A DNA stretch of 63,767 nt, filler included. It is 8 parts of 8 records of this genome, joined end to end, with 100 filler letters (N's around TTAATTAATTAA, not from the genome) between each part and the next. Parts side by side here need not be neighbours in the genome. Positions count along the whole stretch, not along the records: positions 46,265 to 58,255 come from DRR723986_19826; 7 more parts are not named here. The stretch is one strand, 5' to 3'. Shown here piece by piece: positions 1-63,767 of this stretch (positions are counted from its first letter, which is position 1; the number at the start of each line of letters is the position of its first letter). The notes under the pieces are model-generated. The model worked only from the letters and a program-made list of their open reading frames with translations, did not search any database and was not told the DNA's origin. Both the position numbers and the translations under genes were made by a program.

Positions 1-356
1 AATTTCCAAGAGTCTCAATTTCCAAGAGTCCTCCGAGCCTCAATCACTTGAGTCTCAAGGACTCGCGTCCGACTCCGCGGATGAAGCCTTGCGCCCCAGT
101 GACTAACATGGAAATGAAAAAGCCAGCCAACGCACGGAGTAAGGGGGCGCAGCGGTCAAAGCTCAAGCTGATAAGACCGAAGGAATTGCGTGTAGAGAGT
201 GCTTCGAGGCAAGGTAGATGGGCGTAACATGCGACTGCCAGACTTGTAATAGTACCAAGCGCAAGGCAAAAACGAATAAATCCAGTAAATTATCGTCAGC
301 AGTGGATTAGGTGTTGAAGTAATTGAGCAGTTTGCAACAGCGACGAAAGATTTTCT

Positions 357-2423
357 GTGAACACGCAAGAACATATCGCCCAGCTGCGTAAAAAAGTGGC
401 GTATACCAAAGGTCTGCGGAATCTGGCGGCCAAAGCGGAATTAGCCGAGAGCCTGATTCATACTGATTCGCTGGAAGAAGCTGAGACTGTGGCTGTGGAA
501 GCCGAGGCCCAGGCGCGTAAACTGTATGCGCGCGCGCTCGAACGTGGTGCGAAAGACTCTGAGTATCGTAAAGCCCTGGCCAAATGTGTATTCGCCGTCG
601 GAATATGCCGAGACTATGGCATGCGATTTAATGAAGCCGAGGGTGCGCTTCGCGAATCTGCTGAGTTGTTTGAAAGTGTTAAAAGCTGGCCGGCTTATGT
701 TAAATCCATGCGCCTGCTTGCCGGTACTTTACAGGCCCAAAAACGAACTGATGCGGCTCTGGAAATATTAGATCGCAGTATCGAATTCTGTAAACATACG
801 CGCTACGACAAAGGCATATCGGCATTGTTAACCGCTAAAGCGAACACGCTGTTTTTAAGTTCTGGAGTCGAGAAAGCGCGCACCTGCCTGGAACAAGCGA
901 TTGATGCCGCCCAAGATAACAAGCAGGACAAAGCGTACGCCTTACATGCTTATGCGTATTCGTTCTTTTTACAGCAAGATCATAAAACTGCCGACAGCTA
1001 TTTTAAACAAGCGATTAACCTGCGCGATGGAGTTAATCCAGGTTTTGATTCTATGTCAACCCATAGAATGGCAGCGATTAATCTGCATGCCATGGGCAAC
1101 AGCAGCGGTGCACTCGAACATTTGCGCACCTCAATTAAGATTGCCCAGTCACACGGTTTTTTTTGGCAAGAAGCCGAGCTTCTGCACCGCATGGCCGATA
1201 TATATCGTGGCTTTAATTCCGGAAGTGAGGCCTACGAGTATTACCAGAAAGCGCACAAGGTATTTATAGCTATTGAAGATGGGTCGGGAGCGTCGAGCTG
1301 CCTGGCACATATGGGAGCTTACTGCTACGAAAATGGCGATAAAGAAACCGGGCGCATTTACATGCGGCAATGCCTTGCGCAAATTGAAGTTGCTGGGAAA
1401 ACTCTTAAACATTTGCAGGCAGTTTCGCTTCTGTTAAAATTCTGTCCGGAGGAATGTGACCTCGATGCGTTGCGCAGTTTGATTGAGGAGTTGATACGTT
1501 TAAACATCCAGAAAGGACCTGTCGCTCATTTAGCCAGGCAAGCTGCTTTGGGAGAAATATTATTGGCACAGGGAGCGTCGCGCGAGGCTGAGCAGGCGTT
1601 CCGCAAATGTCTTGATTTGGCATGTAAAGCCGGAAATCTTCGGCTTATGACCAAATTGCGGCTTCAACTTGGCAAGGTCAGCGTGCAGGCCGGAGACCTG
1701 AGTGGCGGGATAGCCTTGTTTAAGGAGGCTTTGGCACAGGGCGGAGACTTAAAAAACACCGAGCTGCTCGCTTCAATCCATGCCGAGCTGGCAAGTGTAC
1801 TGGAAGCTGCAGGAGATACGGCGCCGGCATTAAAACACTTGCGCCGTTCAGTGGAGTTAAAGGATGAACTGCGCAGACAGCAGAATTTGCAGCGCACGGA
1901 ACTGTTAAAAGTTGAGCACGACGTAGCGGCACTTGAAGATCAGAGTGTTAAGCAGCAGCAGCAGATTGATAGTTTAACACAGGAACGCGAAGCCGACAAA
2001 CGCTTGATTCAGGTGTTAAACGCGCGGACGGAACGCGATGTGGAGTTGCTGACAGAAGTTCGCACAGAATTGCGCAACACCGAGCGCAAAACGGGTGCTG
2101 CGAAGCTTAACAGTCAGCCTGCCCTGCGCTTGATCGAAGAACGATTACTTGAGATTGAGAGTACCAAAGATGAAGCCGAACTTGTTAATATTGATCACAA
2201 GTTTATGAGTTATCTGGCTGAAAAATATCCGCAGTTAACCAGCAAAGAGCGCCGTGTGTGTGCGCTGATTCGCACCAATATCTCCAACAATGACATTGCG
2301 CGTCTGATGGGAATTTCACAACGTTCGATTGAAACCTATCGCTACCGCATCCGCAAGAAATTTGGTTTTGAACCCGGCAGCGACCTTAACGCCGCCGTTG
2401 CCGCGCTCACCGGCGATCTCTAG
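357..2423 (+). CDS. TPR-repeat protein with coiled coil and C-terminal LuxR-type HTH (transcriptional regulator)
   Basis: Many TPR-like helical repeats (e.g. AYEYYQKA, AEQAFRKCLDLA); Q/E-rich coiled coil; C-terminal YPQLTSKERRVCALIRTNISNNDIARLMGISQRSIETYRYRIRKK is a LuxR HTH. GTG start; no signal peptide or TM segment seen. Confidence 0.85.
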   Translation: MNTQEHIAQLRKKVAYTKGLRNLAAKAELAESLIHTDSLEEAETVAVEAEAQARKLYARALERGAKDSEYRKALAKCVFAVGICRDYGMRFNEAEGALRESAELFESVKSWPAYVKSMRLLAGTLQAQKRTDAALEILDRSIEFCKHTRYDKGISALLTAKANTLFLSSGVEKARTCLEQAIDAAQDNKQDKAYALHAYAYSFFLQQDHKTADSYFKQAINLRDGVNPGFDSMSTHRMAAINLHAMGNSSGALEHLRTSIKIAQSHGFFWQEAELLHRMADIYRGFNSGSEAYEYYQKAHKVFIAIEDGSGASSCLAHMGAYCYENGDKETGRIYMRQCLAQIEVAGKTLKHLQAVSLLLKFCPEECDLDALRSLIEELIRLNIQKGPVAHLARQAALGEILLAQGASREAEQAFRKCLDLACKAGNLRLMTKLRLQLGKVSVQAGDLSGGIALFKEALAQGGDLKNTELLASIHAELASVLEAAGDTAPALKHLRRSVELKDELRRQQNLQRTELLKVEHDVAALEDQSVKQQQQIDSLTQEREADKRLIQVLNARTERDVELLTEVRTELRNTERKTGAAKLNSQPALRLIEERLLEIESTKDEAELVNIDHKFMSYLAEKYPQLTSKERRVCALIRTNISNNDIARLMGISQRSIETYRYRIRKKFGFEPGSDLNAAVAALTGDL

Positions 2424-2636
2424 ATTTTCAGGCACAGGCAAGTTCCGAAGCACGGTCCGAACCAGATTCCAAGGTGCCGTACCAGTCAAATCCGCGCTTC
2501 CGTAAGTTGGTCTGCAAAAGTACAAATGTATACTCAAACGCTGTTGCGTCAAAATGGAGAGTCGGGCGTATCTGCGTCACCAAATTGGCTGGCTTCTTAA
2601 ACGAATTGCAGCTCTGGCTGCTAACATGCGGTTTCC

Positions 2637-2951
2637 GGCGATCTAGATGCAGTCATCGCAAATCTCAATGCTCCACAAGACATTTGGTTAAACAATGGGG
2701 AAGGGTTCTTCGCTGAGTCCACTTTCGGCAGTGGCCGCTCCTATGGAATTGCTCTTGGGGATTTGGATGGCGACGGCGACCTGGATGCAGTTTTTGCCAA
2801 CTGCCGCACGGCAGGGAATAGACTGTAGTTAAACAATGGTGACGGTACGTTTAGCGGTTCTGTAATCAGTGGCAAATCGGGCGTATATCTGCTGGAAGTT
2901 CGCATGGCAGATAGTGAAGTGTTAAACGCTACCATTATTGTCAGGCCATAA
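2637..2951 (+). pseudogene. Remnant of an FG-GAP/VCBS-repeat protein ending in a T9SS-like C-terminal tail
   Basis: Manual translation: GDLDAVIANLNAPQDIWLNNGEGFF...GIALGDLDGDGDLDAVFANCRTAGNRL*LNNGDGTF...SGVYLLEVRMADSEVLNATIIVRP*. In-frame TAG at 2826-2828 sits where the first repeat has Trp; no start codon after the TAA at 2622-2624. Confidence 0.75.
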
Positions 2952-3320
2952 ATTGATTTGTTGCAGCGCCGCTTTCCACTGCGTTTGCGGCTTGCTTTTT
3001 GAGGTCTTTTTGTTAATTGTTGATTCTGCGGTCTAGAGCCTCGAAGTCTGCCTTTGAGTCGAACCTTCGCAGTGTGCCGTGTTCGCAAAAGTATGGATCG
3101 TTGTGCCGCACTTTTGAATCTCGCCACTCAGTTGGTTTGGGCCGCACGCATCAGGTCTCTTGAGAACCTGTTGACCACTGGTGCATGTTTTGATTTTGTG
3201 TGCTGAATGTTATATCTTGAGCCGCCCCGTGACATGCTATTATTGGCAACAAAACTATCCAACCTGTTTCTGTCGGCATTTAGCCGTCTGAGTCTCTTGC
3301 TGCCCAAGCAAGACTCTACT

Positions 3321-3355
3321 TACACCCTCGTAGCCTGATATACACCCTCGTAGCC
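3321..3355 (+). repeat. Perfect 15-bp direct repeat TACACCCTCGTAGCC x2 with 20-bp period; candidate operator
   Basis: Copies at 3321-3335 and 3341-3355, about 80 bp upstream of the ORF at 3437. Confidence 0.75.
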
Positions 3356-3436
3356 CACTTATTGTACATGGTAAGGCTTCACACATTCAGTGGAAGCCCA
3401 ATCACTCTTTTTCTGTAATATCTATTAGCTGCAAGG

Positions 3437-3901
3437 ATGATGATGAAGTATCGTAATTATTTATTCGTACTCGTGTGTTTTGGATTCTTGTTCACATACA
3501 GTGAAACAAAGGCTGGAGAGGATGTCCGTGCTGTGACGGTCACTTTGGCGAGCACTGACGCGTTTTTTGGACAAGACATGATGTATGAAATCACGGTTGA
3601 GAATACTGGCAACGTGGCGTACTCTGGCAGGCTTTCGATTGAGTTCCACGGTGCATTGGGCTACGTAAGTAGTCTTCCGCGGACTGCCGATGTTACAGGC
3701 AACGTCGCCACCTGGAACATCAGTGATTTAGGCGTAGGTTACGATGACACTTTCTCTCTCAAGCTGAGCGTACCCGGCAACGGCCAGGACACATTTAGCG
3801 TGAGTGCAATTGCCAAAGCCGACGTTGATCCCCGCCTTCCCGCTGAGATAGTCGCCGCTGCTACTGACAAACTTACCCAGCTGGTCGAGGATCCGGATTA
3901 A
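3437..3901 (+). CDS. Secreted protein with DUF11-like Ig-fold domain
   Basis: Signal peptide MKYRNYLFVLVCFGFLFTYSETKA; YEITVENTGN...ATWNISDLGVG pattern typical of DUF11-like domains. Confidence 0.6.
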   Translation: MMMKYRNYLFVLVCFGFLFTYSETKAGEDVRAVTVTLASTDAFFGQDMMYEITVENTGNVAYSGRLSIEFHGALGYVSSLPRTADVTGNVATWNISDLGVGYDDTFSLKLSVPGNGQDTFSVSAIAKADVDPRLPAEIVAAATDKLTQLVEDPD

Positions 3902-3976
3902 TTAATCAGATGCTTGACGAGTTACGTCAGGGCCCTTGCTGATTCCGACGCGAGGCCTTTAAGTCGCAGCATTGCA

Positions 3977-4008
3977 CGCTGCTTTCCATTTGGAGGGCAG
4001 CGGGTTTT
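3977..4008 (+). terminator. Hairpin, possible intrinsic terminator
   Basis: CGCTGCTTTCCA-tt-TGGAGGGCAGCG followed by ggtttt, downstream of 3437..3901. Confidence 0.4.
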
Positions 4009-4622
4009 GATTCTACGGTTGATGCTCTGAACAACTTAGTACGGGGCCGGGACGTTTTTCTTTTACTACTCTGACACCAGCTTTGACCTGATCCAAAATG
4101 CATTGTAGACTAATCTTCGTTGATTGGTTTCACGAGCCCGATTCCAAAACACAGACCGCTTAATCCGAAAGTCGGGTTGTTCACATACGTTTTGCAGCAC
4201 AAGAGTTTTTCATGTATTGAAATCCGAGAAGAAACTTAAAGACTTGTTATGGCGGCTATAGTGACGGTGACGGCCGTACCGTACCGGCCTTCATTTGTTG
4301 AATCAACCTGTTGAAAAACTCAGGGAGGGAGGACTGAGATCTGAAGGAAATCGTGGAGGAGATGGGGCGGACGTGGGGCCGGCAAGCGGCGGACCACTTG
4401 ATCACGCAGGAGTGATGTGTTGTTGCTGTAAGGCTTGATAGTAAAAGAGTTATGGGTTTTGAGAGGTGGGGCACTGACAGATGCACTGACGGGAAAACAT
4501 ATTTCCCACTTACCAGTGTGTTTGACCGAACAGTTCATGTCTCAACATCTATCGCGGATGAAAACTTTGGAATTATAAAGACTGCAATAATGACAGGTGC
4601 CAAAAGAGACATTAGTATTGGC

Positions 4623-5481
4623 TGTATCGCCCATCTAGAAGTTATACAATTGCCTTCAAATGCAAGTGAGACTTCGGTTGTTTAACAATTGCCTGTTGGT
4701 GTTCCCAGAACTCTTTGCGCTCATCTGCCGTTTGTTTCAGTTTGCGTTCTCGTTGGCACAAAGCATCGACTGGATTACCGCGATAATAGACCACCGGTGG
4801 GAAGTACCTGATCGCCGAATGCGCCCGCACAGTGTTGTAATTGTCTTGCCACGTTTTCAGGATGTCGATTGCTTCGTGGGAGCTCTGTGGCTGCTCCGGA
4901 TCGATGGCTTCCTCGCGGTGCGTGCGATGCAGGCGTTCAACCACGCCGTTGCTTTCCGGATGACGGATTCGGGTTGCGATGGAGGTCACCGGTGCTCCTT
5001 CGACAAAACGCTTCCATTCGGCACCGCAGAACTGCGAACCGTTGTCGTGTACAATGGTAACATTCCTATCGGCCACAGTCGGTAAGCCGTCGAGGGCTTC
5101 CTGAATCGTCAGGGTGACGGTGTCGGCGGTCATCGTCGGATTCAGGCTCCGGTGGACCAGGTAGCGGCTGTGGACGTCGATGATATCGACCAGGTAGAAC
5201 CAGTCGCCGCCGAGGCGTAGATACATGATGTCGACGTGCCAGACTTCGTCGGGCGACTGTGGCTTGGCCGGGCGCTGCAACGATTCCGCTTTGCCGTACT
5301 TCCTCGATGATTCTCAGCTTGTCCTCGGCGCTCCAACTGCGCCTGACAGTTTTCTGATGTGAGTCGTTCATGCTTCAGCTCCGTGTTTTGCATTAAACTA
5401 CTCCATTTATGGAATGTTTGAAAGAGACGAACTCTCACGTGCAATGTGCGGCAATACTTTAACTTCTAGATGGGCAAAACA
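4623..5481 (-). mobile_element. IS3/IS481-type insertion sequence, internally deleted (859 bp)
   Basis: Imperfect terminal IRs TGTATCGCCCATCTAGAAGTTATACAATTGCC (from 4623) and, as reverse complement, TGTTTTGCCCATCTAGAAGTTAAAGTATTGCC (ending 5481); TGT...ACA ends; encloses an HTH start and an rve core. Confidence 0.85.
4642..5371 (-). pseudogene. Transposase: OrfA-like N-terminus joined out of frame to an intact DDE integrase core
   Basis: 5371 start RRSWSAEDKLRIIEEVRQSG (HTH_Tnp_1-like) stops resembling a transposase near 5285; 4642..5280 has VWHVD, VHDNGSQF, SNGVVERLHRT (DDE). Confidence 0.8.
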
Positions 5482-5666
5482 TCGAAAGATGAACTGCTGG
5501 TTTTACCTATTCATACTCTCAAAGCCATAGCACTTCTCTCCCTACTACCTTAGTCCAGAGGACTGTCCGTGTGATATCGCTTATTATCAATTGGCTTTGC
5601 ATTGAATACCGATTAACTATCTCAATTTGGAAGATCTTTCACCCACACCCTAGTCGTTATCGGTAA

Positions 5667-6074
5667 TCAAAACCCTTTAGTAAAAACAAATTGCAACCGA
5701 TAAAATGGATGGAAGTACCTCAAGATTCCTTTCCATCCGAGCCAACAGAAGATAGTGTGCAAGCGGGATACTACTCAAGGGTGGGTAGCTTTAGCAGAGG
5801 AAAAACCCACTTCTTTGAAAATGAGATTTACTAATACTATATTCAACAATTGCACATAGAGGAATATCATTTTGGTTTATGGGTTGTGGTAATAGATAAA
5901 ATAACAAGAAAGAAGCAATCCGAACGAAGCATGTATGCTGGAGAAAGTAGCAGTTTCGCTTCGATAAATATTCAATGGACCGGACAGCTCTTTAAAGATA
6001 AACCGGCAGTAATATTCGGTTTTCAACATCACTCATATGGATGTCCTGGAGTCAAATGTATACATCCAACCTAA
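5667..6074 (+). pseudogene. Probable decayed hypothetical gene
   Basis: The frame of ORF 5850..6074 continues upstream through TAA at 5832 as far as TAA at 5664 with protein-like sequence (KWMEVPQDSFPSEP...). Confidence 0.35.
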
Positions 6075-6091
6075 AAAGGAATAGAATATAA

Positions 6092-7207
6092 ATGCGACAA
6101 TCGACATTAATTGTATTCGGACTTTCGATGTTATTCAGTTTTGCCGAGTATCTCAATGCACAATGCAGTCTGTCCATAAAAGCAGAAGCTCTCACACCAG
6201 TCGACACATTAAGTGAAGAGCAACTGATAGCCAACTTTGATATTCCAAATTATATCTATCAAAATAAGAAATACTTTATGTATTACTCGATCTATAAAAA
6301 CACGCCTTCCAATTATCTTTTTATCAAAGAGAAACAAGGTTTTATAATCTATCTCATCTACGGAAATGAGCGTCAAAGGGACATAAAAGTAAACGATAAA
6401 TACCTGTTGATTGAAGATTACTATAGTCACGGAGCGAGGCAGATTCTAAGTGCTGGTATTGATGCGCACCTTATTGATTTAGAAAACAAAATCTATTTTA
6501 CGCTACCAATAGAAAATAGCGTCGAGACCTGGACTTATGATAGTCTGGAAAACTCTGCTGCCATAAAAAAATGGTGCTCAACCAAATTAGTTTTTGAAGA
6601 TAAAGGATTTACGGCTCTAACCTTTAATCAGTTGTATGATTCTCGTGACTGTTTATGTTTGGAAAGTGGTAAGTATAGAATTATGAATGAAGTTATTCAT
6701 AAGAACGCTGAATATTTAGAAGAAACATTCAAATTTAAACCCATAATTTGGGTACAAGATTTTTATATAGGAATGCCAGTTGAACAGTTTAAATCTAAGC
6801 ATTCTAATTTTGTATTAAAAGAGGTTCCTTGTTATGTCTATGGAATCGATTCTGAGGCAATGGGGCTGGAGGTAATTGTCGAAGGACAATTAACATTCTT
6901 CCTTACGGTCTATCAGAAAAAGATAACCAGTATCTTCATATTGAACCAAATCATTCAACATGAAGAAATGGATTTATCCCTAACTGCACAAGAGATTTTG
7001 GATCAGAATCAAAATGCATCAGTAAGGATTGACCTACTTTCTCACTGGGAATATATCTACATTAAGGAAAAGAACATGAAGTTCATCTTTAAAACCAATT
7101 CGGCTAATCGTATTGCGGACTACATAAATGGCTTGGATGAACCAAGTCAACTGATTATCAAACCGAATGTAAAAGCCGATTTTATTCAGGTTCGTGAACT
7201 TTACTAG
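6092..7207 (+). CDS. Hypothetical secreted protein
   Basis: 371-aa ORF, N-terminal signal peptide, AT-rich; no family recognised. Confidence 0.7.
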   Translation: MRQSTLIVFGLSMLFSFAEYLNAQCSLSIKAEALTPVDTLSEEQLIANFDIPNYIYQNKKYFMYYSIYKNTPSNYLFIKEKQGFIIYLIYGNERQRDIKVNDKYLLIEDYYSHGARQILSAGIDAHLIDLENKIYFTLPIENSVETWTYDSLENSAAIKKWCSTKLVFEDKGFTALTFNQLYDSRDCLCLESGKYRIMNEVIHKNAEYLEETFKFKPIIWVQDFYIGMPVEQFKSKHSNFVLKEVPCYVYGIDSEAMGLEVIVEGQLTFFLTVYQKKITSIFILNQIIQHEEMDLSLTAQEILDQNQNASVRIDLLSHWEYIYIKEKNMKFIFKTNSANRIADYINGLDEPSQLIIKPNVKADFIQVRELY

Positions 7208-7220
7208 TTTGGTTATTAAC

Positions 7221-7943
7221 ATGCAGAAAAACTGGGCTTCTATGTATCACTTGATTTTCATTGCTATTGGTAGTTTCTCTCATGCAGCTTCTGGTCAAAT
7301 GAGTATCAATGAAACAACCTTTAAAGGAAGCATGACAAACAACTGCTACTCTTATGAGTACAATCTTAAAATACCTGTTTTACAAATATATAGCCCAGAA
7401 GATTGGGATTGGATGATGAGTATTCAAAGGCAAATTAATGAGATTCCCGAATCGATAATCGAAGAAATTACCTTACCTGAGTATGTGGATGTTGAAGATT
7501 GCCTGGATATGCACTATCCCCCACAGGAACATTTGGTCGATTACACTATTTTCCGCACTGAAAAAAATCTTTTATCCTTTGTTGTGAGTTATAATGTGGT
7601 AGAAGGAAATGGCGGGCACGGTGGAGCTATCTATAAGTATTGCTTTAACCTTGACTTAGAAAATGAACAATCCATTGATTTTCATGAACTTTTCGATGAA
7701 TCACGTCAACAAAAAGTGCTAGAATTGCTGAAAGCTGAATTTAATCGTACACAAAACTCAACTTTCGAATCATACACCGATGATTACCTCCAACTTGAAG
7801 GGATTTCCATTGCAAAAAATGGAATGATTTTTCATTATTTGGCATACAACGGCCACGCTACCTATGTACCGATTCAAATAGAATTGACAAAAAATCAGAT
7901 CGCTGATTTGTTAGTTAATGAATACAAATGGCTGTTCAACTAA
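7221..7943 (+). CDS. Secreted DUF3298/RsiV-PdaC-like protein
   Basis: Signal-like N-terminus; LLSFVVSYNVVEGNGGHGGAIYKYCFNLDLENEQSIDFHELF resembles the GAHG...NFDL..G..L.L.DLF motif. Start 7221 preferred (ORF track gives 7194). Confidence 0.55.
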   Translation: MQKNWASMYHLIFIAIGSFSHAASGQMSINETTFKGSMTNNCYSYEYNLKIPVLQIYSPEDWDWMMSIQRQINEIPESIIEEITLPEYVDVEDCLDMHYPPQEHLVDYTIFRTEKNLLSFVVSYNVVEGNGGHGGAIYKYCFNLDLENEQSIDFHELFDESRQQKVLELLKAEFNRTQNSTFESYTDDYLQLEGISIAKNGMIFHYLAYNGHATYVPIQIELTKNQIADLLVNEYKWLFN

Positions 7944-7971
7944 TCAATAAGTAATGAATGACGGAGCCAAC

Positions 7972-8154
7972 TGTATCGCCCACCTAGAAGTTATACAATT
8001 GCCTTCATATGCAAGTGAGACTTCGGTTGTTTAACAGTTGTTTGTTGGTTTGCCCAGAACTCTTTGCGTTCATCGGCCGCTTGTGTCATTTTGCGTTCTC
8101 GTCGGCACAAAGCATCGACGGGATTACCGCGATAATAGACCCTCGGTGGGAAGT
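7972..8154 (-). mobile_element. Second, partial copy of the same IS (transposase 3' end plus IR)
   Basis: Aligns with 4623-4805 with scattered substitutions (TGTATCGCCCACCTAGAAGTTATACAATTGCC...GGTGGGAAGT). Confidence 0.85.
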
Positions 8155-8404
8155 TTACAGTCCGACGCCCAGTGTGCGTCGTGATCAGCTCGTACTTAGG
8201 AACCACTTTCTCAATACGCGTTGGACCTCGATGCTCGATCATCAACGTCGGTTCGTCGATGCCTGCCAGTTCACACAACTGCCGGATGAGTTTGTTAGCC
8301 TGTTTGTTGCCCGGATCAGGAAGTCCAATTTCCGGACAACGCTCCAGGATCTCGCGCGCCTGTGGCATGAGTGACAGTTTGAGATTGTCGCTGGTTTTGA
8401 CGGT
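8155..8404 (-). pseudogene. Tyrosine recombinase (Bacteroidota-type integrase) fragment truncated by the IS remnant
   Basis: KTSDNLKLSL...NKQANKLIRQLCELAGIDEP...PKYELITTHTGRRT: the HxxR box is present, then the sequence switches to IS DNA; 5' part lost at the contig end. Confidence 0.75.
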
Positions 8405-8504
8405 NNNNNNNNNNNNNNNNNNNNNNNNNNNNNNNNNNNNNNNNNNNNTTAATTAATTAANNNNNNNNNNNNNNNNNNNNNNNNNNNNNNNNNNNNNNNN
8501 NNNN
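8405..8504. other. Artificial contig spacer (N44-TTAATTAATTAA-N44); also at 16351-16450, 23684-23783, 30993-31092, 37703-37802, 46165-46264, 58256-58355
   Basis: Identical 100-nt spacers with stops in all six frames; composition and gene content change across them. Confidence 0.98.
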
Positions 8505-8532
8505 GCGGGTTCGATTCCCGCTACCCGCTCCA
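8505..8532 (+). tRNA. 3' fragment of a tRNA, probably tRNA-Gly
   Basis: GCGGGTTCGATTCCCGCTACCCGCTCCA = T-arm, acceptor 3' strand and CCA; anticodon is outside the contig. Confidence 0.75.
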
Positions 8533-8585
8533 AATCAACGTTCTAATTTCTCACGTCCTTTTCGCCTTTTGGTCGTGTTCAAGTG

Positions 8586-10334
8586 CTAGGCTGCTTGGAC
8601 CTTTTTCCTTAGGTCGTTGAACGCATCGTACTGAGACAAGAAAACGTGACCAGTCAATTCTTCTAGGAAATGGCTTCGGTTTAGGCGATCCATGACGGGC
8701 CCTTTGACTTCGGACAGATGCAGTTGAATGCCCAGATCCTTTAGCCGTTGGTTTATCGCCTCTAGGGATTCAAGCGCGCTTAGATCAATTTCATTCACAG
8801 CTGAACACATCAGGATCACATGGCGGAGTTCGCCAACATTCTGATGTGCCCGTGAAAGAACGAGATCCTCCATCCGGCGGGCGTTTGCAAAATACAGGCT
8901 TTCATCAATCCTTAGCGTGACCAAGCCTGGCTCCACTATAACGCTGTGGCGTTTGATATTGCGAAAATGCTGACCACCAGGCACCAAGCCAACCTCGGCG
9001 ACATGGGGGCGTGAAGTCTTATAGATGTATAGCAGGAGAGAGAGACCGACCCCACTGGCAACCCCGACTTCGACCCCTGCCCCAAGGGTTAGCAGAATGG
9101 TCGCAGAAACAGCGGCAAAATCGGCCTTAGAGTATGCCCATGCACGGCTCAGGATAGAGAGATCGACCAAAGACAACACGGCGACAATAATGGTCGCGGC
9201 CAAGGTGGCCTTTGGCAGAAAATACAACAGCGGCGTTAAAACCATAGCCGCAATTAACAGCCCAATCGCGGTAAAGGCGCCAGCGGCCGGTGTCTCTGCC
9301 CCGGCATCGAAATTCACCACCGAGCGGGCAAAGCCACCGGTTACAGGATAACCACCAGATAGTGCGGATGACACATTCGACGCACCCAATGCGATTAGTT
9401 CCTGATTGGGATCGATGCGCTGTTTTCGTTTCGAGGCAAGCGTTTGAGCCACTGAAACGCTTTCGACATATCCAATGATCGAAATAAGAACCGCAGGCCC
9501 AACCAAGGCTGGGATCAAATCCCAATCGAGCACGGGAATGCCAAATGGCGGCAGCCCGGTTGGAACAGTGCCAACGACGGCGACACCATACGCGGGTAAG
9601 TTAAGAACCCACGCAAGACCTGTTGTACCAATCACTGCAAAAATAGGACCAACACGCGCGATTGTCTTGGCCAGATTGGCTTCCAGACCCAGCTTGTTTT
9701 GCAAGGTCTGTGCCATGCCTTTGCGCACCCAAACCAAAAAACCAAGAGCTAGAACACCAATCAATAGGGTCGTAAAGCTCATTTCCGGCAGATGCCGCAG
9801 CAAGCCGCCTAAGATTTCAGGTAATGTGTGGCCATGCACCGATACACCCAGAATGTGTTTCAGCTGACTGGCCGCAATCAGCACCCCTGACGCCGCAATA
9901 AATCCTGCGATGACAGGATGGGATAGGAAATTGGCGACAACGCCCAACCGCAACGCCCCCATGGCGAGCAAGAGGACACCGGATATCAAGGCAAGCACAG
10001 CGGCCGCCGCAATATACGCCGACAAACTGTCCAGCCCAAGCGGCGCCAAAGCGGATGCGGTCATAAGCGAAACGACGGCCACCGGCCCCACAGCAAGCGC
10101 GCGGCTGGTCCCAAATATGGCATATGCAACCAACGGCAGAATGGATGCATAGAGCCCAACTTCGGCCGGTAGCCCCGCTAACAAAGCATAGGCCAGGGAT
10201 TGCGGGATCAGCATGATTGTGACGATGACTGCAGCCGTCAGATCCCCGGTAAAATGGGTGCGACTATATCGGCTCCCCCAATCCAAGATCGGAAACAACG
10301 GTGCGAGTTTTTTCTGATTCATAAGAAATCGCAT
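8586..10334 (-). CDS. sulP: SulP family anion transporter with STAS domain
   Basis: GDLTAAVIVTIMLIPQSLAYALLAGLP, NQELIALG, GGFARSVVN; STAS LRIDESLYFAN. Start may be 10322. Confidence 0.93.
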   Translation of the reverse strand: MRFLMNQKKLAPLFPILDWGSRYSRTHFTGDLTAAVIVTIMLIPQSLAYALLAGLPAEVGLYASILPLVAYAIFGTSRALAVGPVAVVSLMTASALAPLGLDSLSAYIAAAAVLALISGVLLLAMGALRLGVVANFLSHPVIAGFIAASGVLIAASQLKHILGVSVHGHTLPEILGGLLRHLPEMSFTTLLIGVLALGFLVWVRKGMAQTLQNKLGLEANLAKTIARVGPIFAVIGTTGLAWVLNLPAYGVAVVGTVPTGLPPFGIPVLDWDLIPALVGPAVLISIIGYVESVSVAQTLASKRKQRIDPNQELIALGASNVSSALSGGYPVTGGFARSVVNFDAGAETPAAGAFTAIGLLIAAMVLTPLLYFLPKATLAATIIVAVLSLVDLSILSRAWAYSKADFAAVSATILLTLGAGVEVGVASGVGLSLLLYIYKTSRPHVAEVGLVPGGQHFRNIKRHSVIVEPGLVTLRIDESLYFANARRMEDLVLSRAHQNVGELRHVILMCSAVNEIDLSALESLEAINQRLKDLGIQLHLSEVKGPVMDRLNRSHFLEELTGHVFLSQYDAFNDLRKKVQAA

Positions 10335-10442
10335 TGCCCTGCCCTGTGCCCAACTGGTTCTGGTTTCGTGCCAAAAGATACATTCAAATATCTATATGTG
10401 ATAGAACTGGGTAATGTGAACCCTAAAAGGGACATAGGCACA

Positions 10443-10477
10443 AAAAAAGCACGCGCCCACACAAGGGCGCGTGCTTT
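10443..10477. terminator. Intrinsic terminator of gcdH
   Basis: AAAAAAGCACGCGCCC-acacaa-GGGCGCGTGCTTT. Confidence 0.8.
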
Positions 10478-10496
10478 GTAGCATTTAAATCAACAC

Positions 10497-11723
10497 TTAG
10501 TAGAAGGCTTGCAAACCTGTCTGCGCGCGACCCAAAATCAGGGCGTGTACATCATGTGCGCCTTCATAGGTGTTCACTGTTTCAAGGTTCACCATGTGAC
10601 GGATGACGTTGAATTCAAGGCTGATGCCGTTTCCGCCGTGCATGTCCCGGCTCATCCGAGCGATATCCAAGGACTTACCACAGTTGTTACGCTTGACGAT
10701 CGAAATCATCTCGGGTGCGGCATTGGCTTGGTCCATCAAACGACCAACACGCAACGATGCCTGTAGGCCCAGTGCGATTTCTGTCTGCATATCAGCTAGT
10801 TTGCGCTGGAACAGCTGTGTGTGCGCCAAGGGACGGTTGAACTGGTGACGATCTAGGCCGTACTGACGGGCCCCCAACCAGCACGCCTCAGCAGCGCCCA
10901 TGACGCCCCAGCTGATGCCATAGCGGGCACGGTTCAGACAGCCAAACGGACCTTTCAGACCTTGAACGTTCGGCATCAAAGCATCTTCGCCCACTTCGAC
11001 ACCGTCCATGACGATTTCGCCAGTGATTGATGCACGCAAGCTCATCTTGTTTTGGATCTTGGGGGCGCTCAGGCCCTTCATGCCTTTTTCTAGGATGAAG
11101 CCGCGGATCTTGCCGTCATGCGCGTCGGACTTTGCCCAAACCACAAACACATCCGCGATGGGAGAGTTCGAAATCCACATTTTCGACCCGGTCAGGCGGT
11201 ATCCGCCATCAGTCTTTTCAGCGCGTGTTTTCATGCCGGCCGGGTCACTGCCCGCATCAGGTTCTGTCAGACCAAAACAGCCAATGAACTCACCAGACGC
11301 CAGTTTGGGCAGGTACTTCATGCGCTGTTCTTCGCTGCCGTAGGCATAGATCGGGTACATAACCAGACTGGATTGCACCGACATCATCGAACGGTATCCG
11401 GAATCGACACGCTCAACTTCGCGCGCAACTAGGCCATAGCTCACATAGCCAGACCCCAATCCGCCGTATTGCTCGGGCAGTGTGACACCCAACAGGCCCA
11501 TTTCGCCCATTTCACGGAAAATTTCCGGATCGGTTTCTTCGTTTTGAAAGGCATCGGTGACGCGCGGCTGCAACTTTTCCTGCGCATAGGCGCGGGCGCT
11601 GGCAGCGATCATGCGTTCGTCTTCTTCCAGCTGATCAGTCAGACGAAAGGGATCTTCCCAATCAAAGGAACCGAGATCTGGCGCATCCTTGGCACGCAGG
11701 GTTGGCTTGGTGGGGGCATTCAT
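10497..11723 (-). CDS. gcdH: Glutaryl-CoA dehydrogenase
   Basis: [60 protein letters not shown]. Confidence 0.92.
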
Positions 11724-11803
11724 GGCGCATTCTCCAAATATCAAGTTGCGCGCAGCTTATCGTGCGAAAAGATCAAAAAACAGCGAGACTTTCGCATGCT
11801 TTC

Positions 11804-11818
11804 ATGAGTAAAACGCAT
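11804..11818. promoter_or_regulatory. LysR-type T-N11-A operator
   Basis: ATGAGTAAAACGCAT dyad between divergent gcdH and the LysR gene. Confidence 0.5.
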
Positions 11819-11820
11819 AC

Positions 11821-12732
11821 ATGAGTACATCACGTCGTTTCCTCCCCTCTATTGCCTCGCTTCGTGCGTTGGAAGCCCTTGATCGTCTTGGATCAGCATC
11901 TGCCGTAGCAGAGGAGCTGAGCCTGACGCAAAGCGCTGTCTCTCGTCAGTTGCAAACCTTGGAAACACAGATGGGAATCGAGCTGGTCAAACGTGACCGA
12001 AAGCGGTTGTCGCTTACCGCTTCAGCTCAGGACTACGTGATTGAGATCCGACAGGCTCTGAACCAGATTGCACAAGCTTCCTTACGGTTGCAGGTCGCCC
12101 CAGTCGGCGGCACATTAAACCTTGCGATTTTGCCGACCTTTGGAATGCGATGGTTGATGCCGCGTTTGCCCGAATTTTCGCGTCTGCATCCGGACGTTAC
12201 GATCAATATGTCCACGCAACTGAGACCGTTTAATTTTGCAAACGAACCCTTTGACGCGGCGATTCATTTTGGTGTGCCCAATTGGCCTGACACCGATACA
12301 CTGATGCTCAAGACCGAGCGCGTGTTACCCGTCTGCGCCCCCTCTCTTGTACAAGCGCAAATGAATTTGTCCCCGCAGCACTTGCTACGATTGCCTTTGT
12401 TGCACATCCAGACGCGCCCAAATGCTTGGCAGGACTGGTTCAAAGAAATGGGGGTTGAGAACGAAGCACCACTTGCGGGAACTCTGTACGATCAATTTTC
12501 AACCATCACCCAAGCAGCGTTGCACGGGCTAGGCGTTGCCTTGATGCCAGAGTATTTGGTCGAACAAGATCTCGCGACAGGGCGGTTGATCGCCCTTAGC
12601 CCCACAGCGATTGAGGCCAAAGGCGCCTATTATCTGGTCTGGCCACGCAATAAATCGCGGGACCAATCACTGATGGAGTTTCGCCATTGGCTGGCCTCGA
12701 AAGCCCAGCCCGAAGATGACTTGCCCCGTTAA
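11821..12732 (+). CDS. LysR family regulator (GcvA/GcdR-like)
   Basis: LPSIASLRALEALDRLGSASAVAEELSLTQSAVSRQ; divergent from gcdH. Confidence 0.9.
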   Translation: MSTSRRFLPSIASLRALEALDRLGSASAVAEELSLTQSAVSRQLQTLETQMGIELVKRDRKRLSLTASAQDYVIEIRQALNQIAQASLRLQVAPVGGTLNLAILPTFGMRWLMPRLPEFSRLHPDVTINMSTQLRPFNFANEPFDAAIHFGVPNWPDTDTLMLKTERVLPVCAPSLVQAQMNLSPQHLLRLPLLHIQTRPNAWQDWFKEMGVENEAPLAGTLYDQFSTITQAALHGLGVALMPEYLVEQDLATGRLIALSPTAIEAKGAYYLVWPRNKSRDQSLMEFRHWLASKAQPEDDLPR

Positions 12733-12735
12733 CGC

Positions 12736-13425
12736 TTAACCCAGCGCATAACCCGCGCCGCGCACGGTTCGAACCGGATCAACGCCACCAAATTGCGTCA
12801 AAGCTTTACGCAGCCGGCCAATGTGGACGTCTACGGTACGCGTATCAACATAGATGTCCCGCCCCCACACACGATCCAACAGCTGTTCACGGCTCCAAAC
12901 CCGTCCGGGCTTTTCCATGAACGTCGATAGCAGGCGAAATTCAGTTGGGCCCAATTTCAACGGGTTTTCATCCCGGCTGACCTTGTGCGTTTCGGCATCC
13001 AGAATGATATCGTCAAACTCCAATCGCAGCCCAACTGTAGAGGGTCGAACCCGTCGCAACTGAGAGCGCACGCGCGCCATCAATTCCACGATGGAATATG
13101 GCTTAACCACATAATCGTCAGCCCCAGTTTCAAGACCGCGCACCTTGTCGACCTCTTCGGAACGGGCAGACAACATGATGATCGGGATCGAACGCGTCTC
13201 GGGGCGTGTTTTCAGTCGGCGACACACCTCGATACCGCTTAGATTTGGCATCATCCAATCCAGAACAATGATATCCGGGTTGTCTTCATCCACCAAAAGC
13301 AGCGCTTCTTCACCGTTCTCAGCTTTGGACACCTTAAACCCTTCGGCCTCAAGGTTGTAGGCTAGAACTTCACGCTGTGCGTGCTCATCTTCGACAACAA
13401 GGACTGTCGGCTGATCGGCTGACAT
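12736..13425 (-). CDS. phoB: Phosphate regulon response regulator PhoB
   Basis: Receiver domain (LDWMMP) plus OmpR wHTH (LGPTEFRLL, RTVDVHIGRLRK); follows phoU. Confidence 0.95.
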   Translation of the reverse strand: MSADQPTVLVVEDEHAQREVLAYNLEAEGFKVSKAENGEEALLLVDEDNPDIIVLDWMMPNLSGIEVCRRLKTRPETRSIPIIMLSARSEEVDKVRGLETGADDYVVKPYSIVELMARVRSQLRRVRPSTVGLRLEFDDIILDAETHKVSRDENPLKLGPTEFRLLSTFMEKPGRVWSREQLLDRVWGRDIYVDTRTVDVHIGRLRKALTQFGGVDPVRTVRGAGYALG

Positions 13426-13431
13426 TGGACC

Positions 13432-14139
13432 TTACTCCTTTGATGGAACTGAGGTGACGTCTGCCTTTGGACGCACGTCTTCTGGGCGCGAACCCGTCAC
13501 CAGATACACCACTTGTTCAGCGATCGAGGTCACATGATCCCCCATGCGTTCGATGTTCTTAGCGATGAAATGCAGGTGCATGCAGGCAGTGATGTTGCGC
13601 GGATCCTCAGCCATAAAGGTCAAGAACTCACGGAACAGCGCATTATACATCTGATCCACTTCGTGATCACGTGTAATCACATCTGTTGCCAGTTCCGCAT
13701 CCCGTTGAATATAGGCGTCCAGCGCATCCTTAAGCATCATCTCAACTTCGCGCGCCATACGGCGCAGTGCAGCGGCGCTATCATTCACCGGAGGCGTTTC
13801 GACCAAAACAGTGGTGCGTTTAGCGATGTTTTTGGCGTAATCCCCAATCCGTTCCAGATTTGCCGAAACCTTAAGAACGGACAAAACCAGACGCAAATCG
13901 CTCGCTGTTGGGGACCGCAAAGCGATCAGCCGGGCGGTTTCTTCGTTGATAAGCTCTTCGAGGGCATCAATAGCTTTGTCGCCGGCCCGAACTTCGGTCG
14001 CTAATTCGACATCGCGTGTTTCGAGAGACCGCGCTGCGCTCATAATGGCCGCTTCGACCAAGCCCCCCATCTTCATGATGTGCGCCTGAACCGCTTCGAG
14101 ATCACGATCATAAACGGATGTAATGTGTTGTTCTGTCAT
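13432..14139 (-). CDS. phoU: Phosphate signalling protein PhoU
   Basis: Two PhoU repeats (LERIGDYAKNIA, IERMGDHVTSIAE). Confidence 0.95.
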   Translation of the reverse strand: MTEQHITSVYDRDLEAVQAHIMKMGGLVEAAIMSAARSLETRDVELATEVRAGDKAIDALEELINEETARLIALRSPTASDLRLVLSVLKVSANLERIGDYAKNIAKRTTVLVETPPVNDSAAALRRMAREVEMMLKDALDAYIQRDAELATDVITRDHEVDQMYNALFREFLTFMAEDPRNITACMHLHFIAKNIERMGDHVTSIAEQVVYLVTGSRPEDVRPKADVTSVPSKE

Positions 14140-14156
14140 GTTTATGTCGTCCTGAC

Positions 14157-14954
14157 TTAGCCGATCCGGCCGGTGATATAGCTTTCGGTGCGTGGATCTC
14201 GCGGGTTGGTGAAAATCTGCCCGGTTTCACCGAATTCAACCAAATTGCCCAAGTGGAAAAACGCGGTTTTTTGGCTGACACGTGCGGCCTGCTGCATCGA
14301 GTGGGTGACGATCACGACAGAATAGCTCTGACGCAGTTCATCAATCAGTTCTTCAACCTGCGCCGTTGCAATCGGATCCAATGCTGAACACGGCTCGTCC
14401 ATCAGCAAAACCTCTGGTTCGGTTGCAACCGCACGTGCGATGCATAACCGCTGCTGTTGCCCGCCGGACAGGCCCGTACCGGGCGAATCCAGTCGATCCT
14501 TGACTTCATTCCAGATCGCACCGCGCCGAAGCGATTTCTCAACAATATCATCAAGTTCAGCTTTGTTCCGAGCCAACCCATGGATGCGCGGGCCATAAGC
14601 AACGTTGTCATAGATCGACTTGGGGAATGGGTTTGGTTTCTGAAACACCATCCCCACTTTGGCCCGCAGCTGAACCGGATCGACGCGTTTATCGTAAATG
14701 TTCTCCCCATCCAGCAGGATCTGACCCTGCACCCGGCACACATCAATCGTGTCGTTCATCCGGTTGAGGCACCGCAGGAATGTGGATTTGCCACACCCAG
14801 ATGGGCCAATAAATGCGGTTACGGTTTTCTCTTCGATCTCGACGTTTACGTCTTTAATCGCATGGGTCTCACCGTAATAGACCTGAACGTCTGTTGCGGA
14901 AATCTTTGTTTTACGTGTTTCCACATCTCTCTCCACGAGTGTCATGTCTTTCAT
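14157..14954 (-). CDS. pstB: Phosphate ABC transporter ATPase PstB
   Basis: [37 protein letters not shown]. Confidence 0.96.
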
Positions 14955-14968
14955 TATTCTGCCCCTTC

Positions 14969-16324
14969 TTACCAGCGGCGTTCAAAGCGGCGGCGCAAGA
15001 TCACGGCCACTGTGTTCATGGTGACAAGGAAGACCAGAAGGATGATGATACCACCCCAGGCCCGTTCGTAAAATGCTGGGTCAGCGCGCTTAGCCCATTC
15101 ATAGATTTGTGCAGGCATGGCCGAGTTGGGGTCCAACAAACCTGACGCAATGCTGTCAGGCGCGTTTGAGGCGATAAAGCCGACCATTCCGATCAATAGC
15201 AGCGGGGCCGTTTCGCCCAGCGCCTGCGCCAATCCGATGATTGTACCGGTTAGGATACCGGGTGCAGCCAAAGGCAACACATGGTGGAATACCGCCTGCA
15301 TCTTGCTTGCCCCGACCCCCAGCGCCGCATCGCGAATGCTAGGCGGTACGGATTTCAGCGAGGCGCGCGTCGAAATGATGATCGTTGGCAATGTCATCAG
15401 CGTCAGAACCAGACCACCAACCAAAGGTGCAGATGTTGGCAGATGCATATAGTTGATAAACACTGCCAAACCAAGAATACCAAACACAATCGACGGCACC
15501 GCAGCCAGGTTCGAGATGTTGACCTCAATGATATCTGTTAGCCAGTTTTGTGGTGCGAACTCTTCCAGATAGATTGATGCAGCAACACCGATTGGCAAAG
15601 CAAGACCAAGCACGACAAACATCATGGAAAGCGAACCCAACATCGAAACGCCCATTCCGGCGGCTTCGGGGCGTTGGTCCGATGCATCGGCACCCATAAT
15701 GAAGTCGATGTTAAAGGTTTTTTTGATCGTCCCCGCTGCAACCAACTGATCAACGAGATCAAGCTGTTCAGCTGAAATGCTCTTGTCGTTTGCGATGCTG
15801 TCGCGGCTGACACGCCCCTTCATGTACCCGTCCACGCGACTGTTGGTTAGGAACCGGAACGTGACTGTCTCACCGATCTTATCGGGGTTTCCGATTACAT
15901 AATTCCGCAACTGACCTGCTGCGCTTTTGGACAGCAATGCGGCCTGCTTCTTGACCTTAAGATCGGTTTCGATGCCCAGCTCTGCAACTTTTGTCTTGAA
16001 CGCATTCTTGATCAGAGGCGCATACCCAAACGTTGAGACCTTTTTGATGTCATCAATGTTCCGAGTGCCCTTTTTGTCCAACTTCTTTTCTAGCAGCTCA
16101 ACATCGAGCGTGATGAAGGTCTGGCTGTAGGCCCCAACCCCTTTTCCAAGGATTGTTGTAACCAGTATAACCAGCATCATCAGGCCGACGGCAATCGCCG
16201 CAATTCCATAGACCTGAAAGCGTTTTTCAGCATTGTTGCGTTTGATGGTTCGGGGGTTCGGCGTGAGCAACGAACCGGCATGTTTGCTGGACCCGTTTTC
16301 AGGCGTTTGACTGATATCACTCAT
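14969..16324 (-). CDS. pstA: Phosphate ABC transporter permease PstA
   Basis: [35 protein letters not shown]. Confidence 0.95.
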
Positions 16325-16350
16325 TCGTACTGTTCCCGGTATTTGCGCAC
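16321..16350 (-). CDS. pstC: PstC C-terminal end (partial)
   Basis: VRKYREQYE* overlapping the pstA start (ATGA); typical alphaproteobacterial PstC ending. Confidence 0.7.
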   Translation of the reverse strand: MRKYREQYE

Positions 16351-16532
16351 NNNNNNNNNNNNNNNNNNNNNNNNNNNNNNNNNNNNNNNNNNNNTTAATT
16401 AATTAANNNNNNNNNNNNNNNNNNNNNNNNNNNNNNNNNNNNNNNNNNNNCCCTTCAAGTTCAGTTCCCAATCAACCAGTTCAGTGCGACACAAGTAACC
16501 CGCGCCGAGTTGGCAATAAACCGCAATGCAGC

Positions 16533-18362
16533 TCACGGCTTCTTGATAAACCGGTTGGTAAACCGCACCGCCTCGGAATACGGGAAAATATCCTCAATGT
16601 GCCCTTGGGTAATGCGGTCTTTTCGCTCTTGCCAAAACTCATATTCCAGCAAATCACGGTGCTTGCTCAAAAACGCTTTGCGCACCCGGCGGTCACCCAG
16701 CAAAAAGTGCCCGAACTCTTCGGGGAATACGTCTTTCGGCCCCACTGTGTACCAAGGTTCCGAGGACATTTCTGCCTCGGGGTTGGGGGCATCCGGAATT
16801 CGGCGGAAATTGGAGTCGGTCATGTACTCAATTTCGTCGTAATCGTAAAACACCACTCGACCCAAGCGGGTCACACCAAAGTTCTTGAACAGCATATCGC
16901 CCGGAAAAATATTCGCGGCAGCCAGTTGCTTGATCGCATTGCCATACTCTGTAATGCCGTGTTCCACTTCCGCGTCGGTGCCCTGCTGCAAGTAAATGTT
17001 CAGAGGAGTCATGCGGCGCTCAATGTACACATGCTTGATCACCACGGTGTCCTCTTCAAAGCTGAGCGAGCTTTCACAAGTGTCCTTCAAATGCTCGATC
17101 AATTCTTCTGAAAAGCGGTTCAGTGGCAAACCCACATGGCTGTATTCCCAGGTGTCAGCCATGCGACCCACGCGATCGTGCTCTTTCACCAACTGGTACT
17201 TACGCATCACGCCAGCGCGGTCAATTTCCTTGCTGGGTGCAATTTTGTCCTTGATCAGCTTGAACACGTAGGGATAAGACGGCAGCGTGAACACCGCCAT
17301 GACCAAACCCTTGATACCGGGCGCCACGATAAACTCATCGTGCGAATGCTTCAAGTGGTGCAGAAAATCCCGGTAAAACAGGGTTTTGCCCTGCTTGTGC
17401 AAGCCCAGCATGGTGTACATCTCGGCCTTGGGCTTGTTCGGCAACAGGGTACGCAGAAACTGCACATAGGCGCCAGGCGTTTCCATGTCCACCAAAAAAT
17501 AAGCGCGCGTGAAACTGAACAATGTGGCGATTTGCTGCACATTGAACAGCACTGTGTCGATGTACAACTTGCCGGAAGAATCGCGAAGAATCGGAATGGC
17601 AAATGGTTGAGGCATGTTGGCATTGATGAACTTGCCAATGATGTATGCGCCCTTGTTGCGGAAGAACAAACTGGACAGCACTTGAATTTGGCAATCCGGA
17701 TCGACCTTGATGGGCCGTGGCATCACCTGCCGTGCAGCATGCACCACGTAACGCAGATCACGCTCCAAATCCACAAATTCAGCGTTCAGGGAGAAATCAC
17801 GAATCAATCGCTTCAATGTTTTGCGCAAGCCACCGCTTTTTGGGTTGGCCGGGTAATAGCTGCGGTAAGAAGGCGGATCACTTTCCACGTAATCGGTGCT
17901 GACCGCGGGGCGCACAAACAGAAACCGATTGTGGTAGTAATCGCGATGCAAAATCTTGGTCACGGCGGAATTGAAAAAGGTCTCCGCCAACTCAGGCTGT
18001 TTGTGGTCAACCAGGTAAGTCACAAAACGGGTTTTGATCTTGGCCCACACCGATTCGCTCATCAGTAGCGAACCATAATTGCGCCGCAGTAAATCCACCG
18101 CCTCTTTCACACGTTCATCGTAAAAATCAATACGGTCGCGGGCCAGTTGCTGGATCAAATGCCAATCGCCTTCCTCAAACAGCTTTTTGGTTTGCTGGGC
18201 GCAATAGCGAAACAAGCGGTAGTGTTTGTCGAAGCCCGCCAGAATGTCGCTGGCCACTTTTTTGGACAGCTCGCGCTCCTCCTCCTCACTCAGGTGGCTG
18301 GTTTCGCTGAGTTCACCAAAATCCTCTTCCAGGGTTTTCAGGTCCAAAGGCACGCTACTCAT
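16533..18362 (-). CDS. aceK: Isocitrate dehydrogenase kinase/phosphatase
   Basis: APGIKGLVMAVFTLP, HDRVGRMAD, NIFPGDMLFKNFGVTRLGRVVFYDYDEI. Confidence 0.96.
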   Translation of the reverse strand: MSSVPLDLKTLEEDFGELSETSHLSEEEERELSKKVASDILAGFDKHYRLFRYCAQQTKKLFEEGDWHLIQQLARDRIDFYDERVKEAVDLLRRNYGSLLMSESVWAKIKTRFVTYLVDHKQPELAETFFNSAVTKILHRDYYHNRFLFVRPAVSTDYVESDPPSYRSYYPANPKSGGLRKTLKRLIRDFSLNAEFVDLERDLRYVVHAARQVMPRPIKVDPDCQIQVLSSLFFRNKGAYIIGKFINANMPQPFAIPILRDSSGKLYIDTVLFNVQQIATLFSFTRAYFLVDMETPGAYVQFLRTLLPNKPKAEMYTMLGLHKQGKTLFYRDFLHHLKHSHDEFIVAPGIKGLVMAVFTLPSYPYVFKLIKDKIAPSKEIDRAGVMRKYQLVKEHDRVGRMADTWEYSHVGLPLNRFSEELIEHLKDTCESSLSFEEDTVVIKHVYIERRMTPLNIYLQQGTDAEVEHGITEYGNAIKQLAAANIFPGDMLFKNFGVTRLGRVVFYDYDEIEYMTDSNFRRIPDAPNPEAEMSSEPWYTVGPKDVFPEEFGHFLLGDRRVRKAFLSKHRDLLEYEFWQERKDRITQGHIEDIFPYSEAVRFTNRFIKKP

Positions 18363-18483
18363 AAGCTGGCTTCACTCCATATGATGAACCACCGATTCTA
18401 CGAGATCCCATTCCCGTTTGCCCAAGAAAATCCAAAACCTGCGCGAACTTAGTATCATGGACGGATTGAATCAGGAAGTTGTC

Positions 18484-19704
18484 ATGCCAAGTCGTTTCAA
18501 GTTGCTCTACCTGTTGTGCTTACCCTTGCTGGCCTGGGCCTGCAACGGAGAAAACAATTCCGGCTCCGCACCGCGCAATGCCATTCAATCCTCAGAGGCC
18601 TTTGGCTGGCCTGCTTCAGTTCAAGGTGAAAATCCCCCAGAAAGCCCTTTGTCTTCCGATGATGTGCTGTTTCAACTGGGCATGGTCAGCGACATGTTGC
18701 CGCGCCAACAACTGGCCGGTGTGGTTGACCCCATCGCCTTGGGCTACACGCTGAGCGACATCACCGACCCCGCTTTGCTTGAATTTCAAATTCGCGCCAT
18801 GGCGGCGCAATTGAGCGACGGTTCCCGCATTGATCAAGTATTTCATTGGTACGGGCACCCCGAGAACAACAAGTCGGTTGCACTGGTTCCCGTTGAATTT
18901 CAAAACCGCTACGGCACCCGCCTGCATGGCGAAATTGTGCTACCCAAACGCGGACAAACTGCGGCCACCGCCCAAAAATACCCATTGATACTTGCGCTTG
19001 AAGGCCTGAACACCAACACAGCCATGTACCGCTGGTGGCACCAGTTGTTTGCCGATGCAGGTTATCTGGTGTTTGCGTTTGACTTTTCCGGCCAGGGTCG
19101 ATCAGATGATGAAGTGCAAGGCGACCCCGGCAATAACATTGAAGAAGCGCAAGACGCGCTCACCTACCTGCTCAACAACAGCCCTGTGCGCGAGTTTATC
19201 GACCCGGCCCGCATTGGCGTGATTGGCCACAGCATGGGCGCCATTGCCACCATGGGTTTGCAAGCAGTGGAGCCACGATTGAAAGCCGCTGTGGCTGCCG
19301 CACCCATCAGCGAAATTCAATCGGTGTTCGACAAAAACCCGATCCCTGTGATGATACAAACCGGTGACCACGATGGCCCGATTGCACCGATTGTGGCGGT
19401 AAACCCGGCCGTGGTGCGCCCGGTGTATGACCAACTGACCAGTGACCGCGCCTTTATCGTGGCCGATGCCGCCAGCCATGCACAGCACACCAACTACCCG
19501 CTGCTGCCCACCTCAACCTGGGGACGGGAAATTGCTGCCCAGTACTCACTGGCCTGGATGAATTTCCACCTGCTGGGCAACACTGAGGCGCTGAAAGTGC
19601 TGCAAGCTGCGCACCCCAGGCTGAGCTACTTGTGGGAAAGTGAAGTGGTGATTGGGCAGGACAAGCGGGTGTTCAAATCCACCGGGCCTGCCCTGCCGCA
19701 GTAA
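18484..19704 (+). CDS. Alpha/beta hydrolase lipoprotein
   Basis: Lipobox-like LLAWAC; FDFSGQGRS; nucleophile GHSMG; candidate Asp (GDHDG) and His (ASHAQH). Confidence 0.8.
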   Translation: MPSRFKLLYLLCLPLLAWACNGENNSGSAPRNAIQSSEAFGWPASVQGENPPESPLSSDDVLFQLGMVSDMLPRQQLAGVVDPIALGYTLSDITDPALLEFQIRAMAAQLSDGSRIDQVFHWYGHPENNKSVALVPVEFQNRYGTRLHGEIVLPKRGQTAATAQKYPLILALEGLNTNTAMYRWWHQLFADAGYLVFAFDFSGQGRSDDEVQGDPGNNIEEAQDALTYLLNNSPVREFIDPARIGVIGHSMGAIATMGLQAVEPRLKAAVAAAPISEIQSVFDKNPIPVMIQTGDHDGPIAPIVAVNPAVVRPVYDQLTSDRAFIVADAASHAQHTNYPLLPTSTWGREIAAQYSLAWMNFHLLGNTEALKVLQAAHPRLSYLWESEVVIGQDKRVFKSTGPALPQ

Positions 19705-19707
19705 GCG

Positions 19708-20889
19708 TTAGATCGTCTCTGCGAACAATTCGCGGCCAATCAACATTCGGCGAATTTCGCTGGTGCCTGCGCCAATCTCATACAACTTGGCATCGCGCCA
19801 CAAACGGCCACAGGGGTACTCGTTGATGTAGCCGTTGCCACCCAAAATCTGAATGGACTCGCCCGCCATCCAGGTGGCTTTCTCGGCCGAGAACAAAATG
19901 GCACCGGCGCAGTCCTTGCGCAGCTTGCGAACAGTGTCTGGCGTGGCCTTGTCACAAGCCTTGCCCACTTGATACACATAGGCACGGGTGGCCATCATGA
20001 CTGAATACATGTCCGCCAGCTTGCCCTGAATCAGCTGAAATTCGCCAATGCTTTGACCGAACTGTTTGCGGTCGTGCACATAAGGCACCACCACATCCAT
20101 GGCCGCCGCCATGATGCCCAGGGGCCCACCGCTGAGCACCGCGCGCTCAAAGTCCAGACCACTCATGAGCACATTCACACCGCTGCCCACCTTGCCCAGC
20201 ACATGGGTTTCCGGCACTTCACAATCCTCGAACACCAACTCGCCGGTGTGGCTGCCCCGCATACCCAGTTTGTCCAGCTTCTGCGCAATGGAAAAACCCT
20301 TGAATCCCTTCTCAATCAAAAAGGCAGTAATGCCATGGGGGCCAGCAGCCAGATCAGTTTTGGCATACACCACCAGCACATCCGCATCGGGGCCATTGGT
20401 AATCCACATCTTGCTGCCGTTGAGCACATACTTGTCGCCTTTCTTGTCGGCCCGCAATTGCATGCTAACCACGTCTGAGCCCGCACCAGGTTCGCTCATG
20501 GCCAAGGCACCAATATGCTCGCCCGAAATGAGCTTGGGCAAAAAGGTTTGGCGTTGCCAGTCATTGCCGTTGCGGCGAATCTGGTTCACACACAGGTTGG
20601 AATGCGCACCGTAGCTCAATGCCACCGAGGCGCTGGCCCGTGAAATCTCTTCCATCGCCACAATGTGGGCCAAATAGCCCATGCCACTGCCGCCCAGCTC
20701 TTCCTCAACCGTCAGCCCCAACAGGCCCATTTCACCCATTTTTCGCCACAAGTGCATAGGGAATTGGTCGGTTTTGTCCATTTCAGCGGCCAAAGGGGCG
20801 ATTTCCACTTGGGCAAAAGTTTGTACGGCATCGCGCAAGGCGTCGATGTCTTCTCCAAGATCAAACTGAAGTCCTGGCAAATTCAACAT
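19708..20889 (-). CDS. ivd: Isovaleryl-CoA dehydrogenase
   Basis: [48 protein letters not shown]. Confidence 0.94.
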
Positions 20890-20984
20890 GTCAAAGTCTC
20901 CGCAGAAGTTATGCTTTTTCGAAATGATGCCCTACAATCAGCCCCTTCACCCACACAAATGACTGAAAAGTCACCAGAAAACAC

Positions 20985-22007
20985 ATGGGAATTGAACGTT
21001 TGTTTGAACCGCCCGTTCTGGGCCAGCCCACCCCGGTCGCCCCTGGCGTTTTGTGGCTGCGTTTGCCACTGCCTTTTGCGCTCGACCACATCAATGTCTG
21101 GCTGATCGAAGAAGAAAACCAGTACACCCTGGTGGACTGCGGCGCGGGCCTGCCCGATGTGGCTGCCATGTGGGAAGAAATCGAACAAACCCTGTTTGTG
21201 CGCAAACCCTTGGGCCGCATTATCGTGACCCATGCCCACCCCGATCACATCGGCATGGCTGGCCCCTTGGCTCGCCGCTATGGTGTGCATGTGCACATGT
21301 CCACGGGCGAGTACTTCATGGCCCGTGGCTTGTGCGCCAACTTGCCGGGCTTTGATGGCAACACCCTGGGTACTTTCATGGCCAGCCATGGACTTGTGAA
21401 CGAGAAAAAAGCCGATGAAACACTTGAAGCACGTGGCGGCATGTTCTCGCGTTTGGTGCCTGAACCCCCTTTGAACTACCAACGCATCCAGCACGGCGAT
21501 GAGATCGAGATTGGGGGTCATCTGTGGCAATGCCATGCGGGTTTCGGTCACAGCCCCGAACACATCAGCCTGGTGTGCAAAAGCCTGGATTTGATGATCA
21601 GCGGGGACATGCTCTTGCCCACCATCTCCACCAATGTCAGCGTGTATGGCATTGAGCCCGAAGGCAACCCGCTGCTGTTGTTTTTACAATCCGTACAGCG
21701 CATGGCGCAACTGCCCAACAGCCTCACCGTGCTTCCCTCTCATGGCGTTCCCTTCAAAGGCGTGCACGACCGGTGCGCCCAATTGCTGCGCCACCACGAT
21801 CACCGGCTCAATGAACTGCTGGAAGCCATCAAGGAAAAGCCCTTGACCGCCCGCCAGGCCATTGCCGTGTTGTTCAGGCGCGAGATGGACGGCCACCAGA
21901 TGAGCTTTGCCATGGGTGAGGCCGTCGCTCACCTGCACTACCTGTGGTACAAAGGTTTGGTGAAACGTTTGGCCATTGAAGGTGTGTGGACGTTTCAGGC
22001 AGTTTAG
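20985..22007 (+). CDS. MBL-fold metallo-hydrolase
   Basis: LPLPFALDHINVW, THAHPDHIG, GHSPEH, SGDMLLP, LPSHG. Confidence 0.9.
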   Translation: MGIERLFEPPVLGQPTPVAPGVLWLRLPLPFALDHINVWLIEEENQYTLVDCGAGLPDVAAMWEEIEQTLFVRKPLGRIIVTHAHPDHIGMAGPLARRYGVHVHMSTGEYFMARGLCANLPGFDGNTLGTFMASHGLVNEKKADETLEARGGMFSRLVPEPPLNYQRIQHGDEIEIGGHLWQCHAGFGHSPEHISLVCKSLDLMISGDMLLPTISTNVSVYGIEPEGNPLLLFLQSVQRMAQLPNSLTVLPSHGVPFKGVHDRCAQLLRHHDHRLNELLEAIKEKPLTARQAIAVLFRREMDGHQMSFAMGEAVAHLHYLWYKGLVKRLAIEGVWTFQAV

Positions 22008-22083
22008 ACGCCAGCCGGCCCTTTAAATTTGTACAAACGACCCCATTTCCACTGTTGACCCAATTTTTGCAGCACACAGCACC

Positions 22084-23073
22084 ATGAACAAAGCACCCCA
22101 CAACATGATCCCAGTCACCATCCTCACCGGTTTTCTGGGCAGTGGAAAAACCACCTTGCTCAACCGAATCCTCAAAGAAAACCATGGCATGAAAATCGCC
22201 GTGATTGAAAATGAATTCGGCGAAGAAGGTGTCGACAACGATTTGCTGATGCAAAACGATCAGGAAAACATCGTTGAGATGAACAACGGTTGCCTGTGCT
22301 GTACCGTGCGCGGCGACCTGGTGCGTATTCTTGGTGAAATGGCCGCCAAACGTTTGGCCGGCGAACTCAAATTTGATCGCGTGGTGATCGAAACCACTGG
22401 CATGGCCGACCCTGGCCCGGTTGCCCAAACCTTCTTTGTCGATGATTTGGTGGCTGAAAGTTTTATTCTGGACGCGGTGATTACCGTGGTGGACGCCAAG
22501 CATGGCATGCAGCAACTGGATGAACACCGAGAAATTCAGCAACAGGTGGGCTTTGCCGATCGCATTTTGCTGTCCAAAACCGACTTGTGCACGGAAGACG
22601 AAGTCACTGCGTTGAAACGTCGCTTGGTTAAAATGAATGCCCGCGCTGAAATGATGATTTCGGAGTTTGGTGTTGCCCCGATAGATCGCTTGCTCGATGT
22701 GCGTGGTTTCAACTTGAATTCAATTCTGGACATCGCGCCCGACTTTCTGGACGAAGACAAACACGTTCACAACGACGAAATTCAAAGCTTCGTGTTCAAA
22801 AGCACCAAGCCCTTCGATGGCCAGAAGTTTGAAGAATTCATGGGGTCGGTCACCCAGGTGTACGGTCCTGACATGCTTCGCTACAAAGGCATTTTGAACA
22901 TCAAGGCCAGCGACCGCCGCGCCCTGTTTCAAGGCGTTCACATGCTGATGGGACTCGATTGGGGCAGAAAATGGGACAGTGCCGAGAAAAAAGAAAGCAA
23001 AATCGTGTTTATTGGGCGTAAACTCCCCAAGGAATTTATCACCCAAGGGTTAGAGCTTTGTCTAGCCCGATAG
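22084..23073 (+). CDS. CobW/COG0523 (YjiA-like) metallochaperone GTPase
   Basis: LTGFLGSGKTT, ENEFG, GCLCC, IETTG, FQGVH. Confidence 0.93.
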   Translation: MNKAPHNMIPVTILTGFLGSGKTTLLNRILKENHGMKIAVIENEFGEEGVDNDLLMQNDQENIVEMNNGCLCCTVRGDLVRILGEMAAKRLAGELKFDRVVIETTGMADPGPVAQTFFVDDLVAESFILDAVITVVDAKHGMQQLDEHREIQQQVGFADRILLSKTDLCTEDEVTALKRRLVKMNARAEMMISEFGVAPIDRLLDVRGFNLNSILDIAPDFLDEDKHVHNDEIQSFVFKSTKPFDGQKFEEFMGSVTQVYGPDMLRYKGILNIKASDRRALFQGVHMLMGLDWGRKWDSAEKKESKIVFIGRKLPKEFITQGLELCLAR

Positions 23074-23125
23074 CGGATATACTGGTATATAGTCAATAAA
23101 AAACCAAAGGACTAGAGGCTGTGCT

Positions 23126-23551
23126 ATGACCACTGAGAAAACGCCACTCATCACCGAGAAGCAATTGTTGGCGATGAAAGAAGACGATTACATGAACGAG
23201 GTGCAGCTTGCCTTTTTCCGCCAGCGCTTGCAGGACATGGAAAAAGAACTGCTCGCCAATGCAGGCGAAACCACGGAGCATCTGCGTGAAACTGTAGTGG
23301 TTCCTGATCCTGCAGACCGCGCAACCATCGAAGAGGAGCATGCGCTGGAACTGCGCACTCGCGACCGCGAACGCAAGTTGCTGAAGAAAGTGCAGCAGTC
23401 ACTGCAGAAAATCGACAATGGTGAATACGGCTGGTGCGAAGAAACCGGCGATCCCATCGGTGTAGCCCGCCTGCTTGCACGCCCCACAGCCACGCTTTCG
23501 CTTGAAGCGCAGCAGCGCCGGGAATTGAAGCAGCGCATGTACGGAGATTAA
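23126..23551 (+). CDS. dksA: RNA polymerase-binding factor DksA (single-Cys type)
   Basis: YMNEVQLAFFR, DPADRA tip, YGWCEETGDPIGVARLLARPTATLSLEAQ. Confidence 0.93.
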   Translation: MTTEKTPLITEKQLLAMKEDDYMNEVQLAFFRQRLQDMEKELLANAGETTEHLRETVVVPDPADRATIEEEHALELRTRDRERKLLKKVQQSLQKIDNGEYGWCEETGDPIGVARLLARPTATLSLEAQQRRELKQRMYGD

Positions 23552-23576
23552 TTCGCTCGATTTGCTGATGCGTTCT

Positions 23577-23614
23577 AAAAAAGCACGTTGACCATAGGTT
23601 GGCGTGCTTTTTTT
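23577..23614 (+). terminator. Intrinsic terminator after dksA
   Basis: AAAAAAGCACGTTGACC-ata-GGTTGGCGTGCTTTTTTT. Confidence 0.8.
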
Positions 23615-23783
23615 ACGTACTCAATGGCCGACCTATATACCCATTCGGCTTGGGTTCCGCTCTCTGCGGCTTTGTTAATAGCTNNNNNNNNNNNNNNNNN
23701 NNNNNNNNNNNNNNNNNNNNNNNNNNNTTAATTAATTAANNNNNNNNNNNNNNNNNNNNNNNNNNNNNNNNNNNNNNNNNNNN

Positions 23784-25814
23784 AATACTGATTGTGTTGC
23801 TGAAGGGATTGGGGAAGGGTTCCTCAGTCCAGAAAGTTGGAGGCTGTAAGTCTTCAACTTTTGAGTTGCCATTGACTGAGACGATTTGGTCGGGTGGCAA
23901 GGTGCGAAAGATTGTGCCTCCGGTACCCAGGATAAACGCACTGCCGTCACGTAAGGCCTGCACTGCCGGCAGGAGATTGTTGTGACCCGTCGGCAATAAC
24001 TCCCACGATTGTCCTCCATCCACTGTTTTAATAACCGCCCCCGCCGAACCTGTGGCATAACCAGTTTGCTCGTCTGCAAAAGAAACACTGATCAACGTTG
24101 AGTTAACACGATCTGACGTCAGCTCCCAGCTTGCGCCTCCGTCGTCAGTTTTGACAATTGCAGCGCTCTCAACCAGCCCTGTCGGTCCGTCATAACCGAG
24201 TGCTGCAAATCCAGTTGATGGGCTAACAAATTCGATGTCCGTTACGACATTTGCACCTTCTACGTCTTTTTCCAGCCAGGACTTACCCTGATCGTTTGAC
24301 TGTAGAATACTCGCGACTTCATTCTCACCTCTTGTCAAACGTGTGCCGAGTAGAATCTTATCCGATGTTAACCATTCAGCATCAAAAACCGATAGACCTT
24401 CTATAGTCGACTCCGTCTTCCATGTCGTTCCGCCGTCTCTGGTCGTACGGATAATCCAGAGAATATCGTTCCATCTACCAACAGTGATACCGTCCTGCCT
24501 ACCATTAAAATCCATCAGGGGCTGCCTACCGGATGGAACGTATTTTCTTTCAAAATTCCGCCAACCACTTGAAGATTCCAGGTATCCTATCACATTGTCT
24601 GAGAGTGCCACGCTGTTTTCACGGTCAAAAAAATGAAAGTTCGCTATTCCGCTTGAAGCGCTGTAAGCTGTATCTTCTGGGTTCTCACGCTGGTACTGCC
24701 AGGTTGCTCCGCCATCATTCGTGCGGAAAATCCTCTCATGCGGTCCGGCAACAAAGCCGGTCTTAGAATCGAAAAACTGCAAGTTCCATCTATCATGCCT
24801 GACGAGATAGATGTATGAGCGCAACCTCCAGGAAAGGCCGCCATCATCTGTTAAGTAAATTGAGTTAAAAGCCCCGACAGCAATTCCGTTCTGCTCATCG
24901 CGAAACTCAATGTCTGTTAAAACTGTTTGAGTTACCTCCCACTGTGCAACGTCGGCTTTTTTGTATTCGCGTCCGCGATTTTCTGTGTAGAAAGCTGAGA
25001 CAATGGTACCAACGAGTGCTGCTCGCCTATTGGTCGGTGCGCTAACGGTATGACAGAGTGGGATGCCTCTGTCGTTCCGCGGCGACTGTTCGACCTCCCA
25101 GGTGCGCCCCTGATCACCTGAGTACATCAGATGTGCTGCAAACAAGGCGTACACGCCGCCACTCTTGTTAAGCGCAAGCTTGGCAATAATACAATCAATG
25201 CAGTTAGCTGCACCGTGGAAAACCCGTTCCCAACTTTGGCCGGCATCTTCAGTGCGTATTATTGTGCCATTTCCACCAATCGCGATGGCAACATTTTCAG
25301 AAACCATCAGCACTTCGTGGAGAGTACTATCGGTCGGTACGTTTACCCTCTGCCAGCTTGTGCCACCATCATCTGTGCGTGCAGCAAAACCTTCGCTGCC
25401 AACCAGGATCCCATTGGATTCGCTGCCGAAGCTGATTGATAGTAAGTCGTTTGTCCAGTTTGTATTTAGAATTCTCCATGAAACACCACCATCCATACTG
25501 CGCAACAATGTTCCATCATTGCCAACTATTACACCGTGCTCTTGATCTACGAAATCGACGCCAAAAAGTGGTGCCAACGTTCCGCCAAACTGCCGTTCCC
25601 AATTCATGCCTTCGTCAGTGCTGCGCAGTATCGTTCCATGGTTACCCACGATAAACGCCAGGCCATCTCCAGCAAACGTGACATCCGTAAAATTGACATC
25701 GAGGCGCTGCAGGTGCTCGGTTTGCGGTTGCGCGAACAGGTTGCCTGCCTGCAGCATTACAAAAACAAGGCTGCACAGGATACTGAGGTTCAACTGTAAA
25801 AACTGTGTATGCAT
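23784..25814 (-). CDS. YCF48/BNR-repeat beta-propeller protein with the start of a T9SS C-terminal domain (3' truncated)
   Basis: Signal peptide; repeated TxDGGxxW Asp-boxes; PFPNPFSNTISI at the contig end. Confidence 0.88.
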
Positions 25815-25870
25815 GACAAAGTCTCTAAAGGTAGTCGGAAGTTAGTCAATCGACTTTCGCTCTGCCGGAA

Positions 25871-25902
25871 AAACCCAGAGCCACTAAAAGTGGTTCTGGG
25901 TC
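25871..25902 (-). terminator. Hairpin downstream of the Cys-rich gene
   Basis: ACCCAGAGCCACT-aaa-AGTGGTTCTGGGT preceded by an A run on + (T run on -). Confidence 0.6.
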
Positions 25903-26017
25903 ATTTAGTCAAACTAACTGAGGGGCTGGATTGTTCACGTTTTTGTGGCGTCCAGACTAGTTAAAACTATTTTTAAGAATATTGCACGCTACTCTTAAAA
26001 ACAAGTTGCAATCAGTA

Positions 26018-26707
26018 TCAATCGCATACAGCAGTGCAAGGTGCACTCCAGCTACTACCGAACTGTGGCGTCCAAATGATTCCACCAGATACAGAGCCGG
26101 GGTCATCGCAAGTAGTCAGCGTTACGATTGAGTCGTCCTCCGTTATTATCAGCTGCGGCGGCGCACTGCCTTCGGGATCAATCTCCCAACATGCATGGTA
26201 CTGCCTCGTGCAGCCTACGTCATCCTGACACGGCGTTAGCTCGATTGACCCATTAGATGCAAAATCTGCTTGAAAACAGGGAGCCAGTACAAGGTTATAG
26301 AACCACGAAGTCGTTTGTGGGCAGTTCGGGATCTGATTTGTATTAATGCCCCAGGGGTTCTTGATTGCAAGTGTAGTCATAATCCGTTGGAACACAAGAT
26401 CGCTTAACAGATCCAGGCCGGAAACACAGTTACTGTCTAAAAACTGGACCGAACTAATCCAGACTTCATATTCACCACACCCGTTTGTTCGATAGCAGTA
26501 AAAAACTGTAAAGTAGCAGGTATTACCATTATGAACAATTGATCCGGTCGCAGGAATGCCGCTGGACCAGGCAACACTATCACAACCAACACCACTTACC
26601 GTCGGACAAGGAGGCTGCCCAAATACCATTGAAGCCGAAGCCACAAGTCCAACAATCAACAACGCAAATGTGCGTAAACGTTTCATAATGATCTCCACGA
26701 AGTTCAT
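26018..26707 (-). CDS. Cys-rich secreted hypothetical protein
   Basis: Signal peptide MKRLRTFALLIVGLVASASMVFG (start possibly 26686); 14 Cys in the mature part; TACTTTTG Bacteroidota-type -7 box at 26822-26829 (-). Confidence 0.8.
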   Translation of the reverse strand: MNFVEIIMKRLRTFALLIVGLVASASMVFGQPPCPTVSGVGCDSVAWSSGIPATGSIVHNGNTCYFTVFYCYRTNGCGEYEVWISSVQFLDSNCVSGLDLLSDLVFQRIMTTLAIKNPWGINTNQIPNCPQTTSWFYNLVLAPCFQADFASNGSIELTPCQDDVGCTRQYHACWEIDPEGSAPPQLIITEDDSIVTLTTCDDPGSVSGGIIWTPQFGSSWSAPCTAVCD

Positions 26708-27318
26708 TCGAGTGTAAAAAAGTTATAGGGGTGGATGAAATTGTGCTAGCGGTATTCATCCAAAACTACCTGGTAGTGCTGCGCCTTCCCTGGGATTGTG
26801 ATCTTTCGGTCAGGCGCAAAACAAAAGTACACGTAAACTATTTAATGTCCAAGTGGAATTTAATAGATGCCTGTAGGAGTGGTGTGTGACTCCGCTGCCA
26901 GGATCTGTAACAAAATTATTGTCCGCCAAACTCTGCCCACCGCACCTGCTTGCTTCAGCGGTCCCATTGGGAAATCTCGGTTTGTGTGCCTGAACGGATC
27001 ACCGCACAGGCACACCGTTTCCTCAGTGTTCTTCTATGTTTGCAGGAAATATCACATGCTCCGACACACCAAAATTTCTGCAAAGCCGCTGCTGTTTCTT
27101 TACCTGAATACTCCTAGCAACAGACTAACTTTTAGCCTGCTTTCAATTATTTTTAACCCGATTACACCTAACTCCGCCCTTAGCTTGCTCCCCACCCAAA
27201 TACGTGTATCTTGCGGCTCTGCTCTACTGCTCTCAAGCCCTATGTCGCGTGTAACTGCGCCGCAAACATATTCAGGAGTGACTCAAAATTCGCAGTTCTC
27301 CTGCCCAAAAGGACTACT

Positions 27319-27672
27319 ATGCTCAAACCTGCAGACTCTTCCAATGGCACTCAGGATGAGGTCGAATATCAGGATCCATTTTTGCGTTCCTGGTCCAAAA
27401 CCCGTGTCCACGGCCAATTGCGCTACATTCTCATCAATGGTATCTCCACTTTTGGCCTGTTGAGTGCAATGGTTTTTATGATCCTTATGGCAATTTTCCG
27501 CAACCTGCAGCACGATCTTCCAATGCATCACGGTCATGGCTTCAGTTCATTTAGCCTGGCGGAAGCCCTGTTAATGATTGTGGTTTTTGCCCTCGTTGCC
27601 GGCTCCATCTGGGGTGCCCTCATGTGGTATCTAAACGAAAAGGCCTTCCAAAGTAAAACTTCTCAAAAGTGA
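27319..27672 (+). CDS. Small two-TM hypothetical membrane protein
   Basis: WSKTRVHGQLRYILINGI...WGALMWYLNEKAF; AAGGA upstream of the ATG at 27319. Confidence 0.65.
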   Translation: MLKPADSSNGTQDEVEYQDPFLRSWSKTRVHGQLRYILINGISTFGLLSAMVFMILMAIFRNLQHDLPMHHGHGFSSFSLAEALLMIVVFALVAGSIWGALMWYLNEKAFQSKTSQK

Positions 27673-28098
27673 CTCAATATATGTTTGCTGTTTAAGTTTT
27701 GGAGGCAGCGGCATGTCACTTGTCTGGCCCGCAGCACTTCGGCAGGGAATTCTCTGCTTTGCTCGCTTGATTCCGGCTACTGCGTGCGCCGTTTTAAAGG
27801 CCATCTTGTTTGCCTCTGAGCCGGAATCTACAAGTGTTTCAGCCTGCCGCCAACTAGCGCATCACAAAGCAAATGGCGCGAATCAGCATTTCGCCATGGG
27901 GCAATAGTCCAGCACCAGCAACTTGACGCCAGTTCAGCTGTTCAAGTCCTGCCGCCACTGCGCCACACAGTCCATGGTACGGCGAATTGGATTTTTTACT
28001 ACACCGAATCTGCTTACTTGTGGCAATGCGAGCAATAGTCCTGCTCCAATTGATTGTATGTTTACAGGGCTTGAATTGCCCTATTCAGAGAAGAAAAA

Positions 28099-28434
28099 AT
28101 GCTCTATTTTGGAAAACAATTTCAGCCGGCATGGGAAGCCATTCGCAAACATGGAAGACGCCGCTTTATCCTGATCTTCGGGGTTCTGCAGACCGGTCTA
28201 ATCTTGGCTCTTGTTTCACTGCTGGCGTCTTCAATCGGAACGAATATCACCAATGGAGACGCACTGTTTGCGGCACGCGGTTTTTCTGAGACCTTCCAAA
28301 TCACGACAATAATGTTAACATTTGTGGTCTATGTCCTTGCCGGTGGATATATTTTTGGCCATTTTACCTGGAAAATGTACGAGCAGAAATATCTGCGACT
28401 GACAGCAGGTGTGTCGAACCAGCCAGGAACCTAA
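28099..28434 (+). CDS. Small two-TM hypothetical membrane protein, paralogue of 27319..27672
   Basis: WEAIRKHGRRRFILIFGV...FGHFTWKMYEQKY. Confidence 0.65.
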   Translation: MLYFGKQFQPAWEAIRKHGRRRFILIFGVLQTGLILALVSLLASSIGTNITNGDALFAARGFSETFQITTIMLTFVVYVLAGGYIFGHFTWKMYEQKYLRLTAGVSNQPGT

Positions 28435-28557
28435 ACCGACTCACTTCCTGAAGTTTTCAGCTTAAACAACTGTGTGAAGCCGAGACGTTCTTCCAGCACA
28501 GACTTAACAAATTGTTCAGTGAGCCGCTCTGCCGGAACGTTAAGCATGGGAAATCCA

Positions 28558-29049
28558 ATGTCCAGCAATCCAAACTTAAACACCACAATCCGCGCCGCTC
28601 AGTCCCAGGATCTAGAAATGATCATGACGCTCTCCAAGGCCTCCGGCCTCTTCGAGCCGCCCGAACTGGAAGAAGTGCGCAGCATGTTAAGCGCATGGTT
28701 TGCCGGCGAACTCGGCGAAGGGCACCAGTGGCTCGTCTGCGAAACAGATGATATTGTCGGTGTTGCCTACTTTGCCCCCGAGCAAATGAGTTATAGCGCC
28801 TGGAATCTTTACATGATAGCCATCCATCCCAACTGCCAGGGGCAGGGAATCGGCGGGCGTTTGATTCGCCACGTAGAACAAGTGCTGCGTGAGGGCGATG
28901 CATACATTCTGCTCGTCGAGACTTCAGGGCTGGAGAGTTTTGAGCAAACACGCGAATTCTACCGTAAGCACGGCTTTGAGCAGGAAGCCCGTATCCGCGA
29001 TTTCTATAGGGCGGGCGAGGATAAGATTGTCTTTCGGAAGCAGCTGTGA
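28558..29049 (+). CDS. GNAT family N-acetyltransferase
   Basis: IAIHPNCQGQGIGGRL acetyl-CoA motif; ETSG...FYRKHGF..EARIRDFY. Confidence 0.9.
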   Translation: MSSNPNLNTTIRAAQSQDLEMIMTLSKASGLFEPPELEEVRSMLSAWFAGELGEGHQWLVCETDDIVGVAYFAPEQMSYSAWNLYMIAIHPNCQGQGIGGRLIRHVEQVLREGDAYILLVETSGLESFEQTREFYRKHGFEQEARIRDFYRAGEDKIVFRKQL

Positions 29050-29056
29050 TATTAAA

Positions 29057-29102
29057 TCCCCCCACCAGCTGTGAGCCACAGTCTCACAGCTGGTGGGGAA
29101 AA
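29057..29102. terminator. Long hairpin after GNAT
   Basis: CCCCACCAGCTGTGAG-ccacagt-CTCACAGCTGGTGGGG. Confidence 0.65.
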
Positions 29103-29403
29103 CTACGAGCAGCAAAAACGCGCCGCTAACCCACTCTAAAGCACCTTTCAGCTCAAATTCCCAGCCGCTCAGCCCAATTGCGTTGAATATCTAAGCCTTT
29201 TGACAGGTTTCAATTCGCGTCACCCAATCATGCTCGCGATAGCTTCAGGAGCAGTAGTTTAGATGCAAATTGTTGTCTGTATACTCTGGCCTCAAATGCT
29301 TCGCTTGAAGCTTGTATGTTCGGTGTCCCGACACAAAAATACTTGTGGCTGCATTGTTAATCTGTTTCTCACCCAGTGACTAACAAGAAGGCCTTTGCTT
29401 AAG

Positions 29404-30027
29404 TTAAGCCCTGCTCTGCAGAAGCTCAGTCAGTTTAAGTAGGGTGTCTTTCCAGTGCTCCGTCATCGCCATGCGCTCCTCCTGGCTTGTTAACTTCTCA
29501 TGGTGAAACCTGATCGCCGTTTTGTTGCCAGAGGCGATGAGATATACAATTAAGGTCCGCGTTTCGTCTTCACCTACTTTCTGAAGTTGCAGGCGCAGAT
29601 AGTTTTCGTGTTTAACACCACGCACTTCACCCAAAGTGCCTTCCTCAGTCGCAAAAGTCGCGCCCTTAACAAGCGGCAGCTCCGCCAGTGTGCCAAGCCA
29701 AAGTTTGCGCGCCGGATCTGTAGTCATGAATTCCCAGGCTGTGTTTAAGTCAAGCGCAAAACTTTTCTGTGTGCTGGCCTGAAACTGCGACTTCTCGTTT
29801 TCGCCAGTCTTACGTTTACCACGCGCCTTTTGATATTCGCCTGCAATAGTTTGGTGCCACCAGAAGTTTTCGACAACATTTTGCGCGGCAATCCACTTAA
29901 CAATTTCGGCGTGCGAAAAACTTAACACTCCCGCCTGATCGAGAATCTCAAACCACTGTGGCCAGGTTTTGCCTGTGGCGTTAACAACAGCATCGTCGGA
30001 AATCAGGTCGCTGGAATTTTTCTGCAT
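29404..30027 (-). CDS. DUF4287-like N-terminus plus SRPBCC-like domain protein
   Basis: SDDAVVNATGKTWPQWFEILD, WWHQTIA, FHHEKL...ERMAMTEHWK. Confidence 0.7.
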   Translation of the reverse strand: MQKNSSDLISDDAVVNATGKTWPQWFEILDQAGVLSFSHAEIVKWIAAQNVVENFWWHQTIAGEYQKARGKRKTGENEKSQFQASTQKSFALDLNTAWEFMTTDPARKLWLGTLAELPLVKGATFATEEGTLGEVRGVKHENYLRLQLQKVGEDETRTLIVYLIASGNKTAIRFHHEKLTSQEERMAMTEHWKDTLLKLTELLQSRA

Positions 30028-30090
30028 ACTTACCTCGTATCCACCTTGGTGGACGGTCAATAATAAACGCTTGGATTTTGAACTCAGTAG

Positions 30091-30125
30091 AAAAAACAAT
30101 GGCCCGACAGTGTCGAGCCATTTTG
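30091..30125. terminator. Hairpin downstream of tRNA-Ser
   Basis: AATGGCCCGAC-agt-GTCGAGCCATT flanked by A and T runs. Confidence 0.55.
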
Positions 30126-30141
30126 GTGTGTTTCGCGTCAG

Positions 30142-30229
30142 CGGAGAGAGAGGGATTCGAACCCTCGGTAGAGCAGGACCCTACGCAGGTTTAGCAAACC
30201 TGTGCCTTCAGCCACTCGGCCACCTCTCC
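30142..30229 (-). tRNA. tRNA-Ser(GCT), CCA not encoded
   Basis: GGAGAGGTGGCCGAGTGGCTGAAGGCACAGGTTTGCTAAACCTGCGTAGGGTCCTGCTCTACCGAGGGTTCGAATCCCTCTCTCTCCG; long variable arm. Confidence 0.95.
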
Positions 30230-30250
30230 GTTTCGATTTCTCGAAGAGTG

Positions 30251-30258
30251 CAAAGATA
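30251..30258 (-). promoter_or_regulatory. Bacteroidota-type -7 promoter element (TAnnTTTG) for tRNA-Ser
   Basis: TATCTTTG on the minus strand about 20 bp upstream of the tRNA. Confidence 0.6.
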
Positions 30259-31092
30259 CGGTTAAGGGCAGTCCTGACAAAAAAAAAGTGCAGTATTTGC
30301 GATATTTTTTTTGCGCGGCCGCCTTGGGAGCGGTTCGGCGAGTCACGGTGGCCTCGTGGATTTTCTTGGTCAATCACCAACTATTACCGGCTCGGTCTGG
30401 CAGTCTTCAGTAGCGCTTTGAAATCGCCCCACCACTTTGGTGTTGTTCCGCTTTCAGGCTTTGTTTGTGTTTTTGTTTGCCGCTGCATCTCAGGTCTCCA
30501 GCCGGCGATCTGCTGCAAGAATTTGAGTCAACAGCGCACAGCCGCAGAAAATTCAGAAGTCACTGAGCCACAACCCTGCCGACTCAAGTGTGTGAGCGGA
30601 AAAGTTCCATGCCGTTTATACGGCTTTTGCGGCCGTTGAGCTACACATCACTGGCCGTTCATGTTTTTAGCGATGGAAATTTGTGCTGGGCGCTTTAAGC
30701 TTGTAAAGGGGCAGGGAGAACTGCGCGGCCGTCAATTCGGTGGAAACACATGAGTTTGCAGGCTGCGGGAAATCCTGATGTGCCAGATAAATAGTGATTG
30801 AGTTTTCGTCCACGGATCTGGCCGGGCATAGGAATCCGGGCAGGCAGGAGGGCAGTGTGTGGGTGTTGTAGGAAGCGGTTTTGCGGTCTGTCTGGAGCGG
30901 TGGCTTTGGGCGGATGGTGGGGCTGTGGATGGAGGCTGCCTGGTAAGGCGGTTTCCGGTGGCGGTGGCGGGAAACACGGGTGGGCCCAAAGANNNNNNNN
31001 NNNNNNNNNNNNNNNNNNNNNNNNNNNNNNNNNNNNTTAATTAATTAANNNNNNNNNNNNNNNNNNNNNNNNNNNNNNNNNNNNNNNNNNNN

Positions 31093-31983
31093 AGGGATTT
31101 CCAGACTGCCGTAGTTACATTCAAAATAGCGGTGGTGCATCTGGTGGTGGAATGTGCCCAGCGCGAGACGGTTCTTGTCGTTGATCAACAGCCCCTGAAA
31201 CCCTGTGTGCGTCGAAATTGCCGTCAGGAAATAGTATTGCAGGTGAAAGAGAATGTGCAGCGGGTGCGCCCCGACCAAGATATGCACCAAGACCGATCCA
31301 AGAAAAATGATCTGTTCCACCGGGTGCATCGACATGCCGGACCATGGGCCGACGTTGATGTTGCGGTGATGCAGGGAATGGACATGCCTATAGAGAAACG
31401 GAATGTGCAATGCGCGGTGGATCACATAGAAATACAGGCTTTCCCAGATCGGAATGAGAAAAAAGATCGCAAGGAACCAGACCGGATTGCCCGACCATGT
31501 GACCATCGAGATGTGGCCATTTGCAAGCGCCCAAATCAGCAACACTTCATAAGCGGTCCAGATCAAAACGCCTGTGCCCAGGGTCCAGAACATATTGTCT
31601 CGGATTTGGCCGCCCAACGTGAACTGCTTGCCCTTGACCATTAGCGGGCGCGGATCATATTTCAGCGCCTTGCCCTGCACCGAGAATGTATAGAACCAAA
31701 GGTGCAGCCCGCCCGCGACACCAAAGGCCAGCAAGAGGTTGCGCAGATACATTTCGCCAATCCACCCAAATGCAAATGTCTTGCTTTCCTCCAGAGGTGG
31801 CTGAAACCAGTAATAGCTGGCAATCGCGATCCCAAGAACGATCAAGCGTTCGGTGATCAGAAACCAAGAGTTCCAGACCCATTTGCCCAGTTCTGCCGGA
31901 TTTAATGGCCAAACAAAAAGCGGCGACACCTTCAGCGGAATCTCTGGCAGATGGTTCCATCCCTTTAGCTGTTCTTCGGACAT
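31093..31983 (-). CDS. Sterol desaturase / fatty acid hydroxylase family protein (3' truncated)
   Basis: His boxes HRALH, HSLHH, HQMHH; SGMSMHPVE; several TM segments. Confidence 0.88.
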
Positions 31984-32081
31984 GGATAGCTCCTTGCAAA
32001 CCTTCCCAAAAGTTTGACATCCCGCGCATCATGCGACAAACAGAATTAAATTATGAATTACATCTGAAAATTCGAGGTTGA

Positions 32082-33017
32082 ATGCCGGTCTCCCTGCGTA
32101 CCATGCGATATTTCAACACTGTGCTGGCCCATGGCAGCATCGCAAACGCCGCAGAAGAGCTGAACATCGCCGCCTCTGCGGTATCTGCAGCCATTGATCA
32201 GATCGAAGCGCAGTTTCAGCTTAAACTCGTGAACAGAATCCGGTCTCGCGGTGTCACCCCAACTGCCAATGGCAAAGTGATGGAGCGCAAGTTTGCCCGC
32301 CTGTTGGAAGACTATGAAGCGGTGCTGGCAGACGGGTCAGAGCTGAAGCAAGCATTTAAAGGAGATTTGCGGATCGGTTATTACGCCCCGGTCGCGCCCG
32401 CGTTTTTGCCCAATATCCTGCGCAGTCTCCTTGGTTCGGATCAGCAGACCACCCTTCATCTGGAGGAGTGCGACAACATTCGCGCCCAGCAAGGTTTGCT
32501 GGCGGGTGAATTTGATGCCATCCTCTTTGTCGCAGATGGCACCCTACCGCAGATCGAATATGACGTGCTGTTGCAGGCACCAGTCTTTTGCCTGATGCCT
32601 GTGGATCATCCGCTTTCACGCCAAACATCTGTGCGGTTGAAAGATCTGGCCAAGCAAAACCTGATTGTTTTGGATCGCCCCGTTGCGGTCGATTATTACA
32701 AAAAGCTTTTTGATGGATCGCCCAACGCCCCCGAAACGATTGCCTATGCCAATTCCACCGAAATGGTGCGTAGCATGGTCGGCGCGGGCCACGGGATCGC
32801 CGTATTGAACATGCTGCCTTCAACAGACATCAGCTATGCCGGGGATCACTTGACCGCGCGGCCCATCGCTGAGGATCTACCCGCCCTTCCCTTGTCAATC
32901 GGTTATGATAAATCGAACCCGCGCCGCATCGTTCTTGAACTTGCCAATCATTGCCAAACCTATTTTCGGCAAGGCGATCCCCCAGCGCACATTGTTACGA
33001 TCCCGGATCAACAGTGA
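32082..33017 (+). CDS. LysR family regulator
   Basis: SLRTMRYFNTVLAHGSIANAAEELNIAASAVS; divergent from the desaturase. Confidence 0.9.
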   Translation: MPVSLRTMRYFNTVLAHGSIANAAEELNIAASAVSAAIDQIEAQFQLKLVNRIRSRGVTPTANGKVMERKFARLLEDYEAVLADGSELKQAFKGDLRIGYYAPVAPAFLPNILRSLLGSDQQTTLHLEECDNIRAQQGLLAGEFDAILFVADGTLPQIEYDVLLQAPVFCLMPVDHPLSRQTSVRLKDLAKQNLIVLDRPVAVDYYKKLFDGSPNAPETIAYANSTEMVRSMVGAGHGIAVLNMLPSTDISYAGDHLTARPIAEDLPALPLSIGYDKSNPRRIVLELANHCQTYFRQGDPPAHIVTIPDQQ

Positions 33018-33148
33018 CGGGCGCTGCCGCATCATTTCACCGATGATTTTGTCTTATTACGATCCTTCAGAGAGACGATTTGATTGGCTTTCGGGTTTGA
33101 ATTGCGGGATGTTTCTCAAAAGATCTCCCTCAGCGAACTGATGTTCTC

Positions 33149-34123
33149 ATGGCAACACATGCTTCCAACAAAGAACTCAACCTGAAGGGGTTGGAGCTTT
33201 TTCAGACCTATGCGCGCACGCAGTCGTTGCAGGACACCGCTGAGGAAGCTGGCTTGTCGATCAGCACAGTTTCTCACCATTTGCGCAATCTCGAAAACCA
33301 TCTGGGTGTGGATCTGTTTGACCACAGCCGCAGACCGATGCTCCTGACACCAACAGGGCGTAATTTTCTGCGCAATATCGCGCATCCCATGCAGGCCATC
33401 CGCAAGGCCACCGCCGAAGCATCCGCCGGCAATGTAGCAGATGCATCTTACCTGCGGGTCGGCACCATCGAAGATCTGGACAGTGACGTTACACCAGAAC
33501 TTGCGGTTTATCTCTCCCAGAAGATGCCGGACTGCAATTTCCTCTACCACACCGGCACCAGCCACGAGATCATCAAGATGCTGCGCCACAGGGAGTTGGA
33601 CCTGGGGATCGTGACAACACCGGTTAGATCTACCAACGACCTGATAGAGTGGCCGCTACTGCGCGACCCTTTTGTTGCCGTGCTGCCTGTGTCGGCGGAA
33701 CCCTCACTGCCCGATATCGTCGCAGGAAAGACCAAGCTGCCATTCCTGCAATTCTCAAGCGATTTGATCATTGCCGCCCAGATCGAAGCTCAACTGCGCC
33801 GATTGGGAGTACAGTTGCCAAACAAATTCAAATGCGGCAACAACCAGACGCTGATGGCCATGGTTGCAGCGGGTGCGGGCTGGACCATCACAACACCGCT
33901 GCTGTTTTCCCGTGCAAGACGGTTTCAACCCAAGCTGCGCATGCATCCCTTTCCCGGCAAAAGCTTTGGGCGCACCCTGTCCTTGATCACCAGCCCCGAT
34001 TGTGCGCAATCCGTGATCGACCTGGTTAGCTATAAAGTGCGCCTCGAATTGAGCCAGCAGGCAATTGCTGAGACCCATCGCATTACGCCTTGGCTCAAAG
34101 ATGAGTTCGCCCTCATCAACTAG
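33149..34123 (+). CDS. LysR family regulator
   Basis: LNLKGLELF...GLSISTVSHHLRNLENHLGVDLFD. Confidence 0.9.
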   Translation: MATHASNKELNLKGLELFQTYARTQSLQDTAEEAGLSISTVSHHLRNLENHLGVDLFDHSRRPMLLTPTGRNFLRNIAHPMQAIRKATAEASAGNVADASYLRVGTIEDLDSDVTPELAVYLSQKMPDCNFLYHTGTSHEIIKMLRHRELDLGIVTTPVRSTNDLIEWPLLRDPFVAVLPVSAEPSLPDIVAGKTKLPFLQFSSDLIIAAQIEAQLRRLGVQLPNKFKCGNNQTLMAMVAAGAGWTITTPLLFSRARRFQPKLRMHPFPGKSFGRTLSLITSPDCAQSVIDLVSYKVRLELSQQAIAETHRITPWLKDEFALIN

Positions 34124-34375
34124 CGTGGAGCCATGTCCCGACGGGGTTTTCACGCGGGCTTTGATCCTGCGTTTCAAATACGGCGGCAAATTCTGGGACT
34201 TCGCCGAGGTCCGTCCCACTCCAGACAATCGCTTGGGTGACTTGCCGCAATACTGACACTTTAAATCTCACCAGATCGAAGTTTATCTCCTACCTTCTGA
34301 GAATAGATACCCATTCCTTGAACCCAAAGCGCAAGTCTTGCTTTGGTAAGCGAACCATTTCTGAGGGGAACGTAA

Positions 34376-36811
34376 ATGAAATCACGCACAAAGGTTGTGG
34401 TCATCGGCGGTGGGATCGCCGGCTGTTCAACATTGTATCACCTGACCGAAGAAGGCTGGAGCGACGTTGTTCTGATCGAACGGGATGAGCTGACCTCTGG
34501 CACCACATGGCACTCTGCGGCGCAGGTGACGAATTTCGGCATGAACCAGACGATGGTGGGGCTCAAGACCCATTCCATCAACCTTTATAAGAAGTTACGT
34601 GACGACCCAGAATATCCTGTCGGCTACCACCATGGTGACGGCGGCATCCGGCTGGCCAACACCGAAGAACAGATGCAGGGCTATCGCCACTTTGCCTCGA
34701 TGGCGCGGGGCATGGGAGTGACCTTTGAAGTCATCGACGCAGAGGAATGCGCCCGCCGGCACCCGCTGATCTCGACAGATAACCTGCTGGGTGGTCTTTG
34801 GGATGGCGAAGACGGTGATATCGATCCGGCGCAGCTGTGTCAGGCCCTCGCGTTTCATGCCCGCAAGGCTGGTGCGGAAGTGTATCGCCACACCAACGTT
34901 ACCGCGCTGACCCAGCATGCCGATGACACATGGACAGTAGAGACCGACAAAGGCAGCATTGACGCCGATATCGTTGTAAACGCCTGCGGTTACCGCGTGA
35001 ACGAAGTGGGTGCCATGATGGACGTGCATCATCCTGTGGCATCCATGGAACACCAGTATTTCGTCACCGAAGACATTCCGGCCATCGCCGAGGCCGGTCA
35101 CCGCATGCCGCTGTTGCGTTGTCCGATCAGCGATTATTATTCGCGGCAGGAAAAGAATGGCCTTTTGGTGGGGTTCTACGAACAGGACTGCAAAACATGG
35201 GGCATGGATGGCATCAGCCCAAGCTTTGCCAACGACCTCTGCCCCGATGATTTGAACCGGGTAATGGACGTGCTGGAGGGGGCGTTTGCGAGGATGCCTG
35301 CCCTGACCGAAGTTGGCATCAAACGTGTGGTCAACGGCCCGATCACCTATACGATTGACGGAGCGCCGCTTGTTGGCCCGATCCCAGGCAAACGAAACGC
35401 ATTTTGCATCATCGGCCTGCGGGCGGGTGTGGGCGAAGGCGGCGGCCACGGCTGGCTCCTTGCGCAGCAGATCGTGCATGGCGAGGCGCAGTATGACACG
35501 TGGTGCATCGATCCACGGCGGTTCACCGGGCATACAAATGTCGAACTGACCGCGCTCAAGGCAATCGAAGACTACCAGAACGAATTCCGCTTTCATTTCC
35601 CTCACGAACACCGCCCCGCCGGACGCAACGCCAAGACAACACCGCTCACGCCGATCATGGCCGCCGAAGGTGCAGAATTTACCGTCGTGAATGGATGGGA
35701 GCGGGTGGATTACATCAAGCCGTCACCGGATTTCCACCCGAGCTTGAGCTTCAACTTCGACGAGACCTTCGACATTGTCGGCGCAGAGGTCCGCAACGTG
35801 CAGGAAAACGTTGGTCTATGCGAGGTGAACGGCTTCAACCGCTTCGAGATTACCGGCGCCGACCGGCACAGTTTCCTCGACCGGATGTTTTGCGGGGCCG
35901 TCACCAAAAAGGATGGCCGCGTGGGCCTTGGGTATTTGCTGAACCATCACGGCATGATCAAAGGTGAGGCAACGATTGCGAATATCCCGGCCTCCGATCG
36001 CGGCCCGGCCCGCTGTTGGTATGGATCGGCAGCGGCTTCCGAATTTCACGACATGGATTGGCTGACCCAGCATTTGCAACCGGACGAAGACGTGAAGATC
36101 CACAGCCTGACCAACGATCAGACAATCCTTGTGCTGGCCGGCCCCAAAGCACGCGATGTGCTTTCGGGTTGCGCCCGTGGCGACTGGTCCAAAGAGGCAT
36201 TCCCATGGCTGTCGGTGCGCGAATGCTTCATCGGTTTCTCGCCCGCGACCGTGCTGGGTGTCAGCTTTTCTGGTGAACTGGCGTATGAAATCCACGTGCC
36301 AAACGCCTCACTTTATGCCGTCTATCTTGCCCTGCGCGAGGCGGGCAAAGCACATGGCATGAAACTCTTTGGCGCGCGCGCAGTGGAATCCATGCGGCTT
36401 GAAAAAGGCTTTCTGCATTGGAAGGCCGATCTGCTAACCGAATTTGATCCCTTTGAGACAGGGCTGGACCGCTTTGTTCGCCCGGACAAGGGGGCGTTCA
36501 TTGGACAGGATGCCTTGCGGGCGCGGATGAAGACCGGGCCACAGCGCCGCCTTGTGACGCTCAAGGTAGACAGCACAACCGCACCTGCGCATGGTGGCGC
36601 CTCGCTGATGCAAGGTGATGCGGTCGTGGGCACGGTCACATCGGGTGAATGGGGGCATCGTGTGGGGATGAACCTCGCCTATGCCTTTGTCCTGCCGGAA
36701 CTGGCGACGATTGGCAGCACCATGCAGTTGGATCTGTGTGGTGAATTGGTGACGGCAGAGGTGATCCCGCCCGCCCCCTATGACCCGGAACACATCCGCA
36801 TGCGCGCCTGA
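34376..36811 (+). CDS. GcvT-family FAD-dependent oxidoreductase (dimethylglycine/sarcosine dehydrogenase-like)
   Basis: VVVIGGGIAG, LTSGTTWHSA, VNGPITYTIDG, SFSGELAYEIH, ESMRLEKG. Confidence 0.92.
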   Translation: MKSRTKVVVIGGGIAGCSTLYHLTEEGWSDVVLIERDELTSGTTWHSAAQVTNFGMNQTMVGLKTHSINLYKKLRDDPEYPVGYHHGDGGIRLANTEEQMQGYRHFASMARGMGVTFEVIDAEECARRHPLISTDNLLGGLWDGEDGDIDPAQLCQALAFHARKAGAEVYRHTNVTALTQHADDTWTVETDKGSIDADIVVNACGYRVNEVGAMMDVHHPVASMEHQYFVTEDIPAIAEAGHRMPLLRCPISDYYSRQEKNGLLVGFYEQDCKTWGMDGISPSFANDLCPDDLNRVMDVLEGAFARMPALTEVGIKRVVNGPITYTIDGAPLVGPIPGKRNAFCIIGLRAGVGEGGGHGWLLAQQIVHGEAQYDTWCIDPRRFTGHTNVELTALKAIEDYQNEFRFHFPHEHRPAGRNAKTTPLTPIMAAEGAEFTVVNGWERVDYIKPSPDFHPSLSFNFDETFDIVGAEVRNVQENVGLCEVNGFNRFEITGADRHSFLDRMFCGAVTKKDGRVGLGYLLNHHGMIKGEATIANIPASDRGPARCWYGSAAASEFHDMDWLTQHLQPDEDVKIHSLTNDQTILVLAGPKARDVLSGCARGDWSKEAFPWLSVRECFIGFSPATVLGVSFSGELAYEIHVPNASLYAVYLALREAGKAHGMKLFGARAVESMRLEKGFLHWKADLLTEFDPFETGLDRFVRPDKGAFIGQDALRARMKTGPQRRLVTLKVDSTTAPAHGGASLMQGDAVVGTVTSGEWGHRVGMNLAYAFVLPELATIGSTMQLDLCGELVTAEVIPPAPYDPEHIRMRA

Positions 36812-36824
36812 CCTTGCAACGGGG

Positions 36825-37702
36825 TCAGGGGCTTCTGGCGATGTTGGTTGTGACGTTCCGCGTGGCGCGGCTTCGTGTCAGGACAATTGCGGTGATGACC
36901 AACGCACAGGCACTGAGCTGCGCAATCGTCAGGATCTCGCCAAATGCGAACATGCCGACAAGAAACATGGTTGGCAGTTCGACGCTGCCAATCACAGCGG
37001 TGCGCGACGCGCCAATGAGAGGAGAACTGACAGTATAGATCAGCTGTGGGACAAGCGCGGAGACAACCGCAATTCCCAAAATCAACATCCATGTACTTGC
37101 GTCAGCAGGCAAAATTTCCGCCGCCGTCGACGTCGCAACAAGCGGCGAGAGCGCCAATACCGATCCCAGTGAAACAGACGCGATCCTCGCAAGCGGTGGA
37201 ATGCGCGAAAGGCGATGCACAAGAACGCATATACCAAATCCGAACCCCAGAGGCGCCGCCAGCGAAAGGATCAATGTCGGCAAGTGTTGAGGAGGAACCG
37301 CAGTTGGATTTCCGGCGATGACGGCGGCAATAAAGATCAAGCCGGAGGCAAACAAGGCCCTGCGGGATGGTGGATCGGCAAATATAGCCCATGCAATGAC
37401 GACCGTGAACACAGGGTAAGTCATATAGAGTACGCCAACTGTCGACGCTGGGATCGTTTCGACCGCCCTTACGTATCCGATCCACCCCAGCCCCATGCCA
37501 GCGCCTGCACAGAGACCCCAGACAAGTTCGCGCCATGCCTTCAACTGCCTCAGAAACGCAGGCAATAAAATCACGGCGGTGATGACATATCGGTAAAAAG
37601 CCACCGAATGCGCGGCCAACCCTTGGTCGGTCAGATTTCTGCTGAAATAGGGGACGATGCCAAAACAGACCGACGCAAAAAGCACCCCAAGCGCGGCCAA
37701 TG
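36825..37702 (-). CDS. DMT/EamA family transporter (5' end at contig edge)
   Basis: About ten hydrophobic helices in two EamA-like halves. Confidence 0.82.
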
Positions 37703-37802
37703 NNNNNNNNNNNNNNNNNNNNNNNNNNNNNNNNNNNNNNNNNNNNTTAATTAATTAANNNNNNNNNNNNNNNNNNNNNNNNNNNNNNNNNNNNNNNNNN
37801 NN

Positions 37803-37833
37803 AAAAAGCTCCTAAATTTAGGAGCTTTTTTTT
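37803..37833. terminator. Bidirectional intrinsic terminator
   Basis: AAAAAGCTCCTAAA-TTTAGGAGCTTTTTTTT. Confidence 0.75.
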
Positions 37834-37849
37834 GATTATCCGTTATTAA

Positions 37850-40531
37850 TTAATCAATAACAATTTTCTTAGTTACTTTTTGAGGACCGTCAGAAATACT
37901 CAATAAATAAACACCAGATTGTGCGTTATTTAATCTAATTACTTCTTCAAATCTACTTACACTATTAAAAGTGTTAGTATAAATACTTCTACCTCTTACA
38001 TCATATACTTCTATAGTAATATCTTCACCAGATTTTGGGTTGAATCCTATATTGAATTCACCGTTATTAGGGTTAGGATAAATACTCAGGTTATCTAATT
38101 CATTTTCTTCAATAGAAAGTCCTGAAGTAGTACATAATTCAACTGACCAATTATTTAAAGTCCCTGTATCACCTGCAAAAAAGTCTGCAATTAAAATTGT
38201 CCAGTCTCCTTGCGAATCTAATCCATTAAATGCCGATAATGCTTCGGCTGGAGCATATGTTGCACCAATCCCTGTTAGACCACAGTCTATAGCGGGTGCA
38301 CCATCTTCAAATTCTACAACAATATTATCTACACTACCACAGTTACCTATCCATGTGTTTACCTCTGTTGTGCCATTTGGATGAATTAATCTAACTAATA
38401 AATCACCAACATAAGTATGGGTTATATCTACACTAAATTTTATAGACTCAATAGTATAACTATCTGGTACATTTAGTGTTCTTACTAATGGTGGACCATT
38501 TGCTGGCGATGTAGTACCTGTGCCATCTTCAATTGCCGCATTTACAGCTCCAGAGCTATATACTGTACACGTTTCCGTTGCTCCAATAGCAATATCTTCC
38601 GTGTTTATATTAAAAAATATTCCGTTTGCTGCTTGTACCATTACTCTACAATTTACCGAAGATACATTTGGTACAACAATATCATGAGATCCGTCATTAG
38701 GAACATTAGTTGCTAAGACAGTATCATAATTCTCGCCATCAGTTGCTAAAAGAATATTAACATTAGCTTCATTAACACTATTTCCTGTTGTCCCTGCAAC
38801 ATTCCAAGTAACTGTTTGAGTTGTTCCAACATCCCAAGATTGTCCGTCCACATTTTGAGACGTTACAATAAATGGTCCTGCAGCAGTTGTCACTGTTGCT
38901 GTCATAGCGTCAAAATCCGTTTGTCCACCTGAAGCGTCATTGTCTCTAACTGTTAATCTATATGTGATTCCTCGGTTGACTGTTGCTAGTTTTTCCCAAG
39001 TAGTAGATCCGCCTGTGGCCTTTAAATCTTGTAGTCTTGGTACGTAACGCACTGGATTTGCTGTGCCCTCAAAAGACCTAACAAGTGGTCCAGACGCAGT
39101 AGTTTCTGTTGGGACACCAGCAGGACCCAAGTCATATTGCTCCCAGGTATAAGTCAAAGTTCCATTTCCATCAGGGTCAGATGATGCACTACCATCTAAC
39201 ATATATGGAGTGCCTTGAGGAATAGTAAAATTGACACCAGCATTAGCTGTTGGTTCTGTATTACCTGTATTTGATCTATTTACAGGACAAGCGCCTGTGC
39301 TTGAAATGTGGGTCCACATTCTCACTAAACTTCTTTGGTGGAAATAAGCATCACTATTACTTTGGATGTTGTCAGAACCACAAATACCTGCATAAGCCAT
39401 AATTGTTGATCCACTACCAGGCTCATATGCATCAAATGAAGATCTATTACCACCTGCACAATTTCCTTGCGAACCATTAAATGTATGTGGTGAACCAAAT
39501 TGATGACCTAATTCGTGTGCTACAAAGTCAATGTCGTACGGATCTCCTTCAGGAGCTGGTGAACCTGTAATACCTCTAGCTTTATTTCCAAAAGAACACG
39601 TTACACCTAAACCAGCTAATCCTCCACCACCAGTACTAAACGTGTGACCTATATCATAGTTGGCACTACCAATATTAGAATCTATAACACTTTGACTTTG
39701 GTTAATCAATAGACCTGCATTATTATTATCTAAACCATCAGGCTCAGCAGTAAAAATGATACTACTATTTGGTACCATAGTCATGGTAACAGATAAATCT
39801 CTTTCGTAAATACCATTAACTCTATTCATAGTTACAACCATTGCAGCCATAGCACCTGCAACTGTACCTCCATGATACGCCGTGTATTCAACCGTTGCTG
39901 CAATAGCAATTCTATAATCTCTTAAAACACCATCATCTGCATTTCTCGCCATTGGGTCTTCATCTAACGATCTGTCTAAAAGCGGGTCATCAATTACACC
40001 ACACTCAAATTCAAAATCTCTTGGTGCTAAATCCCCTTTTGAATACACTGTGTAAACATTACCATCAACTGAAAATGGATCGATGAATTGTGTACCTCTA
40101 TCTGTACCCAAAAACATAGCGTGTAACCCTTTTGGTGTTATACTAAAGCGAATTGTCTCTGTCGGATTGTCAATACCTTGCCCTGCATATGTTCTCATAT
40201 TAGGATATTCGTCCTGTAATTCTGGAGTCATTATTGAAGCTTCAAAAACTTCATAATTGTTTAATTCTCCTTCTGAATTTGGAAAACTTAAAACAATATT
40301 GTTTGATTGATTTCTATCACCAACATTAGACAATGTACTTTTTAAATTTTCTAAATTAAGTTGATAAAATTTTTCTTTTACAAGACTTATTTTTCTAGAA
40401 TGCTGCTCTATTCTTTGGGCCTTAACAGCATCAAATTCTGTCCAAAGTTCATTTGAATTCTGGGCATCTACTGTGAATGAAAATAATGCAATAAAAATTG
40501 CAATTACTTTAGATAGGTAGTTTTGATTCAT
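37850..40531 (-). CDS. Reprolysin-like (M12B) zinc metalloprotease with P-proprotein domain and T9SS C-terminal domain
   Basis: HELGHQFGSPH, Met-turn STIMAY, ITHTYVGDL...GDWTI..D...DTGTLNNW, IYPNPNNG...GVYLL...KKIVID. Confidence 0.92.
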   Translation of the reverse strand: MNQNYLSKVIAIFIALFSFTVDAQNSNELWTEFDAVKAQRIEQHSRKISLVKEKFYQLNLENLKSTLSNVGDRNQSNNIVLSFPNSEGELNNYEVFEASIMTPELQDEYPNMRTYAGQGIDNPTETIRFSITPKGLHAMFLGTDRGTQFIDPFSVDGNVYTVYSKGDLAPRDFEFECGVIDDPLLDRSLDEDPMARNADDGVLRDYRIAIAATVEYTAYHGGTVAGAMAAMVVTMNRVNGIYERDLSVTMTMVPNSSIIFTAEPDGLDNNNAGLLINQSQSVIDSNIGSANYDIGHTFSTGGGGLAGLGVTCSFGNKARGITGSPAPEGDPYDIDFVAHELGHQFGSPHTFNGSQGNCAGGNRSSFDAYEPGSGSTIMAYAGICGSDNIQSNSDAYFHQRSLVRMWTHISSTGACPVNRSNTGNTEPTANAGVNFTIPQGTPYMLDGSASSDPDGNGTLTYTWEQYDLGPAGVPTETTASGPLVRSFEGTANPVRYVPRLQDLKATGGSTTWEKLATVNRGITYRLTVRDNDASGGQTDFDAMTATVTTAAGPFIVTSQNVDGQSWDVGTTQTVTWNVAGTTGNSVNEANVNILLATDGENYDTVLATNVPNDGSHDIVVPNVSSVNCRVMVQAANGIFFNINTEDIAIGATETCTVYSSGAVNAAIEDGTGTTSPANGPPLVRTLNVPDSYTIESIKFSVDITHTYVGDLLVRLIHPNGTTEVNTWIGNCGSVDNIVVEFEDGAPAIDCGLTGIGATYAPAEALSAFNGLDSQGDWTILIADFFAGDTGTLNNWSVELCTTSGLSIEENELDNLSIYPNPNNGEFNIGFNPKSGEDITIEVYDVRGRSIYTNTFNSVSRFEEVIRLNNAQSGVYLLSISDGPQKVTKKIVID

Positions 40532-40655
40532 AATAATTTTTTTATAAGCTTTAAAGTTAGTCGTATTTGGGCTGAATATCAAACAAATTAGAAATTATCT
40601 GAAAATTAATTAGGCCATAAAACCTGGTTTTTATTTAATAAGAACTATAGAAAAT

Positions 40656-40681
40656 AAAAAACCCAAGCAATGCTTGGGTTT
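40656..40681 (-). terminator. Intrinsic terminator after accC
   Basis: AAAAAACCCAAGCA-a-TGCTTGGGTTT. Confidence 0.75.
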
Positions 40682-40687
40682 ATATTT

Positions 40688-42037
40688 CTAGTCTTCCTCT
40701 GGTTGAATCTCAAAGTCCTCCATAAATTTAGTGGTGTAATTTCCAGCCAAATAGTCTGGATGTTCCATTAATTGTCTATGGAAAGGAATTGTGGTTTTAA
40801 TACCCTCAATTACGAATTCATCTAAAGCACGCTTCATTTTATTAATAGCCTCTTCTCTGGTTTGCGCAGTTGTAATTAACTTTGCTATCATTGAATCGTA
40901 ATTTGGTGGTATACTATAACCAGCATATACATGTGTATCTAGTCTTACGCCATGACCACCTGGTGCATGTAAGGTTGTAATCTTACCTGGTGATGGTCTA
41001 AAATCATTAAAAGGATCTTCGGCATTAATTCTACACTCTATTGAATGAAGATTTGGTTTATAATTCTTACCCGAAATAGGTACACCTGCAGCAACTAATA
41101 TTTGTTCTCTAATTAGATCAAAATCTATTACTTGTTCTGTAATAGGATGCTCCACTTGAATACGCGTATTCATTTCCATAAAGTAGAAGTTGCGGTGCTT
41201 GTCAACTAAGAACTCCACAGTACCTGCGCCTTCATACTTAATAAATTCGGCTGCTTTAACTGCCGCTTTACCCATTTTGTCTCTCAATTTATCAGTCATA
41301 AATGGAGATGGTACTTCTTCTGTTAATTTTTGATGCCTTCTTTGTACAGAGCAATCTCTTTCGGATAAATGACAAGCCTTACCACGAGAGTCACCAACAA
41401 CTTGAATTTCAATATGGCGTGGCTCTTCAATGAGTTTCTCCATATACATATCGTCGTTTCCAAATGCTGCTTTAGATTCTTGCCTGGCAGAATCCCATGC
41501 ATCTTTCAGGTCTTCAGGTTTCCAAACGGCTCTCATTCCTTTTCCACCTCCACCTGCTGTAGCCTTAAGCATAACAGGGTAACCAGTCTCTTTAGCTATT
41601 TTCTGGCATTGTTCAAAGTCTTCTATAATTCCATCACTTCCAGGTACGCAAGGTACACCTGCAGCTTTCATGGTAGCTTTTGCAGTTGCCTTATCACCCA
41701 TTTTTGCTATCATTTCTTCTGAAGCGCCAATAAACTTTATACCGTGTTCTTCACAAATTTTAGAAAATTTCGCGTTTTCTGACAAAAAACCATAACCAGG
41801 ATGAATAGCATCTGCATTTGTAATTTCTGCAGCTGCAATTATATTAGATATTTTTAAATACGACTCAGTACTTGGCGCAGGTCCGATGCAAACCGCTTCA
41901 TCAGCGAATTTTACATGCAAACTTTCAGCATCTGCTGTTGAGTACACTGCAACCGTCTTAACGCCCATTTCTTTACAGGTTCTAATAACACGTAAAGCTA
42001 TTTCACCTCTGTTGGCAATTAATATTTTTTTAAACAT
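40688..42037 (-). CDS. accC: Acetyl-CoA carboxylase biotin carboxylase subunit
   Basis: [32 protein letters not shown]. Confidence 0.97.
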
Positions 42038-42119
42038 AACTTTTGTTTTAAAAATTCATTTTCCAAGCGCCAAATTCCAACTATTGGTTCTGGGATTTGT
42101 AAATTGGAATTTTCAATGG

Positions 42120-42608
42120 TTATGATGGATCTACCAAGAATAGTGGTTGATCAAACTCAACAGGTGACGAATCATCTACTAAAACCTTAACTATTTTACC
42201 AGAAACTTCAGATTCAATCTCGTTGAATAATTTCATTGCTTCAATTACACAAAGTACATCTCCTTCTTTTATTTCTGTTCCCACCTCAACAAATACAGGT
42301 TTGTCTGGTGAAGGTTTACGATAAAATGTTCCTATTATTGGAGATTTAATAGTAATATATTTTGAGTCATCTGAGGCTGCAGCTGGAGCAGCAGGAGCTT
42401 CTGCAGCAGGGGCTGGAGCCTGTGCTTGAGCTGGCATTTGTTGCTGAACAACAGGTGCAGCCTGCATAGGTACTTGCTGTACTATTGTAGTATCGCTATC
42501 AGAGCCTGTTCTAATGGTAATTTTAACGTCATCCATTTCTAACTTAACCTCACTTGCACCAGACTTGGCTACAAATTTTATTAAGTTCTGAATTTCTTTT
42601 AAATCCAT
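42120..42608 (-). CDS. accB: Biotin carboxyl carrier protein
   Basis: Ala/Pro linker, EAMKLFNEI biotinylation motif. Confidence 0.97.
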   Translation of the reverse strand: MDLKEIQNLIKFVAKSGASEVKLEMDDVKITIRTGSDSDTTIVQQVPMQAAPVVQQQMPAQAQAPAPAAEAPAAPAAASDDSKYITIKSPIIGTFYRKPSPDKPVFVEVGTEIKEGDVLCVIEAMKLFNEIESEVSGKIVKVLVDDSSPVEFDQPLFLVDPS

Positions 42609-42640
42609 AATGTTTAAATATTTTGTTAGTTAGTTTATTA

Positions 42641-43636
42641 TTAAGAATTATATGCCCATTTAAAATAAATTGAGCCCCAAGTAAATCCGCCACCAAAAGC
42701 AGCAAAAATTATATTATCACCTTTTTTAAGTTGTGATTCATAATCATGCAAAAGAAGTGGTAATGTCGCTGATGTAGTATTTCCATACTTTTGTATATTC
42801 ATCATTACCTTTTCTTCCTCTAAATTAATTCTATTTGCAGTTGCATCAATGATTCGTTTATTCGCTTGGTGCGCTGCTAACCAAGAAATGTCGTTATTGG
42901 TTAAATTATTTCTTTTTAAAATTTTTTCTGCAACGTCTGCCATATTAAAAACAGCATTTTTAAATACCGTCTTTCCGTCTTGGAAAACATAATGCGACCC
43001 TTCATTATAAGTGTCTTCTGTTATTGGGTACGATGACCCTCCATATTTTGCATGTAAAAACTCACGACCAACACCGTTGCTTCTTAACAGCTCATCCTGG
43101 TGACCTAACCCTTCATGATTAGGCTCAAACAAAACAGCTCCTGCTCCATCACCAAAAATGATACAAGTTGCTCTATCTTTATAATTAATAAAAGATGAAT
43201 TCTTATCTGCTCCTATTAAGAGTACTTTTTTATAACGACCAGATTCTATATATGCAGATGCGGTAGACATTCCATAAAGGAAACTAGAACACGCTGCTTC
43301 TAAATCGTAAGAGAATGCATTTACTGCACCAATCTGTGTAGCTGTATATGCTGCTGTTGAGGCAGCTTTCATGTCTGGTGTTGCTGTTGCAACTATTACA
43401 AGATCTATTTCTTTTGGATCAAGATTTGTTTTTTGAATTAATTCTTCAACTGCTTTAATTGCTAAGAACGATGTGCCTTTTCCTTCTTCCTTAAGGATTC
43501 TGCGCTCTTTAATTCCTGTTCTTGTGGTAATCCATTCATCATTGGTGTCGATCATTGTCTCTAAGATTTTGTTAGATAAAACAAAATCGGGTACATAACC
43601 TCCGACACCAGTAATTGCTGCTGTGATTTTACTCAT
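42641..43636 (-). CDS. fabH: 3-oxoacyl-ACP synthase III
   Basis: RTGIKERR, AACSSF, HQANKRI, YGNTTSA, FGGGFTWG. Confidence 0.96.
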   Translation of the reverse strand: MSKITAAITGVGGYVPDFVLSNKILETMIDTNDEWITTRTGIKERRILKEEGKGTSFLAIKAVEELIQKTNLDPKEIDLVIVATATPDMKAASTAAYTATQIGAVNAFSYDLEAACSSFLYGMSTASAYIESGRYKKVLLIGADKNSSFINYKDRATCIIFGDGAGAVLFEPNHEGLGHQDELLRSNGVGREFLHAKYGGSSYPITEDTYNEGSHYVFQDGKTVFKNAVFNMADVAEKILKRNNLTNNDISWLAAHQANKRIIDATANRINLEEEKVMMNIQKYGNTTSATLPLLLHDYESQLKKGDNIIFAAFGGGFTWGSIYFKWAYNS

Positions 43637-43766
43637 TATTAGCTTTTAGATTAATTAAAAGTATAGAAAAATGGCAAAAATCAGTCGTTTTTATTCGATT
43701 TTTCCCATTTTTCGGCAAATAATTATGCAAATAAAGTGGTTTTTGACTTATTCAGAAAATTATAAT

Positions 43767-43794
43767 AAAAAAAACGCTCACAAGTGAGCGTTTT
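43767..43794 (-). terminator. Hairpin/terminator after rpmF
   Basis: AAAAAAAACGCTCAC-aa-GTGAGCGTTTT. Confidence 0.7.
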
Positions 43795-43814
43795 ATTATA
43801 TGCGTGCATAATAG

Positions 43815-44018
43815 TTATGCTAAATTTTCTTCTTCCGCAGAGTTATCAATTAAAACTTGACCTCTGTAATACAATTTACCTTCATGCCAATGTGCTCTGT
43901 GATATAAATGTGGCTCACCAGTTGTTGGGCAAGTTGCTATTTGAGGTACAGAAGCTTTATAATGAGTTCTTCTTTTATCTCTCCTTGTTTTTGATATTTT
44001 ACGTTTAGGATGTGCCAT
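43815..44018 (-). CDS. rpmF: 50S ribosomal protein L32
   Basis: [22 protein letters not shown]. Confidence 0.96.
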
Positions 44019-44026
44019 TTTAAATG

Positions 44027-44578
44027 TTATTTATCCGTTAATAGTTTTTTTAAATTATTCCAACGAGGATCAATCTCCTCTGATGTTTTAGTTTTACTGT
44101 CCTCACCAGGACTTAATTCTTTTAATTTTGAAAGTATATCTGATTTCAATGTTCCATCTTCTACACCAGGATGAACTCTTTTAATTGGAACAGCCAAGAC
44201 AATAAGCTCATAGATATATTGTGCAATATTAAGCTCATATTCACCATGTGGAATAATTAAAATATCCTCATTGTCGTCATTATACTCACTACCAAACTTT
44301 ACAACTAATTTAAAAGTGTCATTAATATCTTGGTTGTAAGGTTCGTTAGTTAAATCACATTTGATATTTACATAACCATTTGCTGCAAAATACAACTCCA
44401 TTAAAGTTGTTTTTTTCTCAAACTTTAGGTCTATTTTTATATCAACTGAGTTAAACTCCTCGTAGTCAAAATTATTAAAGAACGTGTTATCAATATGATA
44501 ATCAAAATGATGCTCTCCAACCTTTAAACCAACAAATGGAATTATATAGTCTTTCAATACCTTCATTACCGCACTCAT
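44027..44578 (-). CDS. DUF177/YceD family protein
   Basis: Upstream of rpm[11 protein letters not shown]...[11 protein letters not shown]. Start may be 44566. Confidence 0.9.
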
Positions 44579-44645
44579 TTTGAGCCTGCAAATATATAAA
44601 TTTTTACTTTATTAAGCCCTAGATATCAACAATTTTTGTTCATAT

Positions 44646-45686
44646 CTATTTTGATGCCTTTTTTAAAGGGTTTTTGCTGTAGTTTAAATACTCTTTTCTA
44701 TTTCTAAAGATTTGAATGGCCATATATATGGCATGCTTCAAAGAACTTTCATCAGCAACTCCCTTTCCCGCTATTTCATAGGCGGTACCGTGATCTGGTG
44801 AAGTTCTTACCTTATTAAGCCCAGCAGTAAAATTGACTCCTTCGCCAAAAGCGATAGTTTTAAACGGGATTAATCCTTGATCGTGGTAGGAAGCAATTAT
44901 AACATCAAAACTTCTGTATGTATTTGAACCAAAGAAACTATCTGCTGAATATGGTCCGTACACTAAATGCCCTTCGGCTTTTAAGTCGTCTAATGTTGGC
45001 TTTAAAACTTTATCATCCTCATCACCAATTACGCCGCTATCGCCCGCGTGAGGATTTATTGCTAAGACGGCTATTTTTGGTTTTCTAATTCCAAAATCTT
45101 GTTTTAAAGATGTCATTACAGTATTAATTTTCTCTTTTATTAATTGCTCTGTAATGGTATTTGCAGCATCTTTAAGAGGAACATGATCCGTTAGAAGCCC
45201 TACTCGCAATCCTTCAGACACCATAAACATTAAACTGTTTCCGGCTAATTCCTTTGCTAAATAGTCCGTATGACCAGGAAAATTAAATTTATCTGATTGT
45301 ATATTGTGTTTGTTAATCGGCGCGGTTACCAAAACATCAATTTTATCTTCCTTAAGAGCTTTAGTGGCAGATTCTAAAGACTTTATTGCGTATTCACCAA
45401 TTTTGTTGTCTTCTTTCCCAAATTCAATTTTTACCGGTTCCCTCCAAACATTAACCACATTGACTTTACCATGTACTATATTATCTGATGAATCAATATT
45501 AAAGAGGTTAATTTTACTATTAAAATAGTTTTTGAAAAATTGCATTGTTTTACCAGAAGCAAAAATCACTGGTGTGCAAAGATCTAAGGATCTTGAATCT
45601 TCAAATGCCTTAATAATAATCTCAGGACCAATTCCATTTAAATCTCCTACAGATATACCAACTGTGATTTTTTCTTGCCTTTTCAT
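44646..45686 (-). CDS. pdxA: 4-hydroxythreonine-4-phosphate dehydrogenase
   Basis: GDLNGIGPE, TAPINK, PGHTDYL, NPHAGD, YHDQGL, RTSPDHGTA. Confidence 0.96.
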   Translation of the reverse strand: MKRQEKITVGISVGDLNGIGPEIIIKAFEDSRSLDLCTPVIFASGKTMQFFKNYFNSKINLFNIDSSDNIVHGKVNVVNVWREPVKIEFGKEDNKIGEYAIKSLESATKALKEDKIDVLVTAPINKHNIQSDKFNFPGHTDYLAKELAGNSLMFMVSEGLRVGLLTDHVPLKDAANTITEQLIKEKINTVMTSLKQDFGIRKPKIAVLAINPHAGDSGVIGDEDDKVLKPTLDDLKAEGHLVYGPYSADSFFGSNTYRSFDVIIASYHDQGLIPFKTIAFGEGVNFTAGLNKVRTSPDHGTAYEIAGKGVADESSLKHAIYMAIQIFRNRKEYLNYSKNPLKKASK

Positions 45687-45784
45687 ACCTGTTCTTATCC
45701 TATTTTTTTATTAAAATTGATAATTGAATTGTGTTATGTGCGTAACTTTGCAACTGCAAATTTAACTAAACAAAAGGACAAATT

Positions 45785-46164
45785 ATGTTTACTGGTATTA
45801 TTGAAGATTTAGGTACGGTTAAAAAATTGATAAAAGATGGTGGAAATCTTCATTTAATCATAAATACATCGATTACTAATGAATTAAAAATAGACCAAAG
45901 TGTTGCGCATAATGGAGTCTGCCTAACAGTTGTAGGTATTGATGGAAATGACTACACCGTAACTGCCATACAAGAAACTTTAGATAAAACAAACTTAGGT
46001 GGTCTACAAATAGGTTCTAAAATTAATATTGAAAGAGCAATGCAGCTTGGTGATCGCTTAGATGGTCATATTGTTCAGGGCCATGTAGACCAAGTTGCTA
46101 AATGCACAGGTGTTGTTGAAGAAGATGGTAGCTGGATTTTTAGTTTTGAATATGACTCTGCAGA
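45785..46164 (+). CDS. ribE: Riboflavin synthase (3' truncated)
   Basis: MFTGIIE, SVAHNGVCLTV, RLDGHIVQGHVD; TAACTTTG -7 box near 45743. Confidence 0.95.
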
Positions 46165-46515
46165 NNNNNNNNNNNNNNNNNNNNNNNNNNNNNNNNNNNN
46201 NNNNNNNNTTAATTAATTAANNNNNNNNNNNNNNNNNNNNNNNNNNNNNNNNNNNNNNNNNNNNCTCACAGCACTTAGGGCTGTGAGCACGTTTTGCACA
46301 CAGCTACTAGCCCAAGCGCCCGCTGTCTACACGTCTCGGAACTCAAAGACTCAAGAGCCAAACATCAGACACCGGGCCCAAGGAATTTAAACCAACTCGC
46401 CGGCTTTGACAGCCTAACCCAAAACAAAACAAGAAACTCAAAAAGCTATACCGTAGGTATAAAGCGCTCATCCAGGACGTTAAGTAGATGGGGGTAGAAA
46501 GTAAACACTGAGGGA

Positions 46516-46950
46516 TCCGTCAACTCGTGAACATCAAACACAGCGAGGCACTTTAACACTTGAATATTAAACGCAGGCGAGGCCCGTCAACTCGCAAACT
46601 TCGCCCACAGGCGAGGCACTTTAACACTTGAACATTAAACGCAGGTGAGGCCCGCCAACTCGCAAACTTCAACCACAGACAAGGCTCGTTAACATGCGAA
46701 CATCTAACGCAGGTGAGGCCCGTTAGCTCGCGAACATCAAACACAGCGGGGCACATTAGCACTTGAATATTAAACACAGGCGGCAACAGTCAACTCGCAA
46801 ACTTCAACCACAAGCAAGGCTCGTTAACATGCGAACATTAAATACAGGCGAGGCTCGCCAACTCGCAAACTTCAGTCACAGGCAAGGCTCGTTAGCATGC
46901 AAACACTAAACACAGGTGGCAACTGTTAATTCGTGACAATTAAATAACGG
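46516..46950. repeat. Degenerate 34-bp tandem array of about 13 units with alternating unit types
   Basis: Unit starts at 46516, 46549, 46583, 46617, 46651, 46685, 46719, 46752, 46786, 46820, 46854, 46888, 46922; e.g. CACTTTAACACTTGAATATTAAACGCAGGCGAGG / CCCGTCAACTCGCAAACTTCGCCCACAGGCGAGG. Confidence 0.9.
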
Positions 46951-46995
46951 AAGAAGTACCAGGGACGTGCGGCGATGGTGACAGACCGACAAAAC

Positions 46996-47682
46996 CTAGA
47001 ATTCGCCGATAACGCGGCGCAGACCGGCAGGATCCAGAACAACTATTCCGGCATCTCCACGACGCAAAAGACCACGCTTGTCAAATTCGCGCAACAACTT
47101 AACTAAAGTGCCGTCGGCGCTGGTGGAAAGAGCGCTGATATCGTTAACATCCAGGCAAGGTTCGGTGTTAGGAGCCTCGCGCAATAGTGCTTCGCGCAAC
47201 ATTAACAACGCCCAGGCTACACGTTGGCGCGCAGAACGGGTGGACATACCAACAAGCGCAGCTTCAACATCTTCAACTTTGCGGCTGAGCATGGAAAAAA
47301 TGACGAGCTGGATCTGGGGCTGACTGCGCAGCAACTCTTCAAAAGCCGTACGATCAATGCGCAAGACTGCAACAGGGACAATTGCGGTGGCGCTGCTGGA
47401 GTGGCGTTCGCTGCGCATCACATCGCGGATTCCCAGGAAGTCGCCCTTGGTGGCAAGCCCTACAATACAGTCCTCGTTACGGCGGCATTTGCGGACGAGT
47501 TTAACGACCCCACGCTCTAAAGCAAAAATTGCATCGGCGGAATCACCCTCGTTGTAAATGCGTGTGCCGGCACTTACGGACTCCCAGGTCGCCTCAGACA
47601 ACAGCATGTCCATAGCCGACCGCAGGCGGGCTGCGTAGCTTGGCACTTCGAATAATGCTGCGGATTTGACGCTTGTGCTCAT
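46996..47682 (-). CDS. Crp/Fnr family regulator (divergent, no N-terminal Cys cluster)
   Basis: cNMP-binding fold IYNEGD..GVVKL..GDFLG; RQRVAWALL; weak HTH LLREFDKRGLL. Confidence 0.8.
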   Translation of the reverse strand: MSTSVKSAALFEVPSYAARLRSAMDMLLSEATWESVSAGTRIYNEGDSADAIFALERGVVKLVRKCRRNEDCIVGLATKGDFLGIRDVMRSERHSSSATAIVPVAVLRIDRTAFEELLRSQPQIQLVIFSMLSRKVEDVEAALVGMSTRSARQRVAWALLMLREALLREAPNTEPCLDVNDISALSTSADGTLVKLLREFDKRGLLRRGDAGIVVLDPAGLRRVIGEF

Positions 47683-47760
47683 TGTTAAACTTCTGCCGAT
47701 TGCATTACAATGGGGTTTTCAGACTTAGCGCAAAAATGAAGAGACACGAAACTTTAAACA

Positions 47761-47774
47761 ATGACAAATATCAC
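47761..47774. promoter_or_regulatory. FNR-like box upstream of the second Crp/Fnr gene
   Basis: ATGAC-AAAT-ATCAC compared with TTGAT-N4-ATCAA. Confidence 0.45.
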
Positions 47775-47878
47775 ATACGCAAATGATAGTCGCCTGCTCA
47801 AACTGGTGTTAAGCGGAGTGCAATGCGGCAACTGTTCTGCTGCAATCATCAGCCCGGGGGAGTACGGCAAAGGCCAAA

Positions 47879-48595
47879 TCAGTCGACCACGTTGGCCAGT
47901 TTGATCAATCCCTTTTTATCGGCAATTACGATGTTTTTGCCGCGAAGCTCCACAAAACCTTCTTTGCGAAACTCGGAGAGCAGGCGAATGCAGCTTTCGG
48001 TGGCCGTTCCAACGATATTTGCCAGGTCTTCGCGCGTCAACTGGATATCCAGGGTAACGCCGTCGTCCTGTGTACCAAAGGTTGTGCCCAGCATCAGGAG
48101 CGTCTGTGCAAGGCGTTCGCGTACCGGCATTTGTGAAAGTTCCACCATGCGCTCCTCGGCCTCACGCAGGTCGTGCGTCAGCAGTTGCATCAGGCGATTG
48201 AGCAGCTTGTGGTCTTCGGCTATCAACTCCATAAAAGCGGCTTGAGGGATGTGGCAGAGCACGGTTTCTTCCAGCGCTTCGGCGGTAGCGGAATAAAGTT
48301 CGCCACTGAGCAGGGCGCGGTAGCCAAGAACATCGCCGTTTTTAGCCAGGCGCACGATATGTTCGCGGCCGGATTCACTGGACTTGTAGATTTTGACTTT
48401 GCCTTTAAAGAGGCAGAAGAGGCCGGACGGGCGGTTGCCTTCATAGAAGATTATCTGCCCGCGCTTGTAGGTGTTTGTGTTCTTGGTGCTGTCAACTTTG
48501 AGTAAGCCCGAATGACTGAGGTCACACAGAATCGAGTTCTGACGCGCGCCACAGGAGGCACATTCAGGTGATTCAAACCGTTTCTTATTTGGCAT
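47879..48595 (-). CDS. Crp/Fnr family regulator, FNR-like O2 sensor
   Basis: N-terminal CASC-x8-C plus internal Cys; HTH LTREDLANIVGTATESCIRLLSEF; divergent from the cco cluster. Confidence 0.88.
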   Translation of the reverse strand: MPNKKRFESPECASCGARQNSILCDLSHSGLLKVDSTKNTNTYKRGQIIFYEGNRPSGLFCLFKGKVKIYKSSESGREHIVRLAKNGDVLGYRALLSGELYSATAEALEETVLCHIPQAAFMELIAEDHKLLNRLMQLLTHDLREAEERMVELSQMPVRERLAQTLLMLGTTFGTQDDGVTLDIQLTREDLANIVGTATESCIRLLSEFRKEGFVELRGKNIVIADKKGLIKLANVVD

Positions 48596-48727
48596 TGCCC
48601 TAACACCTTTCCGGAAGCACTACTGGAACGCAGCGTTGACAGAGTCAGTATTTCCGACTATTTGATCACATCCCCGGCAAAAATACAAAATGCTCAGGCC
48701 GCATTCCAACTAATCGGAAAGTCAGAC

Positions 48728-48763
48728 ATGATTTTTATCAGCTTTTAGCTTGACCGGGGTCAT
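48728..48763. promoter_or_regulatory. Tandem FNR-like boxes
   Basis: ATGAT-TTTT-ATCAG (48728-48741) and TTGAC-CGGG-GTCAT (48750-48763), 22 bp apart. Confidence 0.65.
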
Positions 48764-48902
48764 TTAGCACGCTGACCTGCTGCGCTAAATTGCCATGAAA
48801 TTAACGAGAATAGCCCAAAATCGGCACTAACATGTAACCATGGTGGCTGACGGGGCACTCGGTAAACTTCGCGGCACTGAGTTCGCGACGCAGGCGCTAA
48901 CC

Positions 48903-51383
48903 ATGACGAATAAAACGGCAACATCACCTACGGCAGAGGCTCTCCAGTGCACGCACTGCGGTCTGGACTGTCCCGACGACAGTATTGGCCGCGGCGATGC
49001 AATCTTCTGCTGTGAGGGTTGCCGGATAGTATTTGACATGCTTGCGGATCGCGACCTGGACGGGTATTACTGCCCAACGCCAGGTAGCGACGGACGCCCG
49101 GGGAATCGACTGGAAGCACTCCCCGACTCAAGTGATTTTGATTACCTGGACGATGAAGCGCTGTTGGCTCGCCTGCTGGATTTCCGCGGTGAAGACCTGG
49201 CGATTGTACGTCTGAAGATCCCGGGCATCCACTGTGCCTCTTGCGTCTGGCTGCTGGAAAACCTCTACAAGCTGGACGCCGGTGTGCGGCATTCCGAAGT
49301 CAACTTCATGCGCAAGGAGTTACAGCTGCGCTTTGATCCGCGGCAGACGAGTTTGCGCGCGATTGTAGAGCTGCTGTACAGCATTGCCTACCCACCCGAA
49401 ATCAATCTGGCTTCGGCGCGCAAAACAGCGGCGGCACCCACTGCGCGCATCGAATGGCTGCGCCTGGGCGTGGCGGGCTTCTGTTTTGGCAACATCATGC
49501 TTTTCAGCTTCCCGGAATATCTGGCCGGCGCTACGGGCCTGGCCGCCACCGGAAACATGGGACAGCAATTTGCCGACCTGTTTGCGTGGCTCAACCTGGG
49601 GCTTTCGCTGCCGGTTCTGCTGTTCAGCGCGGCGCCATTTTTCCGTTCGGCTTTCCACAGCATGCGTGGGCGCAATGTCAATATCGACGTGCCGATCGCG
49701 CTGGGTATCTGCGTGCTCTTCATTCGCAGCCTGGTGGACATCGCCATTCTTGGTGCTCCCGGCTTTCTGGATTCGATGGCCGCGCTGGTCTTCCTGCTGC
49801 TCCTGGGGCGTATGTTCCAGCGCAAGACCTATGACCGCCTGGCCTTTGACCGCGACTATGCAGCTTATTTCCCGCTTTCCGTGCGCATTGAAGCCGCAGA
49901 GGGCAATACAACACGCTCGCTGGACTCACTGGAGCCCGGCGATATTATTGTAATCCGCAATGGTGAGCTGATTCCGGCCGACGCGGTTCTGCTTTCCGAC
50001 GAAGCGGCGATAGACTACAGCTTTGTGACCGGCGAATCGGAAGCACAACAGCGCAGCAGCGGTGACCTTGTGTATGCCGGCGGGCGCCTGACGGGAGCCC
50101 AGGCGCGCTTCCAGACTGTTAAACAGGTGTCGCAGAGTTATCTGACCGACCTGTGGAACAACGGCGTTTTTGCGGGTGAAAAACACGCGGGTTTCAGCGA
50201 CCTTACAAACCGCTTCAGCAAATACTTCACGGCGGCAATTATCCTGATTGCGGCCGGCGCCGGATTGTACTGGACACTTGCCGCCGGAGACTTCAGCGCG
50301 GCGGTTGATGCCGCCACGGCCAGTTTAATTGTGGCCTGCCCCTGCGCGCTGGCGCTGGCGGGACCATTTACTTTTGGCTCGGCGCTGAGTGTTCTGGCGG
50401 GCCGCGGCCTGTATGTTAAAAATGCAGATACACTGGAACTGCTGGCTTCGGCAAGCACGGTAGTATTTGACAAAACCGGCACCTTAACACGCGCACAGAA
50501 CGCCGGGATGCACTACCACGGCATTGAGTTAACAATTGAAGAAATTGCAATGGTGGTTAAGACTGCCGAGGCATCCAACCATCCATTGAGCCGCGGCATC
50601 ACACAGCTTCTGGGCGAAGACGCAGAATACATTGGTGACGCAATCATTGACGAGCTGCCGGGCAAAGGTCTGCGCGCGCAGTTTTACAATGGTCACCAGG
50701 TGTTAATCGGTTCGGCGGCCTGGCTGGCGGCTGAAGGCATTAAGCTGCGCGAAGAATATCCGGTTAAGGACTCGGCGGCGCACCTGGCAATCGACAATCA
50801 ATATCTGGGTGCTTTTGTTCAGGAAAATACACTGCGCAGCGGCGTCGAGGCCATGCTGGCACGCCTGCGCAGCAAAGTTAAACTGTTTCTGCTCTCGGGT
50901 GATACGGCTCAAAAAAACAACTCCGTCAGAAGCGCATTACAGGGCGCATTTGGCGCTGAAGACAAGGTCCATTTTGAGCAGTCACCACATGACAAGCTTG
51001 AATTCCTGGATCAGCTGGAACAAGCCGGTGAAACCACGCTGATGGTAGGCGATGGACTTAACGATGCGGGCGCGCTGCGCCGCAGTACCGTTGGTGTGGC
51101 CGTGGTGGAAAACACGGCCTCTTTCACACCCGCAAGTGATGCGATTCTGGAAGCTGAGGCGCTGGCAGCGCTGCCGGACTTCCTGCGCTATTCGCGACGC
51201 TGCCTGCTGGTAGTAAAAATTTGTATCGGCCTTTCACTGATGTACAACATCGTTGGCCTGACGCTGGCGGTTCAGGGGCTGCTCTCTCCGTTGGCAAGCG
51301 CAATCCTGATGCCCGTCAGTTCAATTTCCGTCATTGTTTTAAGCACACTCGGCGCGCGTCTACGTGCTCCGCGGGAGGTCTAG
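48903..51383 (+). CDS. ccoI: Heavy-metal (Cu) P1B-type ATPase CcoI/FixI
   Basis: CTHCGLDC..FCCEGC, IHCASC, TGES, ACPCAL, DKTGT, GDGLNDA; head of the cco cluster. Confidence 0.92.
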   Translation: MTNKTATSPTAEALQCTHCGLDCPDDSIGRGDAIFCCEGCRIVFDMLADRDLDGYYCPTPGSDGRPGNRLEALPDSSDFDYLDDEALLARLLDFRGEDLAIVRLKIPGIHCASCVWLLENLYKLDAGVRHSEVNFMRKELQLRFDPRQTSLRAIVELLYSIAYPPEINLASARKTAAAPTARIEWLRLGVAGFCFGNIMLFSFPEYLAGATGLAATGNMGQQFADLFAWLNLGLSLPVLLFSAAPFFRSAFHSMRGRNVNIDVPIALGICVLFIRSLVDIAILGAPGFLDSMAALVFLLLLGRMFQRKTYDRLAFDRDYAAYFPLSVRIEAAEGNTTRSLDSLEPGDIIVIRNGELIPADAVLLSDEAAIDYSFVTGESEAQQRSSGDLVYAGGRLTGAQARFQTVKQVSQSYLTDLWNNGVFAGEKHAGFSDLTNRFSKYFTAAIILIAAGAGLYWTLAAGDFSAAVDAATASLIVACPCALALAGPFTFGSALSVLAGRGLYVKNADTLELLASASTVVFDKTGTLTRAQNAGMHYHGIELTIEEIAMVVKTAEASNHPLSRGITQLLGEDAEYIGDAIIDELPGKGLRAQFYNGHQVLIGSAAWLAAEGIKLREEYPVKDSAAHLAIDNQYLGAFVQENTLRSGVEAMLARLRSKVKLFLLSGDTAQKNNSVRSALQGAFGAEDKVHFEQSPHDKLEFLDQLEQAGETTLMVGDGLNDAGALRRSTVGVAVVENTASFTPASDAILEAEALAALPDFLRYSRRCLLVVKICIGLSLMYNIVGLTLAVQGLLSPLASAILMPVSSISVIVLSTLGARLRAPREV

Positions 51384-51384
51384 C

Positions 51385-51585
51385 ATGAGCGTTATTGTGG
51401 TCTTAATTGGCTGTAGCCTGCTGCTCGCCGTGGGTTTTCTGCTGGCTTTTGTCTGGGCGGTGCGCGGCGGTCAATTTGATGACCAATACACGCCTTCGGT
51501 CCGGATATTGTTTGACGGTGAAGATGTTAAATCTCCGCGGAAGGCTTCCGGGACTGATGTAGCCGGCGATCAGCCTGCTGCTTAA
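51385..51585 (+). CDS. ccoS: cbb3 oxidase assembly protein CcoS
   Basis: LLAFVWAVRGGQFDDQYTPSVRILFD. Confidence 0.92.
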   Translation: MSVIVVLIGCSLLLAVGFLLAFVWAVRGGQFDDQYTPSVRILFDGEDVKSPRKASGTDVAGDQPAA

Positions 51586-51654
51586 CGAAAATACGATCAA
51601 TTGCACAGTACAAAATAGTAGTACGGAACTGTTGAATCTTTCAGAGGTGTTTCC

Positions 51655-54177
51655 GTGAGTCTTGAGAAATTTCAATACGACAATGCGATCGTGCGCAACT
51701 TTGCGTTTGCGACGGTCATTTGGGGAATTGTCGGTTTCCTGGTGGGTTTAATCATCGCCATCAAGCTGATTTTTCCCGACTTCCTTGGGTTCATCCCCGA
51801 GCTGTCGTACGGGCGATTGCGTCCCCTGCACACGAATGCTGTGATATTTGCATTTGCGGGCAATGCGATCTTTTTAGGTGTTTACTATTCGCTACAGCGT
51901 TTGTGTAAAGCGCGGATGTTTAGCGATGTGTTAAGCAAAATCAACTTTTGGGGCTGGCAGGCTATCATCGTTTCGGCCGCTATATCCTTGCCGATGGGCT
52001 TTACATCCAGCAAGGAATACGCGGAGCTGGAATGGCCAATTGACCTTGCCATCGCAATTGTCTGGATCATCTTCGGCATTAACATGTTTGGTACGATCGC
52101 CAAGCGACGTGTTAAACACATGTATGTGGCGATATGGTTCTACCTTGCGACCTTCCTCACGGTGGCCCTGCTGCACGTGGTTAACTCCTTTGAGTTGCCG
52201 ATAGACATGATGAAGAGTTACTCGCTCTTTGCCGGGGTGCAGGATGCTTTGGTCCAGTGGTGGTATGGGCATAATGCCGTAGCATTTTTCCTGACGACGC
52301 CGTTCCTGGGGATCATGTACTACTTTATTCCCAAGGCGGCTAATCGACCGGTCTTCTCGTACCGGCTCTCGATCATTCACTTCTGGGCTTTGATTTTCAT
52401 CTACATCTGGGCCGGTCCACACCACCTGCTGTACACTGCTCTGCCAGACTGGGCACAGTCGCTGGGTGTCGCCTTTTCTGTGATGCTGATTGCTCCCTCC
52501 TGGGGTGGTATGATCAATGGTTTGTTAACACTGCGCGGCGCGTGGGACAAGGTGCGTGAAAGTCCCGTACTGAAGTTCATGGTTGTGGGTGTAACGGCCT
52601 ATGGTATGGCGACCTTTGAAGGTCCGATGATGTCGCTCAAAAATGTTAATGGTCTTGTGCACTACACAGACTACATCATTGGCCACGTGCACATGGGTGC
52701 GCTGGCATGGAATGGTGGTATCACATTTGCGATGTTGTACTACATCATCCCACGCATTTTCCAGACAAAAATAGCCTCCATGCGCATGGCCAACATGCAC
52801 TTTTGGGCTGCCACGCTGGGGATTGTGTTCTATGTATTCCCAATGTATATCGGCGGGATTACGCAGAGTTTGATGTGGAGTGAATTCCGTCCTGACGGCT
52901 TCCTGGCTTACGGCAACTTCCTGGATACGGTAACACAGATTATCCCAATGTATTACCTGCGCGCCGTTGGTGGTACGCTGTTTATCATTGGTGCTGTGAT
53001 CGGTTCGATTAACCTGTTCAAAACTGCCGCTTCCGGTACGCTGTTGCGCGATGAAGCGGATGAACATCCGGCCCTGCCACGCAATCCGGTCCAATCCGGC
53101 AAAGAGAGTTGGCACCGCGCGCTGGAAGCCAAACCAACCAAGATGGCTCTGCTCGCACTGGTAGCCGTATTAATTGGTGGCGTTATCGAATACATCCCAA
53201 CTGCGATGGTAGAAGCCAACGTACCAACGATTGCAAGTGTCAAACCATATACGCCGCTTGAGCTTGAAGGCCGCGACCTTTACATCCGCGAAGGCTGTAA
53301 CAACTGCCACTCGCAGATGATTCGCCCCTTCCGCGCCGAAACTGAGCGCTACGGAGAATACTCCAAAGCCGGCGAGTTTGTCTACGACCACCCCTTCCTG
53401 TGGGGCTCCAAACGCACGGGACCGGATTTGCACCGCATCGGTGGCAAGTACGGTGACGCATGGCATTACAATCACATGCTGGACCCCGAAATCACATCTC
53501 CCGGTTCCATCATGCCGGCTTATGACTGGATGATTGAAGACGAGCTGGATTACTCGCAGATCTCCAAGAAGATTTCGGTGATGCGTACACTTGGCGTGCC
53601 CTACGAAGAAGGTTTTGAGGACCTGGCTAAAGCCGACCTTGAAGCACAGGCACTCGCAATTTCCGAAGGACTCAAAGAGAGCAATATCACAGTTGCGCCC
53701 GACCGCGAAATCATTGCGATGATCGCATATCTGCAGCGCCTGGGTACGGACATCAGCGCTGAAGCCGAAAGCGAGGAAACTGACGAAGAGGAATATGTCT
53801 CCGATGAACCGGAATGGATCGACGGCTCCGAGCTGGAATTCCTGACGGACGACGAGAGTATTGCCGCCGGACGTGAAATCTACCTTGGTGTGGGCAACTG
53901 CGCCTCCTGCCACCGCGAAGACGGCGGCGGAGATATTGGTCCGAACCTGACAGATGACATGTGGATTAACGATTGCTCCGTGGACGGAATCATTAACTAT
54001 TCGGTGACTGGCTTTGAAGGCAAACTACACATGCCCGACACTGGTGCCGAACTGTTAAGTCTTGAAGACTTGCATCTGCTCGCCAGCTACGTGTACTCAT
54101 TGCGTGGCACTGACCCTCCAGACCCCAAGGAAGGTGATGCCGACCTGGAATGGCAATGTTATGAAGACGAAGAGTAA
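51655..54177 (+). CDS. ccoN: cbb3 oxidase CcoN-CcoO fusion with an additional C-terminal CcoP-like cytochrome c domain
   Basis: YGRLRPLHT, WWYGHNAV, GPHH, IGHVH (CcoN); EGCNNCHSQMIRP, GSKRTGPDL (CcoO); then an acidic linker and NCASCH..GPNLTD..LHMP. Confidence 0.93.
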   Translation: MSLEKFQYDNAIVRNFAFATVIWGIVGFLVGLIIAIKLIFPDFLGFIPELSYGRLRPLHTNAVIFAFAGNAIFLGVYYSLQRLCKARMFSDVLSKINFWGWQAIIVSAAISLPMGFTSSKEYAELEWPIDLAIAIVWIIFGINMFGTIAKRRVKHMYVAIWFYLATFLTVALLHVVNSFELPIDMMKSYSLFAGVQDALVQWWYGHNAVAFFLTTPFLGIMYYFIPKAANRPVFSYRLSIIHFWALIFIYIWAGPHHLLYTALPDWAQSLGVAFSVMLIAPSWGGMINGLLTLRGAWDKVRESPVLKFMVVGVTAYGMATFEGPMMSLKNVNGLVHYTDYIIGHVHMGALAWNGGITFAMLYYIIPRIFQTKIASMRMANMHFWAATLGIVFYVFPMYIGGITQSLMWSEFRPDGFLAYGNFLDTVTQIIPMYYLRAVGGTLFIIGAVIGSINLFKTAASGTLLRDEADEHPALPRNPVQSGKESWHRALEAKPTKMALLALVAVLIGGVIEYIPTAMVEANVPTIASVKPYTPLELEGRDLYIREGCNNCHSQMIRPFRAETERYGEYSKAGEFVYDHPFLWGSKRTGPDLHRIGGKYGDAWHYNHMLDPEITSPGSIMPAYDWMIEDELDYSQISKKISVMRTLGVPYEEGFEDLAKADLEAQALAISEGLKESNITVAPDREIIAMIAYLQRLGTDISAEAESEETDEEEYVSDEPEWIDGSELEFLTDDESIAAGREIYLGVGNCASCHREDGGGDIGPNLTDDMWINDCSVDGIINYSVTGFEGKLHMPDTGAELLSLEDLHLLASYVYSLRGTDPPDPKEGDADLEWQCYEDEE

Positions 54178-54217
54178 TCAACCTGTAAATGCTTAACCAA
54201 AGGATCAAGGGAAAACT

Positions 54218-54421
54218 ATGTATAAAGAAGTTCTGAGCTCCGTAGAGGGCATCGACATCTTTCCGATCATTTCCCTGCTGATATTTGTTTTGTTCTTTGT
54301 AGGCCTCATTATCTGGGTCATCAAAATGGACAAACAGCATTTGCAGGATATGGCCGCTCTGCCGCTCGACAGTGACTTAAACAGTGAGCACGCAACATTG
54401 TCTTCTGGGAGGATAAAGTAA
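54218..54421 (+). CDS. ccoQ: cbb3 oxidase subunit CcoQ
   Basis: Single TM, IFPIISLLIFVLFFVG...MAALPLD; TAATG overlap with ccoP. Confidence 0.85.
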   Translation: MYKEVLSSVEGIDIFPIISLLIFVLFFVGLIIWVIKMDKQHLQDMAALPLDSDLNSEHATLSSGRIK

Positions 54422-55026
54422 TGAGTCAGGAAATGCAAGACGACAATTTGCTCAATCACGAGTACGACGGCATTCGCGAACTCGACAATCAGCTGCCGCG
54501 CTGGTGGCTCTACGGTTTCTACTTTACCATCATCTTTGGTGTGGTGTACATGCTGTACTATCACGGTATGGACGCCGGGCCAAGCTCAGCCGAAGAATAT
54601 GCCGCGGAACTGCAGGAAGCATTTGACCTGTATGGCATTGACCCCGAAAAAGGCGCCAATGACCCGGCACGCCTGATGGCGGCGATGACGATAGAGTTGC
54701 GCACCGACGAAGCCAGCCTGGCGGCCGGCAAGGAAATCTTTAACGGTAAAGGTATCTGCTATACCTGCCACAAAGAAGACCTTGGCGGTAGCATCGGCCC
54801 GAACTTAACAGATGAATATTGGCTGCACGGCTGTGACCTCAAAACAGTAGTGACGAATATCATGACCGGTTTCCCCGATAAAGGTATGATTCCATACGGC
54901 AGCGGCTCTCCCCTCACAGAGGATGAACTGATGCAGGTGTCGAGTTACATCCTATCGATGCAGGGTAGTAACCCTCCGGAACCCAAACCGGCAGATATGG
55001 AACGAGCCCAGATTTGTTCGGAATAA
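54421..55026 (+). CDS. ccoP: cbb3 oxidase subunit CcoP (monoheme)
   Basis: HEYDGIRELDNQLPRWW; a single CYTCH; GPNLTDEYWLHG; KGMIP. Confidence 0.92.
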   Translation: MSQEMQDDNLLNHEYDGIRELDNQLPRWWLYGFYFTIIFGVVYMLYYHGMDAGPSSAEEYAAELQEAFDLYGIDPEKGANDPARLMAAMTIELRTDEASLAAGKEIFNGKGICYTCHKEDLGGSIGPNLTDEYWLHGCDLKTVVTNIMTGFPDKGMIPYGSGSPLTEDELMQVSSYILSMQGSNPPEPKPADMERAQICSE

Positions 55027-55032
55027 GTTAAC

Positions 55033-55069
55033 AAAAAGGCCCGCTCGGAATTCTATCCGGCGGGCCTTT
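55033..55069 (+). terminator. Intrinsic terminator after ccoP
   Basis: AAAAGGCCCGC...GCGGGCCTTTT. Confidence 0.7.
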
Positions 55070-55170
55070 TGATGATGACGATCGGTCAGATGAAATTGGT
55101 AGACAATACAACACACTCGGTTGAATACGCGACGCCTCAATTTGTCATACAAACGCACAGTTGAAATCCC

Positions 55171-56622
55171 ATGGCCAGGCAAGACTCATCAACTCAGGAA
55201 GAAAGCTTTCGCGACAAGATGTACAATGTTGCGGAAGACGGTAAACGCCTCAAGATTTACCCCAAAAAAGTGTCGGGCAAGTTTTACAAAGGGCGAACAT
55301 GGTTTAGTTGGCTCCTGCTGACGCTGATGTTCACCGGCCCGTTCATTAAAATTAACGGCCACCAATTACTCCTGTTAAACCTCCTGGAGCGCAAGTTTGT
55401 GCTCTTTGGGGTGCCGTTCTGGCCGCAGGACTTCCACCTGGTGGTTTTGTGCGGTCTGACCTTAATAGTTTTTATCGTACTGTTTACGGCAATCTTTGGA
55501 AGGGTCTGGTGTGGCTGGGCCTGCCCGCAGACGATTTTCCTGGAGATGCTCTTCCGCAAGATTGAATACGCGATTGAAGGCGACGCTCCACGTGCGCGCA
55601 GCCTGGACCGCCGCAAATTAGACTTTGAGAAGTTCTGGAAAAAGACACTTAAACACAGCATCTTCTACGCCCTCTCATTTGTCATTGCCAATGTGTTCCT
55701 GGCCTATATTATTGGCTCGGATGAACTACTCAAAATTATCTCTGATCCGGTCAATGAACACCTTACCGGCTTCGGCATTATTCTCTTATTTAGCGGCGTC
55801 TTCTACGGCGTCTTTGCCAAGTTCCGCGAACAGGCATGTATTATCGTTTGCCCCTACGGCAGATTTCAGTCGGCGCTGGTAGATGAAAACACCATCGCCG
55901 TCACCTATGACTTTAAGCGCGGTGAATCGCGCGGGCACTTAACACGCGATGACAAAAACCGCATGCAAGCCGGCGAAGCGCTCAAAACCGCCGAACGTGG
56001 CGACTGCATCGACTGCCACCAATGTGTAGACGTCTGCCCCACCGGAATTGACATTCGCAACGGTATTCAGCTGGAATGTGTTAACTGCACGGCCTGCATC
56101 GATGCCTGCGACGAAGTGATGGACAAAATTGATCAGCCGCGCGGGCTGGTGCGTTACGCTTCACTTAACAGTATCAGGAATCCGCAAAAACGCCTCTTCA
56201 GCAAACGTGTTATCGCCTACAGCGGTGTATTACTTGTGCTGATCGGCCTGCTGGGATACTTCTTCTCAATACGCGGTGAAGTAGAAGCCACAATCCTGCG
56301 CCAGAGCGGCACACTTTACAGCGAGCTGGAAAACGGCGCATATGCCAACTTCTACTCGTACAATATTGTTAACAAAACATTTGAAGACCTGAATTACGAC
56401 ATTCGCCTGCTCAGCCCCGAAGGCGGCGAGCTACAAATGTTAACACAGGATCAAACAATCGCCGGACAAACACGCGCCACGGGCAGATTCCTGCTGCGCA
56501 TGCCCGGCAGCCTGCTGCAAGGCAAACAAACCGACATCCGTTTTGCAGTCTACGACGGCGAACGCCTGCTGGAAGTAGTTGAAACCTACTTCCTGGGGCC
56601 AACTCCCGGCGAGAATCCTTAA
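55171..56622 (+). CDS. ccoG: Cytochrome c oxidase accessory protein CcoG
   Basis: RVWCGWACPQT, CPYGRFQ, CIDCHQCVDVCPTGIDIRNG.QLECVNCTACIDAC. Confidence 0.95.
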   Translation: MARQDSSTQEESFRDKMYNVAEDGKRLKIYPKKVSGKFYKGRTWFSWLLLTLMFTGPFIKINGHQLLLLNLLERKFVLFGVPFWPQDFHLVVLCGLTLIVFIVLFTAIFGRVWCGWACPQTIFLEMLFRKIEYAIEGDAPRARSLDRRKLDFEKFWKKTLKHSIFYALSFVIANVFLAYIIGSDELLKIISDPVNEHLTGFGIILLFSGVFYGVFAKFREQACIIVCPYGRFQSALVDENTIAVTYDFKRGESRGHLTRDDKNRMQAGEALKTAERGDCIDCHQCVDVCPTGIDIRNGIQLECVNCTACIDACDEVMDKIDQPRGLVRYASLNSIRNPQKRLFSKRVIAYSGVLLVLIGLLGYFFSIRGEVEATILRQSGTLYSELENGAYANFYSYNIVNKTFEDLNYDIRLLSPEGGELQMLTQDQTIAGQTRATGRFLLRMPGSLLQGKQTDIRFAVYDGERLLEVVETYFLGPTPGENP

Positions 56623-56718
56623 TATACATTTCGGCGTTGATCGTCCGGCAGTCTGGCCCGACATCTCAGATGCCCGGGCCCATAACATTGAACCACAGCT
56701 AAGGCAGGAATAGACATT

Positions 56719-57225
56719 ATGGAAATTCACGATAAAGATTCGGCTACGCCGGGCCGCGAATCCAGCACCTGGCGGCAGGGCGGCAAGTTCTGGATCTACG
56801 GTATTTTTGGTGCCTTTGCAGTTTTCATGGGCGGCGTGGGTGTTTTCCTCTTCATCGCATTTTCGCAGGACTACGACCTGGTGCGCAAAGATTACTACGA
56901 GGCGGAAAAAACCTACGATGCACATCAGTCACGTGCACAGCGTGCGCTGGACACGGAACACACACTCGAAGTCAGCTATCAGAAAGACTCCAGGAAAATT
57001 GTGGTTGACTTCGGCAAGGGACAGACCGGCCCCGTGGTTGCGACGCTGCACCTGTACCGCGCATCCGATGCGGAAAAGGACGAAGTCCACAAGCTGGAGT
57101 TTGCCCAGGCGCCTTACAAACGGGACATCAATGCCGCACACTTAGCCCCCGGCAAATGGACGGCTAAACTCACCTGGGTTTCCGACCACGAGGAGTATTT
57201 CTCCGAAGTAGACCTGATTATTTAA
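56719..57225 (+). CDS. ccoH: FixH/CcoH family protein
   Basis: One TM, DLVRKDYYE, LYRASDAEKD; position after ccoG. Confidence 0.85.
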   Translation: MEIHDKDSATPGRESSTWRQGGKFWIYGIFGAFAVFMGGVGVFLFIAFSQDYDLVRKDYYEAEKTYDAHQSRAQRALDTEHTLEVSYQKDSRKIVVDFGKGQTGPVVATLHLYRASDAEKDEVHKLEFAQAPYKRDINAAHLAPGKWTAKLTWVSDHEEYFSEVDLII

Positions 57226-57239
57226 CGCGCGAGTTGGGC

Positions 57240-57950
57240 ATGAATGAATTTTTGTTCGCAGCACTTAGCGTAGGATTTGTAGGCAGCATCCACTGCATCG
57301 GCATGTGTGGACCGATTGCTTTGGCGCTGCCGCGCGGCGGTGGTGGCAAGCTGGCCCTGCTGGGCAGCCGTCTGCTGTATAATGGCGGCCGCATCGTGAC
57401 CTACGCGCTGCTCGGGACGCTGTTTGGCGCGGTGGGTGGATTGATCGATATTGCCGGGGCGCAACAGGGCCTCTCGATTGGCATTGGTGTGCTGGTTATC
57501 ACGATGGTGCTCCTGCCTGCCAGGCTGAAGGCGCAATTGCGCGGCACGTTGGGCGAAAATCCAATCGGCGCTTTCGTCCGTAAGGGCGTGGGTAGCCTGT
57601 TCCGCTCGCGTAAAAGTTCTGCGCTGCTTGGTATTGGCCTGCTCAATGGTTTGCTGCCCTGCGGATTTGTGTATATCGGCATTGCCGGCGCGGTACTGGG
57701 TGATGGTCCGCTGGACGGCATGCTTTACATGACCTTTTTTGGCCTGGGCACAATTCCGCTGATGCTGCTGACGAGTTTAGCGGGCGACACTTTTGGTGCT
57801 CCGCTGCGCCGCCGCATTACGCGTTTGATTCCGGCGATGGCTTTTGTTCTGGGTTTGTTGTTTATAGCGCGCGGTATGGCGCTGGACATTCCCCTGCTTA
57901 GTCCACCTGCTGCGGGATTAAATGTTGAAGATCCTGCCTGCTGCCACTGA
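57240..57950 (+). CDS. DsbD_2 / TauE-SafE family membrane protein of the cbb3 cluster
   Basis: GSIHCIGMCGPI, YNGGRIVTY, NGLLPCGFVY, FGLGTIP. Confidence 0.88.
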   Translation: MNEFLFAALSVGFVGSIHCIGMCGPIALALPRGGGGKLALLGSRLLYNGGRIVTYALLGTLFGAVGGLIDIAGAQQGLSIGIGVLVITMVLLPARLKAQLRGTLGENPIGAFVRKGVGSLFRSRKSSALLGIGLLNGLLPCGFVYIGIAGAVLGDGPLDGMLYMTFFGLGTIPLMLLTSLAGDTFGAPLRRRITRLIPAMAFVLGLLFIARGMALDIPLLSPPAAGLNVEDPACCH

Positions 57951-58355
57951 CTTGATTTTTTTGTTAGGCACTGGGTTAGAATCCTCAGGTCACTGCTGCT
58001 CGATGCTTTTTGCTCATGGGTTTGAAGTCTTGGAACTTTGAGCCCACCACAAGTTCAAAGACTCAACAGTCAAACTACAAGGCTAAAAGCTCCCAAGTTT
58101 CAAATTGGTGCGCCCAAAGGCTGCAGTCTGGTGGCACAGACATTGATTTTCGATCACAAGGCTCACAGTCTGAAGAATTGTAGAATTTCAGAGTGAATGT
58201 TATCTGAAATTCTCGAGAATTTGGACTTCAAGACACCCGGGTCGAGCCCTAAGGGNNNNNNNNNNNNNNNNNNNNNNNNNNNNNNNNNNNNNNNNNNNNT
58301 TAATTAATTAANNNNNNNNNNNNNNNNNNNNNNNNNNNNNNNNNNNNNNNNNNNN

Positions 58356-58442
58356 CACCTCCATCCCGATGACCAGTTCCCAGTCATTCTTGGCCCCCGC
58401 GATCACGCGTGGTTTCGGGGTGTCGTAAGTCAGATCAAGCAT
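58356..58442 (-). CDS. gatB: Asp/Glu-tRNA amidotransferase subunit B, 5' fragment
   Basis: Manual translation MLDLTYDTPKPRVIAGAKNDWELVIGMEV running off the contig; not in the ORF track. Confidence 0.85.
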
Positions 58443-58514
58443 GGAAGGCCCTCGTGCGTTGGCGAACGTCGAAGGTCATAGGACAGGGGGCGGGGTGCTG
58501 CAAGAGGCTGCGGC

Positions 58515-59813
58515 TTATCCAGCGCGTGCAATTGGCCCTGTGTCGGTGAAAACGATGCGTTTTCCGGCAGCAATTTCGCGTTGGAACAGTTTTGTGATGA
58601 TCCGTACGGCATCTTCGCGGCCCGCCTCGGCAAACCGTGTGGCAGAGCGGATGCGCAGATTGTTGTCAAACCCGCGGGCGGCATGGGCCCAGATCATCGG
58701 GTGCAGTTCGGTCAGGTGGCGGCGTACGATCCAATGGGCGCAATCCGCAATCTGTGCGCGGATCTGATCCACGTCATCATTGCCCGAAATCGCCTGCCCA
58801 ATGGCATTGGCGCAATAAGCGGCCAGCAGATTGGCGGTATAGGGATCGGGGCGGCGTTCAAGGATGTCGTGCAAACCCTCGATAAAGAACGGCAAATCGA
58901 GGTTGGCACAGGCCCCTTCGTCGTTGAAGATCGCGTCGAAATAGACCCATGTATAGGCACCTGCGCCCCATGTGTCTGTGGTCCGGGATGCGGTGCGGCG
59001 CGCCTCCAGCTCAAGCTCTTCGTAAGATCCGTACCAGCGCGGCAACAGGTGGTTGCCCATCGCCCGCATCACGCGCGGGTTGGCGGGGTTCAGATCAATC
59101 AGCTTTTCATATCGATCAGACACCGGCAGTCTGCCGGGTGCTGTGCCGCCCAAAAGCGCGCAGGCTGTGCCTGCCAAAAGCGCCGATTGGTGGATCTGGA
59201 TGTTAAAGTCGGAAATGATGTCCGTCGCCCGGTCAAAATGTGCGGCAAAGGCGCTGGCGTTCATCTCTGGCACATCTGCGTCCCAGCCTGTGCCGCGCCA
59301 CGCCCAACCGATATCCATATGTGCCTGTGCGACGATAGATCCGATGATGTGATCGCCCTTGTTTTCGGCCAGCACATGTTCAAGCGCTTCGATCCCGGCC
59401 AGAAGCGGCGCGCCCTTGGCCGGTTTGCCATCCATCAAGGCGTGTTCGGCGGCGGCCACAACATCGGCGCGGGCGCCATAGGCCATCAGATCGGCCACAG
59501 GCATCGCGCCCGGTGTCATCTCGCGGCGCATGTCGGCATCTTTGATGGTCTGGCTCAGTTCCGCCCAGCGTTCCTGGCGCACCAGTGTCTGGGCCTGCCG
59601 GATATGGCGATCACGCAGGGTGTCTTCGGCGGTTGGGTCGGGGCAGGCAATGCGTAGGGTGTCACGTTTGACCAGGGGGGCCAGCGGGACAATCGGATCC
59701 ATCGCGTCCTCTTGCCGGCGTGATGTGCCACGACCGGCTCCAACACGCGACTTGTCAAACAGCCCAAGCAGAGGGCTGGCGTGTTTTTGCAGAATGTCGT
59801 TCAGCGATTTCAT
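58515..59813 (-). CDS. Hypothetical helical protein (possibly DUF4034-like)
   Basis: Long ORF; IGWAWRGTGW..V motif, LLPRWYGSYEEL. Start uncertain (59813 or 59702). Confidence 0.65.
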   Translation of the reverse strand: MKSLNDILQKHASPLLGLFDKSRVGAGRGTSRRQEDAMDPIVPLAPLVKRDTLRIACPDPTAEDTLRDRHIRQAQTLVRQERWAELSQTIKDADMRREMTPGAMPVADLMAYGARADVVAAAEHALMDGKPAKGAPLLAGIEALEHVLAENKGDHIIGSIVAQAHMDIGWAWRGTGWDADVPEMNASAFAAHFDRATDIISDFNIQIHQSALLAGTACALLGGTAPGRLPVSDRYEKLIDLNPANPRVMRAMGNHLLPRWYGSYEELELEARRTASRTTDTWGAGAYTWVYFDAIFNDEGACANLDLPFFIEGLHDILERRPDPYTANLLAAYCANAIGQAISGNDDVDQIRAQIADCAHWIVRRHLTELHPMIWAHAARGFDNNLRIRSATRFAEAGREDAVRIITKLFQREIAAGKRIVFTDTGPIARAG

Positions 59814-60067
59814 CACGGGTGTGGTCCTGGTGATTTGTGTTCGAGGTCCAATCTGCCGATGATTTGGGGCGGAACCGTGACCGCGCTGCGGTGTTCTCGC
59901 GGAGAATTCGGGCTGGAAACTGCTCTGTGGCGCTGTCTGGCGCAGAATGTGCCGGATTGTTGCAAAGCGCAGGACAGTTGCGCAAATGCCGCCTTTTTGT
60001 CGCCCCGAAGCGTTAACTGGCGTTAAGAAACTTGAAAAAGCCATTGCGGGGCACCCATAGTCGCGCG

Positions 60068-60790
60068 ATGAAATCTACGTTCCTTGGGGGGGCGCTGGCG
60101 ATCTGGATGGGTGCGGGGGCAGTCCTTGCACAGACCGATACGCCTGTTGCCGTGGCATTGGTGGCCCCTTCCGATCAGACTATGCCGGCAGATACGGGGC
60201 TGAAAAAGCTGCGCCCGCCGCTGCGCCGTGCGGTGCTGCCGCGCACCCGGTGGCAACATATGAAGGGGCACAGCACATGGACCCGCGGTGCCTTGTCGGC
60301 GCTGGCGACCCACGGCAAACCGCTGACCGATCTGGTGCCTGCCGATATTGCCAAATGGTGCCCTGCCTATCCGGCAGCGGATGCACAGCAGCGGGCCGAT
60401 TTCTGGGTTGGTTTTATGTCTGCACTGGCCAAGCACGAAAGCACCTATCGGCCTTGGGCCGTGGGCGGCGGCGGGCGCTGGTATGGATTGCTGCAAATTC
60501 TGCCTGCGACGGCGCGGGGCTACAAATGCAACGCCCGTACCGGTCAATCGCTCAAAGATGGCGCGGCCAACCTAAGCTGCGCTGTGCGGATCATGGCCCA
60601 TACCGTTCCGCGTGACGGGGTGATCCATGGCTATCGGGGCCGCAAGGGGCAGGGGGTCACTGCCGATTGGGGGCCGATGCATTCCGCATCCAAACGCCGC
60701 GACATGGCCGGTTGGCTGCGCAAACAGGCCTATTGCACCCGTCTGGACAAACAGCGGCCCAAGGCGCGACCTGCCTCGCCGGACTACTGA
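60068..60790 (+). CDS. Lytic transglycosylase (SLT domain)
   Basis: Signal peptide; ALAKHES, GLLQILPATARG, ANLSCAVRIM. Confidence 0.85.
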   Translation: MKSTFLGGALAIWMGAGAVLAQTDTPVAVALVAPSDQTMPADTGLKKLRPPLRRAVLPRTRWQHMKGHSTWTRGALSALATHGKPLTDLVPADIAKWCPAYPAADAQQRADFWVGFMSALAKHESTYRPWAVGGGGRWYGLLQILPATARGYKCNARTGQSLKDGAANLSCAVRIMAHTVPRDGVIHGYRGRKGQGVTADWGPMHSASKRRDMAGWLRKQAYCTRLDKQRPKARPASPDY

Positions 60791-61263
60791 CGCAGCTGGA
60801 AATGGGTGCGCCGCACCTGCATCCCTTGTGCGCTCAAAGCATCCTCAAAGGCTTGATGCGGCGGTGTGCATTCAAAGGGCAGGCGGATCTTGCGACCGGT
60901 CTTGAGCACCGCCGTGGCCCGCACCGAAAAATCCAGCCGAGTGTCCAGACGCATATGATCAATGTCTTCAAGCGCGATCTCGGCGCTGCGGCGCCCTGTG
61001 AACCATCTGAGATCGGTCTGTGACAGATCCAGCCCGCTTTGCGTGTCGCGGGCCAGATCCCACAGCGCGGGCAGGGTGAAGGCCCCCAGAAAGGCAATGA
61101 TCCACCATGCCGCATCCAGCATCAAAAGAGCGGCAAGCAGCACCGCCCAGATCACACCAAGGGTGATGACCGTGCTGCAGTTGCGGGCGGAACGGCGAAA
61201 GCGCAGCCCGATTTCAATGGGTTCAGCGGCCTCCGGTGACATCCAGAACCGATCCTGTGACAT
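60784..61263 (-). CDS. Hypothetical membrane protein
   Basis: Two TM helices followed by a soluble domain; tightly packed after the SDR; start uncertain. Confidence 0.6.
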   Translation of the reverse strand: MSQDRFWMSPEAAEPIEIGLRFRRSARNCSTVITLGVIWAVLLAALLMLDAAWWIIAFLGAFTLPALWDLARDTQSGLDLSQTDLRWFTGRRSAEIALEDIDHMRLDTRLDFSVRATAVLKTGRKIRLPFECTPPHQAFEDALSAQGMQVRRTHFQLRQ

Positions 61264-61960
61264 AAGACGCCTCGTCTCCCAGCAACCAGATCACCGCATT
61301 TGCGACCTCTTCGGCGCTGCCAGCGCGGCCCAAAGGCGTGCCGCCGCCCAGCCGCGCGGCGCGGTCCGGTTGACCGCCTTTCATATGGATATCCGTTTCA
61401 ATCAGGCCCGGTGCCACGGCCATCACCCGAATGCCATTTGGCGCGACCTCATCTGAAAGCCCCTTTGTAAAGGTGTCGATCGCGCCCTTGCTTGCGGCAT
61501 AGTCGAGGTATTGATTGGCAGATCCAAGCCGTGCCGCAGCAGAGGAGATGTTGACGATCACCCCGCCGCCCGCAGGTTCCATCCGTGCCACGGCCCCCTT
61601 GGCCACCAGCATCGCGCCGATCACGTTGACATCAAAAATCTGCCGCAGGCGGGCGTGATCCATGTCAGTCAGCCGCGCCGCCTCTGCGACAATGCCCGCG
61701 TTGTTGATCAGCGCATCCAACCGCCCGAAATGATCATCGACCGCCCTGTACATGGCTTCAATGGCTTCAGGGTCCGCCACGTCCAATTGCAGGACGACCA
61801 CCTTTGCCCCGGCTGCACGGGCTTTGTCGGCAACATTCTCTGCGCCCTTGGGGTCAGAGTTGTAGGTCAGCGCCAGATCGTAGCCACGGCTGGCCGCCAG
61901 TGTTGCGCAGGCCGCACCGATGCCCGCAGAAGCGCCCGTGATGAGACAAACCGGACGCAT
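61223..61960 (-). CDS. SDR family oxidoreductase
   Basis: TGASAGIG, NNAG, YAASKG. Confidence 0.92.
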   Translation of the reverse strand: MRPVCLITGASAGIGAACATLAASRGYDLALTYNSDPKGAENVADKARAAGAKVVVLQLDVADPEAIEAMYRAVDDHFGRLDALINNAGIVAEAARLTDMDHARLRQIFDVNVIGAMLVAKGAVARMEPAGGGVIVNISSAAARLGSANQYLDYAASKGAIDTFTKGLSDEVAPNGIRVMAVAPGLIETDIHMKGGQPDRAARLGGGTPLGRAGSAEEVANAVIWLLGDEASYVTGSVLDVTGGR

Positions 61961-61961
61961 C

Positions 61962-63767
61962 TTATGCCCCCCGGATGCGGGTGAGCATCTCTGTTGTATC
62001 GGGGCTGAGATTCGGTGTGGCCAGTATGCGGTCCAACGCGGCGGCGGCCTTGGCCTGGCGATCCGCGTCATAGCGTTTCCAGGTCTGGAAGGCGGTGCAC
62101 ATCCGCGCCGTGGTTTGCGGGTTCACCGCGTCCAGCTTGATCAGCCAATCAGCCAGCAAGGCATAGGCGTCGCCGCTGGCGTGATGGAACCCCGCATGAT
62201 GCATGGACAGGCTGCCAAAGACCGCGCGGAAACGGTTGGGGTTCTTCCAGTTGAAATCGCTGTGCTTCGTCAGGCTTTCGGCCACGGCGGCGGCCTCTTC
62301 GGGCTTGGCTTCCAGCACCTGTAGGCCGAACCATTTGTCCATCACCAGCCGGTCATCGCGCCATTGGGTTTCAAAATTGGCGAGGGGTTTCTCGCCGTCA
62401 CCGGCGCGGATCAAACAGGCCAGCGCGCTGAGCTGTTGGGTCATGTTGTCGGCTGCGTCATACTGCGCTTGGGCCAAGGCCCCACCCTGGCGGCGAGTGA
62501 TCATGGACAGCATGGCGTTGCCGAGGCTGCGTTTGCCCGCCTGTTCGGCACCGGGATCATAGGGACCATCGATTTTGCAGGCGTCATAGATGGCTTGGGC
62601 TTCATCTGCAAACCGCGCGGCCATGGCATCGCGCATGGCCTCACCGGCGCGGTAGATCGTGGCGGGGTCTGGCACTTGACCTTGATCATGCAGGGCGGAG
62701 GCCAGATCAGATTGGCTGGGCAGGCCCAGCATCAAGGCGCGGTAGGCCGGATCAAGCGAAGCGTCACAAACCACCGCATGAATGCCATCCAGATAGGCGC
62801 TGTCAGGGGCGGCGCCCTTGGTGATCATCGCCAGCAGGGATTGCCGCGCCATGGTGCGTCCGGCCTCCCAACGGTTGAATGTGTCGGTGTCATGGGCCAG
62901 CAAATGCGCGCGATCCGCGTCAGACAGGTCATGGGTCAGGACAACAGGCGCCGAGAACCCGCGCAGGATCGAGGCCACGGGCCGTGCGCCCAGCCCTTCA
63001 AAAACAAAGCTCTGTCTTGTTTCGGTCATTTCCAGAATGCGGGTTTCAGCCAGTTCATTGCCATTGGGGCCAATCAGGCCGGTGGCAATCGGGATCACCT
63101 GCGGTTGCGGATCGGGTGTGGCGACACTGGGCGGGGTGTGCTGGGTAAAGGTCAGCGTCAGCGTGCCGTCCTCCCATGCCTCTTCAACACTCAGGCGCGG
63201 CGTGCCGGCCTGCCCATACCAACGCTTGAACTGCGACAGATCACGGCCTGTGGTGTCTTCAAACACCTTCAGCCAATCCTCGATCGTGGCCGCATCGCCA
63301 TCATGGCGCTCAAAGTAAAGATCCAACGCCTTGGCATAGGCGTCATCGCCCACAAGGGTCTTGAGCATCCCGATCACTTCGGCGCCCTTTTCATAGACGG
63401 TGGCGGTGTAGAAGTTGTTGATCTCCTGAAAGCTCTCGGGGCGCACGGGGTGGGCCAGTGGCCCCTGATCCTCGGCGAACTGGCGCCCGCGCAGGTCAAT
63501 CACATCCGAGATCCGCTTGACCGCCGCAGAGCGCATGTCAGAGGTGAACTGGCTGTCGCGATAGACGGTCAGACCTTCCTTGAGGCACAGCTGGAACCAA
63601 TCGCGGCAGGTGATACGGTTGCCGGTCCAGTTGTGGAAATATTCATGCGCGATGATGGCTTCGATGAGCTCGAAATCGCGGTCTGTCGCCGTTTCCGGGC
63701 TGGCCAGAACGTATTTGGAGTTGAAGATATTCAGCCCCTTGTTTTCCATCGCGCCCATGTTGAAATC
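61962..63767 (-). CDS. pepN: Aminopeptidase N (5' truncated)
   Basis: GAMENKGLNIFN, HEYFHNWTGNRITCRDWFQLCLKEG, YEKGAEV. Confidence 0.96.
   Translation of the reverse strand, partial: DFNMGAMENKGLNIFNSKYVLASPETATDRDFELIEAIIAHEYFHNWTGNRITCRDWFQLCLKEGLTVYRDSQFTSDMRSAAVKRISDVIDLRGRQFAEDQGPLAHPVRPESFQEINNFYTATVYEKGAEVIGMLKTLVGDDAYAKALDLYFERHDGDAATIEDWLKVFEDTTGRDLSQFKRWYGQAGTPRLSVEEAWEDGTLTLTFTQHTPPSVATPDPQPQVIPIATGLIGPNGNELAETRILEMTETRQSFVFEGLGARPVASILRGFSAPVVLTHDLSDADRAHLLAHDTDTFNRWEAGRTMARQSLLAMITKGAAPDSAYLDGIHAVVCDASLDPAYRALMLGLPSQSDLASALHDQGQVPDPATIYRAGEAMRDAMAARFADEAQAIYDACKIDGPYDPGAEQAGKRSLGNAMLSMITRRQGGALAQAQYDAADNMTQQLSALACLIRAGDGEKPLANFETQWRDDRLVMDKWFGLQVLEAKPEEAAAVAESLTKHSDFNWKNPNRFRAVFGSLSMHHAGFHHASGDAYALLADWLIKLDAVNPQTTARMCTAFQTWKRYDADRQAKAAAALDRILATPNLSPDTTEMLTRIRGA

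Follow-up and report, generated by a model that had tools for sequence, protein, structure and literature searches.

The window, the whole 63,767-nucleotide stretch of DNA that was analyzed, contains a cbb3 oxidase gene cluster (Table 1). A single stop-free ORF of 840 amino acids (51655 to 54177, plus strand) encodes CcoN, CcoO, and a CcoP-type heme domain, here called the tail, and is followed by ccoQ and then by a heme-bearing, monoheme ccoP. These two genes and the assembly genes ccoG, ccoH, ccoI, and ccoS provide the gene neighborhood expected of a cbb3 oxidase, with only the FixQ match lying below its cut-off. The cluster order, ccoI-S-NO-Q-P-G-H-DsbD_2, is that of the Bacteroidota/Ignavibacteria type (PRK14485/NF011053), in which a fused CcoNO is likewise paired with a monoheme CcoP, as in Melioribacter roseus (available text of PMC5492636), but CcoNO of the window runs on for 140 amino acids with a further heme domain.

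Table 1. Features of the cbb3 oxidase gene cluster, in positions of the window
Feature	Position	Strand	Evidence
ccoI, P1B-type metal-transporting ATPase (assembly factor)	48840..51383	+	Pfam ATPase-cat_bd, HMA, E1-E2_ATPase, Hydrolase
ccoS (FixS) maturation protein	51385..51585	+	Pfam FixS, E 4.5e-21
CcoN part of fusion, catalytic heme b/b3-CuB subunit	51655..53070	+	COX1, TIGR00780; 3MK7 residues
N-O connector and CcoO part, membrane helix and monoheme domain	53071..53754	+	FixO 487-700, TIGR00781, CxxCH aa 548
Acidic linker, aa 701-729, predicted flexible	53755..53841	+	14 D/E in 28 residues; pLDDT < 50 at 697-719
Extra CcoP-type class I cytochrome c domain, His792-Met793-Pro794	53842..54177	+	CxxCH aa 749-753, Cys774/Cys835 pair
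His792 codon (invariant-Met column) and adjacent Met793 codon	54028..54033	+	Alignments, family HMM
ccoQ	54218..54421	+	Pfam FixQ, E 5.4e-05, below gathering cut-off; canonical position
ccoP, monoheme, 201 aa	54421..55026	+	FixP_N, CxxCH aa 113-117, Met156, Cys138/Cys199
ccoG	55171..56622	+	TIGR02745, 428 bits, cut-off 317
ccoH (FixH)	56719..57225	+	Pfam FixH, E 9e-20
DsbD_2-family membrane protein, last of cluster	57234..57950	+	Pfam DsbD_2, E 2e-44

The catalytic core of the encoded cbb3-type oxidase is intact, as judged from its residues; high-affinity O2 reduction and ion pumping are predicted only as traits of the C-family class. The CcoN part (COX1, residues 12 to 442) scores above cut-off in both COX1 and TIGR00780. 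Its residues H59, H206, Y250, H256, H257, E322, H344, and H346 match 3MK7 chain A at an offset of +1 and supply what we take to be the heme b, heme b3, and CuB His ligands and the active-site Tyr and Glu of a C-family CcoN. For H207, H257, and H258, the roles are those given in the available text of PMC3578206. The CcoO part is monoheme and membrane anchored, with a hydrophobic helix at residues 497 to 515, 328 bits to FixO, and 248.5 bits to TIGR00781 (cut-off, 200.65). The fused-CcoNO model PRK14485 covers residues 2 to 711 (1,252.9 versus a cut-off of 1,080). Normally, CcoNO stops 3 to 25 amino acids past the CcoO match, as it does in 96 of 96 loci that have such a match.

Beyond CcoO, the tail matches both Cytochrom_C and Cytochrome_CBB3 above cut-off (the latter at residues 736 to 813, with 37.3 bits versus 27) and is thus a class I cytochrome c domain. 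In a full-length AlphaFold2 model built from a 30-row alignment (mean pLDDT, 68.7), the linker is disordered and the tail helices at 733 to 744, 748 to 753, 776 to 785, and 803 to 815 correspond to those of class I cytochromes c, while the ligand loop at 791 to 799 has pLDDT below 50. The local CcoP consists of FixP_N and one heme domain with a single CxxCH in Pfam and scores 95.6 against TIGR00782, the model for canonical diheme CcoP (cut-off, 179.95), so that it is monoheme, as the original prediction had it. Tail, CcoO, and CcoP each carry a CxxCH, and the complex would hold the third c-heme that was also proposed there.

The tail aligns with the downstream CcoP without gaps (BLASTP, 48 of 128 residues identical, 38%, E 2e-32; local-alignment score of 259, with none of 500 shuffles scoring above 56), which upholds the earlier alignment; the extra Cys pair is common to both proteins. 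This pair occurs in 110 of the 123 top CcoP matches versus 17 of 102 other CcoPs. In the heme-domain tree, the tail falls within a starred (99) clade composed mostly of Cys-pair CcoP domains. The cytochrome domains appended to CcoO in the CcoO-cytochrome fusions sampled do not group with the CcoP clade, and the best solved-structure matches to the tail are CcoP heme domains. By these sequence comparisons, the tail derives from the Cys-pair CcoP subfamily to which the local CcoP belongs.

The proposal that the 3′ half of ccoP had been duplicated locally holds for descent from this subfamily but not for a recent local event. A recent tandem duplication was rejected: the only DNA similarity is a 16-nt repeat at 81% and a 52-bp match at 73%, and protein identity is 38%. 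The tail copy is likely old. The phylogeny suggested as a check nests the tail among Cys-pair CcoPs; that the CcoP of the window is its closest sister is neither established nor rejected (p-AU = 0.46), and trees of ∼120 columns, built quickly, leave the exact sister ambiguous. A single origin for all Cys-type tails is likewise neither established nor rejected (p-AU = 0.38 and 0.45), and free trees place the window tail and Latescibacterota-type tails apart. When all tails are taken together, a single origin is rejected (AU P = 0.0008 under LG+G4, with test groups picked after the first tree had been viewed). On these phylogenies, we conclude that tail-type fusions arose more than once.

The heme ligand loop of the tail differs from that of CcoP. 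His792 sits in an alignment column where all 225 CcoP domains have Met, and by both ungapped alignment and the family HMM, the Met of the CcoP G-M-I-P motif pairs with His792 of L-H-M-P rather than with Met793. HMMER comparison with solved CcoPs alternatively allows Met793-Pro to pair with their Met-Pro. The axial Met of the tail, taken for granted when the two motifs were first aligned, is therefore uncertain, and the chances that the sixth ligand is His792 or Met793 are about even. His in place of Met occurs in 3 of 32 tails and none of the 225 CcoPs and is confined to window-type tails; this His in an otherwise invariant Met column is a new point. MtoD, described in the available text of PMC4412085 as a bis-His class I cytochrome c with a potential of +155 mV, offers a precedent for such a replacement in a monoheme fold of this class and is a possible donor to cbb3, but it is a soluble, separate protein, and bis-His ligation of the tail is a possibility only.

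The architecture is shared by at least 28 of the 120 protein clusters listed, with names that include Latescibacterota, Gemmatimonadota, KSB1, and Calditrichota (NKB69347.1, MBT7860864.1, KAA3614599.1, and MCA9734680.1 are examples of the fusion proteins), so that the fusion is neither an assembly error nor unique. Three independent assemblies (P0001, P0003, and P0002) have the same in-frame junction, which bears out the predicted triple fusion, and the heme-bearing CcoPs P0286, P0285, and P0005 are assigned to these respective loci by a linkage inferred from the equal lengths of their contigs. Identity to the P0001 lineage is 91% for CcoN, 84% for CcoO, 80% for the tail domain, and 76% for the CcoP domain, and the window and P0001 tails both keep the CxxCH, the Cys pair, and the H-M-P motif. 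The P0002 tail (54% identity, versus 71% for the CcoP domain) is intermediate and retains the CcoP-type Met loop. The CcoNO clade that holds the fusions also contains non-fused proteins (P0146, P0148, P0149, and P0150).

Searches for the complete locus of another fusion returned at least 80 loci, non-fused, among the matches listed in a genome scan, 28 loci in a metagenome scan, of which L093 alone was relevant to the fusion, and 2 weak loci in a viral scan. Genome-group searches gave no stop-free match continuing into the tail among those covered, namely 45/86 (the group of L031), 36/101, 40/251 (E ≤ 1e-100), 4/251 (E ≤ 1e-103, overlapping the 36/101 search), and 45/151. A 1,240-amino-acid frame in genome G637 was rejected as a fusion: its extra length is an open stretch at the N terminus, and it has a single heme motif.

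L093 encodes a tail-type domain followed by ccoQ, a heme-less CcoP of 127 amino acids, and ccoG. The ten best non-self matches of its domain are all fusion tails (top identity, 74%), and its CcoP belongs to a cluster of 12 members of 124 to 129 amino acids. The link to a heme-less CcoP comes from this one 1.6-kb contig, which lacks the CcoNO part; an atlas search with the heme-less CcoP returned only FixP_N clusters (0.86), a lead only. A tail-type domain ahead of a heme-less CcoP at a related locus is a new point, and this arrangement suggests duplication followed by loss, with both hemes apparently kept in the window lineage.

The original prediction regarded the architecture as undescribed, which its presence in so many clusters contradicts, as does a published CcoN-CcoO-cytochrome chain: in Nitrospina gracilis, a single chain of 954 amino acids unites subunits I and II of the cbb3 oxidase with cytochrome c domain(s) (available text of PMC3578206). 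The window shares this joining in one polypeptide. By that published description, the fused part in N. gracilis carries two hemes and takes the place of subunit III, and Gly is found instead of Trp203. The window protein keeps the Trp and has one extra heme, of monoheme-CcoP origin, next to a separate CcoP with a heme of its own. CcoO-cytochrome c fusions (PRK14486/NF011054) also carry a cytochrome c domain on the CcoO C terminus, and the model spans residues 490 to 817 of the window protein, but the score is 246.5 versus a cut-off of 447 and the CcoO of that family is not joined to CcoN. Proteobacterial CcoNOQP enzymes (Pseudomonas stutzeri 3MK7, Rhodobacter capsulatus 6XKW, and Pseudomonas aeruginosa 8SMR) share the catalytic residues and a total of three c-hemes, but their third heme is a second CcoP domain, while that of the window is attached to CcoO. 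The tri-heme CcoP of Neisseria (PMC2924362) and an engineered CcoP-cy fusion (PMC7876108) gained a tethered c-heme by duplication or fusion as well, though, as these sources are excerpted, on CcoP and from cytochrome c5 or cy, whereas the window's is on CcoO and from CcoP. A CcoNO plus CcoP-domain fusion beside a retained CcoP was not described in the literature searched, and the available portions of PMC13253579, PMC5829832, PMC10556555, PMC8115632, PMC10579370, and PMC10732223 hold nothing on it.

We favor, with moderate confidence, a cbb3 oxidase with a tethered extra c-heme that is likely an old copy of a CcoP domain and likely serves as an outer electron-entry point. Because the CcoO C terminus is periplasmic, the tail should be periplasmic and would be heme loaded, giving three c-hemes, the same count as co, cp1, and cp2 of proteobacteria by a different route. 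Electrons would pass from a donor cytochrome to the tail heme, to the CcoP or CcoO heme, to heme b, and on to b3-CuB. Being very acidic (net charge, −17), the tail would be well matched to a basic donor. The soluble domain of CcoO is acidic as well (net charge, −14), which disfavors a simple electrostatic attachment of the tail to CcoO. A tether of ∼28 residues would permit local movement but not long-range shuttling. For diheme enzymes, cytochrome c2 has been proposed to deliver its electrons at the outer CcoP heme, and the engineered CcoP-cy fusion works (both from the available text of PMC7876108). Such a locus could have arisen by duplication of the ccoQ-ccoP region and an in-frame deletion that left NO-tail, Q, and P, after which some relatives (L093) would have lost the heme of the CcoP copy while the window lineage kept both and remodeled the ligand loop of the tail. 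More speculatively, and rather less probably than otherwise, the locus may be a captured intermediate of a recurrent migration of the CcoP heme domain onto CcoO by duplication and then loss, with the spare copy rebuilt as a bis-His, lower-potential, highly acidic second electron port for a different donor.

The tail might instead be a branch point that exchanges electrons with another periplasmic enzyme, its remodeled loop tuning the potential for that partner. The tail changed fast early (54% identity to P0002, versus 71% for the CcoP domain) and was later conserved (80%), its His-for-Met change is unique to the window type, and Neisseria offers a precedent in its third CcoP heme, which supports the nitrite reductase NirK (available text of PMC2924362), but no candidate partner gene is annotated within the cluster region scanned, and we hold this to be unlikely. 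Less probable still, the CcoP heme does the work and the tail, as a redundant copy or one in decay, is tolerated or has a structural or assembly role only. Its long branch, its extreme acidity, the loss of an otherwise invariant Met-loop motif, and the existence of close relatives without the fusion would fit decay. Against this, the heme, Cys-pair, and H-M-P motifs are kept between the window and P0001 at an identity as high as that of the CcoP domain, and related tails must be functional if their CcoP is heme-less, as in L093.

The same L093 arrangement could mean that the tail fills the normal CcoP-heme site on CcoO, with the CcoP heme becoming the outer, donor-facing center; such placement would be required wherever CcoP is heme-less, and the short linker ties the tail covalently to CcoO. 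However, all family motifs are intact in the CcoP domain of the window, and of the two copies it is the tail that has changed, which suggests that CcoP kept the ancestral site; we hold such a swap of places to be very doubtful. An assembly or sequencing artifact, through loss of a stop codon or merging of two copies of ccoP, has a negligible chance: the contig is a 12-kb metagenome fragment, but the junction recurs in P0001, P0003, and P0002 and, from several sources, in another 26 clusters, and tail and CcoP, at only 38% identity, are not a collapsed repeat.

Bacteria use oxidases of the cbb3 type to respire where oxygen is very scarce, and the solved structures retrieved by our searches are proteobacterial. 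The present family shows the electron-input module to be mobile, the CcoP heme domain having been joined to CcoO more than once. Annotations call the fusion proteins only "subunit I" or "I/II", so that the extra heme is missed, and a heme-less CcoP may be misread as a fragment. The three states, with the heme domain on CcoP only, on both, and probably on CcoO only beside a heme-less CcoP, form a natural series that bears on the purpose of each c-heme and of the CcoP anchor, and the small, soluble tail would offer a convenient system in which to examine a switch of ligand from Met to His inside one family.

The CcoN-CcoO chain of the window continues in frame into an extra CcoP-type heme domain (here called the tail), as the original prediction had proposed. 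The ORF scores 1253 against the fused CcoNO model PRK14485 (cut-off, 1080), is also above the cut-offs of the CcoN and CcoO models, and contains a Pfam cytochrome domain at aa 736 to 813; its catalytic residues agree with those of P. stutzeri 3MK7_A. The linker at the start of the tail is 28 aa long, and 14 of its residues are acidic; CxxCH at 749, Cys774, and Cys835 follow. The downstream CcoP (201 aa) is monoheme, and the tail aligns with it without gaps (38% over 128 aa; shuffle control run), in line with what had been claimed. That the fusion is an artefact is scarcely credible, since the window's nearest fusions, P0001, P0003, and P0002, all from other assemblies, share the in-frame junction. 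Because the eight N-spacer-joined segments differ widely in GC content (0.35 to 0.62), the finding is confined to 46265-58255; neighboring segments are probably unrelated contigs.

Features of the cco locus and of related loci (window positions unless a locus is named)
Feature	Position	Strand	Remarks
Contig segment with the cco locus	46265-58255		two Crp/Fnr genes (minus), then ccoI, ccoS, ccoNO-tail, ccoQ, ccoP, ccoG, ccoH, DsbD_2 gene
Imperfect tandem repeat	46517-46922		~68-bp period; noncoding DNA close to contig end
Crp/Fnr-family genes (n = 2)	46996-48595	minus	divergent from ccoI
Second FNR-like site, one mismatch	48728		~28 one-mismatch matches expected by chance across the window
Exact FNR-like palindrome	48750-48763		77 bp upstream of ccoI
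ccoNO-tail ORF	51655-54177		840 aa, stop-free
11-bp inverted repeat	55034-55070		ccoP-ccoG gap; A and T flanks; terminator-like by eye, absent from consensus-scan list
Heme-less CcoP (P0438 cluster)	L093:490-873		FixP_N, second hydrophobic helix (98-116), no CxxCH
Matches like CcoP N terminus	L137:4657-4794, L138:2136-2273		two IMG/VR contigs; may be host DNA

The architecture of CcoNO plus a cytochrome tail is rare but recurrent. With the window tail as the sole query, 2 proteins were found among 246 candidates. When CcoO plus the tail of P0002 was the query (8000 candidates scored), COX1, FixO, and a cytochrome c domain occurred together in at least 28 clusters among the 120 matches listed; Latescibacterota, Gemmatimonadota, Calditrichota, and Deferribacteres/KSB1 are among the names of their sources. 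As background, the chain stops 3 to 25 aa past CcoO in 96/96 fetched loci having a CcoO match, and the tail was not found in the genomes searched within partly overlapping genome groups (45/86, 36/101, 40/251, 4/251, and 45/151). Additional heme motifs, between one and three per chain, are also present in other CcoNO or CcoO chains (P0307, P0392, P0297, P0294, P0358, P0373, and P0380), where the domains do not resemble the window tail; P0307, P0392, P0294, and P0380 have unrelated cytochrome tails.

The window enzyme belongs to the cbb3 family, within which its architecture is a new variant without amounting to a different kind of system. CcoO-cytochrome fusions are covered by an NCBIfam model, and fused CcoNO has been described (PMC5492636). 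In Nitrospina gracilis, subunits I, II, and diheme III have been described as a single chain (PMC3578206), whereas the window chain has one extra heme and a separate CcoP. In the literature searched, which covered few subscription papers, no report was found of CcoNO carrying a heme that derives from CcoP while a separate CcoP is kept, or of a His substitution in the tail's Met column; the cbb3 survey of Ducluzeau et al. 2008 may list fusions of this type. The original remark that the architecture was not known as described is too broad, given the at least 28 clusters and the Nitrospina chain.

The extra Cys pair earlier noticed in both tail and CcoP marks a CcoP subfamily: it occurs in 110/123 top CcoP matches versus 17/102 CcoPs from other loci, and in 25/32 tails and 0/7 outgroup domains. 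In quick heme-domain trees of about 120 columns (127/264 and 36/264 rows used), the tails of the window, P0001, P0003, and P0002 form a starred clade within a starred group holding Cys-pair CcoPs, and this clade joins a polytomy to which the same lineage's own CcoPs also belong. The data are compatible with all tails of the Cys type having arisen once (p 0.38, or 0.45 when P0142 is left out) and with window tails as sister to their own CcoPs (p 0.46). Grouping all tails as one clade was rejected (p-AU 0.0008). No Cys pair is present in the KSB1-type (P0144 and P0145) and P0147-type tails, whose best matches are other CcoPs; a tree of the CcoNO core (72 rows and 700 columns) places these types elsewhere and unites the window group, the Latescibacterota-type group, and four nonfused proteins in one clade (SH-aLRT, 93). 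P0146, P0148, and P0150, the nearest nonfused CcoNO relatives, have somewhat longer ends that look like the first part of the Latescibacterota-type linker and may be what is left of a lost tail. The place of the tail inside the Cys-pair group supports derivation from this CcoP subfamily. The suggested local duplication of ccoP is not a recent one: the copy is old, because little DNA similarity is left between tail and CcoP.

The loop Met of the CcoP family, which we take to be the axial heme ligand, is present in 225/225 CcoP domains and 29/32 tails and aligns to Met-Pro in the first heme domain of CcoPs with solved structures. In this column, the three remaining tails (window, P0001, and P0003) carry His, and Met follows one residue later (His792 and Met793 in the window). 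A family HMM built without these three assigns their His to the state of the Met, the posterior class being "*" in P0001 and P0003 and "8" in the window. The axial Met that had been read from LHMP in the tail, opposite GMIP in CcoP, is thereby displaced from the Met column. Because solved CcoPs have Met immediately before Pro, a shift in register would make Met793 an equally good candidate for the ligand. In the AF2 model, pLDDT is <50 over aa 791 to 799, the ligand loop of the tail. MtoD, reported as a bis-His class I cytochrome at +155 mV, offers a precedent for such ligation, a possibility for the tail (PMC4412085).

In the window's lineage, the heme domains of tail and CcoP both persist; for the relatives, we infer linkage from heme-bearing CcoPs (P0286, P0285, and P0005) on contigs as long as those of P0001, P0003, and P0002. 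The metagenome locus L093 starts with a heme domain that is truncated at the 5' end and has fusion tails as its ten best matches other than itself; behind it lie ccoQ, a heme-less CcoP of 127 aa from a cluster of 12 members (124 to 129 aa), and ccoG. From this one partial locus, the simplest history would be that a duplicate was fused to CcoO and that some lineages afterwards lost the CcoP copy.

With a net charge of -17, the tail is more acidic than any other among the 256 domains measured. Between the window and P0002, the tail is at 54% and CcoP at 71%; within the P0001 group, the values are 80% and 76%. On these comparisons, a new, selected role would fit better than decay, because the tail diverged fast from that of P0002 and was then conserved as CcoP is. 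A redundant relic is improbable for the same reason. There is a somewhat better, although still small, chance that the tail is a branch point, for which the tri-heme CcoP of Neisseria is the described precedent (PMC2924362); that the heme domains of tail and CcoP have swapped positions is very unlikely.

By analogy, we favor, with some reserve, the tail as a short-tethered outer heme. For CcoP, cp2 is the proposed electron entry, and a CcoP-cy fusion is functional with a cy linker of 69 residues (PMC7876108), compared with about 28 in the window tail. A periplasmic donor would hand electrons to the tail heme, which would pass them to the CcoP or CcoO heme, and this heme would feed heme b and then the b3-CuB site. 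As such an outer heme, the tail would restore the three-c-heme count of proteobacterial cbb3 enzymes.
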